Shown: positions 1 through 64,000, counted from the first letter of the stretch. The stretch: 64,000 nucleotides of DNA from Nitrosopumilus sp. (GCA_965238275.1 OZ250186.1:352001-416000); one strand, 5' to 3'. Numbers and translations are program-made. The notes: generated by a model not told the origin, from the sequence alone.

Positions 1-1218
1 GTATTCTACATCGTCTGTCTCCAGAAACGCAAACAGGTGATCCCTTTCCCGCACCAGCATCTTGCGCATCCTGTTGCAGTGCTTGCAGTCGCGGTCCTTC
101 TCGAGCCTGCCTATCATGGACGCGATGCGACGGTCCAGCCTCTTCTTTGTGGCAAGCGCGTCTGCTCCTCCCGGAATGGCACCGTCGACGACGTGCGAGT
201 CCCACAGTATGCTGCGCAGCGTCCTTGCGTGCCGCCGGTAGTCCTGGCCGGGATTTTTGTATTTCAGGGTGTCCTTGACGTCCCGGACGTAATGCAGGTG
301 GCACTTTTGGTGCATGGCTCCTATGACGTTCCACGCTCCCCACGAGTCAGACGTCACGCATCCCGAATAGTCCTTGCCAAGCATCTTTTTTGGAACCTTC
401 GAGTTCCTGCGGCGGTGTACCTCGTAGATTACGGCGTACTTTGTTACCACCGCCCACAGCCAGTAGTTGGTGCCGTTGACGCGCCAGACGGACTCGTCCC
501 CGTTTATCGCAGGCGAGCGCCTTACCTCCTCCTTGATCTTCTCGTACAGCGGCCCAAGCTCCCGTGCCATCCTGCACACCATGCGGTTTATGGCAGATTC
601 GGTGATCCTTGCAGAGTACGTTATCAGGACAATCTGGCATATCCTGAGGTCTGACATGCCGTGCAGCCTGAGGATGACCATCATTATCATAAAGTTGATC
701 CCGTACCTGGAGTTTGGCAGTGCCAGCGGGGTCCTGCCAGACACGGTCTTCTTGCAGTTCCTGCAGCGCCTTCTCTTTACTGTCACCCTGATGTGCTCTA
801 GTTCCGCCTTGGCAGCCTCCCTTACGACCTTTGTGTACGTGGATACGCACTCGGAGAGGTCGGAGCTGCCGCAGTTGTCGCACGTGTGGGGATCTGCCGT
901 CTCCTCTGCGTCTATTCTTTCAGGACGCCTGAGGCCGGTACGTCTGTGGACGCTTGGCTTGCCCTTGGCCTTTGTGCGGCGTCTGGCACTGCCCGTTTTT
1001 TTGTCAGGTTTTGCGCCGATGCTCCTTGCAACGGCAGCCGATATGACGCCCTTTGCTTCCTGCAACTCTGTCGTGAGGTCCTGGATCTGTCGGAGGGCGG
1101 CAGTGTAAAGATCAGCGAGATTGGCCAGCTGTCGGTCTTTTTTGGCCAGCTGCCCTGCCATCATCTCCACTTTTTCCTCCAGTTCTGCAATCCTTGACTC
1201 GGAACTATCATCAGACAT
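1..1218 (-). CDS. IS66-family transposase (TnpC-like, single-ORF type), runs off the left edge of the window
   Basis: Absent from the ORF track because no stop lies in the window. Manual translation from ATG 1218 is in frame with base 1 and shows AINGDESVWRVNGTNYWLW, HQKCHLHYVRD and LFAFLETDDVEY (the region just before the IS66 NNxAER motif). Confidence 0.85.
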   Translation of the reverse strand, partial: MSDDSSESRIAELEEKVEMMAGQLAKKDRQLANLADLYTAALRQIQDLTTELQEAKGVISAAVARSIGAKPDKKTGSARRRTKAKGKPSVHRRTGLRRPERIDAEETADPHTCDNCGSSDLSECVSTYTKVVREAAKAELEHIRVTVKRRRCRNCKKTVSGRTPLALPNSRYGINFMIMMVILRLHGMSDLRICQIVLITYSARITESAINRMVCRMARELGPLYEKIKEEVRRSPAINGDESVWRVNGTNYWLWAVVTKYAVIYEVHRRRNSKVPKKMLGKDYSGCVTSDSWGAWNVIGAMHQKCHLHYVRDVKDTLKYKNPGQDYRRHARTLRSILWDSHVVDGAIPGGADALATKKRLDRRIASMIGRLEKDRDCKHCNRMRKMLVRERDHLFAFLETDDVEY

Positions 1219-1359
1219 ATGCAAACCGTGGTAACTGATGATCTAAAAATTGGAATGGAGAGAAAAACTCGATCAAGTGATTAAAAATAGTTTCAAAAAA
1301 ACTACACATACGTTTGTAGGCATGGAATTCAACGTTTGATCAAAAAACTACACAGTTAC
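1..1359 (-). mobile_element. IS66-family element, partial
   Basis: Transposase above. Candidate end GTAACTGTGTAGTTTTTT on the minus strand, finishing at 1359 (IS66 ends begin GTAA). The other end is outside the window. Confidence 0.6.
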
Positions 1360-1394
1360 GATAAGTTAATTAATGTCTACTTGGGATATGTTCT

Positions 1395-2114
1395 GTGGCT
1401 GTTATTAAACAAACTATTAGTCTTCCATCATGCAAAATTAATAGAAAAACATTAAAAAAAATTTGTAAGTTTTTAGACGAACGACGTACTGAAATGAAAG
1501 ATGAAGAGCGTGAAGCAACACTTCGCATTACAATTAAAATGAAACGAAAAAAAATGGAATTTGATTCGTGTGAGGAATTTCTTCTACAAGAAGATATACG
1601 AAATGATCTGAAAAGCATGTCATTTGATTTAAAGAAATATTTCAACTATGATCATCATATTGAAATATATCTTGGTTTTGAAACATGGGATATTTCAGAA
1701 ATTGTGGTTTCTGGAAAAAATTCAGTATGGGTTAATGGCGTAGTCAAAGGATTAGAAGAGATTTTTAGTGAACAGTCAACAAAGCATAGTTTGGTACATG
1801 GAAAAAAAACTCTGATTCCAATAGTTATAGGGCTTGCTATAATATCAGCTTTTGCAGCTAGTATAGCATACTCGATTAATGATCCAGTTAGTATCTGGAG
1901 CAAGTTTCTAGACAACGATTCCAATTTACCATCAGGATTTATTGCTGGATTGAGTAGTATTGGAATATATTGGTTACTTCTGCAATGGTTATTTCCTGTT
2001 GTAGAATTCGAAGGTGTCGGCATACAACAAAGAATTAGAAAAGGAATTATCATAATAGCTGGAACGATCTTAGGTGGGCTAGTAACAACTATGATTTATA
2101 ATCAAATCCAGTAG
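1395..2114 (+). CDS. Hypothetical membrane protein (soluble N-terminal domain plus about 3 C-terminal TM helices), AT-rich
   Basis: 239-aa ORF, visibly much more AT-rich than its surroundings. Hydrophobic segments: LIPIVIGLAIISAFAASIAY, GFIAGLSSIGIYWLLLQWLF, GIIIIAGTILGGLVTTMIY. Confidence 0.75.
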   Translation: MAVIKQTISLPSCKINRKTLKKICKFLDERRTEMKDEEREATLRITIKMKRKKMEFDSCEEFLLQEDIRNDLKSMSFDLKKYFNYDHHIEIYLGFETWDISEIVVSGKNSVWVNGVVKGLEEIFSEQSTKHSLVHGKKTLIPIVIGLAIISAFAASIAYSINDPVSIWSKFLDNDSNLPSGFIAGLSSIGIYWLLLQWLFPVVEFEGVGIQQRIRKGIIIIAGTILGGLVTTMIYNQIQ

Positions 2115-2300
2115 CTACAGCAACCAAAAAATAAGACTATTATATATCAATGTCTCCTTTCCCAGCATGACATGCCGTTTGTTGAGTTGTTTATGAACTG
2201 GCATCCCAATCCAATTGAGACCACCGTCTGGATGCCGATCAGGACGGGCAAGAAAGTCTCGTCCATCTGACGACGTACGGCATCACGCACAGGAAGACCA

Positions 2301-2450
2301 GACCTGCCGCACATGTTTGCATTTTTGGAGCATCTTGGGATGGTGCCCACCAACAATGTATCGGAGCGGGCGTTGCGCTATGTCGTTGTATTGCGCAAAA
2401 TAATCGAGCAGATCAAGGAGCCTGATGCCATGAAGTGCCTGATGATGTGA
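2301..2450 (+). pseudogene. IS66 transposase C-terminal remnant
   Basis: Translates as DLPHMFAFLEHLGMVPTNNVSERALRYVVVLRKI, the IS66 PTNNxxERxLR motif, with no upstream gene body. Confidence 0.75.
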
Positions 2451-2606
2451 AGGCGCGGAGGTTCCAGGATGATGCCCGGGTAAGGGAGCTGTCCGAACTG
2501 CCACGAACGCTTTCGAAGTGCCTGTGAATGCTCCGGGATGCGCCCCTGTCTGTCTTGATACCATGGTAGCACCAAGACACGGCAGGAAGAAAAAACAGGA
2601 CAAATC

Positions 2607-2709
2607 CAAGGAGATTCAGTCTATAATGATGACTTTTTGGGTTCCGCCGTGCCTGCAACACCGTCTCGTGCCATTCCAGCGGCAATCCATCATCGGTTTG
2701 GATCGCCTG
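2607..2709. repeat. Degenerate ~100-bp direct repeat, copy A (copy B at 19600-19701)
   Basis: 32 identical bp CAAGGAGATTCAGTCTATAATGATGACTTTTT followed by about 70 bp of clearly related sequence. Confidence 0.85.
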
Positions 2710-2822
2710 CCAGACAACAAATCAGACATTTTACTATCCTGCATTTCCGCCGTGGACTACAGCACGTCCGACACGTGTATCCATACGACAGTATCTTACC
2801 ATCTGTCAATTTGTCATACATT

Positions 2823-3994
2823 AGACATAATCCGTAATTGGGTATAACCACACGATTGGACGCATTGCAGGACAAATCCGGTTGATTGCACGGAATTGCA
2901 TGTCAATTCGAACTTACCCGATGATCAAAACTATACGTCAGCCGTGTTTTATTCTGATTGCCCATGTCAAAGCATGTCATTATACGACAAATTAGCAAAA
3001 AAGCCCAAACTGTTCATCCGGTGCACTGGACTGACAGTCTCCGAATTTAATTTGGTGGCAGGGCGGCTGGCAAAAAAATACCCCAGGGCAGAGCAAAAGC
3101 GACTCTCCAAAAGAAGCAGGATGCGCGGCATTGGTGCCGGACGCAGGTGGAAACTGGATCTGAAAAACAGGTTTCTTCTGGTCCTGTTTTATTACAGGAC
3201 ATACGCCACACAGGATCTTCTTGCCATGGTGTTTCAGGTGGGCCAGGCTAGCGTGTCCCGCAGCATGGGGGCACTGGAGCCGTCGATCCGGCAGTGCGTT
3301 CCGCTTCCGTCAAAGATCTACGCCAGCATCAAGGCCACCAAGACGCTTGACGATCTTGAGGAGATCATTCCGGGCCTGACTGCCCTGATTGATGCCTCCG
3401 AGCAGCAGATACAACGTCCCGGGCGCAAGGACATGGAACGGTCCCACTACTCGGGCAAGGCACACAGGCACACGTCCAAGGTCCAGTACACATCGGCCAC
3501 GGACGGCCTCATCCTTCACAAGACCCGGCATTCCCCGGGCAGGATCCACGACTTTGCAGTATTCAAAAAGAAACACCCGACATTCCCTGACAACCTTCCA
3601 CGCAAGGACGGGAGCAAGGACAAGAAAAGGATCAAGGTCAGAGAGATCCTGGATGGCGGATACCAGGGGATCAACAAGGAGTTTCCTGACCGGGATGCCG
3701 TAGTGCCGTACAAGAAGCAAAAAGGTGCAGAATTGTCCCCCGAGCAGAAGGAATTCAACAAAAAACACTCAAAGGTACGGGTGTATGTGGAGCACGCCAT
3801 CCGCAGGGTCAAACGGTTTCGCATAATGGGCGGTGTCTACCGAAACCGCCTGAAAAAATATGACACCATCAATGACATCGTTTGCGGATTTGCCAACCTC
3901 AGGGTTCTCCTAGTCCGGGAAGCAATCGGGTAGGAGTCAAAAAACCTACACAATATAGGAAAATATGCATAATTTCTAATTACGGATTATGTCT
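2823..3994 (+). mobile_element. IS5-family (ISL2-like) insertion sequence
   Basis: Perfect 17-bp TIR AGACATAATCCGTAATT / AATTACGGATTATGTCT. 3-bp TSD ATT at 2820-2822 and 3995-3997. Confidence 0.9.
2974..3933 (+). CDS. IS5-family DDE transposase (HTH + DDE_Tnp_4-like)
   Basis: LIDASEQQIQRP, YSGK, ILDGGYQG, RVYVEHAIRRVKRF motifs. ATG 2974 is preferred over the ORF-track start at 2896. Confidence 0.9.
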   Translation: MSLYDKLAKKPKLFIRCTGLTVSEFNLVAGRLAKKYPRAEQKRLSKRSRMRGIGAGRRWKLDLKNRFLLVLFYYRTYATQDLLAMVFQVGQASVSRSMGALEPSIRQCVPLPSKIYASIKATKTLDDLEEIIPGLTALIDASEQQIQRPGRKDMERSHYSGKAHRHTSKVQYTSATDGLILHKTRHSPGRIHDFAVFKKKHPTFPDNLPRKDGSKDKKRIKVREILDGGYQGINKEFPDRDAVVPYKKQKGAELSPEQKEFNKKHSKVRVYVEHAIRRVKRFRIMGGVYRNRLKKYDTINDIVCGFANLRVLLVREAIG

Positions 3995-3995
3995 A

Positions 3996-4003
3996 TTATA
4001 AAA
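3996..4003 (+). promoter_or_regulatory. Archaeal TATA box of the repeat-HNH operon
   Basis: TTATAAAA ending 25 nt upstream of ATG 4029, the spacing expected for a leaderless archaeal mRNA. Confidence 0.5.
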
Positions 4004-4028
4004 CTTGGAAAAACAGTGTCTCACAGAA

Positions 4029-4928
4029 ATGACGAAACATCGCGTAGCATGGACGGATGTGGACGTGACCTTCCTCACGGGAAACCATTCCAAAATGACC
4101 GATGCCGAACTGTCCCGGGCACTCAACAGGTCGATCCGCTCGGTATCCCACAAGCGACTGAGGCTCGGACTTGGCAGTGCCAAGCGTGCCGCCTCACCGA
4201 ATGCTTGGTCGGAGAAAGAAGATCAATTCCTCCTGCAAAACCGGCACATGGGGCCGGAGGACGTTGCAAAGACGATCGGAAGAACCAAAGCCGCCGTGGC
4301 GCACAGGAGGAAATCGCTTGGAATGTCAGTCCCAAAGTCGGAGACGGCTTGGAAGGACGATGAGATGCGGTTTTTGAAGGAAAACCCCGAAATACCGACC
4401 GCGACGCTGTCTGAACGACTCGGCAGGACACAAGTAGCGGTGCGGCAGATGAGGCGCAAATGCGGGCTGTGCCGGGAAAAACACCATCCTTGGAGCCAGG
4501 GAGAAGAAGATAATCTGAGAAAGAACATGTCGCTGCAACTAGGCGAACTTTGCAAGCTGTTTCCAAACCGAACACATGCTTCTGTAAACGCCAAGGCCAG
4601 AAAGATGGGCAGGTCGCGTTACAATCGCGTGGGTTACACGGTTACGCCGAACGGGTACATAGAAATCACGGTGAATGGCAGGCGCGTGCTTGAACACGTA
4701 TACGTGATGGAGCAGTACAAGCGCCGCATGCTGAAAAAAGGAGAGATTGTCCACCACATAGACTGCGACAGGAAAAACAACAACCTGAATAACCTCGATC
4801 TGCTACAATCCGACAGCCAGCACCAGGCCACCCACAACTCGTTCAGGAAGCTGCTTAAGCCACTGCTGGATTCCGGCCACGTCGTGTATGATTTTGAGAG
4901 ACACAGGTACGGGGTCGAAAGACTATGA
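4029..4928 (+). CDS. Protein with 4 tandem Myb/SANT-like HTH repeats + C-terminal HNH endonuclease
   Basis: Four ~47-52-aa repeats W(T/S/K)xx(E/D)xxFLxxN...LxR(T/S)xx(A/S)VxxxRxxLG(L/M). HNH motif EHVYVME...VHHIDCDRKNNNLNNL...H...H. Alternative TTG start at 4005. Confidence 0.85.
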   Translation: MTKHRVAWTDVDVTFLTGNHSKMTDAELSRALNRSIRSVSHKRLRLGLGSAKRAASPNAWSEKEDQFLLQNRHMGPEDVAKTIGRTKAAVAHRRKSLGMSVPKSETAWKDDEMRFLKENPEIPTATLSERLGRTQVAVRQMRRKCGLCREKHHPWSQGEEDNLRKNMSLQLGELCKLFPNRTHASVNAKARKMGRSRYNRVGYTVTPNGYIEITVNGRRVLEHVYVMEQYKRRMLKKGEIVHHIDCDRKNNNLNNLDLLQSDSQHQATHNSFRKLLKPLLDSGHVVYDFERHRYGVERL

Positions 4929-6229
4929 GCGTAGGCAGGCAGTGGAGCGTGAAGGATCTCGGTTTTCTAAGAATGCACTCAGGCATGCCGCGCAAAGAGC
5001 TTGCCAGCAAACTCAGCCGTACTGAACAGGCCGTAAAGCAGAAACTGCATGAACTCGGACTTTCCGTTTCACATGCATGGAGTCAGGATGAAATAAGATT
5101 CCTTGAAGCGCATCCACGCATGACCGCCGGTGAAATATCAAGGCACATCGACAGATCCGTCCACTCCATATACAGAATGCGCAACGCCCACAACCTGCCG
5201 TCGTCGTACAGCTGGACTAGCGAGGAAGACGACTTTCTCAGGAATAACCTAGGTATGACGGCGGCCGATCTGGGAGAAAAACTAGGCCGGTCGAAAGACC
5301 AAGTGCACAAGAGAAAAAAGAAACTCGGCCTGCCGCCATCTGACATGGCAAAACACTGGACAGCAGAACAGATCAGGTACCTGCGGGAGCATCCGGACAT
5401 GCAGGTAGCCGAGATTGTGAAACAAATCCAAAAGACGGAACACGCGATAAATCACAAACGGAGGGAACTGGGACTGTCACGCAAGACGGTTCACAAAAGA
5501 TGGATCATGGAAGATGACAGATTCCTACGCGAGCACGACGGCGAAGCAGCCAAAGCACTGGCGGAAACAATGGACAGGACGCTGTTCTCCGTGCAGGTGA
5601 GGAGGCAACATCTCGGCCTGACCGTTCCGAAGTCGGAACTGACGTGGAAGGATCATGAGAAGGATACGCTTAGGAAGAACCCGAACGAGCCAGCTACATC
5701 TCTCGCGCAAAGAATCGATCGCAGTCCGGCGGCGGTGCGCAGGGCCCGAAGGCTTGAGGGACTACCGCCGCTCTTGATCCGCAACGAATGGACGGACGAG
5801 GAGATTTTGCTGTTGCTGGACAACCTAGGGATGAAGCGAGCTTACATATACGGAATTCTCCCACACCGCACGAAGGCTTCCGTAGATGGCATGTTGAAGG
5901 AACTCGGCAGGGAACGACAGAACAACAAGGGGTTCACGTACATGACAGGCTACAAGGCGGTATACGTGGACGGAGTACCAGTACCAGAACACCGTATCGT
6001 CATGGAAAAACAGATCGGCCGACACCTGAAACCAGGCGAAAAGGTACACCACATAAACGGCATCAGGAATGACAACAGGCACGAGAATCTGGACTTGTTC
6101 AAGAACCAGTCGGAGCACATGCGGGCAGAGGCGTCTATAAACAAATGCATCCCAAAACTGCTTCAATCCGGAGTCATCATGTACTCCCGCAAGACACACG
6201 AGTACCTCTTAGCAGACGGAACGGCATGA
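4925..6229 (+). CDS. Protein with 7 tandem Myb/SANT-like HTH repeats + C-terminal HNH endonuclease
   Basis: Seven W-initiated repeats. HNH motif EHRIVME...VHHINGIRNDNRHENL...SEH. ATGA overlap with the upstream paralog. Confidence 0.85.
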   Translation: MSVGRQWSVKDLGFLRMHSGMPRKELASKLSRTEQAVKQKLHELGLSVSHAWSQDEIRFLEAHPRMTAGEISRHIDRSVHSIYRMRNAHNLPSSYSWTSEEDDFLRNNLGMTAADLGEKLGRSKDQVHKRKKKLGLPPSDMAKHWTAEQIRYLREHPDMQVAEIVKQIQKTEHAINHKRRELGLSRKTVHKRWIMEDDRFLREHDGEAAKALAETMDRTLFSVQVRRQHLGLTVPKSELTWKDHEKDTLRKNPNEPATSLAQRIDRSPAAVRRARRLEGLPPLLIRNEWTDEEILLLLDNLGMKRAYIYGILPHRTKASVDGMLKELGRERQNNKGFTYMTGYKAVYVDGVPVPEHRIVMEKQIGRHLKPGEKVHHINGIRNDNRHENLDLFKNQSEHMRAEASINKCIPKLLQSGVIMYSRKTHEYLLADGTA

Positions 6230-6423
6230 TCCACGTGACCGTCACAAGGCTCTGGTAAATTTTGGTGATCTCTGTCGTTTGCTATTCAAAAGCGTGTTTT
6301 TGGATCTTCTCCAGATTCGATCCCGCTGCATTTCATCATAGTGTTCAAAAGTGTGGTGTTTGCAAGGCAGATTCCACATACAACACGCAGGGTCACAACT
6401 ACCACAGAACATGTGTCTTTATT

Positions 6424-6669
6424 TTAGCTGATGGTTTTTGGGCAGCCATTCCTGCTACAGGGAGTTTCTGGCAACTTGCGCTGTTCGCTTATAGCTTTGG
6501 CAAATATTCTAGCTTCATACTCTTCTACAAAATATCCCCAGCCGCCTTGTTCAGACGAATGTTGACCACCACCAATGTCAAGCTTGTGGCTCCCGATTTT
6601 GTGAATAGTGACGTGGGGGTTATGCCGGTTGTAATAAACTGCAAATTTTACTTCTTCATGTCGTCCCAT
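6424..6669 (-). CDS. Small hypothetical protein (His/Cys-containing)
   Basis: 81-aa ORF with natural protein composition (VTIHK...GGWG...CxxxGC) and an AT-rich upstream region. Confidence 0.5.
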   Translation of the reverse strand: MGRHEEVKFAVYYNRHNPHVTIHKIGSHKLDIGGGQHSSEQGGWGYFVEEYEARIFAKAISEQRKLPETPCSRNGCPKTIS

Positions 6670-6777
6670 GCGTTCGATTAGCCATTCAATAATAAAAATT
6701 TACATAACACTGCCTAAAACTGCATGTGTTTTAGAGAGACTTGGAGTACCATTTGACCCGTTCATAGTGAAAAATTG

Positions 6778-8547
6778 GTAATTGTTTCGCTTTTTGAAGT
6801 ACCCCGGATGGCCTAGCGGGCATCCATGGCGCCGGGAATAAATCTAATGATTTCGTGCTCGGGACGACAAAGCTAGACTGTCGTGATCTAAATGTGAGTG
6901 GGTGCTAGTTCCTTCGAGATAGCAAATGAAGAAACCAGCACACCAGACATGCTTGGAGGTGGAGGAATTTAAGGCAATACACGAGCCCTCCTTACACTTA
7001 CCACAAATCCTTCCTGATGCCGGGGCGTGCATGAAACCAGAATGCAGGTGTTGTCGGTTCTGGACAAGGGTGCTTGGCGATACGATCGGCTTGACAGGCA
7101 AGATCTTGGAGGCTGCTGCCGCCGAAGTTGCAGGCAGGCCAGGCGCCAACTGCAAGGAGATCGAGGACCTGCAGGCACTCGTCTCATCCCTCACAGAGGA
7201 CAACAAGAGGTACGCCAAGGCCAACAGGGAGCTTAACGCCAAGGCCAACAGGATCAACATCCCCACCGTGACCAAGAAAAAGGCAGGCCCAAGGAAGGCC
7301 GGCAGGCCCAAGGGGCAAAAACCCACCATCAACTGCAGGCCAAAACGCGTCGACCGCGTCGAGGAGATCGACTGCAAGGAATGTCCCGACTGTGGCAACG
7401 ACAATCTTTCGGACGTGACTGACAGGTACGATCGCATCGTGACTGTCATGCGCGTCATACTGGAAAACGTCAGGTACGTCATCAAGCGGCGCTGGTGCCG
7501 CGGGTGCAAAAAACAGGTCTCTGGAAGGGTTCCCGGCGCGGCAAAACACGCGCGCCGTTCATCAAACTTTGATGCGGCCATGACGTCCCTGAACATGAAC
7601 GGTTTGTCGCATGCCAGGGCCGCAGAATTTGGCAGTGACGCGTGGGGGCACAAAATCTCGCGCCCGTCTGCATACCGCGGCAAGATCAGGCAGGCAGAGC
7701 GCATGGCACCGGAGCGTGATTCTGTAAGAAAGCGCGTGTTAGAGGCGCCACACCTGAACGCAGACGAATTCCACTGGCCGTTGGGCGGCAAACGCGGCTA
7801 CGGGATAGTGGCCCTGGCAAAAGACGCCTGCCTCGTGGAGGTGACCGGCTCGCGGGGCATCAAGACGCTTTGCCACACACTCCCGGACTACAAGGGAACC
7901 ATAACGCAGGACTCGTATGCAGGATGGCTCCACGTGGGATCGTGCCGCCAGATGTGCGTGTGGCACCAGGAACGCCTGGTGCAAAAGGACGTCCTGACCA
8001 ACCCCAAAGGTGACGTTCCAAAGTTTCTGGACAGGCTGTCGGCAATCCACGATAAGATTTATCGCGCATCCAGAATCGAGGACGGGCACACGAGGATCGT
8101 CGCGGCCCACTGCATAGACGCGGAGCTGCGCGGGCTGATGAACGAACCGTTTGCAGACGATGGGCACGGCACCATCGCCAGACACAAGAAGAGGAACCCC
8201 CGGGAGGGATACTTTATGACCACCTGCCTGCACGTGGACGGCATCGAGCCGGACAACAACGCAGTGGAGAGGGTCAACCGGAGGTTCGTGGCCATAAGGA
8301 GCGACGGGGGCGGAAACCGCTCCCAGAAGGGCATGGATGCCAACTCGATCCTGTTCACGCTGCTGGCAACTGACAGGATCAACGCGAACAGTTTCTTTGA
8401 TCATCTGGTCCGCTCGTCCTCTGGAGACAGTTGAGGCATCATCTGACGGCACGTATGGTGCATCACGGGAAAAAAGATTCCACGGCAAGGGAAAGGCTGC
8501 ACCTGCTCCACTGTTAGGCAGGCCACTTCAAAAAGCGAAACTGTTAC
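6778..8547 (+). mobile_element. IS66-family (single-ORF, ISBst12-like) insertion sequence
   Basis: TIR GTAATTGTTTCGCTTTTTGAAGT / ACTTCAAAAAGCGAAACTGTTAC (21/23). Perfect 8-bp TSD AAAAATTG at 6770-6777 and 8548-8555. Confidence 0.93.
6926..8434 (+). CDS. IS66-family transposase
   Basis: Coiled coil, CPDCG...CRGC zinc finger, ADEFHW, TQDSY, QMCVWH, EPDNNAVER. Confidence 0.9.
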   Translation: MKKPAHQTCLEVEEFKAIHEPSLHLPQILPDAGACMKPECRCCRFWTRVLGDTIGLTGKILEAAAAEVAGRPGANCKEIEDLQALVSSLTEDNKRYAKANRELNAKANRINIPTVTKKKAGPRKAGRPKGQKPTINCRPKRVDRVEEIDCKECPDCGNDNLSDVTDRYDRIVTVMRVILENVRYVIKRRWCRGCKKQVSGRVPGAAKHARRSSNFDAAMTSLNMNGLSHARAAEFGSDAWGHKISRPSAYRGKIRQAERMAPERDSVRKRVLEAPHLNADEFHWPLGGKRGYGIVALAKDACLVEVTGSRGIKTLCHTLPDYKGTITQDSYAGWLHVGSCRQMCVWHQERLVQKDVLTNPKGDVPKFLDRLSAIHDKIYRASRIEDGHTRIVAAHCIDAELRGLMNEPFADDGHGTIARHKKRNPREGYFMTTCLHVDGIEPDNNAVERVNRRFVAIRSDGGGNRSQKGMDANSILFTLLATDRINANSFFDHLVRSSSGDS

Positions 8548-8572
8548 AAAAATTGTTAGTTCAGATACTACC

Positions 8573-10027
8573 TCAGCCCGGAATCAAATAAGAAGGAGCA
8601 TATCCTTTGGTCGAACCAAGATCCTCATAGATCTGCGCGCGCGGCATACGATCCCACAAGTGGCCCAGCAAGAGTATCGCGCCTTGCGGCCCTGCCAGGA
8701 AGAGGTGCATTTGGTCTGGCCTGTATTTCTGAACGAGTCGACGAATCGAGTCGCGTGTTTCATAAGCCCAGCCTCGGGCATCGGCGGCGTCGCCAATCGC
8801 GTGGTTGCTGGCACCATTTGCGGGACGGATGCAAACGTACTCCCCGACATTAATCTGCTTGTCGTGAATATATGCCAACACATCCGTCGACGGATCAACG
8901 GCCAAAGCGATACCCACAGCAAGATCTTTACCAAATCCCAGAGTCGTAGCGTCCTGCTTGATAGCAACATCAGACAACTCTCCTACAGAAGACCAAACCG
9001 TCTGACCCTGAAATGATGAAACCTGAAAGCCTGCGGTCTTGCTCAGCTCTATGCCTACGGCAAACCAAGTGGGCAAGCGCATGTACCCTCTGACTAGAAC
9101 GTGCGCGTGTCCCTGCGATCGTAATTTCTGTGCCGCCCCCCGGAGTTCTGATCGAAACCGGTCATTCCACAGTGCAGGATTTGACAGCAGACGTCTAACT
9201 CTCGGCTCGTTGCCTGGAAACGAGTCGACCCAGTCAAGGACAATAGTAGCGTTTTCCGGCATAGGGTCACGGTCAATTGCCTGTACAAGAATTGAAGCTG
9301 TCGGTGAATCGCCGGATTGCTTTAGCGGCTCAACCGCTAGCCTCAGCTTGGCAACGGTGATCTCCCTCTTACCCTCAGTTACCCAACCGCGTACGATTCC
9401 CATGCCTCGAGACACCGCATCCTCATCGTTGCGAAGGCCGACCGCAGCCATGAGTGGCCGCACCAACAGCGTCAAATCCTCCTCGGTTTTTCCAAGCATG
9501 AACCGGATGTCATGGAAAAACAGCACCGCTTCCTCCTCGTCGACCATGAGGTGCTCGGCAAGCATGCGGCGAACGTTGCCTTCTTTTGATCTGGGTTTTG
9601 CATATTGCAAGCGACGCGCGACGGTGCGATCACGGCCGTCTATCATGCCCAGCAACGGATCCGCAGCTTGTGGAAGGCGGTTGGTCACCAGAGTTATCTT
9701 GGGTTTGTGCCCGCTCTGGTTGCCTATCCATAGCTTGTGGAACCCTTGGATTATGCTTGGTCCGCCAACCCTGGAAGGCTTAGTGAGCCACTCCATTCCA
9801 GCAGCTTGGCTTGCATCTGCTGAAGACTTGAGTTGGTAGCATTCATATCCACCGTCTTCCATGTACACTGTGACATCATCGGCATTTCCCGCTTTAGGAT
9901 CCTCAATTCCAATTTTGGTTATGCCGCTACCTGCATTAATCGCCCTGATTACTTGAACCCAAGAGAACAGATGCTGATAGTCGTCGCCTCTGATTCGGGC
10001 GCCGCTGGCACTTAGTCCTGTGGTCAT
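8573..10027 (-). CDS. CBASS effector: PD-(D/E)xK-type endonuclease + SAVED domain (Cap4-like)
   Basis: N-terminal GDDYQ...IE...DDV...YQLK nuclease motif. C-terminal SAVED signature HLFLAGPQGAILLLGH. Last gene of the cyclase-HORMA-TRIP13 operon, with an ATGA overlap. Confidence 0.85.
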   Translation of the reverse strand: MTTGLSASGARIRGDDYQHLFSWVQVIRAINAGSGITKIGIEDPKAGNADDVTVYMEDGGYECYQLKSSADASQAAGMEWLTKPSRVGGPSIIQGFHKLWIGNQSGHKPKITLVTNRLPQAADPLLGMIDGRDRTVARRLQYAKPRSKEGNVRRMLAEHLMVDEEEAVLFFHDIRFMLGKTEEDLTLLVRPLMAAVGLRNDEDAVSRGMGIVRGWVTEGKREITVAKLRLAVEPLKQSGDSPTASILVQAIDRDPMPENATIVLDWVDSFPGNEPRVRRLLSNPALWNDRFRSELRGAAQKLRSQGHAHVLVRGYMRLPTWFAVGIELSKTAGFQVSSFQGQTVWSSVGELSDVAIKQDATTLGFGKDLAVGIALAVDPSTDVLAYIHDKQINVGEYVCIRPANGASNHAIGDAADARGWAYETRDSIRRLVQKYRPDQMHLFLAGPQGAILLLGHLWDRMPRAQIYEDLGSTKGYAPSYLIPG

Positions 10028-10962
10028 GGATTCTGTTTACCACCCATGGAGTCAAACGGTCGGGTCGGCTCCGTCCGGTCAAGCACCGATAAAGCAGTCT
10101 CAAAACTGACAGGTTCGTCCGGAAACGCCTCAAGGAGAAGATTGGGTATGAGGCGTTGGGCGATGTCTGAAAAGGAGTAGCCGTAGTCTTGGCATTTCCC
10201 ATCCGGGCCGGTCAGTCTAGCCAATTCACGGTATTGATCGTCGTTAAAGATGTCATCAAAGGCCCTACGGAACAACGCCTCCCTTTGTTCTGCATTTGGT
10301 CGTTTAAACTCATGGTGAACCGCTGCACGGCGCAGGACTGCCGGATCTAGTGACTTGTAGCGATTGGTGCAAAGTATCACCAAAACAGGCAAACGCTCTC
10401 GCGCAAGACGGTCTATGCCCCTAATCAGCGCGTTGACCCCCGCACGGTCCTCGTGGTGCATCTGCTCAGTATCCCGCGACTCTGCAAGTGCATCTGCCTC
10501 GTCGATCACGAAAACGACCGCCGAAGTGGGTTTACCATGTTGCTCAAATCCACGTCGAGCAGATTCTGCCACTTTGTCAAATGCCTGCGATATCAGGTGG
10601 GTCATCTGACCTACGGTTCCTTGCCCACGGGTAATGAGACTCAAACGCAGGAGAGTCACCTTGATGTCTTCCTCTCTGGCTATAGGACTGCCCAAGCTAT
10701 CCGCAAGTGTTGTCTTTCCCGTACCCACGTCTCCGGAAAACACCATCAGCGGTGAGCGTCGATAAAATTGCTCCACGCATGGCAGGACAGATCCGTGTTT
10801 TTCCTTACTCCATTGTTCTAGCAACTCCGGAACCAAGATAAGACGGGCTTCTTTTAGCAGGACGGCTTTTAGGCGATCCAGCCCAACAAGCATTTTGAAT
10901 TGACTATCTGCATCTACGTCTGGCATCTCTCTAACATCGTCGAACAGATCATGTGAGACCAT
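10024..10962 (-). CDS. cap6: CBASS TRIP13/Pch2-like AAA+ ATPase (Cap6)
   Basis: Walker A GDVGTGKT, Walker B FVIDEAD, QMHHEDRAGVNALI, LDPAVLRRAA. Lies next to HORMA. Confidence 0.9.
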   Translation of the reverse strand: MVSHDLFDDVREMPDVDADSQFKMLVGLDRLKAVLLKEARLILVPELLEQWSKEKHGSVLPCVEQFYRRSPLMVFSGDVGTGKTTLADSLGSPIAREEDIKVTLLRLSLITRGQGTVGQMTHLISQAFDKVAESARRGFEQHGKPTSAVVFVIDEADALAESRDTEQMHHEDRAGVNALIRGIDRLARERLPVLVILCTNRYKSLDPAVLRRAAVHHEFKRPNAEQREALFRRAFDDIFNDDQYRELARLTGPDGKCQDYGYSFSDIAQRLIPNLLLEAFPDEPVSFETALSVLDRTEPTRPFDSMGGKQNP

Positions 10963-10972
10963 ACAAAAACAC

Positions 10973-11476
10973 CTAGTAGGGACGGAACGTCTGTCGTTGG
11001 GTGCTAACGCCTTGTGAAGAGTAACTTCTGTCGGTCGCCCAGTATCCGTTACCGTTTTGTGGTTCTTGTCCGGGAGTGCGTTTGATGGGAATGCGTGCCT
11101 CGATCTGCTGTTTTTTTACATTTGGTAACGAGCCCCAATTCACGCTATGTGTCAGGAACGAAAACCACACTGAGTTAGAAACATCTGCGCGTGCAAAAAC
11201 GCTACCAGATTTTCCATCCTGTAACGAACCGTCCTGCCGAACTTCATAGCGCAGGGCAACAACTATCTGATCGTTTCGCTTGAACCCATATTCTACTCGT
11301 GCCAAGTAACCCCCGGCCAAAAGTTCGGTCAGCTCTTCATAGTAATCCCATATCAAGGATTCATCTGGTTGTCCGTAATAGGCTAGCATACCTCGGAGAT
11401 CTGCCATTACCTTAGAGGCAATATATTTCGCACCGGTTCTGGTAAACGTGGAACTTGTTGTAAATGTGTTAGTCAT
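10973..11476 (-). CDS. cap7: CBASS bacterial-type HORMA protein (Cap7)
   Basis: TFTxTxAxxIASKVxADL...YG.P...YxEELxxLLxxGYL..V.YGF..., C-terminal DRSYS. Closely resembles the recalled E. coli CdnC-associated HORMA. Confidence 0.9.
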   Translation of the reverse strand: MTNTFTTSSTFTRTGAKYIASKVMADLRGMLAYYGQPDESLIWDYYEELTELLAGGYLARVEYGFKRNDQIVVALRYEVRQDGSLQDGKSGSVFARADVSNSVWFSFLTHSVNWGSLPNVKKQQIEARIPIKRTPGQEPQNGNGYWATDRSYSSQGVSTQRQTFRPY

Positions 11477-11968
11477 GTCTCCCTAACCCCTGAAAGATGA
11501 CCCGAGAATGACTTGCCAAGATTCCACCGCCCTTTCCTTGGTGGTAGCATAAAAAGCCTCGCGTATGGCGTCCGCTGCCTCTTCTGCGGCCTCAACAAGC
11601 GCGGCACGATCATTAACTGAATACCGGTTGGTGACATTGTTATCAGCGTTGACTGGATCGAATACTTCGATGGCGGCTCCCGTAAGGCTTGGAAGGTCGC
11701 TAGGTGGGTAGCAGTCGCCGAATGCCACCCGTTCCTCAAGGTCGGTCTTTACTATGTAACTGAAGAATTTTTCAAGAATTCGCGGATAGTCATTCAATTC
11801 CATGCCAGAATAGAAGATATGCGTAATCCACCCATTTTGCCAACCCGGCCATAAAAAACCGGAAAAATACGGCCTAAAACTAGTCGTGTCTGGTATGTGG
11901 CAAGTCCGTTCACCCCAAAATCCAAAATGACGTGCGCAGCCTTGCAGCACTTCATCGTGCCCTGAATT

Positions 11969-13306
11969 CTACTTGACCGGAGCTTGGGAGCAGGCCCTGT
12001 CCCAGTCTACTGACGTCTTCCACTGCCCCGGTGGTGGCGGGCCCTTTTCCATGCAGTCCCACAAAAGGTTCAGGTTTACCAGCCCGGTGATCACGTTGAA
12101 CTCCCGGTTGAACTGCGCCGCGTTGCCGTCGTACGGGTCGGCAAGACGCGCGTAGCGCTTGAGCCTGCCTATGGCGTGCTCCACCAACACCCGGGTGGAG
12201 TTGATCCTGTGGTTGTGCTTTTTTTGCTCCGGCGTCAGCGGCGTGTCCCTGGTCTTCTTGTACGGGATCTCCGGCGTGGTGCCGGGCAGGTGGTCTGCGA
12301 TTCCCTGGTAGCCGCGGTCGACGAAGGGGTGGCACCTGTCTGATTCTGGCAGATCCGGATCGTGCATCGCCTCCTCCCACTTTCCAAACGGCATGGGGCG
12401 TTCCTTGAGCAGCGTGATGTCGCCGACTGACCCGACGGTGCTTTTTGATATGCCGATCACCACCCCGTCCCGGTTGGCGTACACGTTGGTATTGTTGGTG
12501 AACTTTTTCTTCTTGCCGGAGTATTTCATGCGCCGGACTGACTTTACAGACGGGCGCTGCACGGGGCAGTGCGTGCCGTCTATGAATATCTCGCCCCCGT
12601 CGGACCCGGGCACGATCTTCTTGAAATCCTCCTTGGTCGGGGCAGCAGCTACCTCCTCGGATATGTTGTCTGCCGTCGGAAGTATTCCTGCCAGCATCGC
12701 ATCCATCACCGGAATGTACCGGGACACGGTGGTCTGGTCTATCCCGAAGAATGCGGCAAGCACGCCTTGGGCGGGGTTGTCCTTTTTGCGGATAAGTGCT
12801 AGGAGCAGTGCGTGTCTCAGGTACAGTTTGCACCGGTTTCCGGGATCGGAGACCCGGGATGCGTTATCGCGGAACAGCGGCATCTGGCCCGAATGCGTCA
12901 GAAACACCTTGGCCCGCTCCAGCATGTACCGGAACTGTTCCCCGTCTGCCAGCGTGACATGGCGGAGCTTGTCCCCGTCGCGTATTATGCCGTCTAGCAC
13001 CTCTAGCAGGTGCAACGCTGGCCCCTTGCCGGGGTTCCAGCCATCGTTCCTGCTCTTCCACAGGCCGCGTTCAAGGCCCAACTCCCTGTCTTTCTGTTCC
13101 AGCTTTTTGTCTTTCTGCTTTAGAATATTTTTTAGGGTTTTGTCTTTCTGTTCCAGCTTTTTGTCTTTCTGTTCCAGCTTTTTGTCTTTCTGTTCCAGCT
13201 TTTTGTCTTTCTGTTCCAGCTTTTTGTCTTTCTGCTTTAGAATATTTTTTAGGCTTCTGTTTTCCTGTTCCAATCTGTGCATGATCTGATCAGGCGAGTC
13301 TGGCAT
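11969..13306 (-). CDS. IS5-family DDE transposase with N-terminal KDKKLEQ coiled-coil repeats
   Basis: IDGTHCPVQRP, YSGKKK, VDRGYQG, RVLVEHAIGRLKRY. Confidence 0.9.
   Translation of the reverse strand: MPDSPDQIMHRLEQENRSLKNILKQKDKKLEQKDKKLEQKDKKLEQKDKKLEQKDKTLKNILKQKDKKLEQKDRELGLERGLWKSRNDGWNPGKGPALHLLEVLDGIIRDGDKLRHVTLADGEQFRYMLERAKVFLTHSGQMPLFRDNASRVSDPGNRCKLYLRHALLLALIRKKDNPAQGVLAAFFGIDQTTVSRYIPVMDAMLAGILPTADNISEEVAAAPTKEDFKKIVPGSDGGEIFIDGTHCPVQRPSVKSVRRMKYSGKKKKFTNNTNVYANRDGVVIGISKSTVGSVGDITLLKERPMPFGKWEEAMHDPDLPESDRCHPFVDRGYQGIADHLPGTTPEIPYKKTRDTPLTPEQKKHNHRINSTRVLVEHAIGRLKRYARLADPYDGNAAQFNREFNVITGLVNLNLLWDCMEKGPPPPGQWKTSVDWDRACSQAPVK
13086..13251 (-). repeat. 21-bp tandem repeat encoding the KDKKLEQ heptad
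   Basis: TGTCTTTCTGTTCCAGCTTTT x4 in tandem, plus a duplicated LKNILKQKDKKLEQ block. Confidence 0.9.
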
Positions 13307-14315
13307 TTGATGTGAGACGCGATCGTGCCTGATCTAAATTTATCGATGTGAACAGGGGGATTACGCATATTTTCTAATCGGCCAAGTGGGCCACGAGTAG
13401 TTCCAATAAGAAGGACTTGCATTTGAATGCGGCGTTTTCATCTTTTCGTTGCTTGGCCCACCATTTGACCAAGCGCACAACTTGGGCAAAGTGCTGCGGG
13501 TTGGATGTCTTCCGAACACGGATAAACTTAAGGTGAAGCGGGATGCTGGTAAGGAGCCTCTCACCGGTATACTTGTCTATCAGATATCCATAGTCTTTCT
13601 CATCTCCCTCATAGATGACGGGAACAACATCTACATCCAGTCCGCTTCCTCGGAAATGAATTTTCACACAATGGGGGGAACTCGTATCAAAGTCGCTCGG
13701 ATCCTTTTGTGGGTACGCCTCGCGGAGGCGCTCCCCCACCCACGGCACCACGTCTTTTTCACTACCAGGAGTTTGATCCTTCTTTACATATACTGCGACA
13801 TCAAGGTCGTTGATGGTGCGCAGGGCGGTTCCTTTGGCAACGCTTCCGGCATGCAGCATTTTGACCAACCCGAACCCGGGGTTGTCCGCAATGTGCCGTT
13901 CAAGGATATCGCGGAGGCTGTTCACCTGTTCCCTGTATTTGTGCACGGAATCTTGCGGAAGATTAATTCGTTCTTCTGCGAAGGAAAGTATGTCCGCATG
14001 GGTTATGAATGAGTCTGTCATCTACACTCCTCTCATGCATATAGGATCTTAAGAATGATTCGCTCTAGAGTGTTGTGACGCAGTGCTGGACATATTGTTT
14101 CGCTCATTATCCAGCAAAATCAGGCATGAATTCAGGATAAAATGATCGAAACTTTTTGTCTCCTACTACGCATAATTAGCAAATTGCCAGACATGTCTCT
14201 AGGTAATCGGCTTGGAGGCCACCATCCTGCTCTTGGGCGCTGAACATGTAGTACGTCAGGTTCTGCATGAACCTGAAAGGCAGTCTAGAATGGAGCCCCC
14301 AATCGCCGGAACCGG

Positions 14316-15452
14316 TCATGACGATAAAGCCAGTTCTTTGATCAAATACACGTGTTCCAGCGGGGAGTTCTTGATCATCCTCCTGCTGATCAAGCCGCTA
14401 GGAATCTCCTCTAGGTACTCTTTTCTTCGCGTGCGTGCATCATCCACATCTACGCGTCCTAGCAAGTCCAGATTTCTCATGATGGCGTGCATGTACCCCG
14501 TCTCGTCAGTTCCTGAAGGCGACGGAGATCCCTCCAAGTGCCTTTGGAGGGACTTGGCAAAGAGGAGCATCAGCAACACATCGGTGATGTGGTTAGATTT
14601 TTTATAGGAATAAAGCCTAGAAAGATAGCTCCCCTGAAAGCCATTATAGTGGCTAAGCAGATCCGATGCGACAAGTGCGTTGGTGTCTAGCGGCAAGAAA
14701 CTGCCAAGCGATTGCACTATGCTGGAGATTATGTCGGATACCGTGTAAGGCGGGTCGCGCTTGAAGCGGCCTACCTTGAACCCTGTCAGTTTTTGATACG
14801 AGTCGTAGGCTATCGCGAGATCCTTCGGGTTGGCTTGCCGCAGCAGCGTGGCAATATCGTAGATCTGCTTGACGATCTCGGTACGGTTTTCGGCTTTGAT
14901 CCCCACCGTCCCGATCGCCAAGGACGTGATCTTGTCAGCTATCAAGGTGCCTCTTGACAGTATTGTCATATCCTGGAGTGTCCCAAAATCCAGTATCTGC
15001 GAACCGGCCCGGATACGCTGCGTGTCAAGGTGCAGGTCCGCGCCGCAGAATGCGTCCACCTTCACGCTCTCTTGCCTGCCCAAGCAGGAGTCGTACATTA
15101 TCCTGTATGAGACGAAATTCTCTATCGGAAGGGGTTTTCTGGGAATGATCTTACTACACCGAAGCCCGTCCACGCTGCCATTTATGTCGTTCATGACGCC
15201 TTCGATCTCATCTGCAGAATGGCTGCTGAGGACGTCGATGTCCTTGCTCATGCGTTGTACCATGAAGTTGGGTTGGTGAAACGGCATGCACATCCCGCCC
15301 CTCGTGGTGCAGTGAATCTCTTGGGTGATGTGCTTGTGTATTTCAAAACACATGATGAACTTCTCGACAAGCGGGTCGGCGGGAAACCCGTACTTTTCAG
15401 AAATTCCGAGGATCCTCTCCCTAGTGAGCATCTCCGAGTAGTATAGAGCCAA
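14316..15452 (-). CDS. AbiEii-like nucleotidyltransferase (type IV toxin family)
   Basis: RGGMC...RMSKDIDV, ADKITSL and EIVKQIYDIA motifs. Starts 3 nt after the stop of the upstream gene. Confidence 0.8.
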   Translation of the reverse strand: MALYYSEMLTRERILGISEKYGFPADPLVEKFIMCFEIHKHITQEIHCTTRGGMCMPFHQPNFMVQRMSKDIDVLSSHSADEIEGVMNDINGSVDGLRCSKIIPRKPLPIENFVSYRIMYDSCLGRQESVKVDAFCGADLHLDTQRIRAGSQILDFGTLQDMTILSRGTLIADKITSLAIGTVGIKAENRTEIVKQIYDIATLLRQANPKDLAIAYDSYQKLTGFKVGRFKRDPPYTVSDIISSIVQSLGSFLPLDTNALVASDLLSHYNGFQGSYLSRLYSYKKSNHITDVLLMLLFAKSLQRHLEGSPSPSGTDETGYMHAIMRNLDLLGRVDVDDARTRRKEYLEEIPSGLISRRMIKNSPLEHVYLIKELALSS

Positions 15453-15455
15453 AAC

Positions 15456-17327
15456 CTACTCCTCCGGGAGGTACTCCTCGATCTCGTTTAGGATTTGCCT
15501 GCGCCTGGCAAGCGACCGCAATTTTGCGGGTCTTGCCAAGCCGGCATCGAGCAGCTCGTCTAGCACGAGGATCAGATCGTCATGGTAAAGGGGAATCCTA
15601 TCCCGGGTAACCTCAAAGTAGAGGTCCAGCCAAGCCTTCTCCGGCCCGGCCCAAGCAAGGGAAAGCCTCTCCCTGTATTCGCGAATTACGATGAACTTGC
15701 TGTGCTCTGTCCCATACAGCACGGCTGCAAGATCCTGCCTGCTCGGGTTTAGCACGACTGTAAACCCTCCTGCATGATCCGATATGGCCTCAAGCAGGCT
15801 CTGGCCGGCTCCCGGCACCGTATGGATCGTGTATACGATCTTGCCGTGGGTGTTGTGCAGGAACGGCACCAGCGTGGAAAGGCCGGTAAACTGAAAGTCA
15901 TGCTCAAAGGTCTCCTTCAGGTAGTCGTGCAGCTCGACAAGGTCGTTTTGCAAGGAATATCCGGGGAGATGAACCGCCTTTTCCCTCGGGGCACTCTTAC
16001 CGGCATGCCGGGTGAGGCGATCCCTGACAAACTCGTTCAGCATCCTGTTCCTGCGCTCGATGAAGGAGCGGCGTGACGGATCCTCTGCGGCCAATTCGGC
16101 CTCTATGCGAATCAGCCCGACAAGGAACAGCGGGTTCTTGAACAGGTGGAACGCCGGGTTGTTCCTTCCGATGCCGACGCGAACCCCGTTATTTACGGTC
16201 TCGACATCGAAGGTGTCCGAATCGTTGAACTCAAAATCAAAGATTGCGTCCCCCTTCCGCTGGACGAATCTGCCGGCCTCTCGCAGCAGCAACTTTGTGT
16301 TCTCGGAGCTCATTCGGGTGTCCAGAGGCGGGAGGTTGGGGTTCGGGTCCAATGCCAGCACAGATTCAATGTCAGACATGCCCTCTTTCGGGGACGAGGC
16401 CTGCCGCATGATCATCTTCACGACGGCGTCGGCAATGAAGCCGGATGCTGCCTCGCGGTACTCCGGCGACTCGGTCAGGAAGCCGGTCTTGTGGAAGTTG
16501 ACCGGGACGTGATCCAGGGACAGCTCGCCTGCCACCCTTGCGGCATTGGGGTGGAGTTTTATTCCAAACTTGTCAAACGCACTGATCAGCCTTCCGTTGC
16601 GGTACAGGTGTATTCCGTAGTCGCCTTTTATGGAGCGCCTCGCAAGGAGCCCGACCCAGCCAGTCATCCTACCGCCGGCAGTCTCTATGCTTACCGGGTG
16701 CTTCGAGCCGTCCACCAGTTTGGGCAAAGAAGGCTTGCAGGGGCGGGAGTTGACCAGTATCCGAACCTGGCCGCGTTCGATGTACGGCCCGTATCTGATC
16801 CCAAACCTACGGCGGAAGTTTAGTATCTGGTTTGGGTATAACGGCACCTTGATTTTGCTTATCATTATCTGGGTTCCGCGCCAACCTCCTTCCCTGGCAA
16901 TCTTCTCGATTTCAAAGTTGGTCCAGTTTTTAGACGCGTCGTTAAGCCATAGATCCTCGTCGTACCTTGCAGTAAACATAAAACTCGATCCCGGTACCGT
17001 GGTGCGTATGGTAAAGGCCTTTCCAAGGCTCGAGCACGCGCTCTTCAGGCCGAGCCCGAACTGTCCCAGCTTGCCTTTCTTTGTTTCCTTGGCAACAGTC
17101 AGCGCTTCCCTGAGCCCCTCAGAGTCCATCCCGCATCCGTCGTCGGACACCTCAATCTGCCCCAACCTAAAGTGCAAGATGACGCTGATCGTCCCCGTAT
17201 CGTCAAGCCGTGCGTCGATGGCGTTGTCTATCAACTCTGCCACCGCCTGCTCTGTCCTGTATCCGACCAGGCCGAGCTTCTTGATCAGGCTCTTGTCAGG
17301 CGTTATGTCGACTGTTATCTTTGCCAT
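15456..17327 (-). CDS. MORC-type GHKL ATPase fused to a C-terminal AbiEi-like (antitoxin) domain
   Basis: GHKL motifs AELIDNAIDA, DDGCGMD, GQFGLGLKSA, GTQI. S5-like GIHLYRNGRLI...PVNFHKTGF. C-terminal VVLNPS...FIVIRE...GPEKAWLDLY. ATG 17327 (alternative GTG 17336). Confidence 0.75.
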   Translation of the reverse strand: MAKITVDITPDKSLIKKLGLVGYRTEQAVAELIDNAIDARLDDTGTISVILHFRLGQIEVSDDGCGMDSEGLREALTVAKETKKGKLGQFGLGLKSACSSLGKAFTIRTTVPGSSFMFTARYDEDLWLNDASKNWTNFEIEKIAREGGWRGTQIMISKIKVPLYPNQILNFRRRFGIRYGPYIERGQVRILVNSRPCKPSLPKLVDGSKHPVSIETAGGRMTGWVGLLARRSIKGDYGIHLYRNGRLISAFDKFGIKLHPNAARVAGELSLDHVPVNFHKTGFLTESPEYREAASGFIADAVVKMIMRQASSPKEGMSDIESVLALDPNPNLPPLDTRMSSENTKLLLREAGRFVQRKGDAIFDFEFNDSDTFDVETVNNGVRVGIGRNNPAFHLFKNPLFLVGLIRIEAELAAEDPSRRSFIERRNRMLNEFVRDRLTRHAGKSAPREKAVHLPGYSLQNDLVELHDYLKETFEHDFQFTGLSTLVPFLHNTHGKIVYTIHTVPGAGQSLLEAISDHAGGFTVVLNPSRQDLAAVLYGTEHSKFIVIREYRERLSLAWAGPEKAWLDLYFEVTRDRIPLYHDDLILVLDELLDAGLARPAKLRSLARRRQILNEIEEYLPEE

Positions 17328-17485
17328 GCTGATCACTACGTGTTAATATAATATATATTCACAGCTTTTGATCAATCACTATGCAAACGTGGCTGGTTTT
17401 CGTTGGCAAGGACTGCCACCGCCGGCATGTGTGGGCACTCAATCTTGGCGTATGGTGGAACATTTACGTTTGCGGCCAAAAACTG

Positions 17486-17573
17486 CAAAATTATCAGATT
17501 ATCAAAATTTATAAGATTTGCAAAATTTATAAGATTTGCAAAATTTATAAGATTTGCAAAATTATAAGATTCG
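17486..17573. repeat. 18-bp quasi-palindromic tandem repeat
   Basis: CAAAATTTATAAGATTTG x3 perfect copies (17503-17556) plus a degenerate copy on each side. Confidence 0.9.
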
Positions 17574-17713
17574 ATTCGATGTTATATCCTGCAAAATGCG
17601 CCATAGTCTGTTACGGGTGATCCAAGTATGCAAGAATTCTGTACAAAACTGACAAAACCTACTGCACGCATATGCTCGTGACATGATAGTGACAAGGAAA
17701 TCACACATGCGTA

Positions 17714-19188
17714 GTAATCGGATTAAAGATCCGGAAAAAAGAAGATTCATCCAATTGGTTAAATCGATACACAAAGATCCTAGTAGAGCCAGACATCTTC
17801 ATGAACCGAGCCAGACATGTAAAACGTGGGGACGAGTTCCTCCGGGATGTCAGCCTATCTGAACTTGAACAGATACGCAGTGAGGAACCTCACGGTAAGG
17901 CCAAAGCCATGCTACAGGCGGCCATACACCGAAAGAAAGGCGAGACCCCGGATGCCATATCAAAGGCCATCGGGGTGGCAACCAGCACCATACATGACTG
18001 GTTGCTGCGGCTGGAGGAAGGCGGCTTGGAGCGCAGGCACGACTGCAAGAGTCCCGGCAGGCCGTGTCGCCTGTCCGACGCACAGAAGGAATCCCTTGAC
18101 GGGGATATCGCCAAGGAGCCCATGGCAAGCGGCTTTTTCCGCGGCACGTGGACGGCCAGACTCGTCGGCCGCCGCATTCTAAACGCGTTTGGGATCCGGT
18201 ACAGCGACAGCGGTGCGCTCAAGCTGACGCGCAGGATGAACTTTTCAGTCAGGGGAGTTCGGCCCGTGCCGTACAACTCGGCCACGGCCGAGGATCTGGC
18301 CGAATACGTGGAGGAGACGATCCGGCAGGCAAGGGAGCATGACAGGAACGGCTACAAGGTAGCGTTCATTGATTTTGCCGGATTTGCCGACTCTCCGGCC
18401 TCCAAGCGCGGCATACGGCGCAGGGGCGGCAGGGACACAGTCAAGACCAACTGCTCCAAAAAGACAGTCAAGGTAACAGGGGCCTTGGGCAAGAGCACGC
18501 TGGACATACAGTTCCACGAGTCTGCCAACACTGAAAGCGTGGCTGCACTTTTGGAATACCTTCGACGGAAGTATGGAAAGATCTACGCGATCATGGACAA
18601 CGCCGGAGCCCACACCAGCAAGGACATGGAGCGGTACGTTGAAGGTACGAAAGGCGACGTGGTTCGGTGGTTTCTGCCCCCGCGCACGCCGCAGCACAAT
18701 CCCATCGAGGTGGAGTGGAGGGAGCTCAAGAGGGCGCTATCTGCAACCTTCTTTGGCGGATTCGACGAACTGCAGAAGAGAATCAGGCAGCTGCTGCGCA
18801 GCAGGGAGGTCGCCATAGTGAGGCTGATCGATTACGTGTTCGAGGCCATCGGCCCACAGAAGGGGCCATGGCAGAAGGCGCGGCGCATACCCGTGGAACC
18901 GCCTTCCTGCACTGCCTGACATGCATGTAATGCGCGAAGAACAGTTCCGTACCAGGATATCTTGCATCCAGGCCGCCGTCGCCTGCGTCTGCTGCAAACC
19001 TTGCAGTGTCCTGCCTTTCACGCCTTAAACAGAAGATTCCGCGGGATCCGATTCCTGAAATTATCAGACGGGCCATCCTGCTCCCGAGACATGATGCGAT
19101 GCCGATGCCGTCATGCTCATTGGAGTGCCACAATCTGCCATAGATCCAAATCCCATGGGCAGTTTTTCCGAATCTTTAATCCGATTAC
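17714..19188 (+). mobile_element. IS630-family insertion sequence
   Basis: TIR GTAATCGGATTAAAGATCCGGAAAAA / TTTTTCCGAATCTTTAATCCGATTAC (25/26), flanked by TA on both sides. Confidence 0.88.
17801..18919 (+). CDS. IS630-family transposase
   Basis: HTH, GRPCRL, WT, IMDNAGAH, FLPPRTPQHNPIEVEW. Confidence 0.9.
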   Translation: MNRARHVKRGDEFLRDVSLSELEQIRSEEPHGKAKAMLQAAIHRKKGETPDAISKAIGVATSTIHDWLLRLEEGGLERRHDCKSPGRPCRLSDAQKESLDGDIAKEPMASGFFRGTWTARLVGRRILNAFGIRYSDSGALKLTRRMNFSVRGVRPVPYNSATAEDLAEYVEETIRQAREHDRNGYKVAFIDFAGFADSPASKRGIRRRGGRDTVKTNCSKKTVKVTGALGKSTLDIQFHESANTESVAALLEYLRRKYGKIYAIMDNAGAHTSKDMERYVEGTKGDVVRWFLPPRTPQHNPIEVEWRELKRALSATFFGGFDELQKRIRQLLRSREVAIVRLIDYVFEAIGPQKGPWQKARRIPVEPPSCTA

Positions 19189-19599
19189 TATGCGTAGGAT
19201 AAAACAGCATACTTTGGAAGGGGCCTGCGACTATAACATGGTATTTTTAGGTTCCATCACCAGAATCCACAGTGATTGCAGTCTAGAGGGCTTCGCACCC
19301 ACGGCGGATGCAGATCTACACACATTTCACGAAATAACGACAGATGGCCATCGGGGGCTTACAATACCCCCTTTTTTTTCATGCATGTTGTTTGAAGGTT
19401 ATTTTCTGCGTTAGTCTAAGGAATGATTATGTAACCTCCCCCATGTTTCCGTGCTCAGACCAATGCAGCACGCCAGTATTCTGCATGTTCCAAGGGAACC
19501 TGTTAGATGAACTTAATACACTGCGGAAAACACACGACGTAGTATGTCGGGCAACGCAGCGGTTATCGACAACGAGAAGGTAGTATTTCTAGACCAACT

Positions 19600-19701
19600 C
19601 AAGGAGATTCAGTCTATAATGATGACTTTTTTTAGGTTCCACCGTGTCTGCAAAACATCTCGCGTCAGTCCAGCGACAACCTGTCATAGGTCTAGATAGC
19701 C
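19600..19701. repeat. Degenerate ~100-bp direct repeat, copy B (copy A at 2607-2709)
   Basis: See copy A. Confidence 0.85.
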
Positions 19702-19773
19702 AACCATGCGACTAGCTGCATGGTAATTTCAGCCGATCAATTGCTTTTTATGTCATTTTGTGGTACATGGTGC

Positions 19774-20160
19774 ATGTTAGAAGGCAGCACGAATCTAACG
19801 GTTGATGCAAAAGCACATGTCAACATGAAGCGTAACTATCCGGATGAATCCGACGAACATGTGATAGCCAGACTTCTGAGCAACGTTCCCGGCGGGCAGG
19901 CCGTAACCAGGAAACGACTTGACGAGATCAGTGAAGGAACTGCGGAGGCGGGGTTGCACATACTGTGCAACGAGCTTGCAAAGATACGAAAATATCCGGA
20001 CGAGTCATACGGGTCTATCGTGGACAGGATAATACGTCTTGACAAGGAAGAGGACGTTATGACAAGCGAGGATTTGAGGGACATTGAGGAAAGCCTTGCA
20101 GATGCAAGGAACACGCACCCTGCCAGAACAATACACGAGGCACCGACTTCTAGCAGATAG
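19774..20160 (+). CDS. Putative antitoxin with a duplicated YPDES-containing DNA-binding module
   Basis: KRNYPDESDEHVIARLL and KIRKYPDESYGSIVDRII, followed by an acidic tail EDLRDIEESLAD. Lies directly upstream of a RelE-like gene. Confidence 0.6.
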   Translation: MLEGSTNLTVDAKAHVNMKRNYPDESDEHVIARLLSNVPGGQAVTRKRLDEISEGTAEAGLHILCNELAKIRKYPDESYGSIVDRIIRLDKEEDVMTSEDLRDIEESLADARNTHPARTIHEAPTSSR

Positions 20161-20224
20161 CTTGAAAACCTAACGGTTCTGTAGGCATAATCGATTATTA
20201 ATTAAGAGGCATTCATACAGTGGT

Positions 20225-20479
20225 ATGGCTTGGAAACTCGCATGGTTGCCGAGGGCCGAAAGGGAGTTGGAGAAACTGGATCCCGAAATTCAACGGCGCA
20301 TCCGCGACAAGATCGGCGATTGCATTGACAATCCGCATCATTACGCGACACGCCTTACCAATCTTCCGTATTACCGGGTGCGTGTGGGAAAATATCGCAT
20401 AATCTTAGACCTGGACGAGAATATCCGGACAGTCGTGGTCATGAAAATAGATCACAGGGGCAGGGTTTATGACAGATGA
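20225..20479 (+). CDS. relE: RelE/ParE-family type II toxin
   Basis: 84 aa: AERELEKLD...YRVRVGKYRII...IDHRGRVY. Confidence 0.88.
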   Translation: MAWKLAWLPRAERELEKLDPEIQRRIRDKIGDCIDNPHHYATRLTNLPYYRVRVGKYRIILDLDENIRTVVVMKIDHRGRVYDR

Positions 20480-20581
20480 TGCGTGGGGCAATCAGGCGCG
20501 TCCTTTGACCTTTCAATTTTGCCTTTTGCCAACTTCACGCCTACTGATACGCGTGGAACCCAGAAAAGTCATGTAAATATG

Positions 20582-20655
20582 TGGACCGGAAGGGATTTGA
20601 ACCCTTGATCCGATGCATGCCATGCACCTATCCTACCAGACTAGACGACCGGCCC
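20582..20655 (-). tRNA. tRNA-Ala(GGC)
   Basis: Acceptor stem GGGCCGG/CCGGTCC with G3:U70, anticodon arm GGTGC-ATGGCAT-GCATC, T-loop GGTTCAAATCC. Confidence 0.93.
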
Positions 20656-20718
20656 AAGAATCAGAATTCTGATCGAGTTATGGTTTCAGGAATGGTTATT
20701 AACGTTTAGCGGTTGGCA

Positions 20719-22072
20719 AACTCTGTTTCCTAATTATCGCCAGTCACACCCAACAGGTTCAGAATTAGGCCAGATCAGTTGAATTTGAACATAATATCAA
20801 ACATCTTCAATAGAAAACCGTATTGATCAGAGAGGTGTGCAGACAGTCAGGTTATCGCCATGACTGAAAACACATCCTCTCCAGACAAAACGGGCACGCA
20901 TGAGGCTAAAAAATCTTTCAAATCCAAAGAACGCCGGTTCCAGTACGATGACCGCAGGTACATAGACCGCGGCCAGTTGTGGACGCTCCAGATAAGCCCG
21001 GAGATCCTGACTCAGGGAGTCGAGAAGCTAAACTGCGGGAAGGTAGGCCGCCCGTACGTATTTTCAAACGCGTGCTTTGCAGCAGCATCCCTGTTCAAAA
21101 ACGCCACCGGCATAAGGTACAGGCAGCTCCAGGGTCTGGCAGAGACGATAGTCGGCAAGGAAAACGCGCCCACGTACTCGGCGTTCCAGAAGAGGATGGC
21201 CAAGCTTGGCTGCACTGTTGCAGACAATGATGATGGTAGCGGCACGGCTTCTGCGTGGTTCTCAGACGGCGGCACCCGGGCCGAGATCAAGCTGTTTGCC
21301 TTCGACTCCACTGGACTCAAGCCCACAAGCCGCGGCGACTGGATGACAGAAAAGTGGGGGACCAGGCGGGGCTTCATAAAGCTGCACGTCGGGGTGGATG
21401 CCAAAACCAAAAAGATCTACGCCGTGGCCATAACCGACGACAAGTGCGGGGACTCTCCGCAGTTTGAGGAACTGGTGGGGCAGGCCCTTGCAAATGCAAA
21501 AAAATCACCAAACTCAGACACTTCTGCAGGCACCAAGGCGGCAGCCGACGGCGCGTACGACGCCCAGAAGATCCGCAGGTACTGCGACGAGCAGGGAATC
21601 GAGCCGCTGATTCCCGTCCGCATCGACTTTGCCGGAAAGGCGAACGGGTGCATGCCCCGCAAGGAGGCAGGATTCAGGCAGCTGGGGGACCTGGACTGCA
21701 TGGACAAGACGGCAGAACGCAAGTTTGCAGGCCTCACGCGCGAACAAAAGAGGGAATTCCAGAAGGCGTGGCGCAGGGAGTCAGGGTACAACGACCGGTG
21801 GTCAGTCGAGATTGTATTTTCCACGTTCAAGCGGGTGTTGGGCGAGTGCATAAGCGCGCGCAAGTGGGAGAACGTCAAGGCCGAGATATACGGAAAGGTG
21901 CAGCTGTACAACCAGATGATCGATACTGCAATCGACAACGGGTACGGCACGCCAAGGATCGTGCAAGCCTACAAGCCCGGCCCAAGGACTGCAAGGGAAG
22001 GGGGCAAGACGACGACGTAGGCAGAATTGCACAGACGAGTATCTGTGTCGAGCGTAATTAGGAAACAGAGTT
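20719..22072 (+). mobile_element. IS5-family insertion sequence
   Basis: Perfect 18-bp TIR AACTCTGTTTCCTAATTA / TAATTAGGAAACAGAGTT. 8-bp TSD GGTTGGCA at 20711-20718 and 22073-22080. Confidence 0.92.
20860..22020 (+). CDS. IS5-family DDE transposase (IS903/ISH1-like)
   Basis: FDSTGLK, FIKLHVGVD, ADGAYD, GYNDRWSVEIVFSTFKR. Confidence 0.9.
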   Translation: MTENTSSPDKTGTHEAKKSFKSKERRFQYDDRRYIDRGQLWTLQISPEILTQGVEKLNCGKVGRPYVFSNACFAAASLFKNATGIRYRQLQGLAETIVGKENAPTYSAFQKRMAKLGCTVADNDDGSGTASAWFSDGGTRAEIKLFAFDSTGLKPTSRGDWMTEKWGTRRGFIKLHVGVDAKTKKIYAVAITDDKCGDSPQFEELVGQALANAKKSPNSDTSAGTKAAADGAYDAQKIRRYCDEQGIEPLIPVRIDFAGKANGCMPRKEAGFRQLGDLDCMDKTAERKFAGLTREQKREFQKAWRRESGYNDRWSVEIVFSTFKRVLGECISARKWENVKAEIYGKVQLYNQMIDTAIDNGYGTPRIVQAYKPGPRTAREGGKTTT

Positions 22073-22252
22073 GGTTGGCAGGTTCTCCAAACACCTGCCG
22101 TGTATGCCGGATGGCGTCCCCATCCATGCTCATCCAGGAACAAGATGTCTCCAGGATGATGCTGCAGGCAGACGATCCTGGTGTTGCCTGCGTTTGCATG
22201 AGAATCTGCAGGGACATAATATATTTAACCATGGGAAGAAAGTTGATCAGTT

Positions 22253-23098
22253 GTGGTTATAGATAACAAGGGAACTGTTACGTACGTTCATCTGCTGAAG
22301 GAGGATCTTGTAATTATCAGGATGGTGCCAAACGACGGTTCGGTGCCAGACTACAAGCCGGGCCAGTTCATCACTCTGGGACTGCCAAATCCCGTGGAAG
22401 GCGGAAAGATTGTCAGGCGGGCATACTCCATTGCGTCGCATCCGGAGAACAGGGACTACATCGAACTTATAATCAGGTGGGTAAGAAAGCCGCTCCCGGG
22501 AAGGCTGACCACCCAGATATTCAACATAAAGGAGGGCGACGAGATCCTCTGGCTCAAGCCCACAGGCAGGGCGCTGTTAATCAACGACGAGCTTCCAAAC
22601 GGGGAGAAGGACAACAGAAGGATAATATGCATCGGGGGAGGCACCGGGCTTGCACCGTTTGTCAGTTTTGCACAGCACCTTCACGATATCCAGGACAAGA
22701 GGGAGATCCTAGTCCTTCACGGCGCAAGCTATCTTGACGAGCTGGCCTACAAGGACGTCCTGACGCGTCTTGAATACGACAGCATCAAAAGGGGCAAGGA
22801 CGGGTGGAACTTTAAGTACAGGGCCGCAATCAGCAGGCCGCAGGAGTGGTTCAACAGATCATGGACAGGCCAGACAGGCAGGGTCGAGACGTTTTTGAGG
22901 CCCAAGGAGGGCGGAATGTCCCCGCTTGAGGAGATGCTCGGCGAGAAGGTGACAAAGGAGAACACGATATTTTACGTCTGCGGCTGGCAGGGAACCATCG
23001 ACGGGGTGATGGACTTTCTAAAGCCAAGGGGCTTTGTAACAGAGCACGATAAGCGCGAGGATAAAAGCTTTGAAGTCAAGTACGAGTCGTATGGGTAG
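22253..23098 (+). CDS. fpr: Ferredoxin--NADP+ reductase
   Basis: PGQF, RRAYSIAS, GGGTGLAPF, YVCG, C-terminal ESYG. Confidence 0.9.
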   Translation: MVIDNKGTVTYVHLLKEDLVIIRMVPNDGSVPDYKPGQFITLGLPNPVEGGKIVRRAYSIASHPENRDYIELIIRWVRKPLPGRLTTQIFNIKEGDEILWLKPTGRALLINDELPNGEKDNRRIICIGGGTGLAPFVSFAQHLHDIQDKREILVLHGASYLDELAYKDVLTRLEYDSIKRGKDGWNFKYRAAISRPQEWFNRSWTGQTGRVETFLRPKEGGMSPLEEMLGEKVTKENTIFYVCGWQGTIDGVMDFLKPRGFVTEHDKREDKSFEVKYESYG

Positions 23099-23163
23099 TG
23101 GTAGTAGTAGTAGTCCCATGGACAGACATCAACACTCCATAATAATACCCATCTAGCCGGTGC

Positions 23164-23769
23164 ATGTTGACTACCGCTCTATACCTTGCACACCTGAATC
23201 CGGTAACCAACGCCCATGTCAGGATAATCTCGGAACTGCAGGCAGACGCAGACGCAGTCAAGGTCATGCCGGTGGTGTTCAGGGACGGGGACAGGGAGAT
23301 CAACACCAGGAGCTTTCCGTTCAGCTTTGAGACAAGAAGCAGGATGCTGCAGTCCGTCTTTGGGGATTCCATAGAGATTACCGACGACTATGCCTTCCAC
23401 GCACCGTTCAAAAGATACATGCCGCCGCTGTTCTCCCCGAAATCGTGGCAGCTGAGAAGGCAGATTCTCAACGGGGTCAGCGGGGAGTTCTTTTCATACA
23501 CGGGAGACAAGGCCGAGGGATACATGCTCAGGATGTACAGGCTGAGGCCCAGGACCGGCCAGAGAAAGCCGCTCTCTGCAACATCAGTCAAGGAGGGACT
23601 GTACGAGGCGGCCCTTGGAAGGGAGTCCGGGTGGAGGGGTGACGTCCCGGAGAGCATCACAAAGGTGATCGAGGAGGACTGGGAGACTGTGGAGATGTTT
23701 GCAGGCATGCCTGATGCCACCACCAGGGTCGCGGGAATGAAGTTTCCCAAGGACGGATGGTCAAGGTAG
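23164..23769 (+). CDS. Nucleotidyltransferase (cytidylyltransferase-like, HIGH superfamily)
   Basis: HLNPVTNAH, PFSFETR and LSATSVK motifs. Confidence 0.65.
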   Translation: MLTTALYLAHLNPVTNAHVRIISELQADADAVKVMPVVFRDGDREINTRSFPFSFETRSRMLQSVFGDSIEITDDYAFHAPFKRYMPPLFSPKSWQLRRQILNGVSGEFFSYTGDKAEGYMLRMYRLRPRTGQRKPLSATSVKEGLYEAALGRESGWRGDVPESITKVIEEDWETVEMFAGMPDATTRVAGMKFPKDGWSR

Positions 23770-23879
23770 ACGCATGCCATTCCAGCCCGGCGGCACAGCA
23801 GCGGATCCGGCCAGGCATGGTTTGCAGGGGATCCGCAAAATGATTAGAGATTAATATACGCGCCGGGTGCAATTGCCCC

Positions 23880-24800
23880 ATGGCAGTGCCGTTTTCAAGA
23901 TATACATGGCTGGACCAGAGGTACGTCCTGACAAAGAATGCCGGCATTCCCATAACCACGCATGCCATCCACTACGGAACCTCCGTCTTTGAGGGGGTAA
24001 GGGCGTACTGGAACGATGCAAACCTCAACGTGTTCCGGCTTGATGCCCACATAGCCAGGTTCAGGAGATCCGGCCAATTCTACAACATGCCCCTGAGGTT
24101 CTCGGATGCAGAGATTGCAGGGGCCATCACCGAAACCTGCAAAAAGAACAAGATCAGGGAGTCGTGCTACATCAGGCCGTTTTACTTTGTAGGGGAGTAT
24201 GGAATCAACCTTCACATAACTGACAGGACCCCCACAAGCATGGGAATAATCACGTTTCCGTTCGGGGAGATGTTTGACGGGGGCGGGATCTCGGCTGCGG
24301 TGGTCTCGTGGAGAAAGTTCTCAGGCATGTCAACGCCTACACAGTCAAAGATCAGCGGAAACTATCTCAACTCAGTCATTGCAACCAACGAGGCAAGGGA
24401 GCGCGGGGCAGACGAGGCAATCCTGCTTGACCGCCACGGAAACGTAAGCGAGGCTGCAGGGGAGAACATCTTCATTGTAAGGGAAGGAGGCCAGCTTGTC
24501 ACGCCGTCGCAGGCATCAGGCCCGCTTGAGGGGATCACCATGGATACTGTAATCAGGATCGCAGGGGACATGGGAGTCGATGTCATCCAGAGGGGGATTA
24601 CGCGGGACGAGCTGTCAATGGCAGAGGAGATCTTTCTTACAGGAACCGCAGCAGAGATAACCCCGGTCACGTCAGTCGACTCCGTGACGATAGGACGCGG
24701 CACGCCGGGGGACATGACATGCAAGATCAAGGGCAGGTACGCAGACATCGTAATGGGCAGGAATCCGGACTACTCCCACTGGCTGACCGGGGTATACTAG
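23880..24800 (+). CDS. ilvE: Branched-chain amino acid aminotransferase
   Basis: HYGTSVFEGVRAY, KISGNY, EAAGENIF, LEGIT, FLTGTAAEITPV. Confidence 0.93.
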   Translation: MAVPFSRYTWLDQRYVLTKNAGIPITTHAIHYGTSVFEGVRAYWNDANLNVFRLDAHIARFRRSGQFYNMPLRFSDAEIAGAITETCKKNKIRESCYIRPFYFVGEYGINLHITDRTPTSMGIITFPFGEMFDGGGISAAVVSWRKFSGMSTPTQSKISGNYLNSVIATNEARERGADEAILLDRHGNVSEAAGENIFIVREGGQLVTPSQASGPLEGITMDTVIRIAGDMGVDVIQRGITRDELSMAEEIFLTGTAAEITPVTSVDSVTIGRGTPGDMTCKIKGRYADIVMGRNPDYSHWLTGVY

Positions 24801-25739
24801 ATGAGGGTAGTACAGATAGGAGTCGGCGGATGGGGCAGGAACCACGCCAGGATCCTCTCGCAGCTGGGCGTGCTTGGCGCAGTGTGCGATGCCGACCCCG
24901 CACGCAGCAAAGAGTACGGGGAGAGGTACTCTGTAAACCACTACCAGTCAGTCGACGAGATGCTGGCAGCAGAAGAGGAGTTTGACGGGGCCCTTGTAGT
25001 CACGCCCACCAGAACACACGCAGAGGTTGCGCAGAGGCTGCTGGAGGCAAAAAAACACGTCTTTGTGGAAAAACCCCTCACGCATACGGCAGAGGACGGG
25101 GAGAGGCTTGCATTGCTTGCAGAGAGAAACAGGGTAATCCTGACATGCGGCTACATCGAGAGGTTCAACCCCGCAGTGCGCAGGGTAAAGGAGATTGTAA
25201 CGGACAGGACATACGGGGATCTCATCATGCTGGAGTTTCACCGCGGGAACAGGATTCCCATCCACATCAAGGATGTGGGCATCGTCCACGACACTGCAAC
25301 GCATGACATCGATACTGCAAACTGGCTGTTTGGCAGGATGCCGCACGTGGTCTTTGCAAGGGCGGGCAGCATAAGGCACGAGCACGAGGACTTTTCAAGC
25401 ATAATGCTGGGGTACGAAGACCAGAAGATTGCCATGATATCCTCAAACTGGATCACCCCAAAGAAGCGCAGGAGGTTTGATGCGGTGTGTACCGACGCGG
25501 TGATATCCTCTGACTTTATAACGCAAAAGATAACAGTGGAGGAGCAGGACAGCACCGTCACGATAGACAACGTAAAGCAGGAGCCGCTCCTGCTAGAGAT
25601 TCAGAGCTTTCTTGGCGCAATGGAGGGCAGGAACAAGCATCCCGTAACGGCTTCAGAGGCAGTAAACGTCACTAGGATCGCCGAAGCTGCACTTTTATCT
25701 AGCCAGAAGGGGATCCCAATCTATCTGGATTTGAGATGA
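24801..25739 (+). CDS. Gfo/Idh/MocA-family oxidoreductase (probably sugar-nucleotide dehydrogenase)
   Basis: GVGGWG, VEKP, GYIERFNPAV, HDID. Confidence 0.88.
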   Translation: MRVVQIGVGGWGRNHARILSQLGVLGAVCDADPARSKEYGERYSVNHYQSVDEMLAAEEEFDGALVVTPTRTHAEVAQRLLEAKKHVFVEKPLTHTAEDGERLALLAERNRVILTCGYIERFNPAVRRVKEIVTDRTYGDLIMLEFHRGNRIPIHIKDVGIVHDTATHDIDTANWLFGRMPHVVFARAGSIRHEHEDFSSIMLGYEDQKIAMISSNWITPKKRRRFDAVCTDAVISSDFITQKITVEEQDSTVTIDNVKQEPLLLEIQSFLGAMEGRNKHPVTASEAVNVTRIAEAALLSSQKGIPIYLDLR

Positions 25740-26008
25740 ACAGGACAATGATGGACATTCTGGCGTGCCCAAACGACAAGAGCTATCCGCTGGAACTGTT
25801 CGTGGTTAACGAGAAGGAGGACGGCAGGGTCTCGGAGGGGGCCCTGTACTGTCAGGAGTGCTCCAGGTTCTACCCCATAATAGGCGAGATTCCCATCATG
25901 CTCCCAGACGAACTGAGAAACAGGGAGCAGGAGATGGGTTTCCTGCAGGAGCACAAGGATGACCTGCCTGAAAAGATTATTAGCTCGGCAGGCCCATGGC
26001 ATCTTTAG
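25736..26008 (+). CDS. Trm112-family protein
   Basis: DILACPNDK...LYCQECSRFYPIIGEIPIMLPDE. Confidence 0.85.
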   Translation: MNRTMMDILACPNDKSYPLELFVVNEKEDGRVSEGALYCQECSRFYPIIGEIPIMLPDELRNREQEMGFLQEHKDDLPEKIISSAGPWHL

Positions 26009-26009
26009 A

Positions 26010-26489
26010 TTGGTTGTAAACTTTGTATCCGAGTCGGCAAAGATTGGCAGGAACGTCAAGATATGGCACTTTGCGTACGTTGGCGATGACGTGGAGATCG
26101 GCGACAACGTCAAGATAGGATCGCTTGTCCACCTGGACTATGGCGCAAAGGTCGGGGAGGGCACAAAGATAGAGGGAAACGCGCACATCTCGTATCTCAC
26201 CAGAATAGGAAGGAACGTCTTCATAGGGCCCTCTGTCACCACCACCAACGATCCCTACCCGATGTCTGACAGGCTCGCAGGTATCACGATAAGGGACAAT
26301 GCCGTGATTGGCGCAAATGCGACCCTCATGGCCGGAATAACCATAGGCCAGGACAGCGTCGTTGCGATGGGCTCCGTGGTGACAAGGGACGTCCCGGACG
26401 GCGTGGTCGTCATGGGGGTGCCGGCGACGATACGGTACACCAGGGCAGAGTACGAAAAGAAGAGAAAGGCGTGGATGGAAGAAGGCTAG
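26010..26489 (+). CDS. Hexapeptide-repeat acyltransferase (WbpD-like)
   Basis: Left-handed beta-helix repeats, IWHF, TNDPYP, VTRDVP...GVPA. TTG start inferred. Confidence 0.85.
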   Translation: MVVNFVSESAKIGRNVKIWHFAYVGDDVEIGDNVKIGSLVHLDYGAKVGEGTKIEGNAHISYLTRIGRNVFIGPSVTTTNDPYPMSDRLAGITIRDNAVIGANATLMAGITIGQDSVVAMGSVVTRDVPDGVVVMGVPATIRYTRAEYEKKRKAWMEEG

Positions 26490-26704
26490 TACCGTATTCG
26501 TCTCCCAAACACCCAGTTCTTCATCTTGGAGAGGACCAGCACCCACAGCACCACCATGCCTATTGCCACTGCACCCTTTAGCGCAGACGTTAGCAGCGGG
26601 TCGACGCCCTCAAGGTGCAGCGGCCCCAACACAAGCACCGCTATTCCCCCGCCTGCAATAATCAGCAGCCACATGATGACCAACATGGCGTATATGGACT
26701 TCAC
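26486..26704 (-). CDS. Small membrane protein
   Basis: 72 aa, two TM helices, ATGA overlap with the upstream gene. Confidence 0.7.
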   Translation of the reverse strand: MKSIYAMLVIMWLLIIAGGGIAVLVLGPLHLEGVDPLLTSALKGAVAIGMVVLWVLVLSKMKNWVFGRRIRY

Positions 26705-27693
26705 TGGAATACACCTGCCAGAACGGCTGTGGCCACTGCAAGGCCCCCCGAGAAGGCGGCAAGCCTGAAGATTGCCATGGCCGCCTGCCTCTCAGAGAGC
26801 GGCCCCCATGTCAGGATCAGCCTTACCAGGCTCTTTGGGGCAATCTTGTCGCCAGTATCCCGGAACAAAAGATCGTCGGTAACCTCCACCGGGTTTCCCG
26901 GGACCTGCCGGTGCTCGACTATCCGCTTTGTGCTGGACAGGAAGAGGAAAGAGTTGAATATGGCAGGGAGCAGCGCGACTGCGGCTATCACCTCGACATC
27001 CCCCACTATTGCAATGGCGCCGTACATGGCGCCGAATGCCAGCGCCCCCGAATCCCCAGGGAATATGCTGCTTGGTATCTTGTGGTACCTGTAGTATGCC
27101 AGCGCCACAAATCCCAGCGGCAGGCTGACCAGTGCCATCTCAAAGTTCTGCAGTATGAAGAGGCAGAGCGAAAGCGAGAATCCGGCAATCACCATGAACC
27201 CGCTTGCGACTCCGTTCATGACATCAATGGAGTTTATCGTGTTTCCGGTTACGGCGATCATGATTGGTATTATTGCCAAGTACAGTATCGGGATCTGCAC
27301 CTCCCCGAACGGGGGGAATGCAAGGTTCGTGTCATACGTGCCGAGCAGAATTATCGGGGCAGCAGAAACCGCAAGCAGTACCGGCTTGAACCACCCGCCC
27401 ATTGTCCTCCGGTCATCCACGTACCCGACGGCAAATGCGGCTCCCGTGGTGGCCATCACTGCAAGGATCGCGTCAAGCTGCAAAAACGCATAAAGGACTC
27501 CCTCAGACGCGATCATCCCGGCGACGATCGATATTCCCCCCGGCCTTGCGACCATCTTCTTGCCCTTCTTGGCCACGTCAGGCACCACCATGCCCCTGCC
27601 CTCCAGGTACCGGGTCAGCGGGGGCGTCATGGCATACACTGCAAGGAATGCCACGATGCATGATGCCAGCGCCGGAATTACTAGATCTGCCAA
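26701..27693 (-). CDS. UDP-GlcNAc:dolichol-phosphate GlcNAc-1-P transferase (glycosyltransferase 4 / MraY family)
   Basis: Multiple TM helices; GYVDD, NSIDVMNG, FPGDSG. Confidence 0.88.
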   Translation of the reverse strand: MADLVIPALASCIVAFLAVYAMTPPLTRYLEGRGMVVPDVAKKGKKMVARPGGISIVAGMIASEGVLYAFLQLDAILAVMATTGAAFAVGYVDDRRTMGGWFKPVLLAVSAAPIILLGTYDTNLAFPPFGEVQIPILYLAIIPIMIAVTGNTINSIDVMNGVASGFMVIAGFSLSLCLFILQNFEMALVSLPLGFVALAYYRYHKIPSSIFPGDSGALAFGAMYGAIAIVGDVEVIAAVALLPAIFNSFLFLSSTKRIVEHRQVPGNPVEVTDDLLFRDTGDKIAPKSLVRLILTWGPLSERQAAMAIFRLAAFSGGLAVATAVLAGVFQ

Positions 27694-29853
27694 CTACCTG
27701 ATCCTCCTCTTCAGTTCGGACTTTATTTTGTTTGCAAGTGCGGGCCCTATCTTGTCGACTTCTGCAAGCCTCCTTGGGGTGACCCCGGAGAGATCCTCGA
27801 GGGTCCTGATCCCGCTCTTGTATAGCGCCCTTGCCCTCACCCTGCCTATCCCCTTTATGCGCACAAGGCCCACAAGCTCCTCGCCGATTCCGTTGACCAC
27901 CCGGGTTCTCAGCGTGTTAATCTCCTCAAGCAGCTCGGTCCGGTCTGCAATCTTTGAGATCTCGCCCAGGCAGTAGAGGAGCCGGTCTGCGTTCTCGACT
28001 AGCCTGTGCATGTCGCCTGACTCGACTCCCAGGGTGTCAGATATGGCAAGCTCGGAGGACTCTGATATCCACGAATGGAGTGCAAGCAGGCTCCGGGACG
28101 CGTAATGGGCAGCGGCGGCGGCGGCGGCGGCAGCAGCAGCAGGCACGGACCCCAGCATCTGTTCTGGATGGCTTTCAACTAGTGCCTGTGCCAGGTCGTG
28201 ATCCCTGACCCTAAGTGCGAACTTTGGATAAAACTCCTCGCATTCGGTCACCAGGTGCAGGAACCCAAGCGTGTGCGTTCCCGGGGTCGCGTCCCTTGCA
28301 GCCTCAAGGAGGGTCGTGGCAGTCACTGGATCAAGGTACAGCAGGGACGTCCTTCTTCCCAGCCTGGTTGCAGCATACCTGCCGCCCTTTTGCACTATCA
28401 TGGAGTTGCCCGTGAGGAGCCGCAGCGATATGTTCACGCCGAACTTGACAGAGGACGTGCGGGACTGCTGCCCCCCCAGCGTCTCCAGGAAAAAGTCCAA
28501 AATGTCCTCTTTTTTTATTCCTGGGTTTGTGACGATTACGCTGAGCGTGTGTATTCTCAGGGACCGGTCATCCATTATCTGGGACTCGATCGGTTCAGGC
28601 TCCCCGTTAACATAGTACTCCATGAGATCCCCGTACGTGTCAGTCTCAATCACTATGGACTCCCCGTACTCGTCGTACTGGGGCCGTCCGGCCCTCCCGC
28701 ACAGCTGCTTGTACTCCAGCACGCTGATTGGCGCGTTCACGCCTGCCCTGGCGTCATACCTGCTGACGCTTGATATCACCACCCTCCTTGCAGGCAGGTT
28801 GACTCCTGCAGCAAGAGTGGGAGTCGACGAGAGCAGCTTGATTGTCCCCCTGCGGAACTCGTCTTCGATCGTCTCCCTGCAGTTCTGGTTCAGTCCGGCG
28901 TGATGGAATGCAACGCCCTTTTTGACCAGCGCGGCAAGCGTCGTTACCAGTTCGGTGTGCTCATTCCTTGACATGATGTCGCCGGAGACCTTCTCAAGCC
29001 TGCCTGCGTCTGCTGCCTTGAGGGTGCCTGATATCGCGTCTGCTGCCTTTGTCGCAAGGGATTTTGAGCGGACGCGGGTCGATGCAAATATCAGGGACTG
29101 CCCCCCGTCAAGCACCGACTGCACGCCAAGGTCCACGGGCGTCCCCCGCACGCTGTGCGGAACCTCAAAGGTGCGGCCGTCATTCATTGTGACCACCCCC
29201 CCGCTGTACACCCCCTCAGACAGCGGGACCGGCCTCCAGCTGTTCTGGACCAGCTTGCACCCCAGCCACCTTGCTATCTCCTCTGAGTTGGTAACAGTGG
29301 CGCTCAGGCCCACTATCTGGGGTTTGGTGTTCAGCCGCCTGAGCTGCGTGAGGGTCATCTCAAGGGCCGGACCCCTTCCCCGGTCCCCTATCAGGTGCAC
29401 CTCGTCAGATATCACCAGCCCTATGTCCTCAAGCCAGTCCTCGCCGCGCCTTATTATGGAGTCCATCTTTTCGTTGGTCAGGACCAGCACGTCGTTCTTG
29501 TCCAGGTTTCGGCGGGAGCCCTCATAGTCCCCGGTGTCCATCCCCACCCGGATGCTCCTCCTCTCAAGGGCGACGTTCTGGAGTTCCCTAAACTCTGCAA
29601 ACTTTTCTGCTGCAAGGGCGCGCAGCGGACTGAGGTATACCACCTTCCCGCCGTTCCCGGAGAGGTATCCCAGCATCGCAATCATTGCAATCAGGGTCTT
29701 TCCGCTTGCCGTGGGCGCAGACACCAGGATGCTCTCCCCCTCAAGCAGGCCGGCCTTTACGCTTGCCGCCTGCGGCGGGTACAGCTCCTCAAACCCCTGC
29801 GACACGAGAAACTCGATTGCGGGGTTGGGAAGTTTCAGGTTTTCTATTTTCAT
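27694..29853 (-). CDS. hel308: Ski2-like DNA helicase Hel308/Hjm
   Basis: APTASGKT, DEVH, AFHHAGL, TLAAGVNLPA, QLCGRAGRP, C-terminal HhH. Confidence 0.93.
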   Translation of the reverse strand: MKIENLKLPNPAIEFLVSQGFEELYPPQAASVKAGLLEGESILVSAPTASGKTLIAMIAMLGYLSGNGGKVVYLSPLRALAAEKFAEFRELQNVALERRSIRVGMDTGDYEGSRRNLDKNDVLVLTNEKMDSIIRRGEDWLEDIGLVISDEVHLIGDRGRGPALEMTLTQLRRLNTKPQIVGLSATVTNSEEIARWLGCKLVQNSWRPVPLSEGVYSGGVVTMNDGRTFEVPHSVRGTPVDLGVQSVLDGGQSLIFASTRVRSKSLATKAADAISGTLKAADAGRLEKVSGDIMSRNEHTELVTTLAALVKKGVAFHHAGLNQNCRETIEDEFRRGTIKLLSSTPTLAAGVNLPARRVVISSVSRYDARAGVNAPISVLEYKQLCGRAGRPQYDEYGESIVIETDTYGDLMEYYVNGEPEPIESQIMDDRSLRIHTLSVIVTNPGIKKEDILDFFLETLGGQQSRTSSVKFGVNISLRLLTGNSMIVQKGGRYAATRLGRRTSLLYLDPVTATTLLEAARDATPGTHTLGFLHLVTECEEFYPKFALRVRDHDLAQALVESHPEQMLGSVPAAAAAAAAAAAHYASRSLLALHSWISESSELAISDTLGVESGDMHRLVENADRLLYCLGEISKIADRTELLEEINTLRTRVVNGIGEELVGLVRIKGIGRVRARALYKSGIRTLEDLSGVTPRRLAEVDKIGPALANKIKSELKRRIR

Positions 29854-31946
29854 ACCCGGTTATAGTGGCCTGGCCTTGATTCATAAATAGATGCTTCCCT
29901 TTGCATCCTTTTGATGAACTCCCTTGCCTCGTCGTCGGTAAACTTTTCAGTCTTTCCAAGCTCCTTGACAAGCGTCTTCTCCTCCACAGGTATCTTGTTG
30001 TCGCCCTCTAGCGACTTTAGCACGTCCATGAACAGCCGCATCCGGGATACCTCGCTTCTTGGCTTTCCCTGCAAGACGCCCAAGTCCACCTTGCCGGTGT
30101 TGACGTCCACGCCTGCATCCTGCAGCATGCTCTGAATCAGGAATATGGCGCGCTCTGCGTCCTCCCCCTCTACTGTGTCCTTCATCAGCAGCCTGGCCCT
30201 TGCCGTGGAGAGCCTGATTATTCCCTCCAGCTGCCTCGGGGTTACTGTGATCATCTCTTCTGATTCCACGTTCCTCATCTGAAGGTAGTAGTCCAGTATC
30301 TTCGCCTCTGCCTCCTTTGTCAGGCTGGGCGCAGAGCGCTTTGCATACGAGAGGTATTTCGTGAGCGTATCCACGTCAATCACAGAGCGCCTGTCTGTTC
30401 CCTTGGGGGTGTGCAGATCTATGATGTGCCTTGCAATCACCTCGTCCCTCTCCCGTGTGGGTATGTCCCTTACGACAAATATCAGGTCAAAACGCGTCAG
30501 AAGCGGGATCGGCAGGTTGACGTTTTCTGTAATGTTCTTGAAGGGATCGTACTTGCCGTACATCGGGTTGGCCGCAGCCAGGATGGATGTTCTTGCGTTG
30601 AGCGTGGCCACGATTCCCCCCTTTGCTATGCTTGCAGACTGCTGCTCCATGACCTCGTGCAGCGCGCTTCTGTCCTCGGGTTTCATCTTGTCAAACTCGT
30701 CGATGCTGACCAGCCCCTGATCGCCGAGCACGACGGCGCCTGCCTCAAGCATCATGATTCCGGTCTTGTCCCGGACTACGGCAGCTGTCAGGCCCGCCGC
30801 AGTGGAGCCCCTGCCGGACGTGTACAGGCCGCGCGGGGCGATCCTTGAGCAGAACTTTAGCATCTCGCTCTTTGCGGTTCCCGGATCCCCCACCAGAAAC
30901 ACGTTGATGTCGCCCCGAATCTTGCTTCCGTCCACCAGCAGCCTCTGGTTGGAGCCTACGATCAGCAGCAGTATGGCCTCTTTTATCAGCGACTGGCCCT
31001 GGATGTGCGGCGCAAACGAGTCTATCAGCCTCTGGTATACGTCCGGACTCTGGGCCAGTGCCCTGATCATCTTCTCCTCCTCCGGGGAGATCTCCTCCCT
31101 CTCAATCTTGCGCGAGGTCTTTGTGCCCTGGCCGCCCAGAAACTCTACGTTGTTTCCCTCGATCCTCAGCCGGTAAAGTCCGCTGTGTCCCCTCTGGACT
31201 CCTGCCACGGACTCCTGCTCTACCCGGACCAGCCCGGTAAGAATTATCCTGTCTCCCGGCCTTGCGCTGTTCACCAGATCCTGTTTGATTGAGACGTCGA
31301 TGTAGTGGGGCAGCTGTCCTGGCGGCAGATCCTCTGGAAGCTCCTGCAGTCTGAGAATCTGAAAGTCGATAAACCTGCTCTCCTCGGGCTTTAGCTCAAA
31401 CTCGCGGTGCTTGCACTCTGTATTGCTGCACCTCACGGGGGTCGAGACGTCCATTCCCTTTATCCGGATCACCCTGTTGGGGTGTCCGTCAGGACAGGCA
31501 AAGAGCAGCTCCTTGGCAAGCGGCTTTACCTCAGAGGCCCTTACCACCATTCCAGACACGCTGGTTATGGTCCCTATGGTCTCTGCATTGATCTGCCGCA
31601 GGCTCCGTTCCAGCGGGTAGTTGACTATTCTGACGCGGATCTCGTCTTTGATCTTCTCGGCATACTCGGGGAATCTCGTCTGGAGGGCCTCCTTGATTGC
31701 GTTTGAAAACGTCTCAAGGATGCGGTCAGGGTTCTCCGTAAACATGGCCTCGATCTCAGGCTGTGTCACCAGGTCGTTATAGTCCACGATGATATACTTT
31801 GTATTCCTTGGCATCATCTGGTCTATTGCATCCAGGTACCGGTATGCGCCGTCCCTGTTTTTGAACCTGACAAGAAACTGCTTTACCAGATCAGACAGCG
31901 CAGAGTCGCTAAACGTCCTGACCTGCGTCTCACTCATGGGCCACAT
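29850..31946 (-). CDS. mcm: Replicative helicase MCM
   Basis: GDPGTAKS, IDEFDKM, LLTRFDL. No intein visible. Confidence 0.97.
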   Translation of the reverse strand: MWPMSETQVRTFSDSALSDLVKQFLVRFKNRDGAYRYLDAIDQMMPRNTKYIIVDYNDLVTQPEIEAMFTENPDRILETFSNAIKEALQTRFPEYAEKIKDEIRVRIVNYPLERSLRQINAETIGTITSVSGMVVRASEVKPLAKELLFACPDGHPNRVIRIKGMDVSTPVRCSNTECKHREFELKPEESRFIDFQILRLQELPEDLPPGQLPHYIDVSIKQDLVNSARPGDRIILTGLVRVEQESVAGVQRGHSGLYRLRIEGNNVEFLGGQGTKTSRKIEREEISPEEEKMIRALAQSPDVYQRLIDSFAPHIQGQSLIKEAILLLIVGSNQRLLVDGSKIRGDINVFLVGDPGTAKSEMLKFCSRIAPRGLYTSGRGSTAAGLTAAVVRDKTGIMMLEAGAVVLGDQGLVSIDEFDKMKPEDRSALHEVMEQQSASIAKGGIVATLNARTSILAAANPMYGKYDPFKNITENVNLPIPLLTRFDLIFVVRDIPTRERDEVIARHIIDLHTPKGTDRRSVIDVDTLTKYLSYAKRSAPSLTKEAEAKILDYYLQMRNVESEEMITVTPRQLEGIIRLSTARARLLMKDTVEGEDAERAIFLIQSMLQDAGVDVNTGKVDLGVLQGKPRSEVSRMRLFMDVLKSLEGDNKIPVEEKTLVKELGKTEKFTDDEAREFIKRMQREASIYESRPGHYNRV

Positions 31947-32448
31947 CCATTATCTGTGCCTCAAGGGCCTGACTGTTCTCATAGATGGTCTTGTAAAAGA
32001 TGCTCTCCTCGACAGTCAGCCTGCCGTACAGGTCCGAATTCAGCTTGATAGAGTCTGCCAGTTTTACCAGCTTGCCGCGTCTCATCCTGAACAGCTCCAG
32101 CATCATGCTCTCGATCCTGTCAAAGTCATCGCGGGCAAGCTCCCTCATGGACTCTCTTAGCTTTATGTAAAAGTGGGAGTCAAGCGTGGCCATCTGGTAC
32201 TCCCCAACCATCTTCTCCTTTGCAAGGGCCTGCTTGAGCTCGGTAATCATGTCCGGCGATTCCAGCACCCCAAGATTGTTCTTGTCAAGAATCTTGCCCA
32301 GCCACCGCGGTATGTTGTTGACCTCGCCCTGGGTTCCCTTTACCTTGGTGCCGGCAACATCGAATCCAAAGTCCCGGCTGACAGTAAACTTTGCATCCTT
32401 TAGGCCATATCCTATAGAGTGTACCTTTTCCACGCTGCCAATATCCAT
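31930..32448 (-). CDS. GINS complex subunit (GINS23-type)
   Basis: IPRWL, FYIK, RRGKLVKLA, LTVEE. Immediately upstream of mcm, a conserved archaeal arrangement. Confidence 0.8.
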   Translation of the reverse strand: MDIGSVEKVHSIGYGLKDAKFTVSRDFGFDVAGTKVKGTQGEVNNIPRWLGKILDKNNLGVLESPDMITELKQALAKEKMVGEYQMATLDSHFYIKLRESMRELARDDFDRIESMMLELFRMRRGKLVKLADSIKLNSDLYGRLTVEESIFYKTIYENSQALEAQIMDVAHE

Positions 32449-32704
32449 CAAAATCACTGCTCCTCTCTTAATCCCCAATTAGAGATAAGTGTAAGGAGAA
32501 GCTATTCTGTAACTCAAATTATTCACACGTAACATGCAATGAGCGTTTGTATTTTAGCGGTGGGTAATTATGATATAACCTAGAGTGTATCCAGAGCCTG
32601 CCTGAACTGATGCAACAGACAGGGTTCATGCTTGCACTTGGGCGTGCCAGAATCGCTGCGGCAAATCTGCCCGATTTATTAGTGGGAATCACGCGCATAC
32701 CATC

Positions 32705-33655
32705 ATGTCAGGCGCGGGCATGTGGGTGGAAAAGTATCGGCCCAAGACACTCTCAGAGGTAGTCAACCAGACAGACATAATTGGAAGTCTGGAGGCACTA
32801 ATCAAGGATCCCACGGACATGCCGCATCTTCTGTTCTCGGGTTCTGCAGGAGTGGGCAAGACGACCACGGCCCTGTGCATCACCAGGCAGATTCTCGGGG
32901 ACCACTCCAAGGACTACACCCTTGAGCTTAACGCCTCTGACGAGAGGGGGATAGATATGGTAAGGGAGAGGGTAAAGAAGTTCTCAAGGTTTGCAGGCAT
33001 GAGCGACCTGCCATTCAAGATCATAATACTGGACGAGGCAGACGAGATGACCTCCGGCGCCCAGACGGCGCTGCGGAGGATCATCGAGGATACTGCAAGG
33101 ACGTGCCGGTTCATCCTGATAGCAAACAACGTATCAAAGATCATAGATCCGCTGCAGAGCAGGTGCGCCACATTCAAGTTCACATCTGTCGCAGAAGACG
33201 ATGTCATCGCAAGACTCGAGGAGATCGCAGGCAGGGAGGGCGTCTCCACTGACAGGGGCGGCCTCAAGGCAGTATATGACTACTCGGAGGGGGACATGAG
33301 GCATGCAATCAACATCATGCAGGCCGCTGCGAGCCTTGGCCCGATTACAGAGGAGAACGTCAAGGTATCTGCCGGACTGACAAGAACCTCCGACGTCGAT
33401 ACTGTCCTGAAGGCGGCGCTGTCAGGCAGGCTGGTCGAGGCAAGAGAGAAGATGATCGAGCTGATCCGGGTGTATGGAATGTCCGAGTCGGACTTTCTCA
33501 AGTATATCAACTCTGCAGTGTTCAAGTCAAGGCATGACAGGCTCCCGGAGATTCTTGAGATCATTGCAAGGTACGACTACCGGGTGCTGGTAGGCGCAAA
33601 CTCGGAGATCCAGCTCTCTGCAATGCTTGCAGAGCTTGGAACCCTGAAGGACTGA
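32705..33655 (+). CDS. rfcS: Replication factor C small subunit
   Basis: WVEKYRP, GSAGVGKT, LNASDERG, DEAD, SRC. Confidence 0.95.
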   Translation: MSGAGMWVEKYRPKTLSEVVNQTDIIGSLEALIKDPTDMPHLLFSGSAGVGKTTTALCITRQILGDHSKDYTLELNASDERGIDMVRERVKKFSRFAGMSDLPFKIIILDEADEMTSGAQTALRRIIEDTARTCRFILIANNVSKIIDPLQSRCATFKFTSVAEDDVIARLEEIAGREGVSTDRGGLKAVYDYSEGDMRHAINIMQAAASLGPITEENVKVSAGLTRTSDVDTVLKAALSGRLVEAREKMIELIRVYGMSESDFLKYINSAVFKSRHDRLPEILEIIARYDYRVLVGANSEIQLSAMLAELGTLKD

Positions 33656-33687
33656 GCCGCCGGTCCAGGCACGATTGGAATGAAAGG

Positions 33688-33771
33688 CGCAGAGAGAGGG
33701 ATTTGAACCCCCGTATGTTTGCACACACAGGCTCTCAAGGCCCGCGCCCTACCGAGCTAGGCGACCTCTGC
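33688..33771 (-). tRNA. tRNA-Ser(TGA)
   Basis: Acceptor GCAGAGG/TCTCTGC, anticodon arm CGGGC-CTTGAGA-GCCTG, long variable arm, discriminator G. Confidence 0.92.
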
Positions 33772-33902
33772 AAGGGTTTGTGAATGACGGTGGTTAAAAT
33801 TTGTTGAGGATCTTTATGCAGGATCAGGCTGTTTGGGAATTACGCTGAGCGGCATGCCGTCTAGTGCGGCATCTTAAAAATAAGAAAAAGGAAGAGGCTT
33901 CC

Positions 33903-34439
33903 TTAATGGTGTGAGTGTGGACCGCCACCGGAACTTGGCATCACGACGTACGTGCCTGCCTCCTTCTCGTGGTATTCCAGATATGATGGCTCGATCAGAA
34001 TTGCATGTGTGGGACATACCTCCTGACATGCCATGCACTGTGTACAGTCGTGCTCCCTGATTGGTTGTGATTTGTCCGTGTAGTCTAGACGATCATCCTG
34101 TTCTGTCTCGCCTGTTCCTTCAAACGTGGCATTAAGACAATCGGCTGCAGGAATGTCCTGCTCTGTCCTGAACCACTGGAAGGTCTGTACCGGACAGACG
34201 CTCATGCATGCGCCTGCTGCAATGCAAGAATCCCAGTCTACGGCGACAGTTGTCCCGTGGATACCGAGAGGAACCTGTTCCTCTCCTCTCTCCTCGTACG
34301 CTGCAAGGACGTTCTCGTCTGAGAATGCCTCACCGTCGGTCCTGCCTTCGCCCCAGATAAAGTGAAGATTCTCACCGTCTGAGTGATTGGTCTGTCCAAC
34401 TACTTCTAGATTTTCAACAAACTTTTCGTCTATTGGCAT
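33903..34439 (-). CDS. 4Fe-4S dicluster ferredoxin (Zfx-like), paralog 1
   Basis: CIAAGACMSVCP and CTQCMACQEVCP. Confidence 0.9.
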   Translation of the reverse strand: MPIDEKFVENLEVVGQTNHSDGENLHFIWGEGRTDGEAFSDENVLAAYEERGEEQVPLGIHGTTVAVDWDSCIAAGACMSVCPVQTFQWFRTEQDIPAADCLNATFEGTGETEQDDRLDYTDKSQPIREHDCTQCMACQEVCPTHAILIEPSYLEYHEKEAGTYVVMPSSGGGPHSHH

Positions 34440-34521
34440 GGATTCCTTTATTTTCGATTATTATTTAAAGCTAAACAAAATTAGTCACGACTAAACCGGA
34501 ATTTTAGAGAATGTATGGGTA

Positions 34522-35034
<513 letters not shown>

Positions 35035-35076
35035 TCAGGATCGGCGCGAATGTTATTTAAAGATAGAGAATATTGA

Positions 35077-36245
35077 GAGGTTGGTGCGTAATTCCGATAT
35101 GTCCTAATCTGAATATTTCCCGCCGCATTCTCACGGGCGGGGTCAGATACGGACGGGTCGGATTATCAGGCGCACTCCGTGCAAGCCGAACCGCCGTAGG
35201 ACGGTATCGGTATATTTAGCCGGCGGGCGCACTCAAACCGGTTGAGAACCCGGATGTTCCATGAGATTGCCCTTCCCTTGGCAAACCGGCGCCGATTGTC
35301 TTCGCGCACGAACCTGCAGTGAAGCTGGTGCCGCCGGCTCTCCTCGGCCCCGAATATGCCTTCCACCAGGGCTCTTGTCTTGTACTCGTGCGAGTCAAAC
35401 AGCCCGGCTGCCTTCTTCCTGCTTGGCTTGCCCCTGCTGACGGCGTCTTTTCTCTGCTTGATGTTGGGCACCATGCCCATCCAGAACAGATCCTTGAAGT
35501 TGTAGTCGGCGTCATACCCGCGGTCCGCATCAAAGACGTTCCCCGAAAAGTCAAACCCGCGGCGCCTGATCTCTGCCAGCATGACTGGCAGCATCGTGAC
35601 GTCGTTGACGTTACCCGGCGTGGCAAACGTGGCCAGCACAATCTGTAGTCCCAGGATGGCCGTTATGTGGTATTTCCAGTAGGTTTTTTGACGCATCTCG
35701 ACGAAATTACGCTCCTTTTTGTAGGGTTTTTCGATGTCTTCGTACCTGGTAGTCTCCACCCCGCTGCTGTCTGCGGCCAGCGGCCCGGTAGCCCCGGACG
35801 CCCCGGCGATGCAGCGGCGTGCAGTCTCGGCCAGCACCAAATCCATCCAGTCTGGCGGGATGGTCTGGAGGTGCCTGACTATCGTGGTGTGGTCCGGCAC
35901 GGGCTCGCCGTCCCAGGGAGTTTGCATGTCGCGCAGGTCTGACTCTATCCTGCGAAAGGTGTTGTTGTATGACATCATCAGCAGGCAGGCAAAATCCAGC
36001 TTGTCCTTGGAGTGAATCCGGGGACGGCCCCTGTTGCTGTTTTCGGAGCGCGGGCAGGGATTCTCCTGAATCATTTCAATCAGCGTCCTCCTCAGGTGAG
36101 ATGCCTCAACTTCGTTTGCAAGTTCGTAGTACTGCCAGTATCTTTCCCGTCGGTTGTGTTTGATCATTATCGCGTGCGGGCGATCATGGGATCATTGAAT
36201 GTATCGGACTAGACTAGGCGGTCAGAAGAATTACGCACCAACCCC
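35077..36245 (-). mobile_element. IS5-like (DDE_Tnp_1) insertion sequence
   Basis: TIR GAGGTTGGTGCGTAATTC / GAATTACGCACCAACCCC (17/18). Perfect 9-bp TSD GAATATTGA at 35068-35076 and 36246-36254. Confidence 0.92.
35166..36167 (-). CDS. DDE transposase (IS5-like)
   Basis: PDHTTI, ADSSG, YWKYH, ADRGYD, YKTRALVEGIF. Confidence 0.88.
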   Translation of the reverse strand: MIKHNRRERYWQYYELANEVEASHLRRTLIEMIQENPCPRSENSNRGRPRIHSKDKLDFACLLMMSYNNTFRRIESDLRDMQTPWDGEPVPDHTTIVRHLQTIPPDWMDLVLAETARRCIAGASGATGPLAADSSGVETTRYEDIEKPYKKERNFVEMRQKTYWKYHITAILGLQIVLATFATPGNVNDVTMLPVMLAEIRRRGFDFSGNVFDADRGYDADYNFKDLFWMGMVPNIKQRKDAVSRGKPSRKKAAGLFDSHEYKTRALVEGIFGAEESRRHQLHCRFVREDNRRRFAKGRAISWNIRVLNRFECARRLNIPIPSYGGSACTECA

Positions 36246-36469
36246 GAATATTGATGCAGATTCAGGCTGATGCCGACCACGCCCGTCAGGCTGTCATTCC
36301 CTCACAGGGACGCGGCATGGCCTCGGTATGGTTTTGCAGACACGGTACGGAGCCGGTCGCAGCCACCGCCGGCATTCCCTTGGATATCTGCCCAATCCGG
36401 CAATCATGAATGCGCAGGCAGACCCGCCTCAAACAAGATTCATAACGCACGGCAAAGCCATCTGAGGAC

Positions 36470-37135
36470 ATGGATATCATCAAGTATGATGTGTACAGGG
36501 GATCAAACATAGGGGTGTACATCAGGACGAATGCGGATCTGGTCATGATCCCGATGGGGTTTGCCAAGTCAAGGGCAGAGAAACTGGGGGCATACCTTGG
36601 AGTCAGGTACATGTACATGTCAGTTGCAAACACCAGGCTGATAGGATCACTGTCGGTAATGAACAACAAGGGAATACTATTGCCAAAGACGGCGTATCAA
36701 AACGAGTATGACCTGCTGAGGGAAGAGACTGATCTGGAGGTCGGCGTGCTGGATTCAAGGTTTACCGCGCTTGGAAACGTGATATGCGCAAACGACAGGG
36801 GCGCAGTGGTGTCCCCGTGGCTCTCAGACAGGGACTGCCAGACTATATCAGACGTGCTGGGAGTCGAAACGATTCAGAGAAAGATCGCAGGATTCAACCA
36901 GACAGGGGCAGTCATGGTCGCAAACAACACCGGGGCTGCAATCCATCCCGAGGCAGACGAGAAGGACATGGAGATCTTTGCAAGCCTGCTGGGGGTAAAA
37001 GTCGAGCAGAGCTCCATAAACAACGGCATTCCCTATGTGGCATCGGGGATTCTTGCAAACGACAATGCCGTGGTGGTCGGAACGCTGACCACGGGTCCTG
37101 AGATAATGATGCTTACAAGGGCCTTTCTGAACTGA
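36470..37135 (+). CDS. eif6: Translation initiation factor 6 (aIF6)
   Basis: NIGVY, ALGNVICAND, GTLTTGPE. Confidence 0.93.
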   Translation: MDIIKYDVYRGSNIGVYIRTNADLVMIPMGFAKSRAEKLGAYLGVRYMYMSVANTRLIGSLSVMNNKGILLPKTAYQNEYDLLREETDLEVGVLDSRFTALGNVICANDRGAVVSPWLSDRDCQTISDVLGVETIQRKIAGFNQTGAVMVANNTGAAIHPEADEKDMEIFASLLGVKVEQSSINNGIPYVASGILANDNAVVVGTLTTGPEIMMLTRAFLN

Positions 37136-38426
37136 GGACGGATCTTGGATCCTCGGTGAGTTTTTCCAAGAGTATGACCCCCTCCGTGCCATCCTGCATG
37201 TCACGCAACACGACGCCCCCCTCTGCCAGTTCCTGCGGCCCCACGATTATGGCAAACCTTGCACTGCCTGCCACGTCCATCTGCTTTTTGAGGCTCCTGC
37301 CTACAAGATCCATGTCAGCGTGTAGGCCGTTGAGCCGGAGGAGCGACGTGATGGAGGATGCGACCTTTTGCATCTCGGCATTGACGTAAAGCACCGCGAC
37401 TCTTTCCCTGACAGGAGACGGCACTATTCCCTGTTGGTGCATTGTCAGGATTATCCTCTCCACGCCGCCTGCAACGCCGGATGCCCCTATGTCGTCTCTT
37501 CCAAAGGCCCGAGTCAGCGCGTCATACCTGCCGCCGCCTGCCAGCGCGCCAAGCCCGGAGCCCTCTGCAAACACCTCAAAGACGGTACCAGAGTAGTAGT
37601 CAAGTCCGCGGACTATGCCAAAGTTAATCCTGACGTTTGAGACGCCCCTGTTCTCCAGGGATTCAAAGAGATTCTTCAGGTAATCCCACCACTCCAGATG
37701 GGCAGTGTCAAACATCCCCTCCACCTCGGGTATGGTTCCCCTGACCTGGGAAAACTCCAGGATCAGTTCCAGTTTCTGCCGGTCATACCCCTTTTCTTCA
37801 AATTCGCGCAGAATCTCTTTGTGCGGTTTTTTTGACGTCTTGTCCACTGCGCGCAGGATGTCGGCGACCAGCCCGGGATCCTGCGATCCAAAGACCCCGT
37901 TGATGTACGACTCGACCAGACCCCGGTGGCTGATGTCGATTGTAACTCCCTTTAGGAGAAGCGAGTCAAACAGTCGCGACGTCATCTCGATTATCTCGGA
38001 TTCGGACTCCAGGGACGGCTTGCTGTAAATCTCCACATTCCATTGGTGAAAGTAGCGGTACCGTCCTTTCTGCGGCTCGTCGTACCTGAAGACGCCCCCA
38101 AAGCTTGAGAGCTTGGCAGGGAGCCTCATGGACTTTTGGGATGCGATGTACCGGGTCAGCCCCATGGTAAAGTCAAAGCGCAGCGCCACCTCCCGCTCCC
38201 CCTTGTCCTCAAAGTAGTATATCTCCTCCCGGATTGCAGGACCCGACTTGGTCTCCAGGGTGGAGAGCAGCTCTATCGGGGACGGCTCCATGAACGAGAA
38301 CCCGTACGAGAACCCGCCTACAGCTGTCAGAGAGCCTCCGAAAGTGGTGCCTGACATGCTCTGATGTCCGCTGCCTCTAGGCAGCCTCATCAAGTCCTTC
38401 ATTCCGCGCAAGGGCAAAAGTTTCAA
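37113..38426 (-). CDS. hisS: Histidine--tRNA ligase (5' end scrambled by compensating indels)
   Basis: LRFDFT, FRYDEPQKGRYRYFHQ, RGLDYY, GGGRYD. Start inferred at TTG 38426 (MKLLPLRGMKD). Confidence 0.9.
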   Translation of the reverse strand: MKLLPLRGMKDLMRLPRGSGHQSMSGTTFGGSLTAVGGFSYGFSFMEPSPIELLSTLETKSGPAIREEIYYFEDKGEREVALRFDFTMGLTRYIASQKSMRLPAKLSSFGGVFRYDEPQKGRYRYFHQWNVEIYSKPSLESESEIIEMTSRLFDSLLLKGVTIDISHRGLVESYINGVFGSQDPGLVADILRAVDKTSKKPHKEILREFEEKGYDRQKLELILEFSQVRGTIPEVEGMFDTAHLEWWDYLKNLFESLENRGVSNVRINFGIVRGLDYYSGTVFEVFAEGSGLGALAGGGRYDALTRAFGRDDIGASGVAGGVERIILTMHQQGIVPSPVRERVAVLYVNAEMQKVASSITSLLRLNGLHADMDLVGRSLKKQMDVAGSARFAIIVGPQELAEGGVVLRDMQDGTEGVILLEKLTEDPRSVLSSERPL

Positions 38427-38544
38427 CTTTGTACCAGTCGTTTGGCAATTGAGGGATTGTCGGAATTTAAGCATTGACGCCTCCAAGGATGCGCCGGGTT
38501 CAGGCTGATTCGGGATTGGAACAAAAAGCATGTATGTTCTGCTG

Positions 38545-38770
38545 AATAAAAGGCGCGTGTCAGGATTCAATTGCAATCAGGACAAAAACAAGATCGACAG
38601 GCTGCAAATCCTTTCATCCTGCAATACCTGAATCATTCTGCAGGGATTTTCTGCAACGTACAATAAAAGGCGCGTGTCAGGCAATCAGGACAAAAACAAG
38701 ATCGACAGGCTGCAAATCCTTTCATCCTGCAATACCTGAATCATTCTGCAGGGATTTTCTGCAACGTACA
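38545..38770. repeat. Tandem duplication of a ~110-bp intergenic segment
   Basis: 38545-38661 and 38662-38769 are identical except for 9 bp (ATTCAATTG) missing from copy 2. Confidence 0.9.
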
Positions 38771-38782
38771 AGGCCAAGCATG

Positions 38783-39454
38783 CTAGTGCCGCTTTGGAAG
38801 GAACGGTATCAGTGCCCTTGCAAACTCCATGATGTTCTTTGTCTGCATGTAGACTGTTCCGGGGCCCGTAATCTCCACTACCAGCGCCTCGCCTCCAAAC
38901 AGAGTGGTCTTGAGGTTACCGTGTTTTGCGACCCGGTAGTCTGCAGTGGCACTCATGGCCACCAGCTGGTAGTTGTCAACTATCATCTTCTCGCCCGGTG
39001 CCAGCTCCGTCTTGAAGATGCCGCCCCACGCGTTTACAAACATGTCTCCCCTTCCGAGGGTCTTCAGCATGAACAGGTTGCTTCCAAAGACGCCCTTGGT
39101 AAATCCCTGCCACTGCGTATCCAGCGTCAGATCCCCGACGGAACACACAAAGGCGCCCGACTGGACGATAAACTCCGAATCAACGGTAATAACCTCAATG
39201 TCCCCAAGCATGTTTCCGGTGAGGCCAAGCCTGCACCCGTCCTCCCGCGCAGTAAACTCGTTGACAAAGAACGACTGGCCTCCAAATGCAGCCACCTTCA
39301 GCGACTGAAAGAGGCCGCTCTTTCTTGTCCGGGTTTCAGTCTCTATGTTGCCCCGCATAAAGACCATTGCTGCCGCCTCTGCAGTTACCTTCTCCCCCCT
39401 GTCCATGGAGAACTGGATCATTCCGGTGGGGTTTTTTATGATATCATGCTTCAA
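38783..39454 (-). CDS. TIGR00266/AIM24-family protein
   Basis: AEAAAMV, GGQSFFVN, LFGGEALV, GPGTVYMQT. Confidence 0.85.
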   Translation of the reverse strand: MKHDIIKNPTGMIQFSMDRGEKVTAEAAAMVFMRGNIETETRTRKSGLFQSLKVAAFGGQSFFVNEFTAREDGCRLGLTGNMLGDIEVITVDSEFIVQSGAFVCSVGDLTLDTQWQGFTKGVFGSNLFMLKTLGRGDMFVNAWGGIFKTELAPGEKMIVDNYQLVAMSATADYRVAKHGNLKTTLFGGEALVVEITGPGTVYMQTKNIMEFARALIPFLPKRH

Positions 39455-39570
39455 TGATGCCGAATAAGATATGGGAAATTTAGATGTTGTTGTTGTTGTT
39501 TGAATCCGTCATGACATCGCCATCCTAGATGCGTCTCAGGTTTATAGATGACATGGTACCCCGCACAGGC

Positions 39571-40251
39571 ATGTCATCCAGGCTCAGGGAGATCAGGTCC
39601 CTTAACAGCAGGATTTTGGAGTGCAAAAGGTGCCCCCGGCTTGCATCGTACATCAGGGACGTTGCACACAACAAGGTAAGGCGGTTCAGGGACGAGGAGT
39701 ACCACGGAAGACCGCTGCCGGGATTCGGCGACGTCAACGCAAGACTGATGATAGTCGGGCTTGCGCCTGCAGCCCACGGGGGAAACAGGACGGGGAGAAT
39801 GTTCACCGGAGACTCGTCTGGCGACTGGCTTGCAAGGGCAATGCACATGCACGGGTTTGCGTCAATCCCGACCAGCCAGTCGCGTGATGACGGGCTGGTC
39901 CTCAAAAACGCATACGTCACTGCGGCGGTAAGATGCGCGCCTCCCCAGAACAAGCCCACGAGGGAGGAGACAGACACCTGCCTTTCGTATCTGGAGCAGG
40001 AAAGAAAGATTCTGGCCAGGGTCACCACCATCCTGTGCCTTGGAAGAATCGCCTACGAGGCAGTGTGCAGGATGTACGGGGTTAGGCCTGCAGGGTTTGG
40101 CCACAACAGACTCTTCAAGCACGAATCAATTCAGATTCTGACCTCGTATCATCCGTCAAGGCAGAACACGCAGACGGGACGGCTGAGCTGGGATGAGTGG
40201 TCGGCAGTCTTTGCAAGGGCAAAGACGCTGACAGAGTTACAACTTTTATGA
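39571..40251 (+). CDS. Uracil-DNA glycosylase (family 5, UdgB-like)
   Basis: CKRCPRL Fe-S motif, GLAPAAHGGNRTGRMFTGD, YHPSRQNT. Confidence 0.9.
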   Translation: MSSRLREIRSLNSRILECKRCPRLASYIRDVAHNKVRRFRDEEYHGRPLPGFGDVNARLMIVGLAPAAHGGNRTGRMFTGDSSGDWLARAMHMHGFASIPTSQSRDDGLVLKNAYVTAAVRCAPPQNKPTREETDTCLSYLEQERKILARVTTILCLGRIAYEAVCRMYGVRPAGFGHNRLFKHESIQILTSYHPSRQNTQTGRLSWDEWSAVFARAKTLTELQLL

Positions 40252-40255
40252 CAAG

Positions 40256-41842
40256 ATGGTTCCATTCCCAGACATGAGAATTCTGATAGCCATCATCATC
40301 CTGGCACTGTCGTTTATTCCCGCAGCATATGCCCAAGAGTATCCGGAGCTTGGGGTAGGGGTGGACGTGGTGGCCGAGAACCTGAGTGTTCCATGGAGCA
40401 TGGACTGGATGCCAGACGGCGCGATTTTATTTACAGAAAGGGAGGGGAGCCTCAGGTTAATCCAAGACGGAATACTTGTGCCAGAACCGCTGGTGTCGGT
40501 GGGGGACAGCAACGCAGAAGGCGGACTGCTTGGAGTCGCAGTCGATCCGGACTTTGAGGAGAACGGCTATGTCTATCTGTATTACACCTACAGCGATTTT
40601 CTCTCTACGGCAAACAAGGTGGTCCGCTACCAGTTTGTCAATGATGTACTCGCCGAGGACACGGTACTGGTTGAGGGAATTCCAGGCGGATGGTTCCACA
40701 ACGGCGGAAGGATCCAGTTCGGACCGGACGGAGCACTCTACATCACCACAGGGGATGCGGGGGATGCAGGCACGGCGCAGAATCCGGATTCCCTGGCAGG
40801 AAAGATTCTCAGAATAAATTCTGACGGGACGATACCAGAGGACAACCCTTACGACGGCTCCCCGGTATGGTCCATCGGACACAGGAACCCCCAGGGGATG
40901 GACTGGGATGAGTCCGGCAACATGGTCGCAACAGAGCACGGGCCGTCAGGGTGGAGGGGGGTTGCCCATGACGAGGTCAACGTCATAATACCTGGGACAA
41001 ACTACGGCTGGCCTGACACAGTGGGGGACGAATCAGCAGACGGCCTGCAGGAGCCCATACTGCATACGGGGAATGACACGTGGGCACCGTCGGGTGCTGA
41101 ATTTTATGACGGGGACCAAATCCCGGAATGGGCAGGCAAATACTTTGTCGCGACCCTCCGCGGAAATCATCTGCACATGATTGACTTTGATCTGGAAAAC
41201 AACAGGGTGGTCTCCCACGAGAAACTCTTTCAGGGAGAATTTGGAAGGATCCGGGACGTGCAGACCGGGCCTGACGGATTTCTGTACCTTCTGACAAGCA
41301 ACCGCGACGGCAGGGGAGCCCCCGAACACAACGACGACCGCATCCTTCGGATCACCCCGATTCCCGGAGACGAACCATCCCCTGCAGAGGCCAGGCAGCA
41401 CCTAGAGTACGAGTATGACGGGGAACAGCTGAGCGCAATGGTGTCGTACACGGGATACGAGGTATCGCCGATCAGGTTTGACTTGGATTCAAAGAGTGTC
41501 AGTTTTGATTTTGTAAGGATTGACGGGGGAGCAGTCCAAGACCGTATCGAGCTGCTGATTGAAAGGCCCCTGATCTCGCCGCCATACGCCATACAGATAG
41601 AGTCAGAAAACGGCACCGTGTGGCATCAGGATGATCCTGACATAACGATTACGGAGGATAATTTTTACAGATACGAGCCGGTGCCGGACCAGGCTGCAAA
41701 GGCAGGGACCGTGACGGTGACCGGAACGTACGTGATTCCGGAGTTTGGGGCCGTCATGCTGCTGGCGGCGGTCCTGGCAGCGGGCTTGATTCCGGCAGTA
41801 CTCTGGTCAAGATTCCGGCCGGGACTGCTGGTCCGGGGATAG
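40256..41842 (+). CDS. PQQ-dependent glucose/sorbosone dehydrogenase-family protein with PEFG-CTERM anchor
   Basis: Signal peptide, HNGGRIQFGPDG, GKILRI, GHRNPQG, NYGWP, C-terminal VIPEFG + TM helix. Confidence 0.9.
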   Translation: MVPFPDMRILIAIIILALSFIPAAYAQEYPELGVGVDVVAENLSVPWSMDWMPDGAILFTEREGSLRLIQDGILVPEPLVSVGDSNAEGGLLGVAVDPDFEENGYVYLYYTYSDFLSTANKVVRYQFVNDVLAEDTVLVEGIPGGWFHNGGRIQFGPDGALYITTGDAGDAGTAQNPDSLAGKILRINSDGTIPEDNPYDGSPVWSIGHRNPQGMDWDESGNMVATEHGPSGWRGVAHDEVNVIIPGTNYGWPDTVGDESADGLQEPILHTGNDTWAPSGAEFYDGDQIPEWAGKYFVATLRGNHLHMIDFDLENNRVVSHEKLFQGEFGRIRDVQTGPDGFLYLLTSNRDGRGAPEHNDDRILRITPIPGDEPSPAEARQHLEYEYDGEQLSAMVSYTGYEVSPIRFDLDSKSVSFDFVRIDGGAVQDRIELLIERPLISPPYAIQIESENGTVWHQDDPDITITEDNFYRYEPVPDQAAKAGTVTVTGTYVIPEFGAVMLLAAVLAAGLIPAVLWSRFRPGLLVRG

Positions 41843-41886
41843 GCATTTCCCGGAGCCGCATGCAAACATACGATGACATGACACGT

Positions 41887-42435
41887 TCAGGGCAGCAGTG
41901 AAATCTCAGCAGAGCCAAGACCGATTGCCTCGCCAAAGTAGTATCCGGCCAGGATGGTTCCGGCGGCCCAGACACACGAGCCTGAAAATGTGTAGAGCAC
42001 AAACTTTGGCATCCTCATCCTGAGCAGTCCTGCAGGAATGGAGATCATCTCCCTCATTACAGGAACCATCCTTCCCAGAAAGACGGCCTTGTCACCATGC
42101 CTTTCAAACCATGCCTCCACACGCTGCAACTTTGCATCAGACACCCTGAAACGGCCCAGATATCTAAGCATGACTGCCCGTCCGAGCTTCAGGGATACAA
42201 GATAGATGATAAAGCTGCCAAGGGTGGAGCCCATCGCACCAAGAAGAATCATCAGGGCAACCCCGGCAAGCGGAACCCCGCTCTGCGATGCCAGAAATCC
42301 GGCAGTTGGAAAGACTGCAAGCGTGGGTATTGGCGGAACCACGGTCTCAAGAAGGGCCGCCAGAAAGGTTCCCTCGTAGAGATGCTCTCCGAGAAATGTT
42401 GAGATCCATGCCAGAAACGAGTCAAATGCCTCCAT
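41887..42435 (-). CDS. DedA-family membrane protein
   Basis: LETVVPPIP, WFERHG, GRMVPVMREMISIPAG. Confidence 0.88.
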   Translation of the reverse strand: MEAFDSFLAWISTFLGEHLYEGTFLAALLETVVPPIPTLAVFPTAGFLASQSGVPLAGVALMILLGAMGSTLGSFIIYLVSLKLGRAVMLRYLGRFRVSDAKLQRVEAWFERHGDKAVFLGRMVPVMREMISIPAGLLRMRMPKFVLYTFSGSCVWAAGTILAGYYFGEAIGLGSAEISLLP

Positions 42436-42634
42436 TGGGTTCTGACAACGGAATCGTCCTAAATTTCTTGCCAGCAGGCACCGGACGGTCCGCATCAGGG
42501 TACAGGGAATCGGAGACAACAGGGAATCCTGAATCTGCCGGTACTGCCGCAACCGCAGGACGGCCGCATTTTGAATTTTCAGGGAGTCCGGGATTGGGTA
42601 AAATATACTAATAGGGTCAAGGGTACAAATCCGT

Positions 42635-43354
42635 ATGAACAAATCATGGGCAATTATCGCAGTAGCGGTGATAGTTGGAGCAATTGCAACATATGCAGTG
42701 GCGCCCTACTTTACCGAATCAACTGTGGATGAGGCACTGCCTGAAGGAGCCATCATTCCAAAGCCAACCGAGACGGAGATGATGGACAAAGACGAGATGA
42801 CGATGGATGACTCAAAGACGATGGATGACGCAGACAAGGTGGAGATGATAGACCTGAGTGAGATGAGCATGGATGATCTGAAGGCCATAAGCGAAGAAAA
42901 GGGAATAGGCATTGAGGAGCTGGAGGCATTGAGCGTGCCAGACGACACCAAGGACGAGGCCACCATGAGCGACCTGGAAGTGGAAGGTATGACAGAAACG
43001 CAGATGGCCGAGATGGAGATGGCAGCTGCCACGCATTATGCAGGAATGTTCGTAGGGGTCAACGACGGAATCCACAATGCCAACGGCGACGCGTATGCAA
43101 TACCGCTAGAAGACGGAAGCACCATACTGAGGCTGGAGAATTTTGCAGCCACCAACGGACCTGACCTGCACATCTACCTGGCAACGGACAAGAGGGCCAC
43201 AGACTATATCGATCTGGGAAAGCTCAAGGCAAATAAGGGAAACCAGAACTATGGCATACCCGAAGGCACCGATCTTGAGACATACAGCAACGTCCTGATC
43301 TGGTGCGAGCCGTTCAGGGTTCTGTTCGGAAGCGCCGAATTGTCACCCCAGTAA
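42635..43354 (+). CDS. DM13-domain protein
   Basis: N-terminal anchor, Met/Asp-rich linker, LRLENF..TNGPDLHIYL...LGKLKANKGNQNY...IWCEPF. Confidence 0.85.
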   Translation: MNKSWAIIAVAVIVGAIATYAVAPYFTESTVDEALPEGAIIPKPTETEMMDKDEMTMDDSKTMDDADKVEMIDLSEMSMDDLKAISEEKGIGIEELEALSVPDDTKDEATMSDLEVEGMTETQMAEMEMAAATHYAGMFVGVNDGIHNANGDAYAIPLEDGSTILRLENFAATNGPDLHIYLATDKRATDYIDLGKLKANKGNQNYGIPEGTDLETYSNVLIWCEPFRVLFGSAELSPQ

Positions 43355-43441
43355 TGGGCACCAAGTGTTTTTTATTATTCAAACAAACCACGGGAAATTC
43401 CCGGCAACCTTGCGTGAATCGATCATGTCAGAAGCCGTGGG

Positions 43442-43834
43442 TTGCCTGCCGCAAACACAGGTGCTACGTCATGTTCTATGGGTCATATCACAATGCTCTT
43501 TACAGATTGGATGGAAAGGATGCCATGTCGTCACCCCAAACTGTGGTTTGCCACCCTTGCGATTACCGGCATCATATCCTCCAACATAGTGGTTGGCATA
43601 CTCTACAACCTTCCGTTGGCCGGAGCAGGGTGTATCAATCTGGCGGCAGCCACTGTTATGGGGACAGTCTTTGTGGCAACTGTGATAATCATGCGCAGGA
43701 AGGGCATGCTGAGGTGGTGGCATGTCGCGCTGGTGGTGGCAGTCGGAGCGGCACTGTTTCCCGGCCAAGCCCCGTCCATCGGATGGCTGTGCATCACGGG
43801 GCCTTATGCCCCGCCAGGGATCCTGCTCGATTGA
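43442..43834 (+). CDS. Hypothetical membrane protein
   Basis: Three hydrophobic segments; start uncertain. Confidence 0.4.
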   Translation: MPAANTGATSCSMGHITMLFTDWMERMPCRHPKLWFATLAITGIISSNIVVGILYNLPLAGAGCINLAAATVMGTVFVATVIIMRRKGMLRWWHVALVVAVGAALFPGQAPSIGWLCITGPYAPPGILLD

Positions 43835-44005
43835 TGTCTCTCCCTCCCCCACCGTCATGGGCATAACCTGCACGGGTGCCAGATACAGAATCAGAAGCTT
43901 GCACCAAACAGTGCATGCCCTGACATGTTCCCACCAAGGCAAGCTGATAACACCATTAGACCTGTTTTTTTTATTTTAATTCCCCCATGGGGCATCCCTG
44001 GACAC

Positions 44006-44966
44006 TCAGGCTGTCTCATGCGGCCTTACAAAGACCTTCATGGCATCAGGCCGCCTTGCGTGTTCTACTGCCTCGGAGAATCTCTCCAGCGGAAAGGTGG
44101 AATCAATCACGGACTCGACGGATATTATTCCGGATGCAAGCGCCTCGATTGCAGGCCTGAACAGGCCGCATCTGGAGCCTACGATAGTCACCTCGTTTAT
44201 CATGGCAGGGGTAAGATCCGGATTCCCCCTTGATGCGACGGTGGACTTTAGTATTATGGTACCCCTTGGCCGTACGAGTCTCATGGTGTCGGCAAACCCG
44301 GAGTTGCTCCCGGAGGACTCCACCGCCAGATCATACTGCTGTTCATCAGGGGAGTCTATCCCGATCTTGGTCGTTATTCCGAATTTTTCCAGCCGGGCAA
44401 GCTTGCTTTTGTGCCTTCCAAAGCACGAGACGTGCGGGCAGGCAAGCCTGAGGACTTGGGAGATCAGATGTGCAAGCCTGCCATCGCCTATTACTGCAAC
44501 ATTCCATTCGGGTTTCAGGCGGATCTGCTCTGTAATCTCAAATGCTGCAGCCAGCGGCTCTACAAATACTGCCTGCTCGTCACTTATCGAGTCGGGGATG
44601 GGGTACAGGTTCCTTTCAGGGAGTGAGAGGAGTTCTGCAAAGGCACCGTCCCGCCCCAGTATTCCAAGGGCTGTCCTGTCAGGACAGTGCCTTGCCATTC
44701 CCCGGGCACAGTACCCACATGTATCGCATCCGGCATTAATCTCGCCTACAACCCTCCTTCCGATCATCTCAGGATTCTCAGATTTCAGGACTGTTCCTAA
44801 ACTCATGGCCCATAATGCCTCGGTATCCCATGTAGCCGTCAAGAATCTCTAGGTCGGTTCCGCAGATTCCTGCCAGATCGACCCTGACAAGTGACTCTCC
44901 GGGTTTTGGATCCGGATAGTTCTCATCCATGACTGCATGCCTCCCATCAAAGCAGATGGCTCTCAT
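44006..44966 (-). pseudogene. Zinc-dependent alcohol dehydrogenase (MDR family), frameshifted near 44799
   Basis: The N-terminal part (GICGTD...GHEF) and the remainder (GTVLKS...CxxCxxC...EPLAAA) are in different frames. Adding 2 nt restores GHEFVGTV. Confidence 0.8.
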
Positions 44967-45054
44967 GGTACGGCTGTATTCATGCCGGGTTTTAAAATAA
45001 CTGATTTGGGACGGACATTGCCACACACATGCATGATGCCATATTAATAATCGA

Positions 45055-45495
45055 ATGGATTTCAGAGACCAAATGAGTTACCGGTTTTTGGATCATGCAA
45101 CGGATGCAATCGTTGAGGTGGACGCAAAGGATCTCAAGGAGGCCTTTGCAGTAGCTGCCCGTGCAGTCATAGACTTGACCATTGACCAGGATACGGTGGT
45201 AGAGAAGGGCCAAAGGCAGTTTTCGGCAGCCGGCAAGGATCTGCACTATCTTCTGTTCAGCTGGCTTGAGGAGATCGTGTTTGTGCTTATTACGGAGGGG
45301 TTTGCAATAGCCAGGCTGGAGTTTGACCTGAAAGAGGGGACGGATGGCAACCACAGGATACACGCAAGGGCGTACGGCGAACCGCTTGACCTCCGCAGGC
45401 ACAACTTCAAAGTGGAGATAAAGGCACCCACGTTTTACGACATGCAGATCAGCGAGAATGACGGGATCCGCATGAGATTCCTGCTTGACTTGTAA
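45055..45495 (+). CDS. Archease
   Basis: FLDHATD, EIKAPTFY, C-terminal LDL. Confidence 0.92.
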   Translation: MDFRDQMSYRFLDHATDAIVEVDAKDLKEAFAVAARAVIDLTIDQDTVVEKGQRQFSAAGKDLHYLLFSWLEEIVFVLITEGFAIARLEFDLKEGTDGNHRIHARAYGEPLDLRRHNFKVEIKAPTFYDMQISENDGIRMRFLLDL

Positions 45496-45563
45496 ATAAT
45501 TATTAGCAATGTAATGGAACAAAATACACATCTTTTTTAAAAGTCAGATAATACAGAACTAGT

Positions 45564-47087
45564 ATGATGCAGACGATGGCAGTAATTGCAGTCATTTCGC
45601 TGGTAGTTATTGCGATCATCCCTGCATATGCACAGGTTACCTCACCTGCACCGTTTGTCGACTCGGCAGAGGATCCCCAGTACTACGTGGACAGGTACAA
45701 CAACGAGCCAAGCTACAAGGCGTGGTTTGACGAGAACTATTCAGAGTACACCTCAATATACCAGGCAGTGGGACTAGATGAGCCCAAGGGGTTGGCACCG
45801 TTTGTAGACCCCGCAGAGGATCCCCAGGGCTACGTGGACAGGTACAACAACGAGCCAAGCTACAAGGCGTGGTTTGACGAGAACTATTCAGAGTACACCT
45901 CAATATACCAGGCAGTGGGACTAGATGAGCCCGGGGTAAGCCAGGATACACCAGATGATTCCCAGAGAACCTCAGATGATTCCCAGAGAACCTCAGATGA
46001 TTCCCAGAGAACCTCAGATGGGGGCCCTGTGATTCCTGCTCCGTTTGTTGATGAAACAAGGGATCCTCAGAGCTACGTGAATAGGTACAACGACGAGCCA
46101 AGCTACAAGGAGTGGTTTGACAAGACACATTCAGAGTACATCTCAATATATCAGGCAGTGGGACTAGATGAGCCCAGAGATGTGGCATCGTTTGTAGACC
46201 CCGCAGAGGATCCCCAGTACTACATAGACAGGTACAACAACGAGCCAGACTACAAGGAGTGGTTTGACAGGACGTATCCTGACATTACAATCCATGAGGC
46301 AGTGGGTGTTGATCCACCCAAGGAGTTGGCACCGTTTGTAGACCCCGCAGAGGATCCCCAGTACTATGTGGACAGGTACAACAACGAGCCAGACTACAAG
46401 GAGTGGTTTGACAGGACGTATCCTGACATTACAATCCAGGATGCAGTAGGCGTTGATCCACCCAAGGAGTTGGCACCGTTTGTAGACCCCGCAGAGGATC
46501 CCCAGTACTACATAGACAGGTACAACAACGAGCCAGACTACAAGGAGTGGTTTGACAGGACGTATCCTGACATTACAATCTATGATGCAGTAGGCCTTGA
46601 TGAGCCAGGAACAGAAGTGCCGGAGAAGGTATCAGAGGGATGCGGTGATGGGACGGAACTTGTAGATGGCCAATGCGTGGCCATACCCGGTAACGGTGGC
46701 GGATGCCTGATTGCGACAGCAGCATACGGATCCGAGATGGCGCCACAGGTCCAGGTTCTCAGGGAGGTTCGTGACGGCCAGCTGATGGATACCGCGTCAG
46801 GTGCATCATTCATGACAGGGTTCAACCAAATATACTATTCATTCTCGCCATCCGTTGCAGACTATCAGAGGGAGAATCCTGCATTCAGGGAGATAGTCAG
46901 AGTCGGAATAACCCCGCTGCTGTCAACGCTGTCAATCATGGAACACGCAGATACCGAGGCAGAGATCCTGGGGTATGGAATTGGCGTGATCCTGCTTAAC
47001 CTTGGAATATACGTTGCAGCACCGGCAATCCTGCTGTTCTTCGGTATAAGAAGGGCCGGACGAACCCTTGTCAAGACTGCAAGATAG
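45564..47087 (+). CDS. Secreted/surface protein with six ~48-aa repeats and a CFI-box-CTERM-like domain
   Basis: Signal peptide; 6x APFVDxxxDPQxYxDRYNNEPxYKxWFD...AVG; (S/P)DDSQRT x3; GGGCLIATAAYGSEMAPQVQ...; C-terminal TM helix. Confidence 0.88.
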   Translation: MMQTMAVIAVISLVVIAIIPAYAQVTSPAPFVDSAEDPQYYVDRYNNEPSYKAWFDENYSEYTSIYQAVGLDEPKGLAPFVDPAEDPQGYVDRYNNEPSYKAWFDENYSEYTSIYQAVGLDEPGVSQDTPDDSQRTSDDSQRTSDDSQRTSDGGPVIPAPFVDETRDPQSYVNRYNDEPSYKEWFDKTHSEYISIYQAVGLDEPRDVASFVDPAEDPQYYIDRYNNEPDYKEWFDRTYPDITIHEAVGVDPPKELAPFVDPAEDPQYYVDRYNNEPDYKEWFDRTYPDITIQDAVGVDPPKELAPFVDPAEDPQYYIDRYNNEPDYKEWFDRTYPDITIYDAVGLDEPGTEVPEKVSEGCGDGTELVDGQCVAIPGNGGGCLIATAAYGSEMAPQVQVLREVRDGQLMDTASGASFMTGFNQIYYSFSPSVADYQRENPAFREIVRVGITPLLSTLSIMEHADTEAEILGYGIGVILLNLGIYVAAPAILLFFGIRRAGRTLVKTAR

Positions 47088-47125
47088 CACCATCCTGTTT
47101 TCAAATAGATTTTTTAGTAGAGCCG

Positions 47126-47542
47126 ATGCCAGTACGCCTGTTGTCCGAAGATCCAGAGATAGAGAGGATAAAGCAGAGAAGACTTGAAGAGATGCTGAGG
47201 CAGCAGGACAGGCCGCCAGTGGAATCCGGAATAACAGACCTGAACGACTCCAACTTTGACCAGACAATATCAGCAGAGAACCCCACACTGGTGGACTTTT
47301 GGGCAGAGTGGTGCGGGCCGTGCAAGATGATGCATCCCGTCTTTGAGAGCCTGGACAGAAAGTATCCGAAGGTAAGGTTTGCAAGGGTGAACGTGGATGC
47401 GAGCCAGGGAATCGCCATGAGGTTTGGCGTCCAATCCATTCCGACATTCATCATGTTCAGGTCGGGGCGCATAGTGGACAAGATGATGGGCGCAGTGGGT
47501 GCCCCGGGAATTCACATGATCTGCAAAAAGCACTCCGGCTGA
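47126..47542 (+). CDS. trxA: Thioredoxin
   Basis: WCGPC. Confidence 0.92.
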   Translation: MPVRLLSEDPEIERIKQRRLEEMLRQQDRPPVESGITDLNDSNFDQTISAENPTLVDFWAEWCGPCKMMHPVFESLDRKYPKVRFARVNVDASQGIAMRFGVQSIPTFIMFRSGRIVDKMMGAVGAPGIHMICKKHSG

Positions 47543-47575
47543 CCCGCCGGATCCTGCCGCAGAATATGCCTGTCT

Positions 47576-49357
47576 TTAGTATGCGTATGCAGCGTCCCGC
47601 GACCGCTGAATCTCTACAATCGTGTTTAGCGTCTTTTGCTCTTCGGGGTTCAGCCTGTGCATGTACCTGGCAAGGAGCATCTTGGCCTCGTGTGAGCGAG
47701 GCAGGGTATAGTATGTGTCATCCTCAAAGAGATGTCTGCCGATTACGGCATTCTGGACAGAGCATGCAACCTCGTCGCCCTTTCTTGCCGAATCCACAGT
47801 CTTGCCGTCCAGCTGAAGCTGGTGGACGGTTCCTACCATTCTGCCGCGTTTGTCCATGAACGAGACCTTCTGCCGCAGCACCCCGGTATCTATGGTTATT
47901 CCAAAGACTGCAGGGCTGCTGTTTCTAAAGACGAATCCCTTCATGAACGTAAACTGCGAGATCGGCGTGAGTTCTGCAAATATGGCGTCGTCCTCGTGTG
48001 CAGTGTCCTCCTCTACCCACGCGTTGTAGCCGTCAACCAGGCTGTAGATTATCCTGTCCTCAAATATTCTGATGTGGGACTCCTCTGATGCCTCCCTTGC
48101 ATCGGGCAGGACGCGCACGTTGAATGCCAGGACCACCCCCAGATGCCGGTCCTTCTCCTTGACGGTTCCTGCATCCACGACGTCGCGGCGGTTTACGGAG
48201 CCGATATCGGCCTTTGCAATGGGGACCTGCGAGCGCCTGAGCATCTCGACTACGGCCTCAAGGGAGCCGATCGTATCGCACTTGACCACCACCCCATTGC
48301 TCATGGTGTCGACAAATACGGTGCTCATCTCAGACTCGATCAGTTTAGTATATCTTTTGATGTCGTTCTGGTCTGATGCGACATAAAGCGTGCTGCCCGG
48401 GAGGACCCCCTCCAGGTCCGGCGATGCTATCTTGAGGCAGGCGGCAGCGCCCACCTCGGACACCGACATGAACTTGTCCCTCGGATCCCGCATCTCGTCA
48501 AGCGGCTTTGGCAGGAGCAGCGCCTTTGGCTTTGCCACCACCACCGAATCCCTCCTTGCCACCACGATCCTGTCCTCCTTTCGTATGGTTCCGTCAACCA
48601 GAATTATGTTGGCAGTCTGTCCGAGGCCCGTCTCGTCATTTACCTCAAGGACTATTCCGCGCGGATCCTTCTTTTCCTGGTCCAGCCGCTTCTGCAGGTA
48701 CTGCTGGGTCAGCCCCACAAGCACGCTGAGAAGTTCCGGGATGCCGACATCAGAGCGAGCCGAGATCGGCACGATTGCGACCTCTGACTTGAAGTCCTTG
48801 ACCCGGTAGAACACCTCGGACTTGTAGCCCAGTATGGACAGGGTCCCCACCACGTCATAGAGCTTTTGTTCAAGATCCGTCTGGACTGACGCGTCCTGCT
48901 CCTTTATTGCCTGTGAGATGAACCGGGACTCTGACTTTCGCCATCCGGAGATCTGATCGCACTTGTTCAGGGCCACCACAAACGGAACCTTCCTGCTCTG
49001 GAGTATCCTCAGGCTTTCGTTTGTCTGAGGCTGGAACCCGCGGTTGACATCGACTACCAATATCGCAATGTCAGCAGCCGAGCCGCCCCGTGACCGGAGG
49101 TTTGTAAAGACCTCGTGGCCGGGAGTGTCAATTACCAGTATTCCGGGAATCCTGTTGCCTGCGTGCTCCAGCCTTTCGTACAGGCGGCCGCACGTATCCC
49201 GGATGGTATCAACGGGAAGAAAGCTTGCGCCTATGTGCTGTGTGATGCCGCCTGCCTCCCGTCCCTGGACGCCCGTTCCGCGAATCCGGTCCAGAAGGGA
49301 TGTCTTGCCAGAGTCTACATGACCTAGAACTGCCACTATTGGCTGTCTGATGTGCAA
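47576..49357 (-). CDS. infB: Translation initiation factor aIF5B (IF-2)
   Basis: GHVDSGKT, GGITQHIGA, DTPGHE, NKCD. Confidence 0.96.
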   Translation of the reverse strand: MHIRQPIVAVLGHVDSGKTSLLDRIRGTGVQGREAGGITQHIGASFLPVDTIRDTCGRLYERLEHAGNRIPGILVIDTPGHEVFTNLRSRGGSAADIAILVVDVNRGFQPQTNESLRILQSRKVPFVVALNKCDQISGWRKSESRFISQAIKEQDASVQTDLEQKLYDVVGTLSILGYKSEVFYRVKDFKSEVAIVPISARSDVGIPELLSVLVGLTQQYLQKRLDQEKKDPRGIVLEVNDETGLGQTANIILVDGTIRKEDRIVVARRDSVVVAKPKALLLPKPLDEMRDPRDKFMSVSEVGAAACLKIASPDLEGVLPGSTLYVASDQNDIKRYTKLIESEMSTVFVDTMSNGVVVKCDTIGSLEAVVEMLRRSQVPIAKADIGSVNRRDVVDAGTVKEKDRHLGVVLAFNVRVLPDAREASEESHIRIFEDRIIYSLVDGYNAWVEEDTAHEDDAIFAELTPISQFTFMKGFVFRNSSPAVFGITIDTGVLRQKVSFMDKRGRMVGTVHQLQLDGKTVDSARKGDEVACSVQNAVIGRHLFEDDTYYTLPRSHEAKMLLARYMHRLNPEEQKTLNTIVEIQRSRDAAYAY

Positions 49358-49363
49358 GACAGA

Positions 49364-49765
49364 TCACGCAAACGCTACCCTCGATTCGTGATCAAAGCTT
49401 GCCTGTGAATCTGATGCGTGGATTATGTTTTCACTGAATCCCAGTCCAAAGTCGCCCCTGACGGAGCCGGGTGCGGCCTCTGCAGAATTTGTAGCACCGA
49501 TAATCTTCCTGGCTGCTGCAACTGCGCAGTTGCCCTCGATGACTGCTGCCACCACCGGCCCTGACGTGATGAATGATGTAAGCTCTCCAAAGAAGGGCTT
49601 GTCCTTGTGGACGTTGTAGAATTCCTCTGCCTGCTCCATGCTAAAGGTAAGCATCCTTAGTTTTAGAATATGGAACCCCTTCTCCTCAAACCTGGATATG
49701 ATGCGGCCCACCAGATTCCGTGCCACGGCATCAGGCTTTACGATGAACAGTGTCTGTTCAGTCAA
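49364..49765 (-). CDS. ndk: Nucleoside-diphosphate kinase
   Basis: IVKPDAV, NIIHASDS. TTG start inferred. Confidence 0.95.
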   Translation of the reverse strand: MTEQTLFIVKPDAVARNLVGRIISRFEEKGFHILKLRMLTFSMEQAEEFYNVHKDKPFFGELTSFITSGPVVAAVIEGNCAVAAARKIIGATNSAEAAPGSVRGDFGLGFSENIIHASDSQASFDHESRVAFA

Positions 49766-49767
49766 GG

Positions 49768-49968
49768 TTACTTTCTCCTGATTCCGCCCTTGACGTACTT
49801 GTTGGTCCACTTTAGCTTTCTTGGATCGCGCTTGAGTTCAAGTGCGTTCTTTTTGCATTTGGCAGAGCAGTACCACAGGACAGAGCCGTCGTTTTTGGCA
49901 AACATGGTGCCTGAACCCTTGGCTATTGGCTTGTTGCAGAAATTACACGGTTTGACTAAGAGACTCAT
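49768..49968 (-). CDS. rpl24e: 50S ribosomal protein L24e
   Basis: CNFC...CSAKC, PRKLKWT. Confidence 0.95.
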   Translation of the reverse strand: MSLLVKPCNFCNKPIAKGSGTMFAKNDGSVLWYCSAKCKKNALELKRDPRKLKWTNKYVKGGIRRK

Positions 49969-49978
49969 GCATACCCAC

Positions 49979-50191
49979 CTACTTTATCTTCTTGGCTTCC
50001 CTCTCAGTCTCCCTGAGCATCAGGATCTCCCCTATCCTGACAGAACCCTTTACGTTTCTTGTGAGAATTCGTCCCCGGTCCTTGCCGGTAAGAATCTTGA
50101 CGCGAACCTGGATCACCTCGCCTGCAATGCCGGTACGCCCGACAATCTGAATTATCTCGGATTGGACTACCTCGTCAGTTGTGGTGCTCAT
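49979..50191 (-). CDS. rps28e: 30S ribosomal protein S28e
   Basis: [12 protein letters not shown]...RNVKG...ETEREA. Confidence 0.95.
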
Positions 50192-50574
50192 TAGTCAGTC
50201 TTGCCGCCCTTAATCTTAGAAATTGATGAGACAACCTGGTCTACAATGTGTTGTGCATCACCGGCATCCAAAATTGCAGCCGCAGCAGAAGTAATGTCAA
50301 TGCCCAGCGACTTGCCGAGCTCCTGTTTGCTTGGGACGAATGCAAATGCTGCATTCTGCTCCTCGCACAGAATCGGAAGATGTGCCACAATCTCAGGGGG
50401 TTCTACATCCTCTGCAATGATAATCAGTTTGCTTATGCCGCGCTCTATCGCCTTTGTTGCCTCGTTTGTGCCCTTTCTGACCTTGCCGCTGGTGGATGCG
50501 ACCCTGACTGCCTCCAGAATCGGATTTACCAGATCCTGTGGTGTCTCAAATTTAACATAATACGCTTTTGCCAT
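50191..50574 (-). CDS. rpl7ae: 50S ribosomal protein L7Ae
   Basis: [27 protein letters not shown]. Confidence 0.96.
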
Positions 50575-50641
50575 CTTCTTGATCCTTTTGCTTGGTTTTA
50601 AAAGTGTTAGCTGGTACCTTGTGGATGGGCAGTTATGGACG

Positions 50642-50790
50642 AAAAAAGCAAAGATCTATTACAAGTCCTCCCGATGGCCTTCTGCCGTCATTGTGTGAAC
50701 TCGCACCCGCTGACGTGCGGAGCCTTTAGATTCGGCCGACGGTAACTTGGCAATTCGGATAATCCCATTCGCCAGAGACCTTTGCACTCA
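50642..50790 (-). ncRNA. Candidate structured non-coding RNA
   Basis: Closing helix GCAAAGGTCT/AGATCTTTGC, internal stems TGGC(G)AAT/ATTGCCA, CCGTC/GACGG and CGCAC/GTGCG, a T6 tract immediately 3', and TATAAAA upstream at about 50840-50846. Confidence 0.4.
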
Positions 50791-51005
50791 TAACATAATC
50801 AAAGGCTAATCTATCGCATCACCACCTTGTGTCATACTCTTTTATATTTTTTGAGTATTTAGCAAACGCGTATACACTGCAAGACAGTGCACGCGTATCA
50901 ACTGTACAATTCCATACTTTTCTGATCGTGATCTCAGGGTCACAACTGTTTGGCTTGCCTGGTTTGCAGCATCGTATGGTAATGTCCGGAAACCGGATTG
51001 GACGA

Positions 51006-52361
51006 CTAGCCAGAATGCGCACTGAGAATCGAGTTTATTTTTCCGGTGTACTCTGACATTATTTCATCCAGCCTGTCCTGGCTTTTGGCCTCGGCATATA
51101 TCCGGACTATGGGTTCTGTGCCGCTGGGCCGAATCATAACCCACTCCTGGGGATCCAGCAGTATTCTGATGCCGTCAGTCGTATCAGAGTCTGGAAACTC
51201 CTCATTCAGTGCAGAGATGAGTCCCGGGACGTCCTGTGCCGGACACAAAACCTTGTCCTTGGTGGTAAAGGACGGGGGCAGTTCCAGCACTTCTTCAGAC
51301 AGGCTTCTCTTGGACGCTGCCAGGACATCAAGCATCAGTGCCAGCGTCATGCAGCCGTCCCGGACCTGGTTGTGCGGCCCGTACATGAATCCGCCGTTCT
51401 CCTCAAAGCCGATAAGCGCGCCTGTCTGAACCATCATCCGCGACACCTCCACGCTTCCGACCTTGGTGCGGATCACCTTGGAGCCGGACTGAGCAGCAAG
51501 CGACTCTATGCCGGAGCCTGAGTTCAGGCAGGTTACTGCAAGGGAGTCTGGGGCGTTTCCAAGGATATGTCTTGCAAGGACAAGCGCGGAGCTGTCGCCG
51601 GTCAGTACTTTTCCATGCTCGTCGCAGAATATGCTTCGGTCCCCGTCACCGTCAAAGGCGATTCCCAGATCCGCGTGATTATTCATGACTGCCTCGGAGA
51701 GATCCGAGAGGTTCTGCGGCGTCGGCTCCGAGCCCCGTCCTGGGAAGTTTCCGTCAATGTTTTCATTTACAAGGTACACCCTGCACCCGAGCATTTGGCA
51801 CAGGTCCGGCGCAGACACGGCCTGCGCGCCGTTTCCGAGATCCAGCACCACGCCAAACCCCCTGGACCGGATGCCCTCAGAATTAATCCGGGATGCAATC
51901 CCGTCAAGGTATGCCTTTGTTGCGCGCTTTTCCGTACTAGTCTCCCCCCACGCGGCAGGCTTGCCCCATTCCTTCTGCAGGTACATCCCCTCTACTGCAA
52001 TCTCGTCACTCCGGGATATCTCCACCCCGTCAGGCGCCACAGGCTTGATGCCGTTGTATTCTGGCGGGTTGTGCGAGGCTGTAATCATTATTCCCCCAGA
52101 GTATCCCAGGGATCTTACTGCGTACTCTAGGCACGGGGTCGGGACGATTCCTGCCACGCTGCAGTCGACTCCGATGGAGTTTAGCGCAGAGCAGACCATC
52201 TTGCACAGTACGGGTCCTGACTCCCGTCCGTCATAACCCACCAGTACCGGGCCCCTTCCAAAGAACGTCCCTAATGCAAGTGTCATGTCATGGACAAACT
52301 CCAGTGTGAGGTCCTGTCCAAACACCCCCCGAATGCCGTTTGTCCCAAAGAATCTTGCCAT
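51006..52361 (-). CDS. glmM: Phosphoglucosamine mutase / phosphohexomutase
   Basis: FGTNGIRG, TASHNP, DGDGDR, GFEENGG, RPSGTEP. Confidence 0.9.
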   Translation of the reverse strand: MARFFGTNGIRGVFGQDLTLEFVHDMTLALGTFFGRGPVLVGYDGRESGPVLCKMVCSALNSIGVDCSVAGIVPTPCLEYAVRSLGYSGGIMITASHNPPEYNGIKPVAPDGVEISRSDEIAVEGMYLQKEWGKPAAWGETSTEKRATKAYLDGIASRINSEGIRSRGFGVVLDLGNGAQAVSAPDLCQMLGCRVYLVNENIDGNFPGRGSEPTPQNLSDLSEAVMNNHADLGIAFDGDGDRSIFCDEHGKVLTGDSSALVLARHILGNAPDSLAVTCLNSGSGIESLAAQSGSKVIRTKVGSVEVSRMMVQTGALIGFEENGGFMYGPHNQVRDGCMTLALMLDVLAASKRSLSEEVLELPPSFTTKDKVLCPAQDVPGLISALNEEFPDSDTTDGIRILLDPQEWVMIRPSGTEPIVRIYAEAKSQDRLDEIMSEYTGKINSILSAHSG

Positions 52362-52506
52362 AATACCACCCGTGCACTTGATGAATTTGTGGGTATCTGT
52401 CTGTGCGTCATCAGGATAACAGGCACCCATACCATTCCGGCAGGGCACATCCGCCGGACCACACGGAGCTGGATAGGTTAAATTTATGCCCTGCCGTACA
52501 CCGTGT

Positions 52507-52591
52507 GCGGGAGTTGCCCAGCCCGGTCAAAGGCGTAGGGTTTAGGTCCCTATCTCTCAGGAGTTCGTGGGTTCAAATCCCGCCTCCCGCA
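52507..52591 (+). tRNA. tRNA-Leu(TAG)
   Basis: Acceptor GCGGGAG/CTCCCGC, anticodon arm TAGGG-TTTAGGT-CCCTA, long variable arm. Confidence 0.94.
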
Positions 52592-52632
52592 CTCTCTAAA
52601 TGATTAATAAAAGACATGCAGGGCACAGAGTC

Positions 52633-53469
52633 ATGAAGGATACTGTAATCGGCATTACAGTGATAGGCAAGGACAGGGGCGGAATCGTTGCCGCGTTTAC
52701 AAACTTTGTCTTCTTTAGGGGCGGAAACATCAACAAGATAAACCAGAACGTGTACAGCGGCCTTTTTGGCATGTACCTGGAGACCTCGTTTGCAAGGCCC
52801 ATCGACATCAAAAAGTTTGATGCAGACATCCAGGAGATGGCCAAACAGGAGAGGATGGAGGTCAACACCCAGCATGTGACGGATTCAAAGGCAAACATTG
52901 CAATATTTGTCACAAGGGAGCCGCACTGCCTGGACGCCATTCTGAAGGACTCCGAGTCGTTGGAGGGAGTGATTTCAATAATTATCGGCACCGAGGACAC
53001 GCTTGCGCCAAGGGCTGCAAAGGCAGGCATTCCGTTTGTGGTGATTGGGGACAAGGGCCAGCAGGAGGCAGAGGACAAGATTCTCCAGGTGTGCAAAGAG
53101 TACGACATTGATCTGATTGTTCTGGCAAGATACATGAGAATCCTGACGCCAAGCTTTGTCTGGCGGTACCCCAACAGGATCATCAACATTCATCCGTCGC
53201 TGCTGCCTGCGTTTCGCGGCGCATCGGCATACTCGCAGGCATTTGAGAGGGGGACAAAGGTTGTGGGCGTGACATGCCACTACGTTACAGAGAATCTGGA
53301 CCAGGGGCCGATCATACTGCAGGACGTCTTTCATGTGGAGCCTGAGGACACCCTGGAGAGGATAAAGTCAAAGGGGCAGAGGCTGGAGGCAAGTACTCTT
53401 CTCAAGGCCACCAAGATGCACCTTGAGAACAAACTGGATGTCCGCTGGAGAAAGGTCCACATCAAGTGA
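52633..53469 (+). CDS. purU: Formyltetrahydrofolate deformylase
   Basis: ACT domain, LARYMRIL, INIHPSLLPAF, LDQGPII. Confidence 0.92.
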   Translation: MKDTVIGITVIGKDRGGIVAAFTNFVFFRGGNINKINQNVYSGLFGMYLETSFARPIDIKKFDADIQEMAKQERMEVNTQHVTDSKANIAIFVTREPHCLDAILKDSESLEGVISIIIGTEDTLAPRAAKAGIPFVVIGDKGQQEAEDKILQVCKEYDIDLIVLARYMRILTPSFVWRYPNRIINIHPSLLPAFRGASAYSQAFERGTKVVGVTCHYVTENLDQGPIILQDVFHVEPEDTLERIKSKGQRLEASTLLKATKMHLENKLDVRWRKVHIK

Positions 53470-54203
53470 GTCAGATGCAGGAGATTAGAGCCAAAACCGA
53501 TCCCGGCATCAGAAGAACCATCAGTGCCGGGAACCATACTGCAGTCATTCCGGTGGGCTCCACAGAGCAGCACGGCCCCCACCTGCCCGTATCGACTGAT
53601 TCGGATATCGCAGGGGAGGTGGCAAGAAGGATTGCAGAGAAGAACAGATACCTCCTGTGTCCGGTGCTGACGTACGGCGTCTCCTTTGAGCACGCGCCGC
53701 TCTTCAATCTGAGCATCAGGGGGTCGACGCTGCGCCGCATCCTGACTGACCTGTGCTCATCGCTCCTCTCAAACGGGGTGGAGACAGTCTTTGTGATAAA
53801 CGGGCATCACGGAAACCAGGATGCCATAAGGGATGTGGGGAAGCATATGGATGCAGCCTCAGGCGGGAGGCTCAGGGTGCACACATTCTCGTACTGGCAC
53901 TTCATGGAGGGGGACTTTGACCATGCCGGGTTTGTCGAGACCTCGCTGATGCTGGCAGTATCAGACAGGGTCAGGATGGGGCTGGCCCGAAGGGGGCTGG
54001 TCACAGACGGCATGACAGACAGGGAGATCCAAAGGATCGGACGGCTGGCCCAAAAATCGTTCCCGGAGGCCACGGGAAACGGGATCTGGGGCGATCCGAC
54101 ATGTGCCACCAGGAAAGACGGGCAGAGAATCCTCAGGGAGATAGTCGGGAACCTTGGAAAGAAGTGTCAGGAATGCCTTGCAGGCTACAAAGGTCAAATT
54201 TAA
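53466..54203 (+). CDS. Creatininase/creatinine amidohydrolase-family protein
   Basis: PVGSTEQHGPHLP..TD, NGHHGN, HAGFVETS. Confidence 0.9.
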   Translation: MSQMQEIRAKTDPGIRRTISAGNHTAVIPVGSTEQHGPHLPVSTDSDIAGEVARRIAEKNRYLLCPVLTYGVSFEHAPLFNLSIRGSTLRRILTDLCSSLLSNGVETVFVINGHHGNQDAIRDVGKHMDAASGGRLRVHTFSYWHFMEGDFDHAGFVETSLMLAVSDRVRMGLARRGLVTDGMTDREIQRIGRLAQKSFPEATGNGIWGDPTCATRKDGQRILREIVGNLGKKCQECLAGYKGQI

Positions 54204-54239
54204 TATAATGCCTCAACATCAAGACAGTGAGTGAGATAG

Positions 54240-54476
54240 ATGTCTGTTGATATGGCCGTTAAGGTATTGGATGAGAGCATAAACGAAGTGGTACTCATAA
54301 AACTCAAGGGAAACAAGACAATCAGAGGCAATCTTCTTGGATTTGACCAGCACATGAATCTGCTACTTGACTATTCAGAAGACATTCCTGCCCAAGGCGA
54401 GCCAAAGAGCCTGGGAACCATCGTGGTCAGGGGCGACAACGTAGTCATGATATCCCCTCCGCCCCCACAGAGATAG
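54240..54476 (+). CDS. Sm-like (Lsm) RNA-binding protein
   Basis: [24 protein letters not shown]. Confidence 0.93.
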
Positions 54477-54485
54477 GTGGTCTGG

Positions 54486-54653
54486 ATGGTCAAAGGCACA
54501 ACTTCCATGGGGGGTTTTACAAAAAAGAAGGTTCACATCAGATGTAGGAGATGCGGCAAGAATTCACTCCACAAACGCCACCACAAATGTGCAAGCTGTG
54601 GTTTCCCCGATGCCAAACGCAGAAAATATTCCTGGATTAAATGGTACACATAG
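54486..54653 (+). CDS. rpl37e: 50S ribosomal protein L37e
   Basis: 55 aa, below the ORF-track cutoff: MVKGTTSMG...HIRCRRCG...CASCGF. Follows Lsm, as is usual in archaea. Confidence 0.93.
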
Positions 54654-55736
54654 ATGCAGGAGATTGCGATTATTCTTGGTTCGCTAGCTGGAGTGGCCAC
54701 AGCAGCGGCTGCCATACGAATCGCCCCCAAGGGTAACGGCGCACCTGACGGCCCGCAGACCACAGGCGAGTCAAGATATCTGGAGATCGAAAGAGAGATT
54801 CTTACCAAGACGATTGCAAGGCTGTACGAGGCAGATACAGGACTGACCAAGGGTCAGAGGGACGGCCTCCTGATCAAATACCAGCACCGGTTGGAGATCA
54901 TACAGCTCAAGATACAGAGGCTAAAGCATACCGGCAGCAGCAAGGAGACAGACGAAGGCGTGGGCAATCTGATGATCAGGATGGATGAAAAGCTCTCCAA
55001 ACTGGACGAAAGGATCCACGAGTTGTCATCAAGCATGGCAGAGACCAGGGAGAGGCTGCTCCAGGAGACATGGGCCAGAAGGCAGATACAGGAGGAGCAT
55101 TCCCCAAGCGAACCTGCCACCGTTACAGCACCAGGCGTGCCTGCCAGAATTCCTGTTGAGACATCTGCCGGCATTCCAGCAGCAGCAGCAACAACGTCAT
55201 TGCCCGAGGCGCCAGCAGGGATACCTGCCGGCATTCCAGCAGCAGCAGCAGCAGCAACAACAACGTCATTGCCCGAGGCGCCGGTTGTAATACCTGCAGG
55301 CACAGATGATGATGCCAAGACGGATGATCCGGCCAGAGCAGGCAGCATCTCAAGAGGGGTGCAGCCGCATCCAAGGGGTCAGGAGATAAGACCCCTGCCA
55401 GAGCCTAAGAAGATCGATGCCGAGGTGGCAGAACCAAGGAAGGAACAGGCCGCCGCCGCCGCCGCCGCCGCCACCACCCTGACTGAATCAAGCCGCAAAA
55501 GCATGACGGAGGCCAATACGGTAAAACCCGAAGATGACGCCGCAGACAAGGCAAAACCGGATACGCCGCTGGCATCCCAGACAAACATACCGGAGCTGGA
55601 GGAGCCAGGTGATGATATTGACGATGCAGAGGAGCTCAAAAAGATCAAGGATGACATCAACAAGGCCCGGGAGTACGATGACATCAACAAGGCTGACAAA
55701 GCTTGCCCAGACAGAGGTGGAGTAGATGTCCTATGA
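54654..55736 (+). CDS. Membrane-anchored coiled-coil protein with a low-complexity linker (C-terminus probably frameshifted)
   Basis: N-terminal TM helix, LEIEREILTKTIARLYE coiled coil, duplicated AGIPAAAA(A)TTSLPEAP. Confidence 0.7.
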   Translation: MQEIAIILGSLAGVATAAAAIRIAPKGNGAPDGPQTTGESRYLEIEREILTKTIARLYEADTGLTKGQRDGLLIKYQHRLEIIQLKIQRLKHTGSSKETDEGVGNLMIRMDEKLSKLDERIHELSSSMAETRERLLQETWARRQIQEEHSPSEPATVTAPGVPARIPVETSAGIPAAAATTSLPEAPAGIPAGIPAAAAAATTTSLPEAPVVIPAGTDDDAKTDDPARAGSISRGVQPHPRGQEIRPLPEPKKIDAEVAEPRKEQAAAAAAAATTLTESSRKSMTEANTVKPEDDAADKAKPDTPLASQTNIPELEEPGDDIDDAEELKKIKDDINKAREYDDINKADKACPDRGGVDVL

Positions 55737-56400
55737 CGAGGCCATAAAGGCAGTAGCAGATGATGCGCTAAAACATGTCAGGGAGAGTTTCGTTGTGGGG
55801 CTGGGAAGCGGAAGGGCCGCGGCCGCGCTGGTAAGGTCGCTTGCAGAACGGAACAGAAAGGAGGATCTGCATGTCGTGGGGGTTCCAACCTCGCTTCAAA
55901 TCAAGCTGATTGCAGGGGACTGCGGCATGCCATTAACCGAGGCAGACCAGGTCGACGATATCGACGTGGTGTTTGATGGTGCAGACCAGATTGATTCTGA
56001 AAGGTTTGTAATCAAGGGCGGCGGAGGCGCCCTGCTGCGCGAGAACATCTTGTTCAGCCTTGCAAAAAAAGTAGTGGTAATGGCAGACGAGACAAAGTTT
56101 GTAGAGGATCTATCCAGGGAGGTTCCAGTGGAGATTCATCCGCTTGCAAGGACGGCAGTAGAGAATGCCATTGCAGGGCTTGACGGGAGTACGACCCTCC
56201 GTACGCTTGAGAGGGGGTATCCGTTCTTTACGGAGAACGGCAACATAATTCTGGACTGCGATTTTGGCACCATAGTGGATCCGGCGGTCCTGACCCAGAG
56301 GATCAAAAGCATACCGGGGGTCATGGAGTCAGGCATATTTCTGAGGAGGCCGGATGTAATCTACAGGGCCGGAACAGGCGGCAAGTTTGACGTGCTCTAG
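55726..56400 (+). CDS. rpiA: Ribose-5-phosphate isomerase A
   Basis: GLGSG, DGADQ, KGGGGALLRE, TENGN. Confidence 0.95.
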   Translation: MSYDEAIKAVADDALKHVRESFVVGLGSGRAAAALVRSLAERNRKEDLHVVGVPTSLQIKLIAGDCGMPLTEADQVDDIDVVFDGADQIDSERFVIKGGGGALLRENILFSLAKKVVVMADETKFVEDLSREVPVEIHPLARTAVENAIAGLDGSTTLRTLERGYPFFTENGNIILDCDFGTIVDPAVLTQRIKSIPGVMESGIFLRRPDVIYRAGTGGKFDVL

Positions 56401-56461
56401 GTTCAGGCAATTGGCGTAGCCGCTCAGGCAGAACGATAACTTTGAATCCCCTGCAACCCAC

Positions 56462-57529
56462 TCAGGTCACAAACAGGAACCTGTCCTCCTGCCATCCCTC
56501 CTGCAGCCTGCCCTCTATCGGAATACGGTTCCCGCAGAACATGCAGCAGTTGTTCTGATCAAGGTTCCACTGTCTTATTCTGAACCCGTACCTGTTGACA
56601 ACCACGTTCTGGCATTCGGCGCAGTAGGTATGCTCAAGTCTGTGGCCGGGGACGTTTCCCAGGTAGACATACCGGAGGCCCTCCTTTTTTGCAACATCAT
56701 AGTGCCTCTCAAGGGTCTCAACGGGAGTGCTTGGATACTCCATCATCTTGTAGTCGGGATGAAACCTCAGAAAATGGATGGGCATCTCGGGCCCGAATTC
56801 GTCATAGATGAATTTTGAGAGTTTTCTTGCATGCTCCAGGTCATCGCCTGCGCCCGGCACGATAAGATCGGTAATCTCCACGTGAATGTTGGTCCTGTCG
56901 CGTATCTCCAGCAGGGTGTCAAAGATTGGCTGGGGGTCAGGCACCCCGATGAATCTTCGTGTAAACTCCTTTTCTGCGCTGCCCTTAAAGTCGACGGTGA
57001 TGCCGTCAAGGAACTGGTCCATCATGGATACGGATTCCGGGGTGTCATACCCGTTTGAGACGAATACGTTGAAGAGCCCCCTCTTTCTTGCCTCGATCCC
57101 GCAGTCGCGCGCAAACTCGATGAATATGGAGGGCTCGTTGTAGGTGTATGCTATGCCGTGGGCACCGTATTTTGCAGCAGTCTCTGCCACCTGGACGGGG
57201 GTCATGTCGTTGCCCTCGACCTTTCTGCGCTGGCTGATATCGGAGTTCTGGCAGTACCGGCAGAGCCAGTTGCATCCGGTGGTTGCAATGGAGTATATCC
57301 GGCTTCCAGGATAGTAGTGCGTAAGGGGCTTCTTCTCGATGGGATCAATGTGCCCTGAGATCACCTTGCCGTACGCATAAAGCTGCAGCCTGCCGTCCTC
57401 GTTTCCTCTTATTCCGCAGAGGCCGATCTGTCCCTTTCCTATATCGCACAGCCTGGCACATGCTGTACACTGCACCCTGTCGTTTGGGAGCTTACGGTAC
57501 AGTTCGGCCTCTCTTCCGGGTATGCTCAA
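56462..57529 (-). CDS. amrS: AmmeMemoRadiSam system radical SAM enzyme
   Basis: DPIEKKPL, CNWLCRYCQN, YNEP, RFHP. Adjacent to AMMECR1 and MEMO1 genes. Confidence 0.92.
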   Translation of the reverse strand: MSIPGREAELYRKLPNDRVQCTACARLCDIGKGQIGLCGIRGNEDGRLQLYAYGKVISGHIDPIEKKPLTHYYPGSRIYSIATTGCNWLCRYCQNSDISQRRKVEGNDMTPVQVAETAAKYGAHGIAYTYNEPSIFIEFARDCGIEARKRGLFNVFVSNGYDTPESVSMMDQFLDGITVDFKGSAEKEFTRRFIGVPDPQPIFDTLLEIRDRTNIHVEITDLIVPGAGDDLEHARKLSKFIYDEFGPEMPIHFLRFHPDYKMMEYPSTPVETLERHYDVAKKEGLRYVYLGNVPGHRLEHTYCAECQNVVVNRYGFRIRQWNLDQNNCCMFCGNRIPIEGRLQEGWQEDRFLFVT

Positions 57530-57562
57530 TGTTTTTTATTACTACCGTGCATATTTAACGGT

Positions 57563-58198
57563 GTGACAGAACCTGTAGACATCTCAGACGAACAAGGGGC
57601 GGAGCTGGTAACTACCGCACGGAGAACCGTCACGGAGTTTCTGGAGGGGAACCAGAAGAGAAGGAAGGAGGGTAAGTTTTACTCCCAGTTTGGCTTTCAC
57701 GCCGGAGTCTTTGTAACGCTGAACAGGAATGGCTCCCTGAGGGGATGCATCGGGTACCCTCTTCCGTCAATGAGGCTTTGTGACGGGCTGGCAGAGGCTG
57801 CAGTCTCGGCTGCAACCAGGGATCCCAGATTCAGTCCGGTGACATCAGACGAGCTGGATACGATTACATTCGAGGTGACGGTTCTCACCGCACCTGCCCG
57901 GATTGTAGCAGGGGATCCCGAAGAGTACGTCCGGGAAGTCACGGTGGGAAGGCACGGGCTGCTGGTGGAAAGCGCATTCTCGTCGGGGCTGCTGCTCCCG
58001 CAGGTTCCTGCAGAGTACGGCTGGGATGCACGGGAGTTTCTGGCCCATACCTGCATCAAGGCGGGACTGGGCAGGGACGCATGGAAGGATCGCTCCACCA
58101 GGGTCTCAAGGTTTGAGGGGACAATATTCAGGGAGGAGTCCCCCGGAGGCAGGATAATCAGGGAGCCGCCTGGGGGGGGCGGGGGAGCACGGGAGTGA
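57563..58198 (+). CDS. amrA: AMMECR1-domain protein (AmmeMemoRadiSam protein A)
   Basis: GVFVTL, LRGCIG, DPRF, GLLLPQV. Confidence 0.92.
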   Translation: MTEPVDISDEQGAELVTTARRTVTEFLEGNQKRRKEGKFYSQFGFHAGVFVTLNRNGSLRGCIGYPLPSMRLCDGLAEAAVSAATRDPRFSPVTSDELDTITFEVTVLTAPARIVAGDPEEYVREVTVGRHGLLVESAFSSGLLLPQVPAEYGWDAREFLAHTCIKAGLGRDAWKDRSTRVSRFEGTIFREESPGGRIIREPPGGGGGARE

Positions 58199-59031
58199 CT
58201 GCACACAAAAGGCCGCCGGCTGTCGCAGGACAGTTCTATCCGGAAACGGCAGAGGAACTGGAGGCCATGATAGCATCATGCAGCATGCACAGGTGCGGCC
58301 CCGGCAGCCAGCAGGCAGACGACGGCAGGGTGTACGGGGTGGTAAGCCCCCATGCAGGCTACATGTACTCCGGACCCACTGCATGCCACGCATACAGGGC
58401 CATATCGCTGCAGAGGCCGGAGCTTGTAGTTATTGTGGGACCGAACCACTACGGCATAGGAAGGGATGCGGCAACCATGACAGAGGCAGAATGGGAGACG
58501 CCGCTGGGAATGGTCGGGGTGGACTCGGATTCTGCAAGGAGCCTGTCAGGCATATCAGGTACAGTCGAGATCGACTACCACTCCCATTCCAGGGATCACA
58601 GCCTTGAGGTCCAGATACCCATGCTGCAGTCCACGTTCCCGGGCGGGTTTGAGATTCTTCCGATAATCCTGAAATCGCAGGACCGGGGCACGGCAGAGGA
58701 TGTCGGGGCGGCCATATCAGAGGTTGCGGCAAAGAAGAATACGGTCATTATCGCATCGTCTGATTTTACTCACTATGAGGAGCAGTCCTTTGCCCGCATG
58801 CAGGACATGGCCCTGATCAAGCCCATACTGGATATGGACGTGGAGGCATTCTATGACGTGCTGGAAAGGAGAAGGGTGTCTGCATGCGGGTACGGGGCCA
58901 TCGCATCGGTCATGACTGCATGCAGGAGGCTTGGCGCAACAAGGGGCGTTCTGCTAGGCTATGCCACAAGCGGGGACGTGTCAGGGGACACCGAATCCGT
59001 GGTGGGGTACGGTGCGATAAAGTTTGTCTGA
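58195..59031 (+). CDS. amrB: MEMO1-family protein (AmmeMemoRadiSam protein B)
   Basis: VAGQFYP, PHAGYMYSG, HSLEVQ, SSDFTHY, VVGY. Confidence 0.92.
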   Translation: MTAHKRPPAVAGQFYPETAEELEAMIASCSMHRCGPGSQQADDGRVYGVVSPHAGYMYSGPTACHAYRAISLQRPELVVIVGPNHYGIGRDAATMTEAEWETPLGMVGVDSDSARSLSGISGTVEIDYHSHSRDHSLEVQIPMLQSTFPGGFEILPIILKSQDRGTAEDVGAAISEVAAKKNTVIIASSDFTHYEEQSFARMQDMALIKPILDMDVEAFYDVLERRRVSACGYGAIASVMTACRRLGATRGVLLGYATSGDVSGDTESVVGYGAIKFV

Positions 59032-59084
59032 GATGTCCTGCCGTGTGGGCAGCTGCCGTCGTGCCGGGGGATCAGGCAGGAGGA

Positions 59085-60488
59085 CTATTCTGGAGGCATT
59101 CCTGCCTGGCGCATTATCAGGCTGCCATGTCCGGGACGCCCGATCACCTCAAAGTCTTCGGTGACTGTCTCCCCGCGCACGATCGTCTTGACAGGCCATC
59201 CCCTGAGGGCCATTCCCTCGTACACTGCATAGTCTGAGAACCCCCCGAACAGATCCGAGGTCACCTTCTTCTCCATCTTCAAGTCGATCATGGCAATGTC
59301 TGCATCCGATCCCTTCCGGATTATCCCCTTGCGCGGATACATGTTGAATATGCGGGATGCGTTGTAGCTTGTAACCCTTGCAAACTGCTCCAGCGTGATC
59401 CTGTTCCGGTTGACGCCGTCGTTGAGCAGTATGGGGATAATAGTCCCAATGCCGGGGAATCCTGCCAGGGCCCCCCACACGTCATCGCCTCCCAGCTTGA
59501 GCCCGAGCCTGTTGGCGACATGATCGGTCCCCACCGTGTCAACAAGATTCCCGGACAGCGCGCCCCAGACTGCCCTCTGGTCCTCCAGCGTTCTGATCGG
59601 TGGCATGACCTTGGCAAGGTATCCATTCTGGGTCTCGTATGAGAGGGTCAGGTAGTGCGGGCATGTCTCTACAAATATCATGGTGCCAAGCCGCCGCTCC
59701 TCCTGAATCTGTGCAAGCGCCACGGCCGAACCCACATGGACAAAGTAGATGACGCACCCGTGCCTCCGCCCAAACTCCGAGACTGTCCGTATCGCCTTTG
59801 CCTCAGACTCGGGGGATCTGCTGTGGGACCATGCCGACAGCCCGTCCTGTTTCTTCTCCTGTGCAGTCCTGATTCCACACCCGCACGACTCATAGTCCTC
59901 GGCATGAACCAGTACGGGGCAGCCAAGGGATGCGGCAGTCATCACAGTCTTTTCCACTATCTCATCAGTAACCTCCACCTGTGCTGCCACAAGCCCGGAG
60001 GAGCCGGGCGGCATGTCCATGTAGACATGGCCCACCTCGCCGCCCAGATTCATGTAAATTTTAAACGACGTGATTCCCTTCTCAACGCAGAATCCCATCT
60101 GGCTGATCTGTGCGTCGTTGAAGACAGAGGCATGGAGGGCATAATCGATGTGGTGGTTTTTGGCAGAGGCGTCAAGCTGGGCCGGAAGGGTGTCGCGGAA
60201 CGGGCCGCCCAGCCTCAGCATCCTCATCATGGTGGTTATTCCTCCGATCGCCGCAGCATGCGACTCGGTTTGGGCAGCCTGGTCAATCGGGGAGTAGACG
60301 CCGTAGTGCACATGCGTGTCTATCGGGCCCGGAACAGAGACCAGTCCGCGGCCGTTGATCTTGTGATCGCACGAGGGCACATCACTTGAAATTCCGACTA
60401 TCCGTCCCCCGTCAATTATGATGTTCTTGTCGACCATGCCGTTTGGCAGTATGACATGCGAGTCGACGATCACAGCATCATATGTCAT
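59085..60488 (-). CDS. Cyclic amidohydrolase (dihydroorotase/hydantoinase family)
   Basis: DTHVH, SFK, VHAE, ETCPHYL, PPIR, GTDH, GSDAD. Confidence 0.88.
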   Translation of the reverse strand: MTYDAVIVDSHVILPNGMVDKNIIIDGGRIVGISSDVPSCDHKINGRGLVSVPGPIDTHVHYGVYSPIDQAAQTESHAAAIGGITTMMRMLRLGGPFRDTLPAQLDASAKNHHIDYALHASVFNDAQISQMGFCVEKGITSFKIYMNLGGEVGHVYMDMPPGSSGLVAAQVEVTDEIVEKTVMTAASLGCPVLVHAEDYESCGCGIRTAQEKKQDGLSAWSHSRSPESEAKAIRTVSEFGRRHGCVIYFVHVGSAVALAQIQEERRLGTMIFVETCPHYLTLSYETQNGYLAKVMPPIRTLEDQRAVWGALSGNLVDTVGTDHVANRLGLKLGGDDVWGALAGFPGIGTIIPILLNDGVNRNRITLEQFARVTSYNASRIFNMYPRKGIIRKGSDADIAMIDLKMEKKVTSDLFGGFSDYAVYEGMALRGWPVKTIVRGETVTEDFEVIGRPGHGSLIMRQAGMPPE

Positions 60489-60605
60489 CGGAGATTCATG
60501 CTGGCTGCATGCTATTATGCGTTAAGAGGGATTAATGACATGCCTCCCGGAACGGCCCGGCCTGCCAAGAAAATGATTAAAAACGCAATCCTGTGAGACT
60601 AACGG

Positions 60606-60677
60606 GGGCCGGTGGTTTAGGGGCATAATGCCTCGTTCGCAACGAGGATGTCGGGGGTTCGATTCCCCCCCGGTCCA
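60606..60677 (+). tRNA. tRNA-Ala(CGC)
   Basis: Acceptor GGGCCGG/CCGGTCC with G3:U70, anticodon arm CCTCG-TTCGCAA-CGAGG. Confidence 0.94.
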
Positions 60678-60847
60678 CCTTAGTCTCATACAGGGTTGTG
60701 GCCAGGCATTGGATTGGACGGAGTGTGTGTGCGTGTGGCGGCCGAAGGGCAGTCTTGGTCTCAAGGATTCCTCCATCGGAGCTGGCTGGCTGGCTGGCTG
60801 GCTGGCACCGGGAAACCATTATACGTAAACAGGAAACACCAAACAAC

Positions 60848-61204
60848 ATGGAGACGTTTGACGGTAAAAAGGCAGCACAGGACTACATGTCAAAGCACAC
60901 CCTGGCGTTTTCAACCCCGGAGCTGACGCTGATGAGGTTCGCGTTCTGGCTGGGAGAATCCGTTCCGGATCCTGACAACGCCGGAAAGGGAATACCAAGG
61001 ATGATGACATTCCTGATCGAGCAGGACTTTGAGCCGGTGCTTATTGACGATGACAAGTACGAGCCTACAGGAGCCGTCCGAAGCGCGGCTGTTTACGGCA
61101 ACGCCTACAAGGAAGAGAAGGGCGACGGAAGATTCTGCTCGGAATGCGGTGCAGGCATCTCGGCTACGGCAAAGTTCTGTCCCGAGTGCGGAACAACACA
61201 GTAA
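60848..61204 (+). CDS. Zinc-ribbon domain protein
   Basis: C-terminal CSECG...FCPECG. Confidence 0.8.
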   Translation: METFDGKKAAQDYMSKHTLAFSTPELTLMRFAFWLGESVPDPDNAGKGIPRMMTFLIEQDFEPVLIDDDKYEPTGAVRSAAVYGNAYKEEKGDGRFCSECGAGISATAKFCPECGTTQ

Positions 61205-61291
61205 TTGACTCTGGCACTAAACCTGCCACGGATAAAATAACGAAGATTGTTTTCTATCCGCGTCACAGTAATTGGCTCTGGCACTAAACCT
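61197..61291. repeat. 28-bp direct repeat pair around a 39-bp imperfect palindrome
   Basis: CACAGTAATTG(A/G)CTCTGGCACTAAACCT at 61197-61224 and 61264-61291. Confidence 0.85.
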
Positions 61292-61820
61292 TGGTGCCGC
61301 ATTTTGTACAGAATTTTGCCCCTGCCCTAAGGTCTGCACCGCATGAGGTGCAGTTGTTGGAGCCGGCACTTGCAGGCTGCTGTTGCCTTGGCATCAGTGC
61401 AGGATCCGGCGAAGGCAGGGTTCCGACATCGCCAAACGATTCGGCTGCAGAGACTATTCCGGGCGGACCTCCGACGGGGTTCTGTGCCGTGCCTGCCCTT
61501 GGAGGCACCCCTCCCATTCCGCCTGCCATCATCCCCGGATTGCCCATTCCGGGCATAAGGCCTGGGGATTGCGTGGTGCCGGTCTTGGACCCCATGGACT
61601 TTCTCATCTCAAACATCACCTTGATTGCCAAAAATTCCAGTGCAGAATACGCAACTACGTAATCGCCGAGTTTTTGGAAGAACTCCTTGTCAGACAGCTG
61701 ACCCTTCTTGTACATGTTGTTGGTATCCAGAAATGATTCGTAGTACCCCTGTGACTCGTCAAACAGGCTGTCCAGCTTGTCAAAGAGCATGTTCAGGGTG
61801 TCTACTTCTCCAAATGACAT
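61284..61820 (-). CDS. Zinc-ribbon domain protein with a Gly/Pro/Met-rich linker
   Basis: Helical N-terminus, C-terminal CTSCG...FCTKCG. Confidence 0.8.
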   Translation of the reverse strand: MSFGEVDTLNMLFDKLDSLFDESQGYYESFLDTNNMYKKGQLSDKEFFQKLGDYVVAYSALEFLAIKVMFEMRKSMGSKTGTTQSPGLMPGMGNPGMMAGGMGGVPPRAGTAQNPVGGPPGIVSAAESFGDVGTLPSPDPALMPRQQQPASAGSNNCTSCGADLRAGAKFCTKCGTKV

Positions 61821-62026
61821 GTACAAAGACAGTATTCGTGTTATTAATTACTTTAGAATCACCGCCGGTACATGCCCGGGTTTTTCCCAAAACCGGACAC
61901 GGTTATGGTTTGTGCCGGAATGGATCCTTGACACTGACTGCCGTCATTATGACATGACAGTCAAGGAATAGGCCGGGTGTGGCAGAAAGATCACTAGCCA
62001 AAAAATAGAAAAGATGTGCGTGTAGA

Positions 62027-62353
62027 TTATGCAAGTGCACGGTTGATCATGTTCTGGTATGATTCCTTGGAGGCTGCACCGACCTGCTGGCTGACTACCT
62101 CTCCCTTGTTGAAGAGTATCAGTGTCGGAATGCTAAAGACGTTGTATTTTGAAGCCAGTTCCCCGGCCTCGTCGACGTTAACCTTGACAAACTTTACTTT
62201 GCCTTCGTACTCGCCTGCGAGATCTTCGACTACGGGACTGACCATTCTGCATGGACCACACCATTCAGCCCAAAAGTCCACAAATACAGGTACGGAGGAA
62301 TTCATCACGTCAACCTCCCAGGATCGTGCATCTGAAACTTGAGTAACACCCAT
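62027..62353 (-). CDS. trxA: Thioredoxin
   Basis: WCGPC. True start is ATG 62353; the longer ORF-track extension overlaps a + strand gene. Confidence 0.92.
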   Translation of the reverse strand: MGVTQVSDARSWEVDVMNSSVPVFVDFWAEWCGPCRMVSPVVEDLAGEYEGKVKFVKVNVDEAGELASKYNVFSIPTLILFNKGEVVSQQVGAASKESYQNMINRALA

Positions 62354-62729
62354 GTAGGGTAACGTAAACTGCATACCTAAAAATGTTAACCAGAATTTAA
62401 CATCTGATAGTGTCAACATAATATTAGAAAGAGCTACCATCACATCGCCACCCAGCCGCGTTCTGCCGGCAGAACCAAATGCCGAGGTTGCCCCACATAC
62501 AGCAGGTATCGGTTCATATGGCCAAACCGCCATTGGCGGTATGACATACGTCTGATGAACCGGCCCGGCCGCAGATATCATGATGCATGGATAGCCGGGT
62601 TTGTTGTGTAATGCAGGGAAGGCAGGCCCTGAAGCGCAGGCTGCTTGGATCCAGGTGCAATCCCAGGGATTGTGTTCAGAGCCCAAAGTTTTCCATATAC
62701 TTAAATGATGTATTGTGAAATGTTCAGAC

Positions 62730-63608
62730 ATGAGTTCGGAGTTGAGATCAAAGAAGCTTAGAGGTTCCGGAGGATATGTGGTGGCAAGCGTCACAGACGA
62801 GCAGCAGGTAAAGGGAAACCTAGGCGGACCTGACCTGTTTCTGGCTCCAATTGGCAGATTGGATGATGAAAAAATTTCCAAGTATTTCTGCAATACATGC
62901 GACAAGGATTTTGAAGGCCCCCCAAAAATTGAATTTGAAAATCCCAACGAAGAGGTTGCAGAGAATTTGATTCTTGTAGAAAAGGGACAGTACATCTGCA
63001 GTACATGCAATATGACGATTGCAGAGTACAGGGACTTTAGAAAACCTGACGAGACCCAGGATATAGGAAGTGCAAAGCCAATAGAACCCCAAGCGACTCA
63101 GCCAGAACCAGCAGCAGCAGCAGCACAGCCAGAACCAGCAGCACAGCCAGAACCAGCAGCACAGCCAGAACCAGCAGCACAGCCAGAACCAGCAGCACAG
63201 CCAGAACCAGCAGCACAGCCAGAACCAGCAGCACAGCCAGAACCAGCAGCACAGCCAGGGGTTCAACCGGAGCCAGCAGCAGCAGCACAGCCAGAACCGG
63301 CAGCAACAACTCAGTCCAGTTCATCGTCCATAGAGACCATCGAGGAAAGGTCGGTATATGATGAGAACGCAAACAAGGTAGGCGTGGTAAGACGTATCGG
63401 TATTGATTCGACACAGTCAATGATTCTGGTTGTTACAAAAAACGACGGCACAGACATACATGTTCCATGGAGTAGTGTCAAAAAAATTGGCGAGATAATT
63501 CTTCTAGGAGAGTCACAGCCGGATGCGCCATCTGGAAAATGCGCAGGTTGCGGATTTGTAAACAAGGACGGGGCCAAGTTCTGCGAAGAGTGCGGGGCCA
63601 AAATTTAA
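62730..63608 (+). CDS. Zinc-finger / PRC-barrel / zinc-ribbon protein with an AAQPEP repeat linker
   Basis: CNTC...CSTC, (AAQPEP)x7, PRC-barrel-like VYDEN..KVGVV...VPWSSVKKIGEIIL, C-terminal CAGC...CEECG. Confidence 0.8.
   Translation: MSSELRSKKLRGSGGYVVASVTDEQQVKGNLGGPDLFLAPIGRLDDEKISKYFCNTCDKDFEGPPKIEFENPNEEVAENLILVEKGQYICSTCNMTIAEYRDFRKPDETQDIGSAKPIEPQATQPEPAAAAAQPEPAAQPEPAAQPEPAAQPEPAAQPEPAAQPEPAAQPEPAAQPGVQPEPAAAAQPEPAATTQSSSSSIETIEERSVYDENANKVGVVRRIGIDSTQSMILVVTKNDGTDIHVPWSSVKKIGEIILLGESQPDAPSGKCAGCGFVNKDGAKFCEECGAKI
63120..63255 (+). repeat. 18-bp coding tandem repeat (AAQPEP)
   Basis: GCAGCACAGCCAGAACCA x7. Confidence 0.9.
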
Positions 63609-63697
63609 CAGGAAATTACATCCAAAAATAACGCCCGTGTTTGGAGAGGAATCATAGTTCCCTAACAAATTTAATCAGCAACATCAACAAGCAGGCA

Positions 63698-64000
63698 ATG
63701 GGGTTTTTCTCAAGGTCTGCTAAAAGGGAGGTAGGCAAGAGCGTAGCTATCGTAGTAGTCGGAATTGTAATCATCTGGATCGTACTCCTGATAGGCTTTG
63801 GAACGATGAACCCATTCTATGTTGTTGCAAGCGGGAGCATGAGGCCGGCCCTGGAGGTATACGACGTGCTGGTGGTGCAGGGAAACATACCGTTTGAGGA
63901 TGTGCGGCCGGGCGACATCATTGTGTTTGACCGGCCCTCGGATCACGACAGGGTAATAGTCCACAGGGTGGTCTCCATCATGGACGACGATCCCAAGACC
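63698..64000 (+). CDS. Signal peptidase I (Sec11-type), partial at the right edge
   Basis: TM helix, then VVASGSMRP, GDIIVF, IVHRV. Confidence 0.9.
   Translation, partial: MGFFSRSAKREVGKSVAIVVVGIVIIWIVLLIGFGTMNPFYVVASGSMRPALEVYDVLVVQGNIPFEDVRPGDIIVFDRPSDHDRVIVHRVVSIMDDDPKT

Follow-up and report, generated by a model that had tools for sequence, protein, structure and literature searches.

The genome of an ammonia-oxidising archaeon, Nitrosopumilus sp., encodes a predicted AbiE-type antitoxin that has lost its N-terminal winged helix-turn-helix (wHTH) domain and carries a MORC-type ATPase, a middle domain and a linker in its place. The pairing of this fused ATPase-antitoxin with one subfamily of AbiEii nucleotidyltransferase (NTase) toxins is conserved. 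The presence of an ATPase in place of a simple repressor suggests an ATPase-controlled cell-suicide switch, and we lean slightly towards a reading in which the ATPase core serves as sensor and switch of an NTase toxin-antitoxin module whose wHTH was exchanged for a MORC-type ATPase.

A preliminary description of the window (the whole 64,000-nucleotide stretch of OZ250186.1 analysed here) had proposed a two-gene operon with a 3-nt gap. Both reading frames are intact and co-oriented on the minus strand, and this spacing separates the TAG stop of gene 1 (15456-15458) from the start of gene 2 at 15452:

15456..17327, minus strand: gene 1, MORC-type GHKL ATPase with a predicted AbiEi-type antitoxin domain; 623 aa if translated from the ATG, 17327.
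14316..15452, minus strand: gene 2, predicted AbiEii/DUF1814 NTase toxin; 378 aa, TTG start.
17344..17359, minus strand: AT-rich box AATATATATTATATTA, read from the sequence, 17-32 nt 5' of the gene 1 ATG.

The frame of gene 1 is open from a GTG (15456..17336, 626 aa), and residue numbers are counted from this position, 17336, and not from the ATG. The ATG at 17327, where the preliminary description also placed the end of the pair, fits the 623-aa length of an identical database entry (P0003); the homologue search gave 392. The AT-rich box is possibly a TATA element of a leaderless archaeal transcript. The ATPase-toxin pair adjoins a type III CBASS operon and is flanked by IS elements. The cyclase gene of this neighbouring CBASS operon is itself broken by an IS element, so the defence island may be decaying.

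Gene 1 can be divided into a GHKL ATPase with its S5 domain, a middle domain of ~100 aa, a flexible linker and a C-terminal domain (CTD) of ~170 aa:

16842..17327, minus strand: GHKL (Bergerat-fold) ATPase domain, residues ~1-165; assigned from the HATPase_c_3 match, invariant motifs, and MORC4, MORC3 and MORC2 as best PDB sequence matches.
16392..16835, minus strand: S5-fold transducer domain, residues ~168-315, with invariant K283 (NFHKTGF); assigned from Morc6_S5, the second stretch of the MORC4/MORC3 matches, secondary structure and Foldseek.
16017..16307, minus strand: middle domain, residues ~344-440; a helix, four strands and two long helices in the AF2 secondary structure.
15969..16010, minus strand: flexible linker, residues 443-456; pLDDT < 50 in the full-length model.
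15459..15968, minus strand: CTD, residues 457-626; predicted AbiEi-type (DUF6577-type) antitoxin domain without a wHTH.

Gene 1 matched the Pfam profile HATPase_c_3 at E 5.6e-18. The GHKL motif columns (E34/N38/D41, D65/G69, G91/G94/G96/K98 and G154/T155) were invariant across 28 homologues, as was the S5 lysine block N280-F281-x-K283-T284-G285-F286, and the predicted catalytic residues of the ATPase are intact. The four GHKL motifs and S5-like domain initially reported are thus upheld by invariant motifs and K283, with the Morc6_S5 family itself weak: E 0.005, below cut-off, in the gene 1 protein, and 7e-6 to 0.028 in eight homologues, one of which scored above the cut-off. The closest solved relatives by sequence profile were MORC4, MORC3 and MORC2 (E 2.4e-15 to 8e-9), compared with E 8e-5 for PMS1 and 1e-4 for HtpG in the same search; the MORC4 and MORC3 matches each covered two stretches of gene 1, the second being the S5 region. 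Foldseek with the full-length model placed Hsp90/TRAP1, MORC and MutL level at E ~1e-13, aligning 370-425 columns to MORC4, MORC2 and the MutL N-terminal domain. The original MORC-type call agrees with MORC4, MORC3 and MORC2 as best solved sequence relatives and with this structural span. The middle domain is shared with shorter relatives that lack the CTD (HMM positions ~350-460 matched in most of L051-L078); a Pfam search at E up to 10 gave no match beyond Morc6_S5, and the middle domain is assigned to no family. The linker varied in both length and sequence in the homologue alignment.

The CTD is an AbiEi-type antitoxin domain by its homology to that of stand-alone wHTH+DUF6577 AbiEi proteins. 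This assignment rests on orthologue profiles, because the CTD of gene 1 itself fell below Pfam, PADLOC and PDB sequence thresholds. DUF6577 was matched by 19 of 36 orthologous CTDs. An exhaustive HMMER search with the CTD profile returned 286 matches, with numerous stand-alone proteins (230-310 aa) among them; 57 of 62 stand-alone matches carried DUF6577, and 17 of the 62 also an AbiEi_4 wHTH. When the CTD was compared with the stand-alone wHTH+DUF6577 family using hhalign, the probability was 99.96% (E 3.6e-39, 31% identity over 164 columns), and the CTD aligned to stand-alone positions 72-237, beyond the wHTH. PADLOC AbiEi models were matched by both stand-alone members scanned (L079 and L090, E 1.2e-34 and 7.2e-14), and by neither gene 1 (E up to 0.01) nor its CTD (E up to 0.001). 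No HTH family matched gene 1, whose 455 residues before the CTD correspond to the GHKL, S5 and middle domains and the linker.

Structural comparison pointed in the same direction. The CTD was modelled with an AF2 pLDDT of 87.8, and its top match among 48,161 chains was 6y8q_A, residues 57-193 of the Streptococcus agalactiae AbiEi (rmsd 3.5, 121 aligned), at a Z of 7.5 that falls in the range typical of best scores for models without a clear match. Rv2827c matched weakly (Z 3.8), MenT chains were also among the structural matches, and a Foldseek search with the CTD gave nothing significant. The preliminary description had quoted the C-terminal strings VVLNPSRQDL, FIVIRE and GPEKAWLDLY, all of which are present, and had proposed a DUF6577-type domain and supposed that the HTH had been replaced; the profile alignment, the orthologue matches and the missing HTH match support both views.

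Gene 2 matched Pfam AbiEii (PF08843) at E 1.3e-11 (45.3 bits, cut-off 22.5) and the PADLOC AbiEii model at E 5.6e-18. It contains what we take to be the four catalytic motifs of the family (GG; the DxD carboxylates; DK; KxxxD), which are predicted to be intact:

15234..15299, minus strand: NTase core, G52-G53 and R67-x-S69-x-D71-x-D73; all invariant in 24 of 24 homologues.
14856..14936, minus strand: D173-K174 and K195-Q-x-x-D199; K174, K195 and D199 invariant (24 of 24).

The motifs first read as GG, RxSxDID, DK and KQIYD are therefore all present and invariant except at D173 and Q196, each at least 90% conserved in the 24 aligned homologues. Residues 67-69 read R67-M-S69 in gene 2 and are likewise invariant in all 24. 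The spacing of R67-x-S69 equals that of R63/T65 as described for the S. agalactiae AbiEii, a correspondence mapped by motif and not by alignment; sequence comparison of gene 2 with solved toxins detected no similarity and yielded no alignment. By this analogy, S69 is a candidate phospho-acceptor.

A gene 2 homologue lay directly downstream in 38 of 47 fused loci, with spacing from 3 nt to overlapping, and the recurrence of the arrangement at this frequency argues that it is not due to chance. The coupling of the ATPase to an AbiEii gene, originally proposed from the one locus, is thereby seen to be kept. Nine of the 47 had no adjoining toxin (in L007 a methyltransferase gene lies downstream instead), so the ATPase-CTD protein can persist alone; a further eight had a partial, split or frameshifted toxin. 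The AbiEii subfamily of gene 2 was also directly downstream of stand-alone antitoxins in 65 of the 69 metagenomic loci for which 300 nt or more of downstream sequence was available (E down to 9e-68), and in 56 of 59 once identical antitoxin C-termini were collapsed. The fusion occurred in 27 of 301 genomes of the host's family and in nine of 27 genera, with up to six matches per genome; it is thus not confined to one assembly, and its distribution is patchy and sometimes multi-copy. PADLOC requires AbiEi and AbiEii in adjacent genes to call AbiE; here the AbiEii model alone matched, and the fused system is not among its models. Our literature search found no description of a MORC-type ATPase fused to an AbiEi-type domain beside AbiEii, in keeping with the earlier remark that this is not a described system.

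CTD-less relatives of the ATPase core are encoded by 28 loci in other phyla (L051-L078). They measure ~490-550 aa, except for L068, a 908-aa protein with a fused protease, and L072, which ends at a contig edge. Directly downstream of these short relatives we found a ThsB-type TIR gene (L063, L065, L071 and L076), a trypsin-like gene (L053 and L058), a GIY-YIG gene (L069) or the Shedu SduA_C (L056; further downstream in L070), and a ClpP/SDH protease, fused in L068, lies downstream of L062 and L059. Type ISP restriction enzymes or DNA methylases adjoin L051, L052, L056 and L064. Some of the genes 3' of short relatives may belong to separate systems, for example the full CBASS cyclase (E 7.5e-126) downstream of L075.

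The core family, as we read it, spans Patescibacteria (CPR), DPANN archaea, other bacteria and Nitrosopumilaceae, and its partners comprise TIR, trypsin-like and ClpP-like proteases, the Shedu nuclease, GIY-YIG and AbiEii.

How might such a module work? According to published work, when the S. agalactiae AbiEi binds the AbiEii toxin it makes contact with R63 and T65 and causes T65 to be auto-phosphorylated, and MenAT toxins are also regulated by phosphorylation, stand-alone antitoxins without a kinase domain being sufficient. Following this literature, the CTD would bind the AbiEii toxin and induce auto-phosphorylation of the active-site S69, leaving it inactive. Without this phosphorylation, the gene 2 toxin would extend tRNA 3' ends with nucleotides and thereby halt translation. 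That the ATPase core acts as sensor and switch is proposed by analogy with how GHKL proteins generally work, and because interchangeable effector genes (TIR, protease, Shedu and others) lie beside its relatives. On an infection cue, which could be a viral protein or foreign DNA, gene 1 would dimerise through its N terminus in an ATP-driven step; the tethered antitoxin domain would then be withdrawn or occluded, and newly made or dephosphorylated toxin would become active and cause abortive infection. A published GHKL-Shedu fusion, GHKL-type Shedu N-terminal domains and Tiamat-like GHL ATPases with exchanged effectors provide precedents for such a role of the core. By these analogies we infer ATP-gated control of the toxin. 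More broadly, the GHKL, S5 and middle domains may mark out a family of defence ATPases that has not been described before and whose effectors are interchangeable; its archaeal branch would have captured a ready-made antitoxin domain as effector adaptor, so that an ATP-driven clamp would decide whether a tRNA-modifying toxin stays auto-phosphorylated and inactive; we offer this wider reading tentatively, as possible rather than probable. If true, it would offer one way for toxin-antitoxin pairs to become sensor-controlled immune modules.

In canonical AbiEi proteins the wHTH is used for DNA binding and autoregulation, and AbiEi_4 is annotated 'Transcriptional regulator'. The MORC part might by the same token be a DNA-binding, autoregulatory, stabilising or dimerising element of a plain addiction or stress module, in which the CTD neutralises AbiEii constitutively and no invader is sensed. 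MORC2 has indeed been solved bound to DNA (9cdh and 9cdj), and selfish toxin-antitoxin modules typically occur in several, partly decayed copies. The S. agalactiae AbiE reportedly protected Escherichia coli against none of 32 phages, so a defence role of AbiE is not general. However, a conserved and catalytically intact ATPase of ~450 aa would be a costly stand-in for a wHTH of ~70 aa, the core elsewhere adjoins TIR, protease and Shedu genes that involve no antitoxin logic, and the locus has CBASS as its neighbour in a defence island. We consider such a module without sensing unlikely, if the most serious competitor.

The persistence of the ATPase-CTD protein without a toxin in nine of the 47 fused loci would also fit a CTD that is not mainly an inhibitor and instead recruits the NTase to a target captured by the MORC part, for example foreign nucleic acid, so that the ATPase would direct or activate the enzyme on a substrate other than host tRNA. 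The long flexible linker suits a tethered recruitment module, and the effectors partnering the short relatives need activation, not neutralisation. Such an adaptor or activator role nevertheless appears improbable, given that the invariant phospho-acceptor motif points to the published inhibitory mechanism and that the CTD and toxin families act as antitoxin and toxin in stand-alone pairs.

The GHKL superfamily includes protein kinases such as the anti-sigma factor kinases, and the ATP-binding motifs of gene 1 are intact, which would allow the GHKL domain to phosphorylate toxin S69 itself, with the CTD as docking site only. Phosphorylation of the equivalent residue is the reported mode of regulation of AbiE/MenAT toxins. 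Yet a MutL/MORC-type domain with S5 and a catalytic lysine is the hallmark of an ATPase, not a kinase, and stand-alone antitoxins without a kinase reportedly suffice because the toxin auto-phosphorylates, making a kinase function very improbable. That genes 1 and 2 are unrelated neighbours, the ATPase acting in chromosome or DNA metabolism, might be argued from the nine toxin-free loci and the methyltransferase of L007, but is exceedingly improbable in the face of the adjacency in 38 of 47 loci at 3-nt to overlapping spacing, a CTD whose homologues are the cognate antitoxins of precisely gene 2's toxin subfamily, and a patchy, multi-copy spread unlike that of a housekeeping gene.

The favoured sensor-switch module can be set beside several known systems. 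Two ATPase families were considered and rejected as identities for gene 1. Its N-terminal 120 residues match MzaB of Menshen/MZA at E 1.7e-9, a match of 44.1 bits against an NCBIfam cut-off of 850 that covers residues 18-142 and 124 of 500 positions. The match to TmtA of Tiamat (E 0.0017-0.0023) is confined to residues 32-112, the Bergerat motifs, and the family search of gene 1 found no DUF3684/TPR region or PD-(D/E)xK nuclease. Tiamat and Tiamat-like GHL ATPases, as published, share with the core interchangeable C-terminal effector or recognition domains and an effector sometimes supplied by a neighbouring gene. Prokaryotic MORC/paraMORC ATPases of restriction-modification contexts share the GHKL+S5 module, and some short relatives adjoin restriction or methylase genes; a term search of the main text of Iyer, Abhiman and Aravind 2008 turned up neither a nucleotidyltransferase nor a toxin as a partner.

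On the toxin-antitoxin side, the stand-alone wHTH+DUF6577 AbiEi systems (L079, L085 and L090-L169; PADLOC AbiE) have a homologous CTD and the same toxin subfamily, gene order and tight spacing, whereas their antitoxins are ~230-310 aa with an N-terminal wHTH where gene 1 has the GHKL, S5 and middle domains and the linker (~455 aa in all). The AbiE systems of Lactococcus lactis and S. agalactiae (type IV, proposed type VII) resemble the pair in antitoxin CTD fold, in a DUF1814 NTase with R-x-[S/T] and in the upstream position of the antitoxin gene. They differ in that gene 1 lacks a wHTH, is fused to an ATPase and resides in an archaeon, and sequence comparison found no similarity between the pair and the solved proteins; the S. 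agalactiae AbiEi has an essential loop, D85/E86/I87. MenAT3 and MenAT4 of Mycobacterium tuberculosis (MenT toxins with AbiEi-like MenA3 and MenA4) share the toxin superfamily and presumably the antitoxin-induced auto-phosphorylation logic. In contrast, they belong to other subfamilies, resemble the pair only weakly in structure (Rv2827c, Z 3.8) and have no ATPase.

GHKL-Shedu fusions (VcSduA of Vibrio cholerae; type I-D Shedu) likewise combine a GHKL ATPase with a middle domain, and the two are proposed to govern a defence effector; in L056 a separate Shedu gene directly follows a relative of the gene 1 core. The effector of those fusions is a fused PD-(D/E)xK nuclease, whereas here the ATPase would reach a separate NTase toxin through its fused antitoxin domain.

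Gene 1 and gene 2 are both intact and lie on the minus strand, separated by a gap of 3 nt:

15456..17336, minus strand: gene 1, 626 aa from a GTG start or 623 aa from an ATG at 17327
14316..15452, minus strand: gene 2, 378 aa, TTG start

Residues of gene 1 are numbered from the GTG; an identical database entry, P0003, has 623 aa, the length from the ATG. An AT-rich box read from the sequence 17-32 nt upstream of this ATG is a candidate archaeal TATA element, in which case the transcript would be leaderless. By eye, an 18-nt AT-rich unit (TTTTGCAAATCTTATAAA-like) is seen to repeat about four times in tandem at ~17500-17575, ~170-250 nt upstream of gene 1 and between it and a transposase gene. 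We regard the architecture assigned to the pair, an ATPase joined to an antitoxin domain together with a toxin, as close to certain.

For gene 1, HATPase_c_3 was the sole Pfam family above threshold (E 5.6e-18). Across 28 aligned full-length homologues (45-85% identity), the residues of all four GHKL motifs were invariant, as was the S5-domain block N280-F281-x-K283-T284-G285-F286, and the enzyme therefore looks catalytically competent as judged from its sequence. The best matches of the single sequence in the PDB were MORC4, MORC3 and MORC2 (E 5e-8). A profile search against solved structures returned the same three proteins at E 2.4e-15 to 2e-9, MORC4 and MORC3 each as two matched stretches, and in these searches they outscored PMS1, MutL, HtpG and topoisomerases. 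Against Morc6_S5 the window protein gave a weak match (E 0.005), and its homologues did somewhat better. The full-length AlphaFold model (pLDDT 76.4, pTM 0.44) comprises a GHKL domain (~1-165), an S5 domain (~168-315), a middle domain (~344-440) and a compact C-terminal domain (CTD, 457-626), the last held by a flexible tether, the low-confidence linker 443-456. When the first ~400 residues were submitted to Foldseek, Hsp90/TRAP1, MORC2, MORC4, MORC3, the MutL N-terminal domain and SMCHD1 were all returned at E ~1e-13. The fold alone does not tell MORC from other GHKL plus S5 clades; the sequence profile favours MORC. Membership of gene 1 in Tiamat or in MzaB was rejected, similarity to either being confined to the Bergerat motifs.

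The preliminary description had likened the CTD to a DUF6577-type AbiEi domain, an identity that now holds on four independent lines: the DUF6577 matches of orthologues, a stand-alone antitoxin profile, PADLOC and structure. Neither the window CTD nor longer C-terminal pieces matched a Pfam family at E up to 10, and no PADLOC model matched the CTD. Its profile had 0 matches among PDB sequences, a Foldseek search of the PDB with the CTD model yielded no match at or below E 0.001 (Rv2827c ranked 19th, E 0.74), and among short proteins a word-based search for the CTD region returned only 12 fragments of the same family. Homologues of gene 1 (46-58% identity) matched Pfam DUF6577 over positions ~35-200 of 204 at E 1e-5 to 2e-8. 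Among 36 orthologous CTDs (the window and 35 further loci), 19 matched this family at E up to 0.01, the best at 6e-10. When the 36-CTD profile was run with HMMER against 1.84 billion representative proteins, 286 were recovered at E up to 0.001, many of them stand-alone proteins of ~230-310 aa in which the match starts at residue ~60-100. DUF6577 was found in 57 of 62 such stand-alone proteins, and 17 of the 62 also carried an AbiEi_4 winged-helix domain. Profile-profile comparison of the CTD with the stand-alone family gave a probability of 99.96% (E 3.6e-39, 31% identity over 164 columns), with CTD positions 13-179 aligned to the part of the stand-alone proteins that follows their winged helix-turn-helix (wHTH), positions 72-237. 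Two stand-alone antitoxins matched PADLOC AbiEi models, L079 over the full length (E 1.2e-34) and L090 (E 7.2e-14).

Structural alignment of the CTD model (pLDDT 87.8) against 48,161 PDB representatives placed residues 57-193 of Streptococcus agalactiae AbiEi, the C-terminal domain of that antitoxin, at the top (Z 7.5, rmsd 3.5, 121 residues aligned). A Z of 7.5 is by itself unremarkable on the alignment tool's own scale, and the match carries weight through its agreement with the sequence evidence. We consider it likely that the CTD is the antitoxin moiety. The next matches were nucleotidyltransferase (NTase) folds (Z 5.8-4.6), and Rv2827c followed at Z 3.8. The MenT1, MenT4 and TglT toxins are among the NTase folds behind AbiEi (Z 3.7-5.8); on the basis of the model, the AbiEi-type antitoxin domain may have an NTase-like but degenerate fold and be related to its own toxin.

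Gene 2 scored 45.3 bits against Pfam AbiEii (cut-off 22.5) and matched the PADLOC AbiEii model at E 5.6e-18. G52, G53, R67, S69, D71, D73, K174, K195 and D199 were invariant across 24 aligned homologues. Neither the gene 2 sequence nor its profile had a match among PDB sequences (0 each).

The stand-alone antitoxins allowed the same pairing to be followed outside the fusion. A metagenome scan with this family gave 80 loci, 69 of them with 300 nt or more of sequence following the antitoxin gene, and a hidden Markov model (HMM) of the ATPase-linked toxins matched the next gene in 65 of the 69, with E down to 9e-68 and often over its full length. With identical antitoxin C-termini collapsed, the toxin was next in 56 of 59 loci. 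In the window's phylum, Pfam DUF6577 detected the stand-alone form in two of 201 genomes (G032 and G162), no further case was found among 62 genomes of the class of G032, and AbiEii lay downstream at two of three stand-alone loci (L079 and L085; not L080). Since the CTDs are homologous and the toxins match one HMM, the fused and stand-alone systems share both an antitoxin domain and a toxin subfamily; the difference between them is what precedes the antitoxin domain. When 36 fused and 62 stand-alone domains were placed on a quick maximum-likelihood tree, the label 'fused' required two changes, possibly one, against a mean of 29 for shuffled labels, which fits one or very few fusion events.

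Fused loci were collected by scanning one genome per species, which gave 78 loci (80 kept hits among 359 tblastn-confirmed stretches). HMMs from our own alignments identified the full fusion with a whole CTD at 47 of these; L022, L023 and L042, where gene 1 is cut or truncated, were kept out of this denominator. The hosts were Nitrosopumilaceae, Cenarchaeum, Nitrosopumilus, a Nitrososphaera metagenome-assembled genome (MAG), an unclassified archaeon (L050) and a MAG labelled Dehalococcoidia (L002). The CTD profile matched 27 of 301 sampled genomes of the window's family, its own genome included, in nine of 27 genera, with up to six matches per genome, nearly all within open frames of 620-700 aa. 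Occurrence is patchy, with several copies in some genomes. That the fusion might be peculiar to the source assembly, a concern raised at the outset, is ruled out by the 47 loci and the 27 of 301 genomes.

A gene 2 homologue starts no more than 300 nt past the gene 1 stop in 38 of the 47 loci, and in 30 of the 38 it matches over 250 HMM positions or more. In eight fused loci the toxin is partial, split or frameshifted: it is split by insertions in L004 and L030, reduced to fragments in L005, L014 and L017, partially matched in L026 and L028, and in pieces in L034. No toxin gene was found in nine of the 47 (L007, L010, L018, L020, L032, L035, L044, L046 and L049); in L007 a methyltransferase gene lies downstream of the fusion. 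Antitoxin genes that outlive decayed toxin genes would be expected from a toxin-antitoxin relationship.

The insertions in L004 and L030 are ~1.4 kb long, and in L032 and L044 a second, partial fusion copy followed by a toxin gene precedes the main copy by a few kb; these four loci record tandem duplication and decay of the module. L002 (CBDCTF010000004.1) carries a complete fusion and toxin on a 46-kb contig, with 61% identity to gene 1 and ~48% to gene 2, and either came from Nitrosopumilaceae by horizontal transfer or reflects a binning error.

The gene pair is surrounded by a mobile, defence-rich stretch:

8573-14021, minus strand: type III CBASS operon, directly downstream of the gene pair
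8573-10027, minus strand: SAVED-PD-(D/E)xK effector of the CBASS operon
10024-10962, minus strand: TRIP13 of the CBASS operon
10973-11476, minus strand: bacterial HORMA of the CBASS operon
11969-13306: IS5-like DDE_Tnp_4 transposase gene, between the cyclase fragment and HORMA
13374-14021, minus strand: CD-NTase (cyclase) ORF, stopping at 215 aa and spanning positions 4-217 of the 325-position PADLOC cyclase model
17801-18919: IS630-like transposase gene (DDE_3 plus HTH), upstream of gene 1
19720-20160: 146-aa ORF just upstream of the ParE gene, no Pfam match
20225-20479: ParE-family toxin gene, 84 aa, flanked by the two transposase genes upstream of gene 1
20860-22020: DDE_Tnp_1 transposase gene, upstream of gene 1

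The cyclase gene appears interrupted, because the IS5-like transposase gene sits between its fragment and HORMA; an ORF at 11483-11950 may be the rest of it. The 146-aa ORF could be a candidate antitoxin of ParE. Elsewhere in the source genome (2.2 Mb, one contig) there are two AbiEii genes besides gene 2, at L088 (G000:C1:1699208-1702897) and L089 (G000:C1:60847-64404), with toxins of ~294 aa. An antitoxin partner akin to the CTD was rejected at both, where the 257-aa TrmB/MarR-like wHTH protein upstream is unrelated (hhalign probability 2.7%). The same genome thus holds a second, different antitoxin type for AbiEii.

At the remaining 28 loci of the scan, L051-L078, which come from Patescibacteria, DPANN and several further bacterial groups, the gene encodes a relative of the ATPase core. 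The proteins are mostly ~490-550 aa (L068, with a fused protease, has 908 aa, and L072 is cut by the contig end). The match extends over the GHKL and S5 domains and in most loci over the middle domain too (HMM positions up to ~460), while HMM searches of these loci found neither a CTD nor a gene 2 homologue. Their neighbours were identified by scanning selected same-strand ORFs (82 references, mostly from 123 listed flanking ORFs):

Immediately downstream: ThsB-type TIR (L063, L065, L071, L076)
Immediately downstream: trypsin-like peptidase (L053, L058)
Immediately downstream: ClpP or SDH-type protease (L062, L059; fused in L068)
Immediately downstream: Shedu SduA_C nuclease (L056; further downstream in L070)
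Immediately downstream: GIY-YIG (L069)
Immediately downstream: SMODS/CBASS cyclase (L075, L074)
Upstream: type ISP restriction enzyme plus PC4-like protein (L052, L064)
Upstream: N6_N4 DNA methylase (L051, L056)

For many of these loci the scan of selected ORFs found no family for the downstream gene, and some neighbours may be independent systems; the downstream gene of L075 is a complete CBASS cyclase. PADLOC matched the core proteins only over the first ~120 positions of MzaB. An ATPase core that stays the same while its effector genes are exchanged is what marks sensor-effector defence families, and the CTD-less relatives may form a broader, undescribed and unmodelled modular defence family that swaps effectors.

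The gene 1/gene 2 module belongs to the AbiE type of toxin-antitoxin systems, and the catalytic residues of both enzymes are intact. From the literature on homologues, the CTD would bind the AbiEii toxin and induce auto-phosphorylation of S69, and free toxin would extend tRNA 3' ends. A cue recognised by the clamp or the middle domain would then trigger ATP-dependent N-terminal dimerisation of gene 1, changing the availability of the tethered CTD and releasing toxin activity. We infer these ATPase-switch steps from how GHKL proteins work and from the relatives that swap effectors. We lean slightly towards the whole chain, in which the CTD holds the toxin and an ATP-dependent switch releases it. 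A simple addiction module, with the ATPase as no more than a substitute for the wHTH, seems unlikely. That the CTD is an adaptor or activator we consider improbable, its homologues being antitoxin domains. Direct phosphorylation of S69 by the GHKL domain acting as a kinase is more improbable still. The linkage of gene 1 and gene 2 is conserved, and that they are unrelated neighbours is barely credible.

To our knowledge, what causes the release of AbiE/MenAT toxins during infection is not known. MORC-class ATPases close around DNA or client proteins. An antitoxin domain tethered to such an ATPase therefore makes a natural system in which an enzyme may directly control the release step, and point mutants could be used to dissect this step. 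The module joins two lines of research, on GHKL/MORC ATPases as immune sensors (GHKL-Shedu, Tiamat, and plant and animal MORCs are examples) and on NTase toxin-antitoxin systems. We know of little experimental study of defence systems in ammonia-oxidising archaea, to which it adds a candidate antiviral module missed by current PADLOC models. In PADLOC-DB v2.0.0 the toxin model was matched by gene 2 and no AbiEi model was matched at the locus; on the question whether the module is already modelled, PADLOC would thus report a toxin and no AbiE system.

Full-text literature searches found no description of a GHKL/MORC-AbiEi fusion and left DUF6577 unnamed, although supplementary tables could list the architecture. 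The words nucleotidyltransferase, toxin and DUF1814 are absent from the main text of the MORC survey (Iyer 2008), whose neighbourhood tables could still include the architecture. The architecture was not found in the GHKL-Shedu, Shedu and Tiamat texts available, and supplementary neighbourhood tables for Shedu and Tiamat could hold it. In the available parts of that literature, the GHKL-Shedu fusion VcSduA and other Shedu proteins with GHKL-type N-terminal domains provide a precedent for a GHKL domain with a defence effector, and Tiamat-like proteins swap effectors or take one from a neighbouring gene. On current understanding, AbiE/MenAT toxins are switched off by antitoxin-induced auto-phosphorylation. 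In the portion available of a preprint on S. agalactiae AbiE, AbiEi binds AbiEii, D85 and E155 of AbiEi form salt bridges with toxin R63, D85 contacts T65, and binding induces auto-phosphorylation of T65, which abolishes NTase activity; the accessible text of a 2024 MenAT paper describes the same logic for MenT1 and MenT3. Because no solved toxin can be aligned by sequence, gene 2 was mapped onto this interface by motif only, and on that mapping its invariant R67-x-S69 is spaced like R63-x-T65 of S. agalactiae AbiEii.
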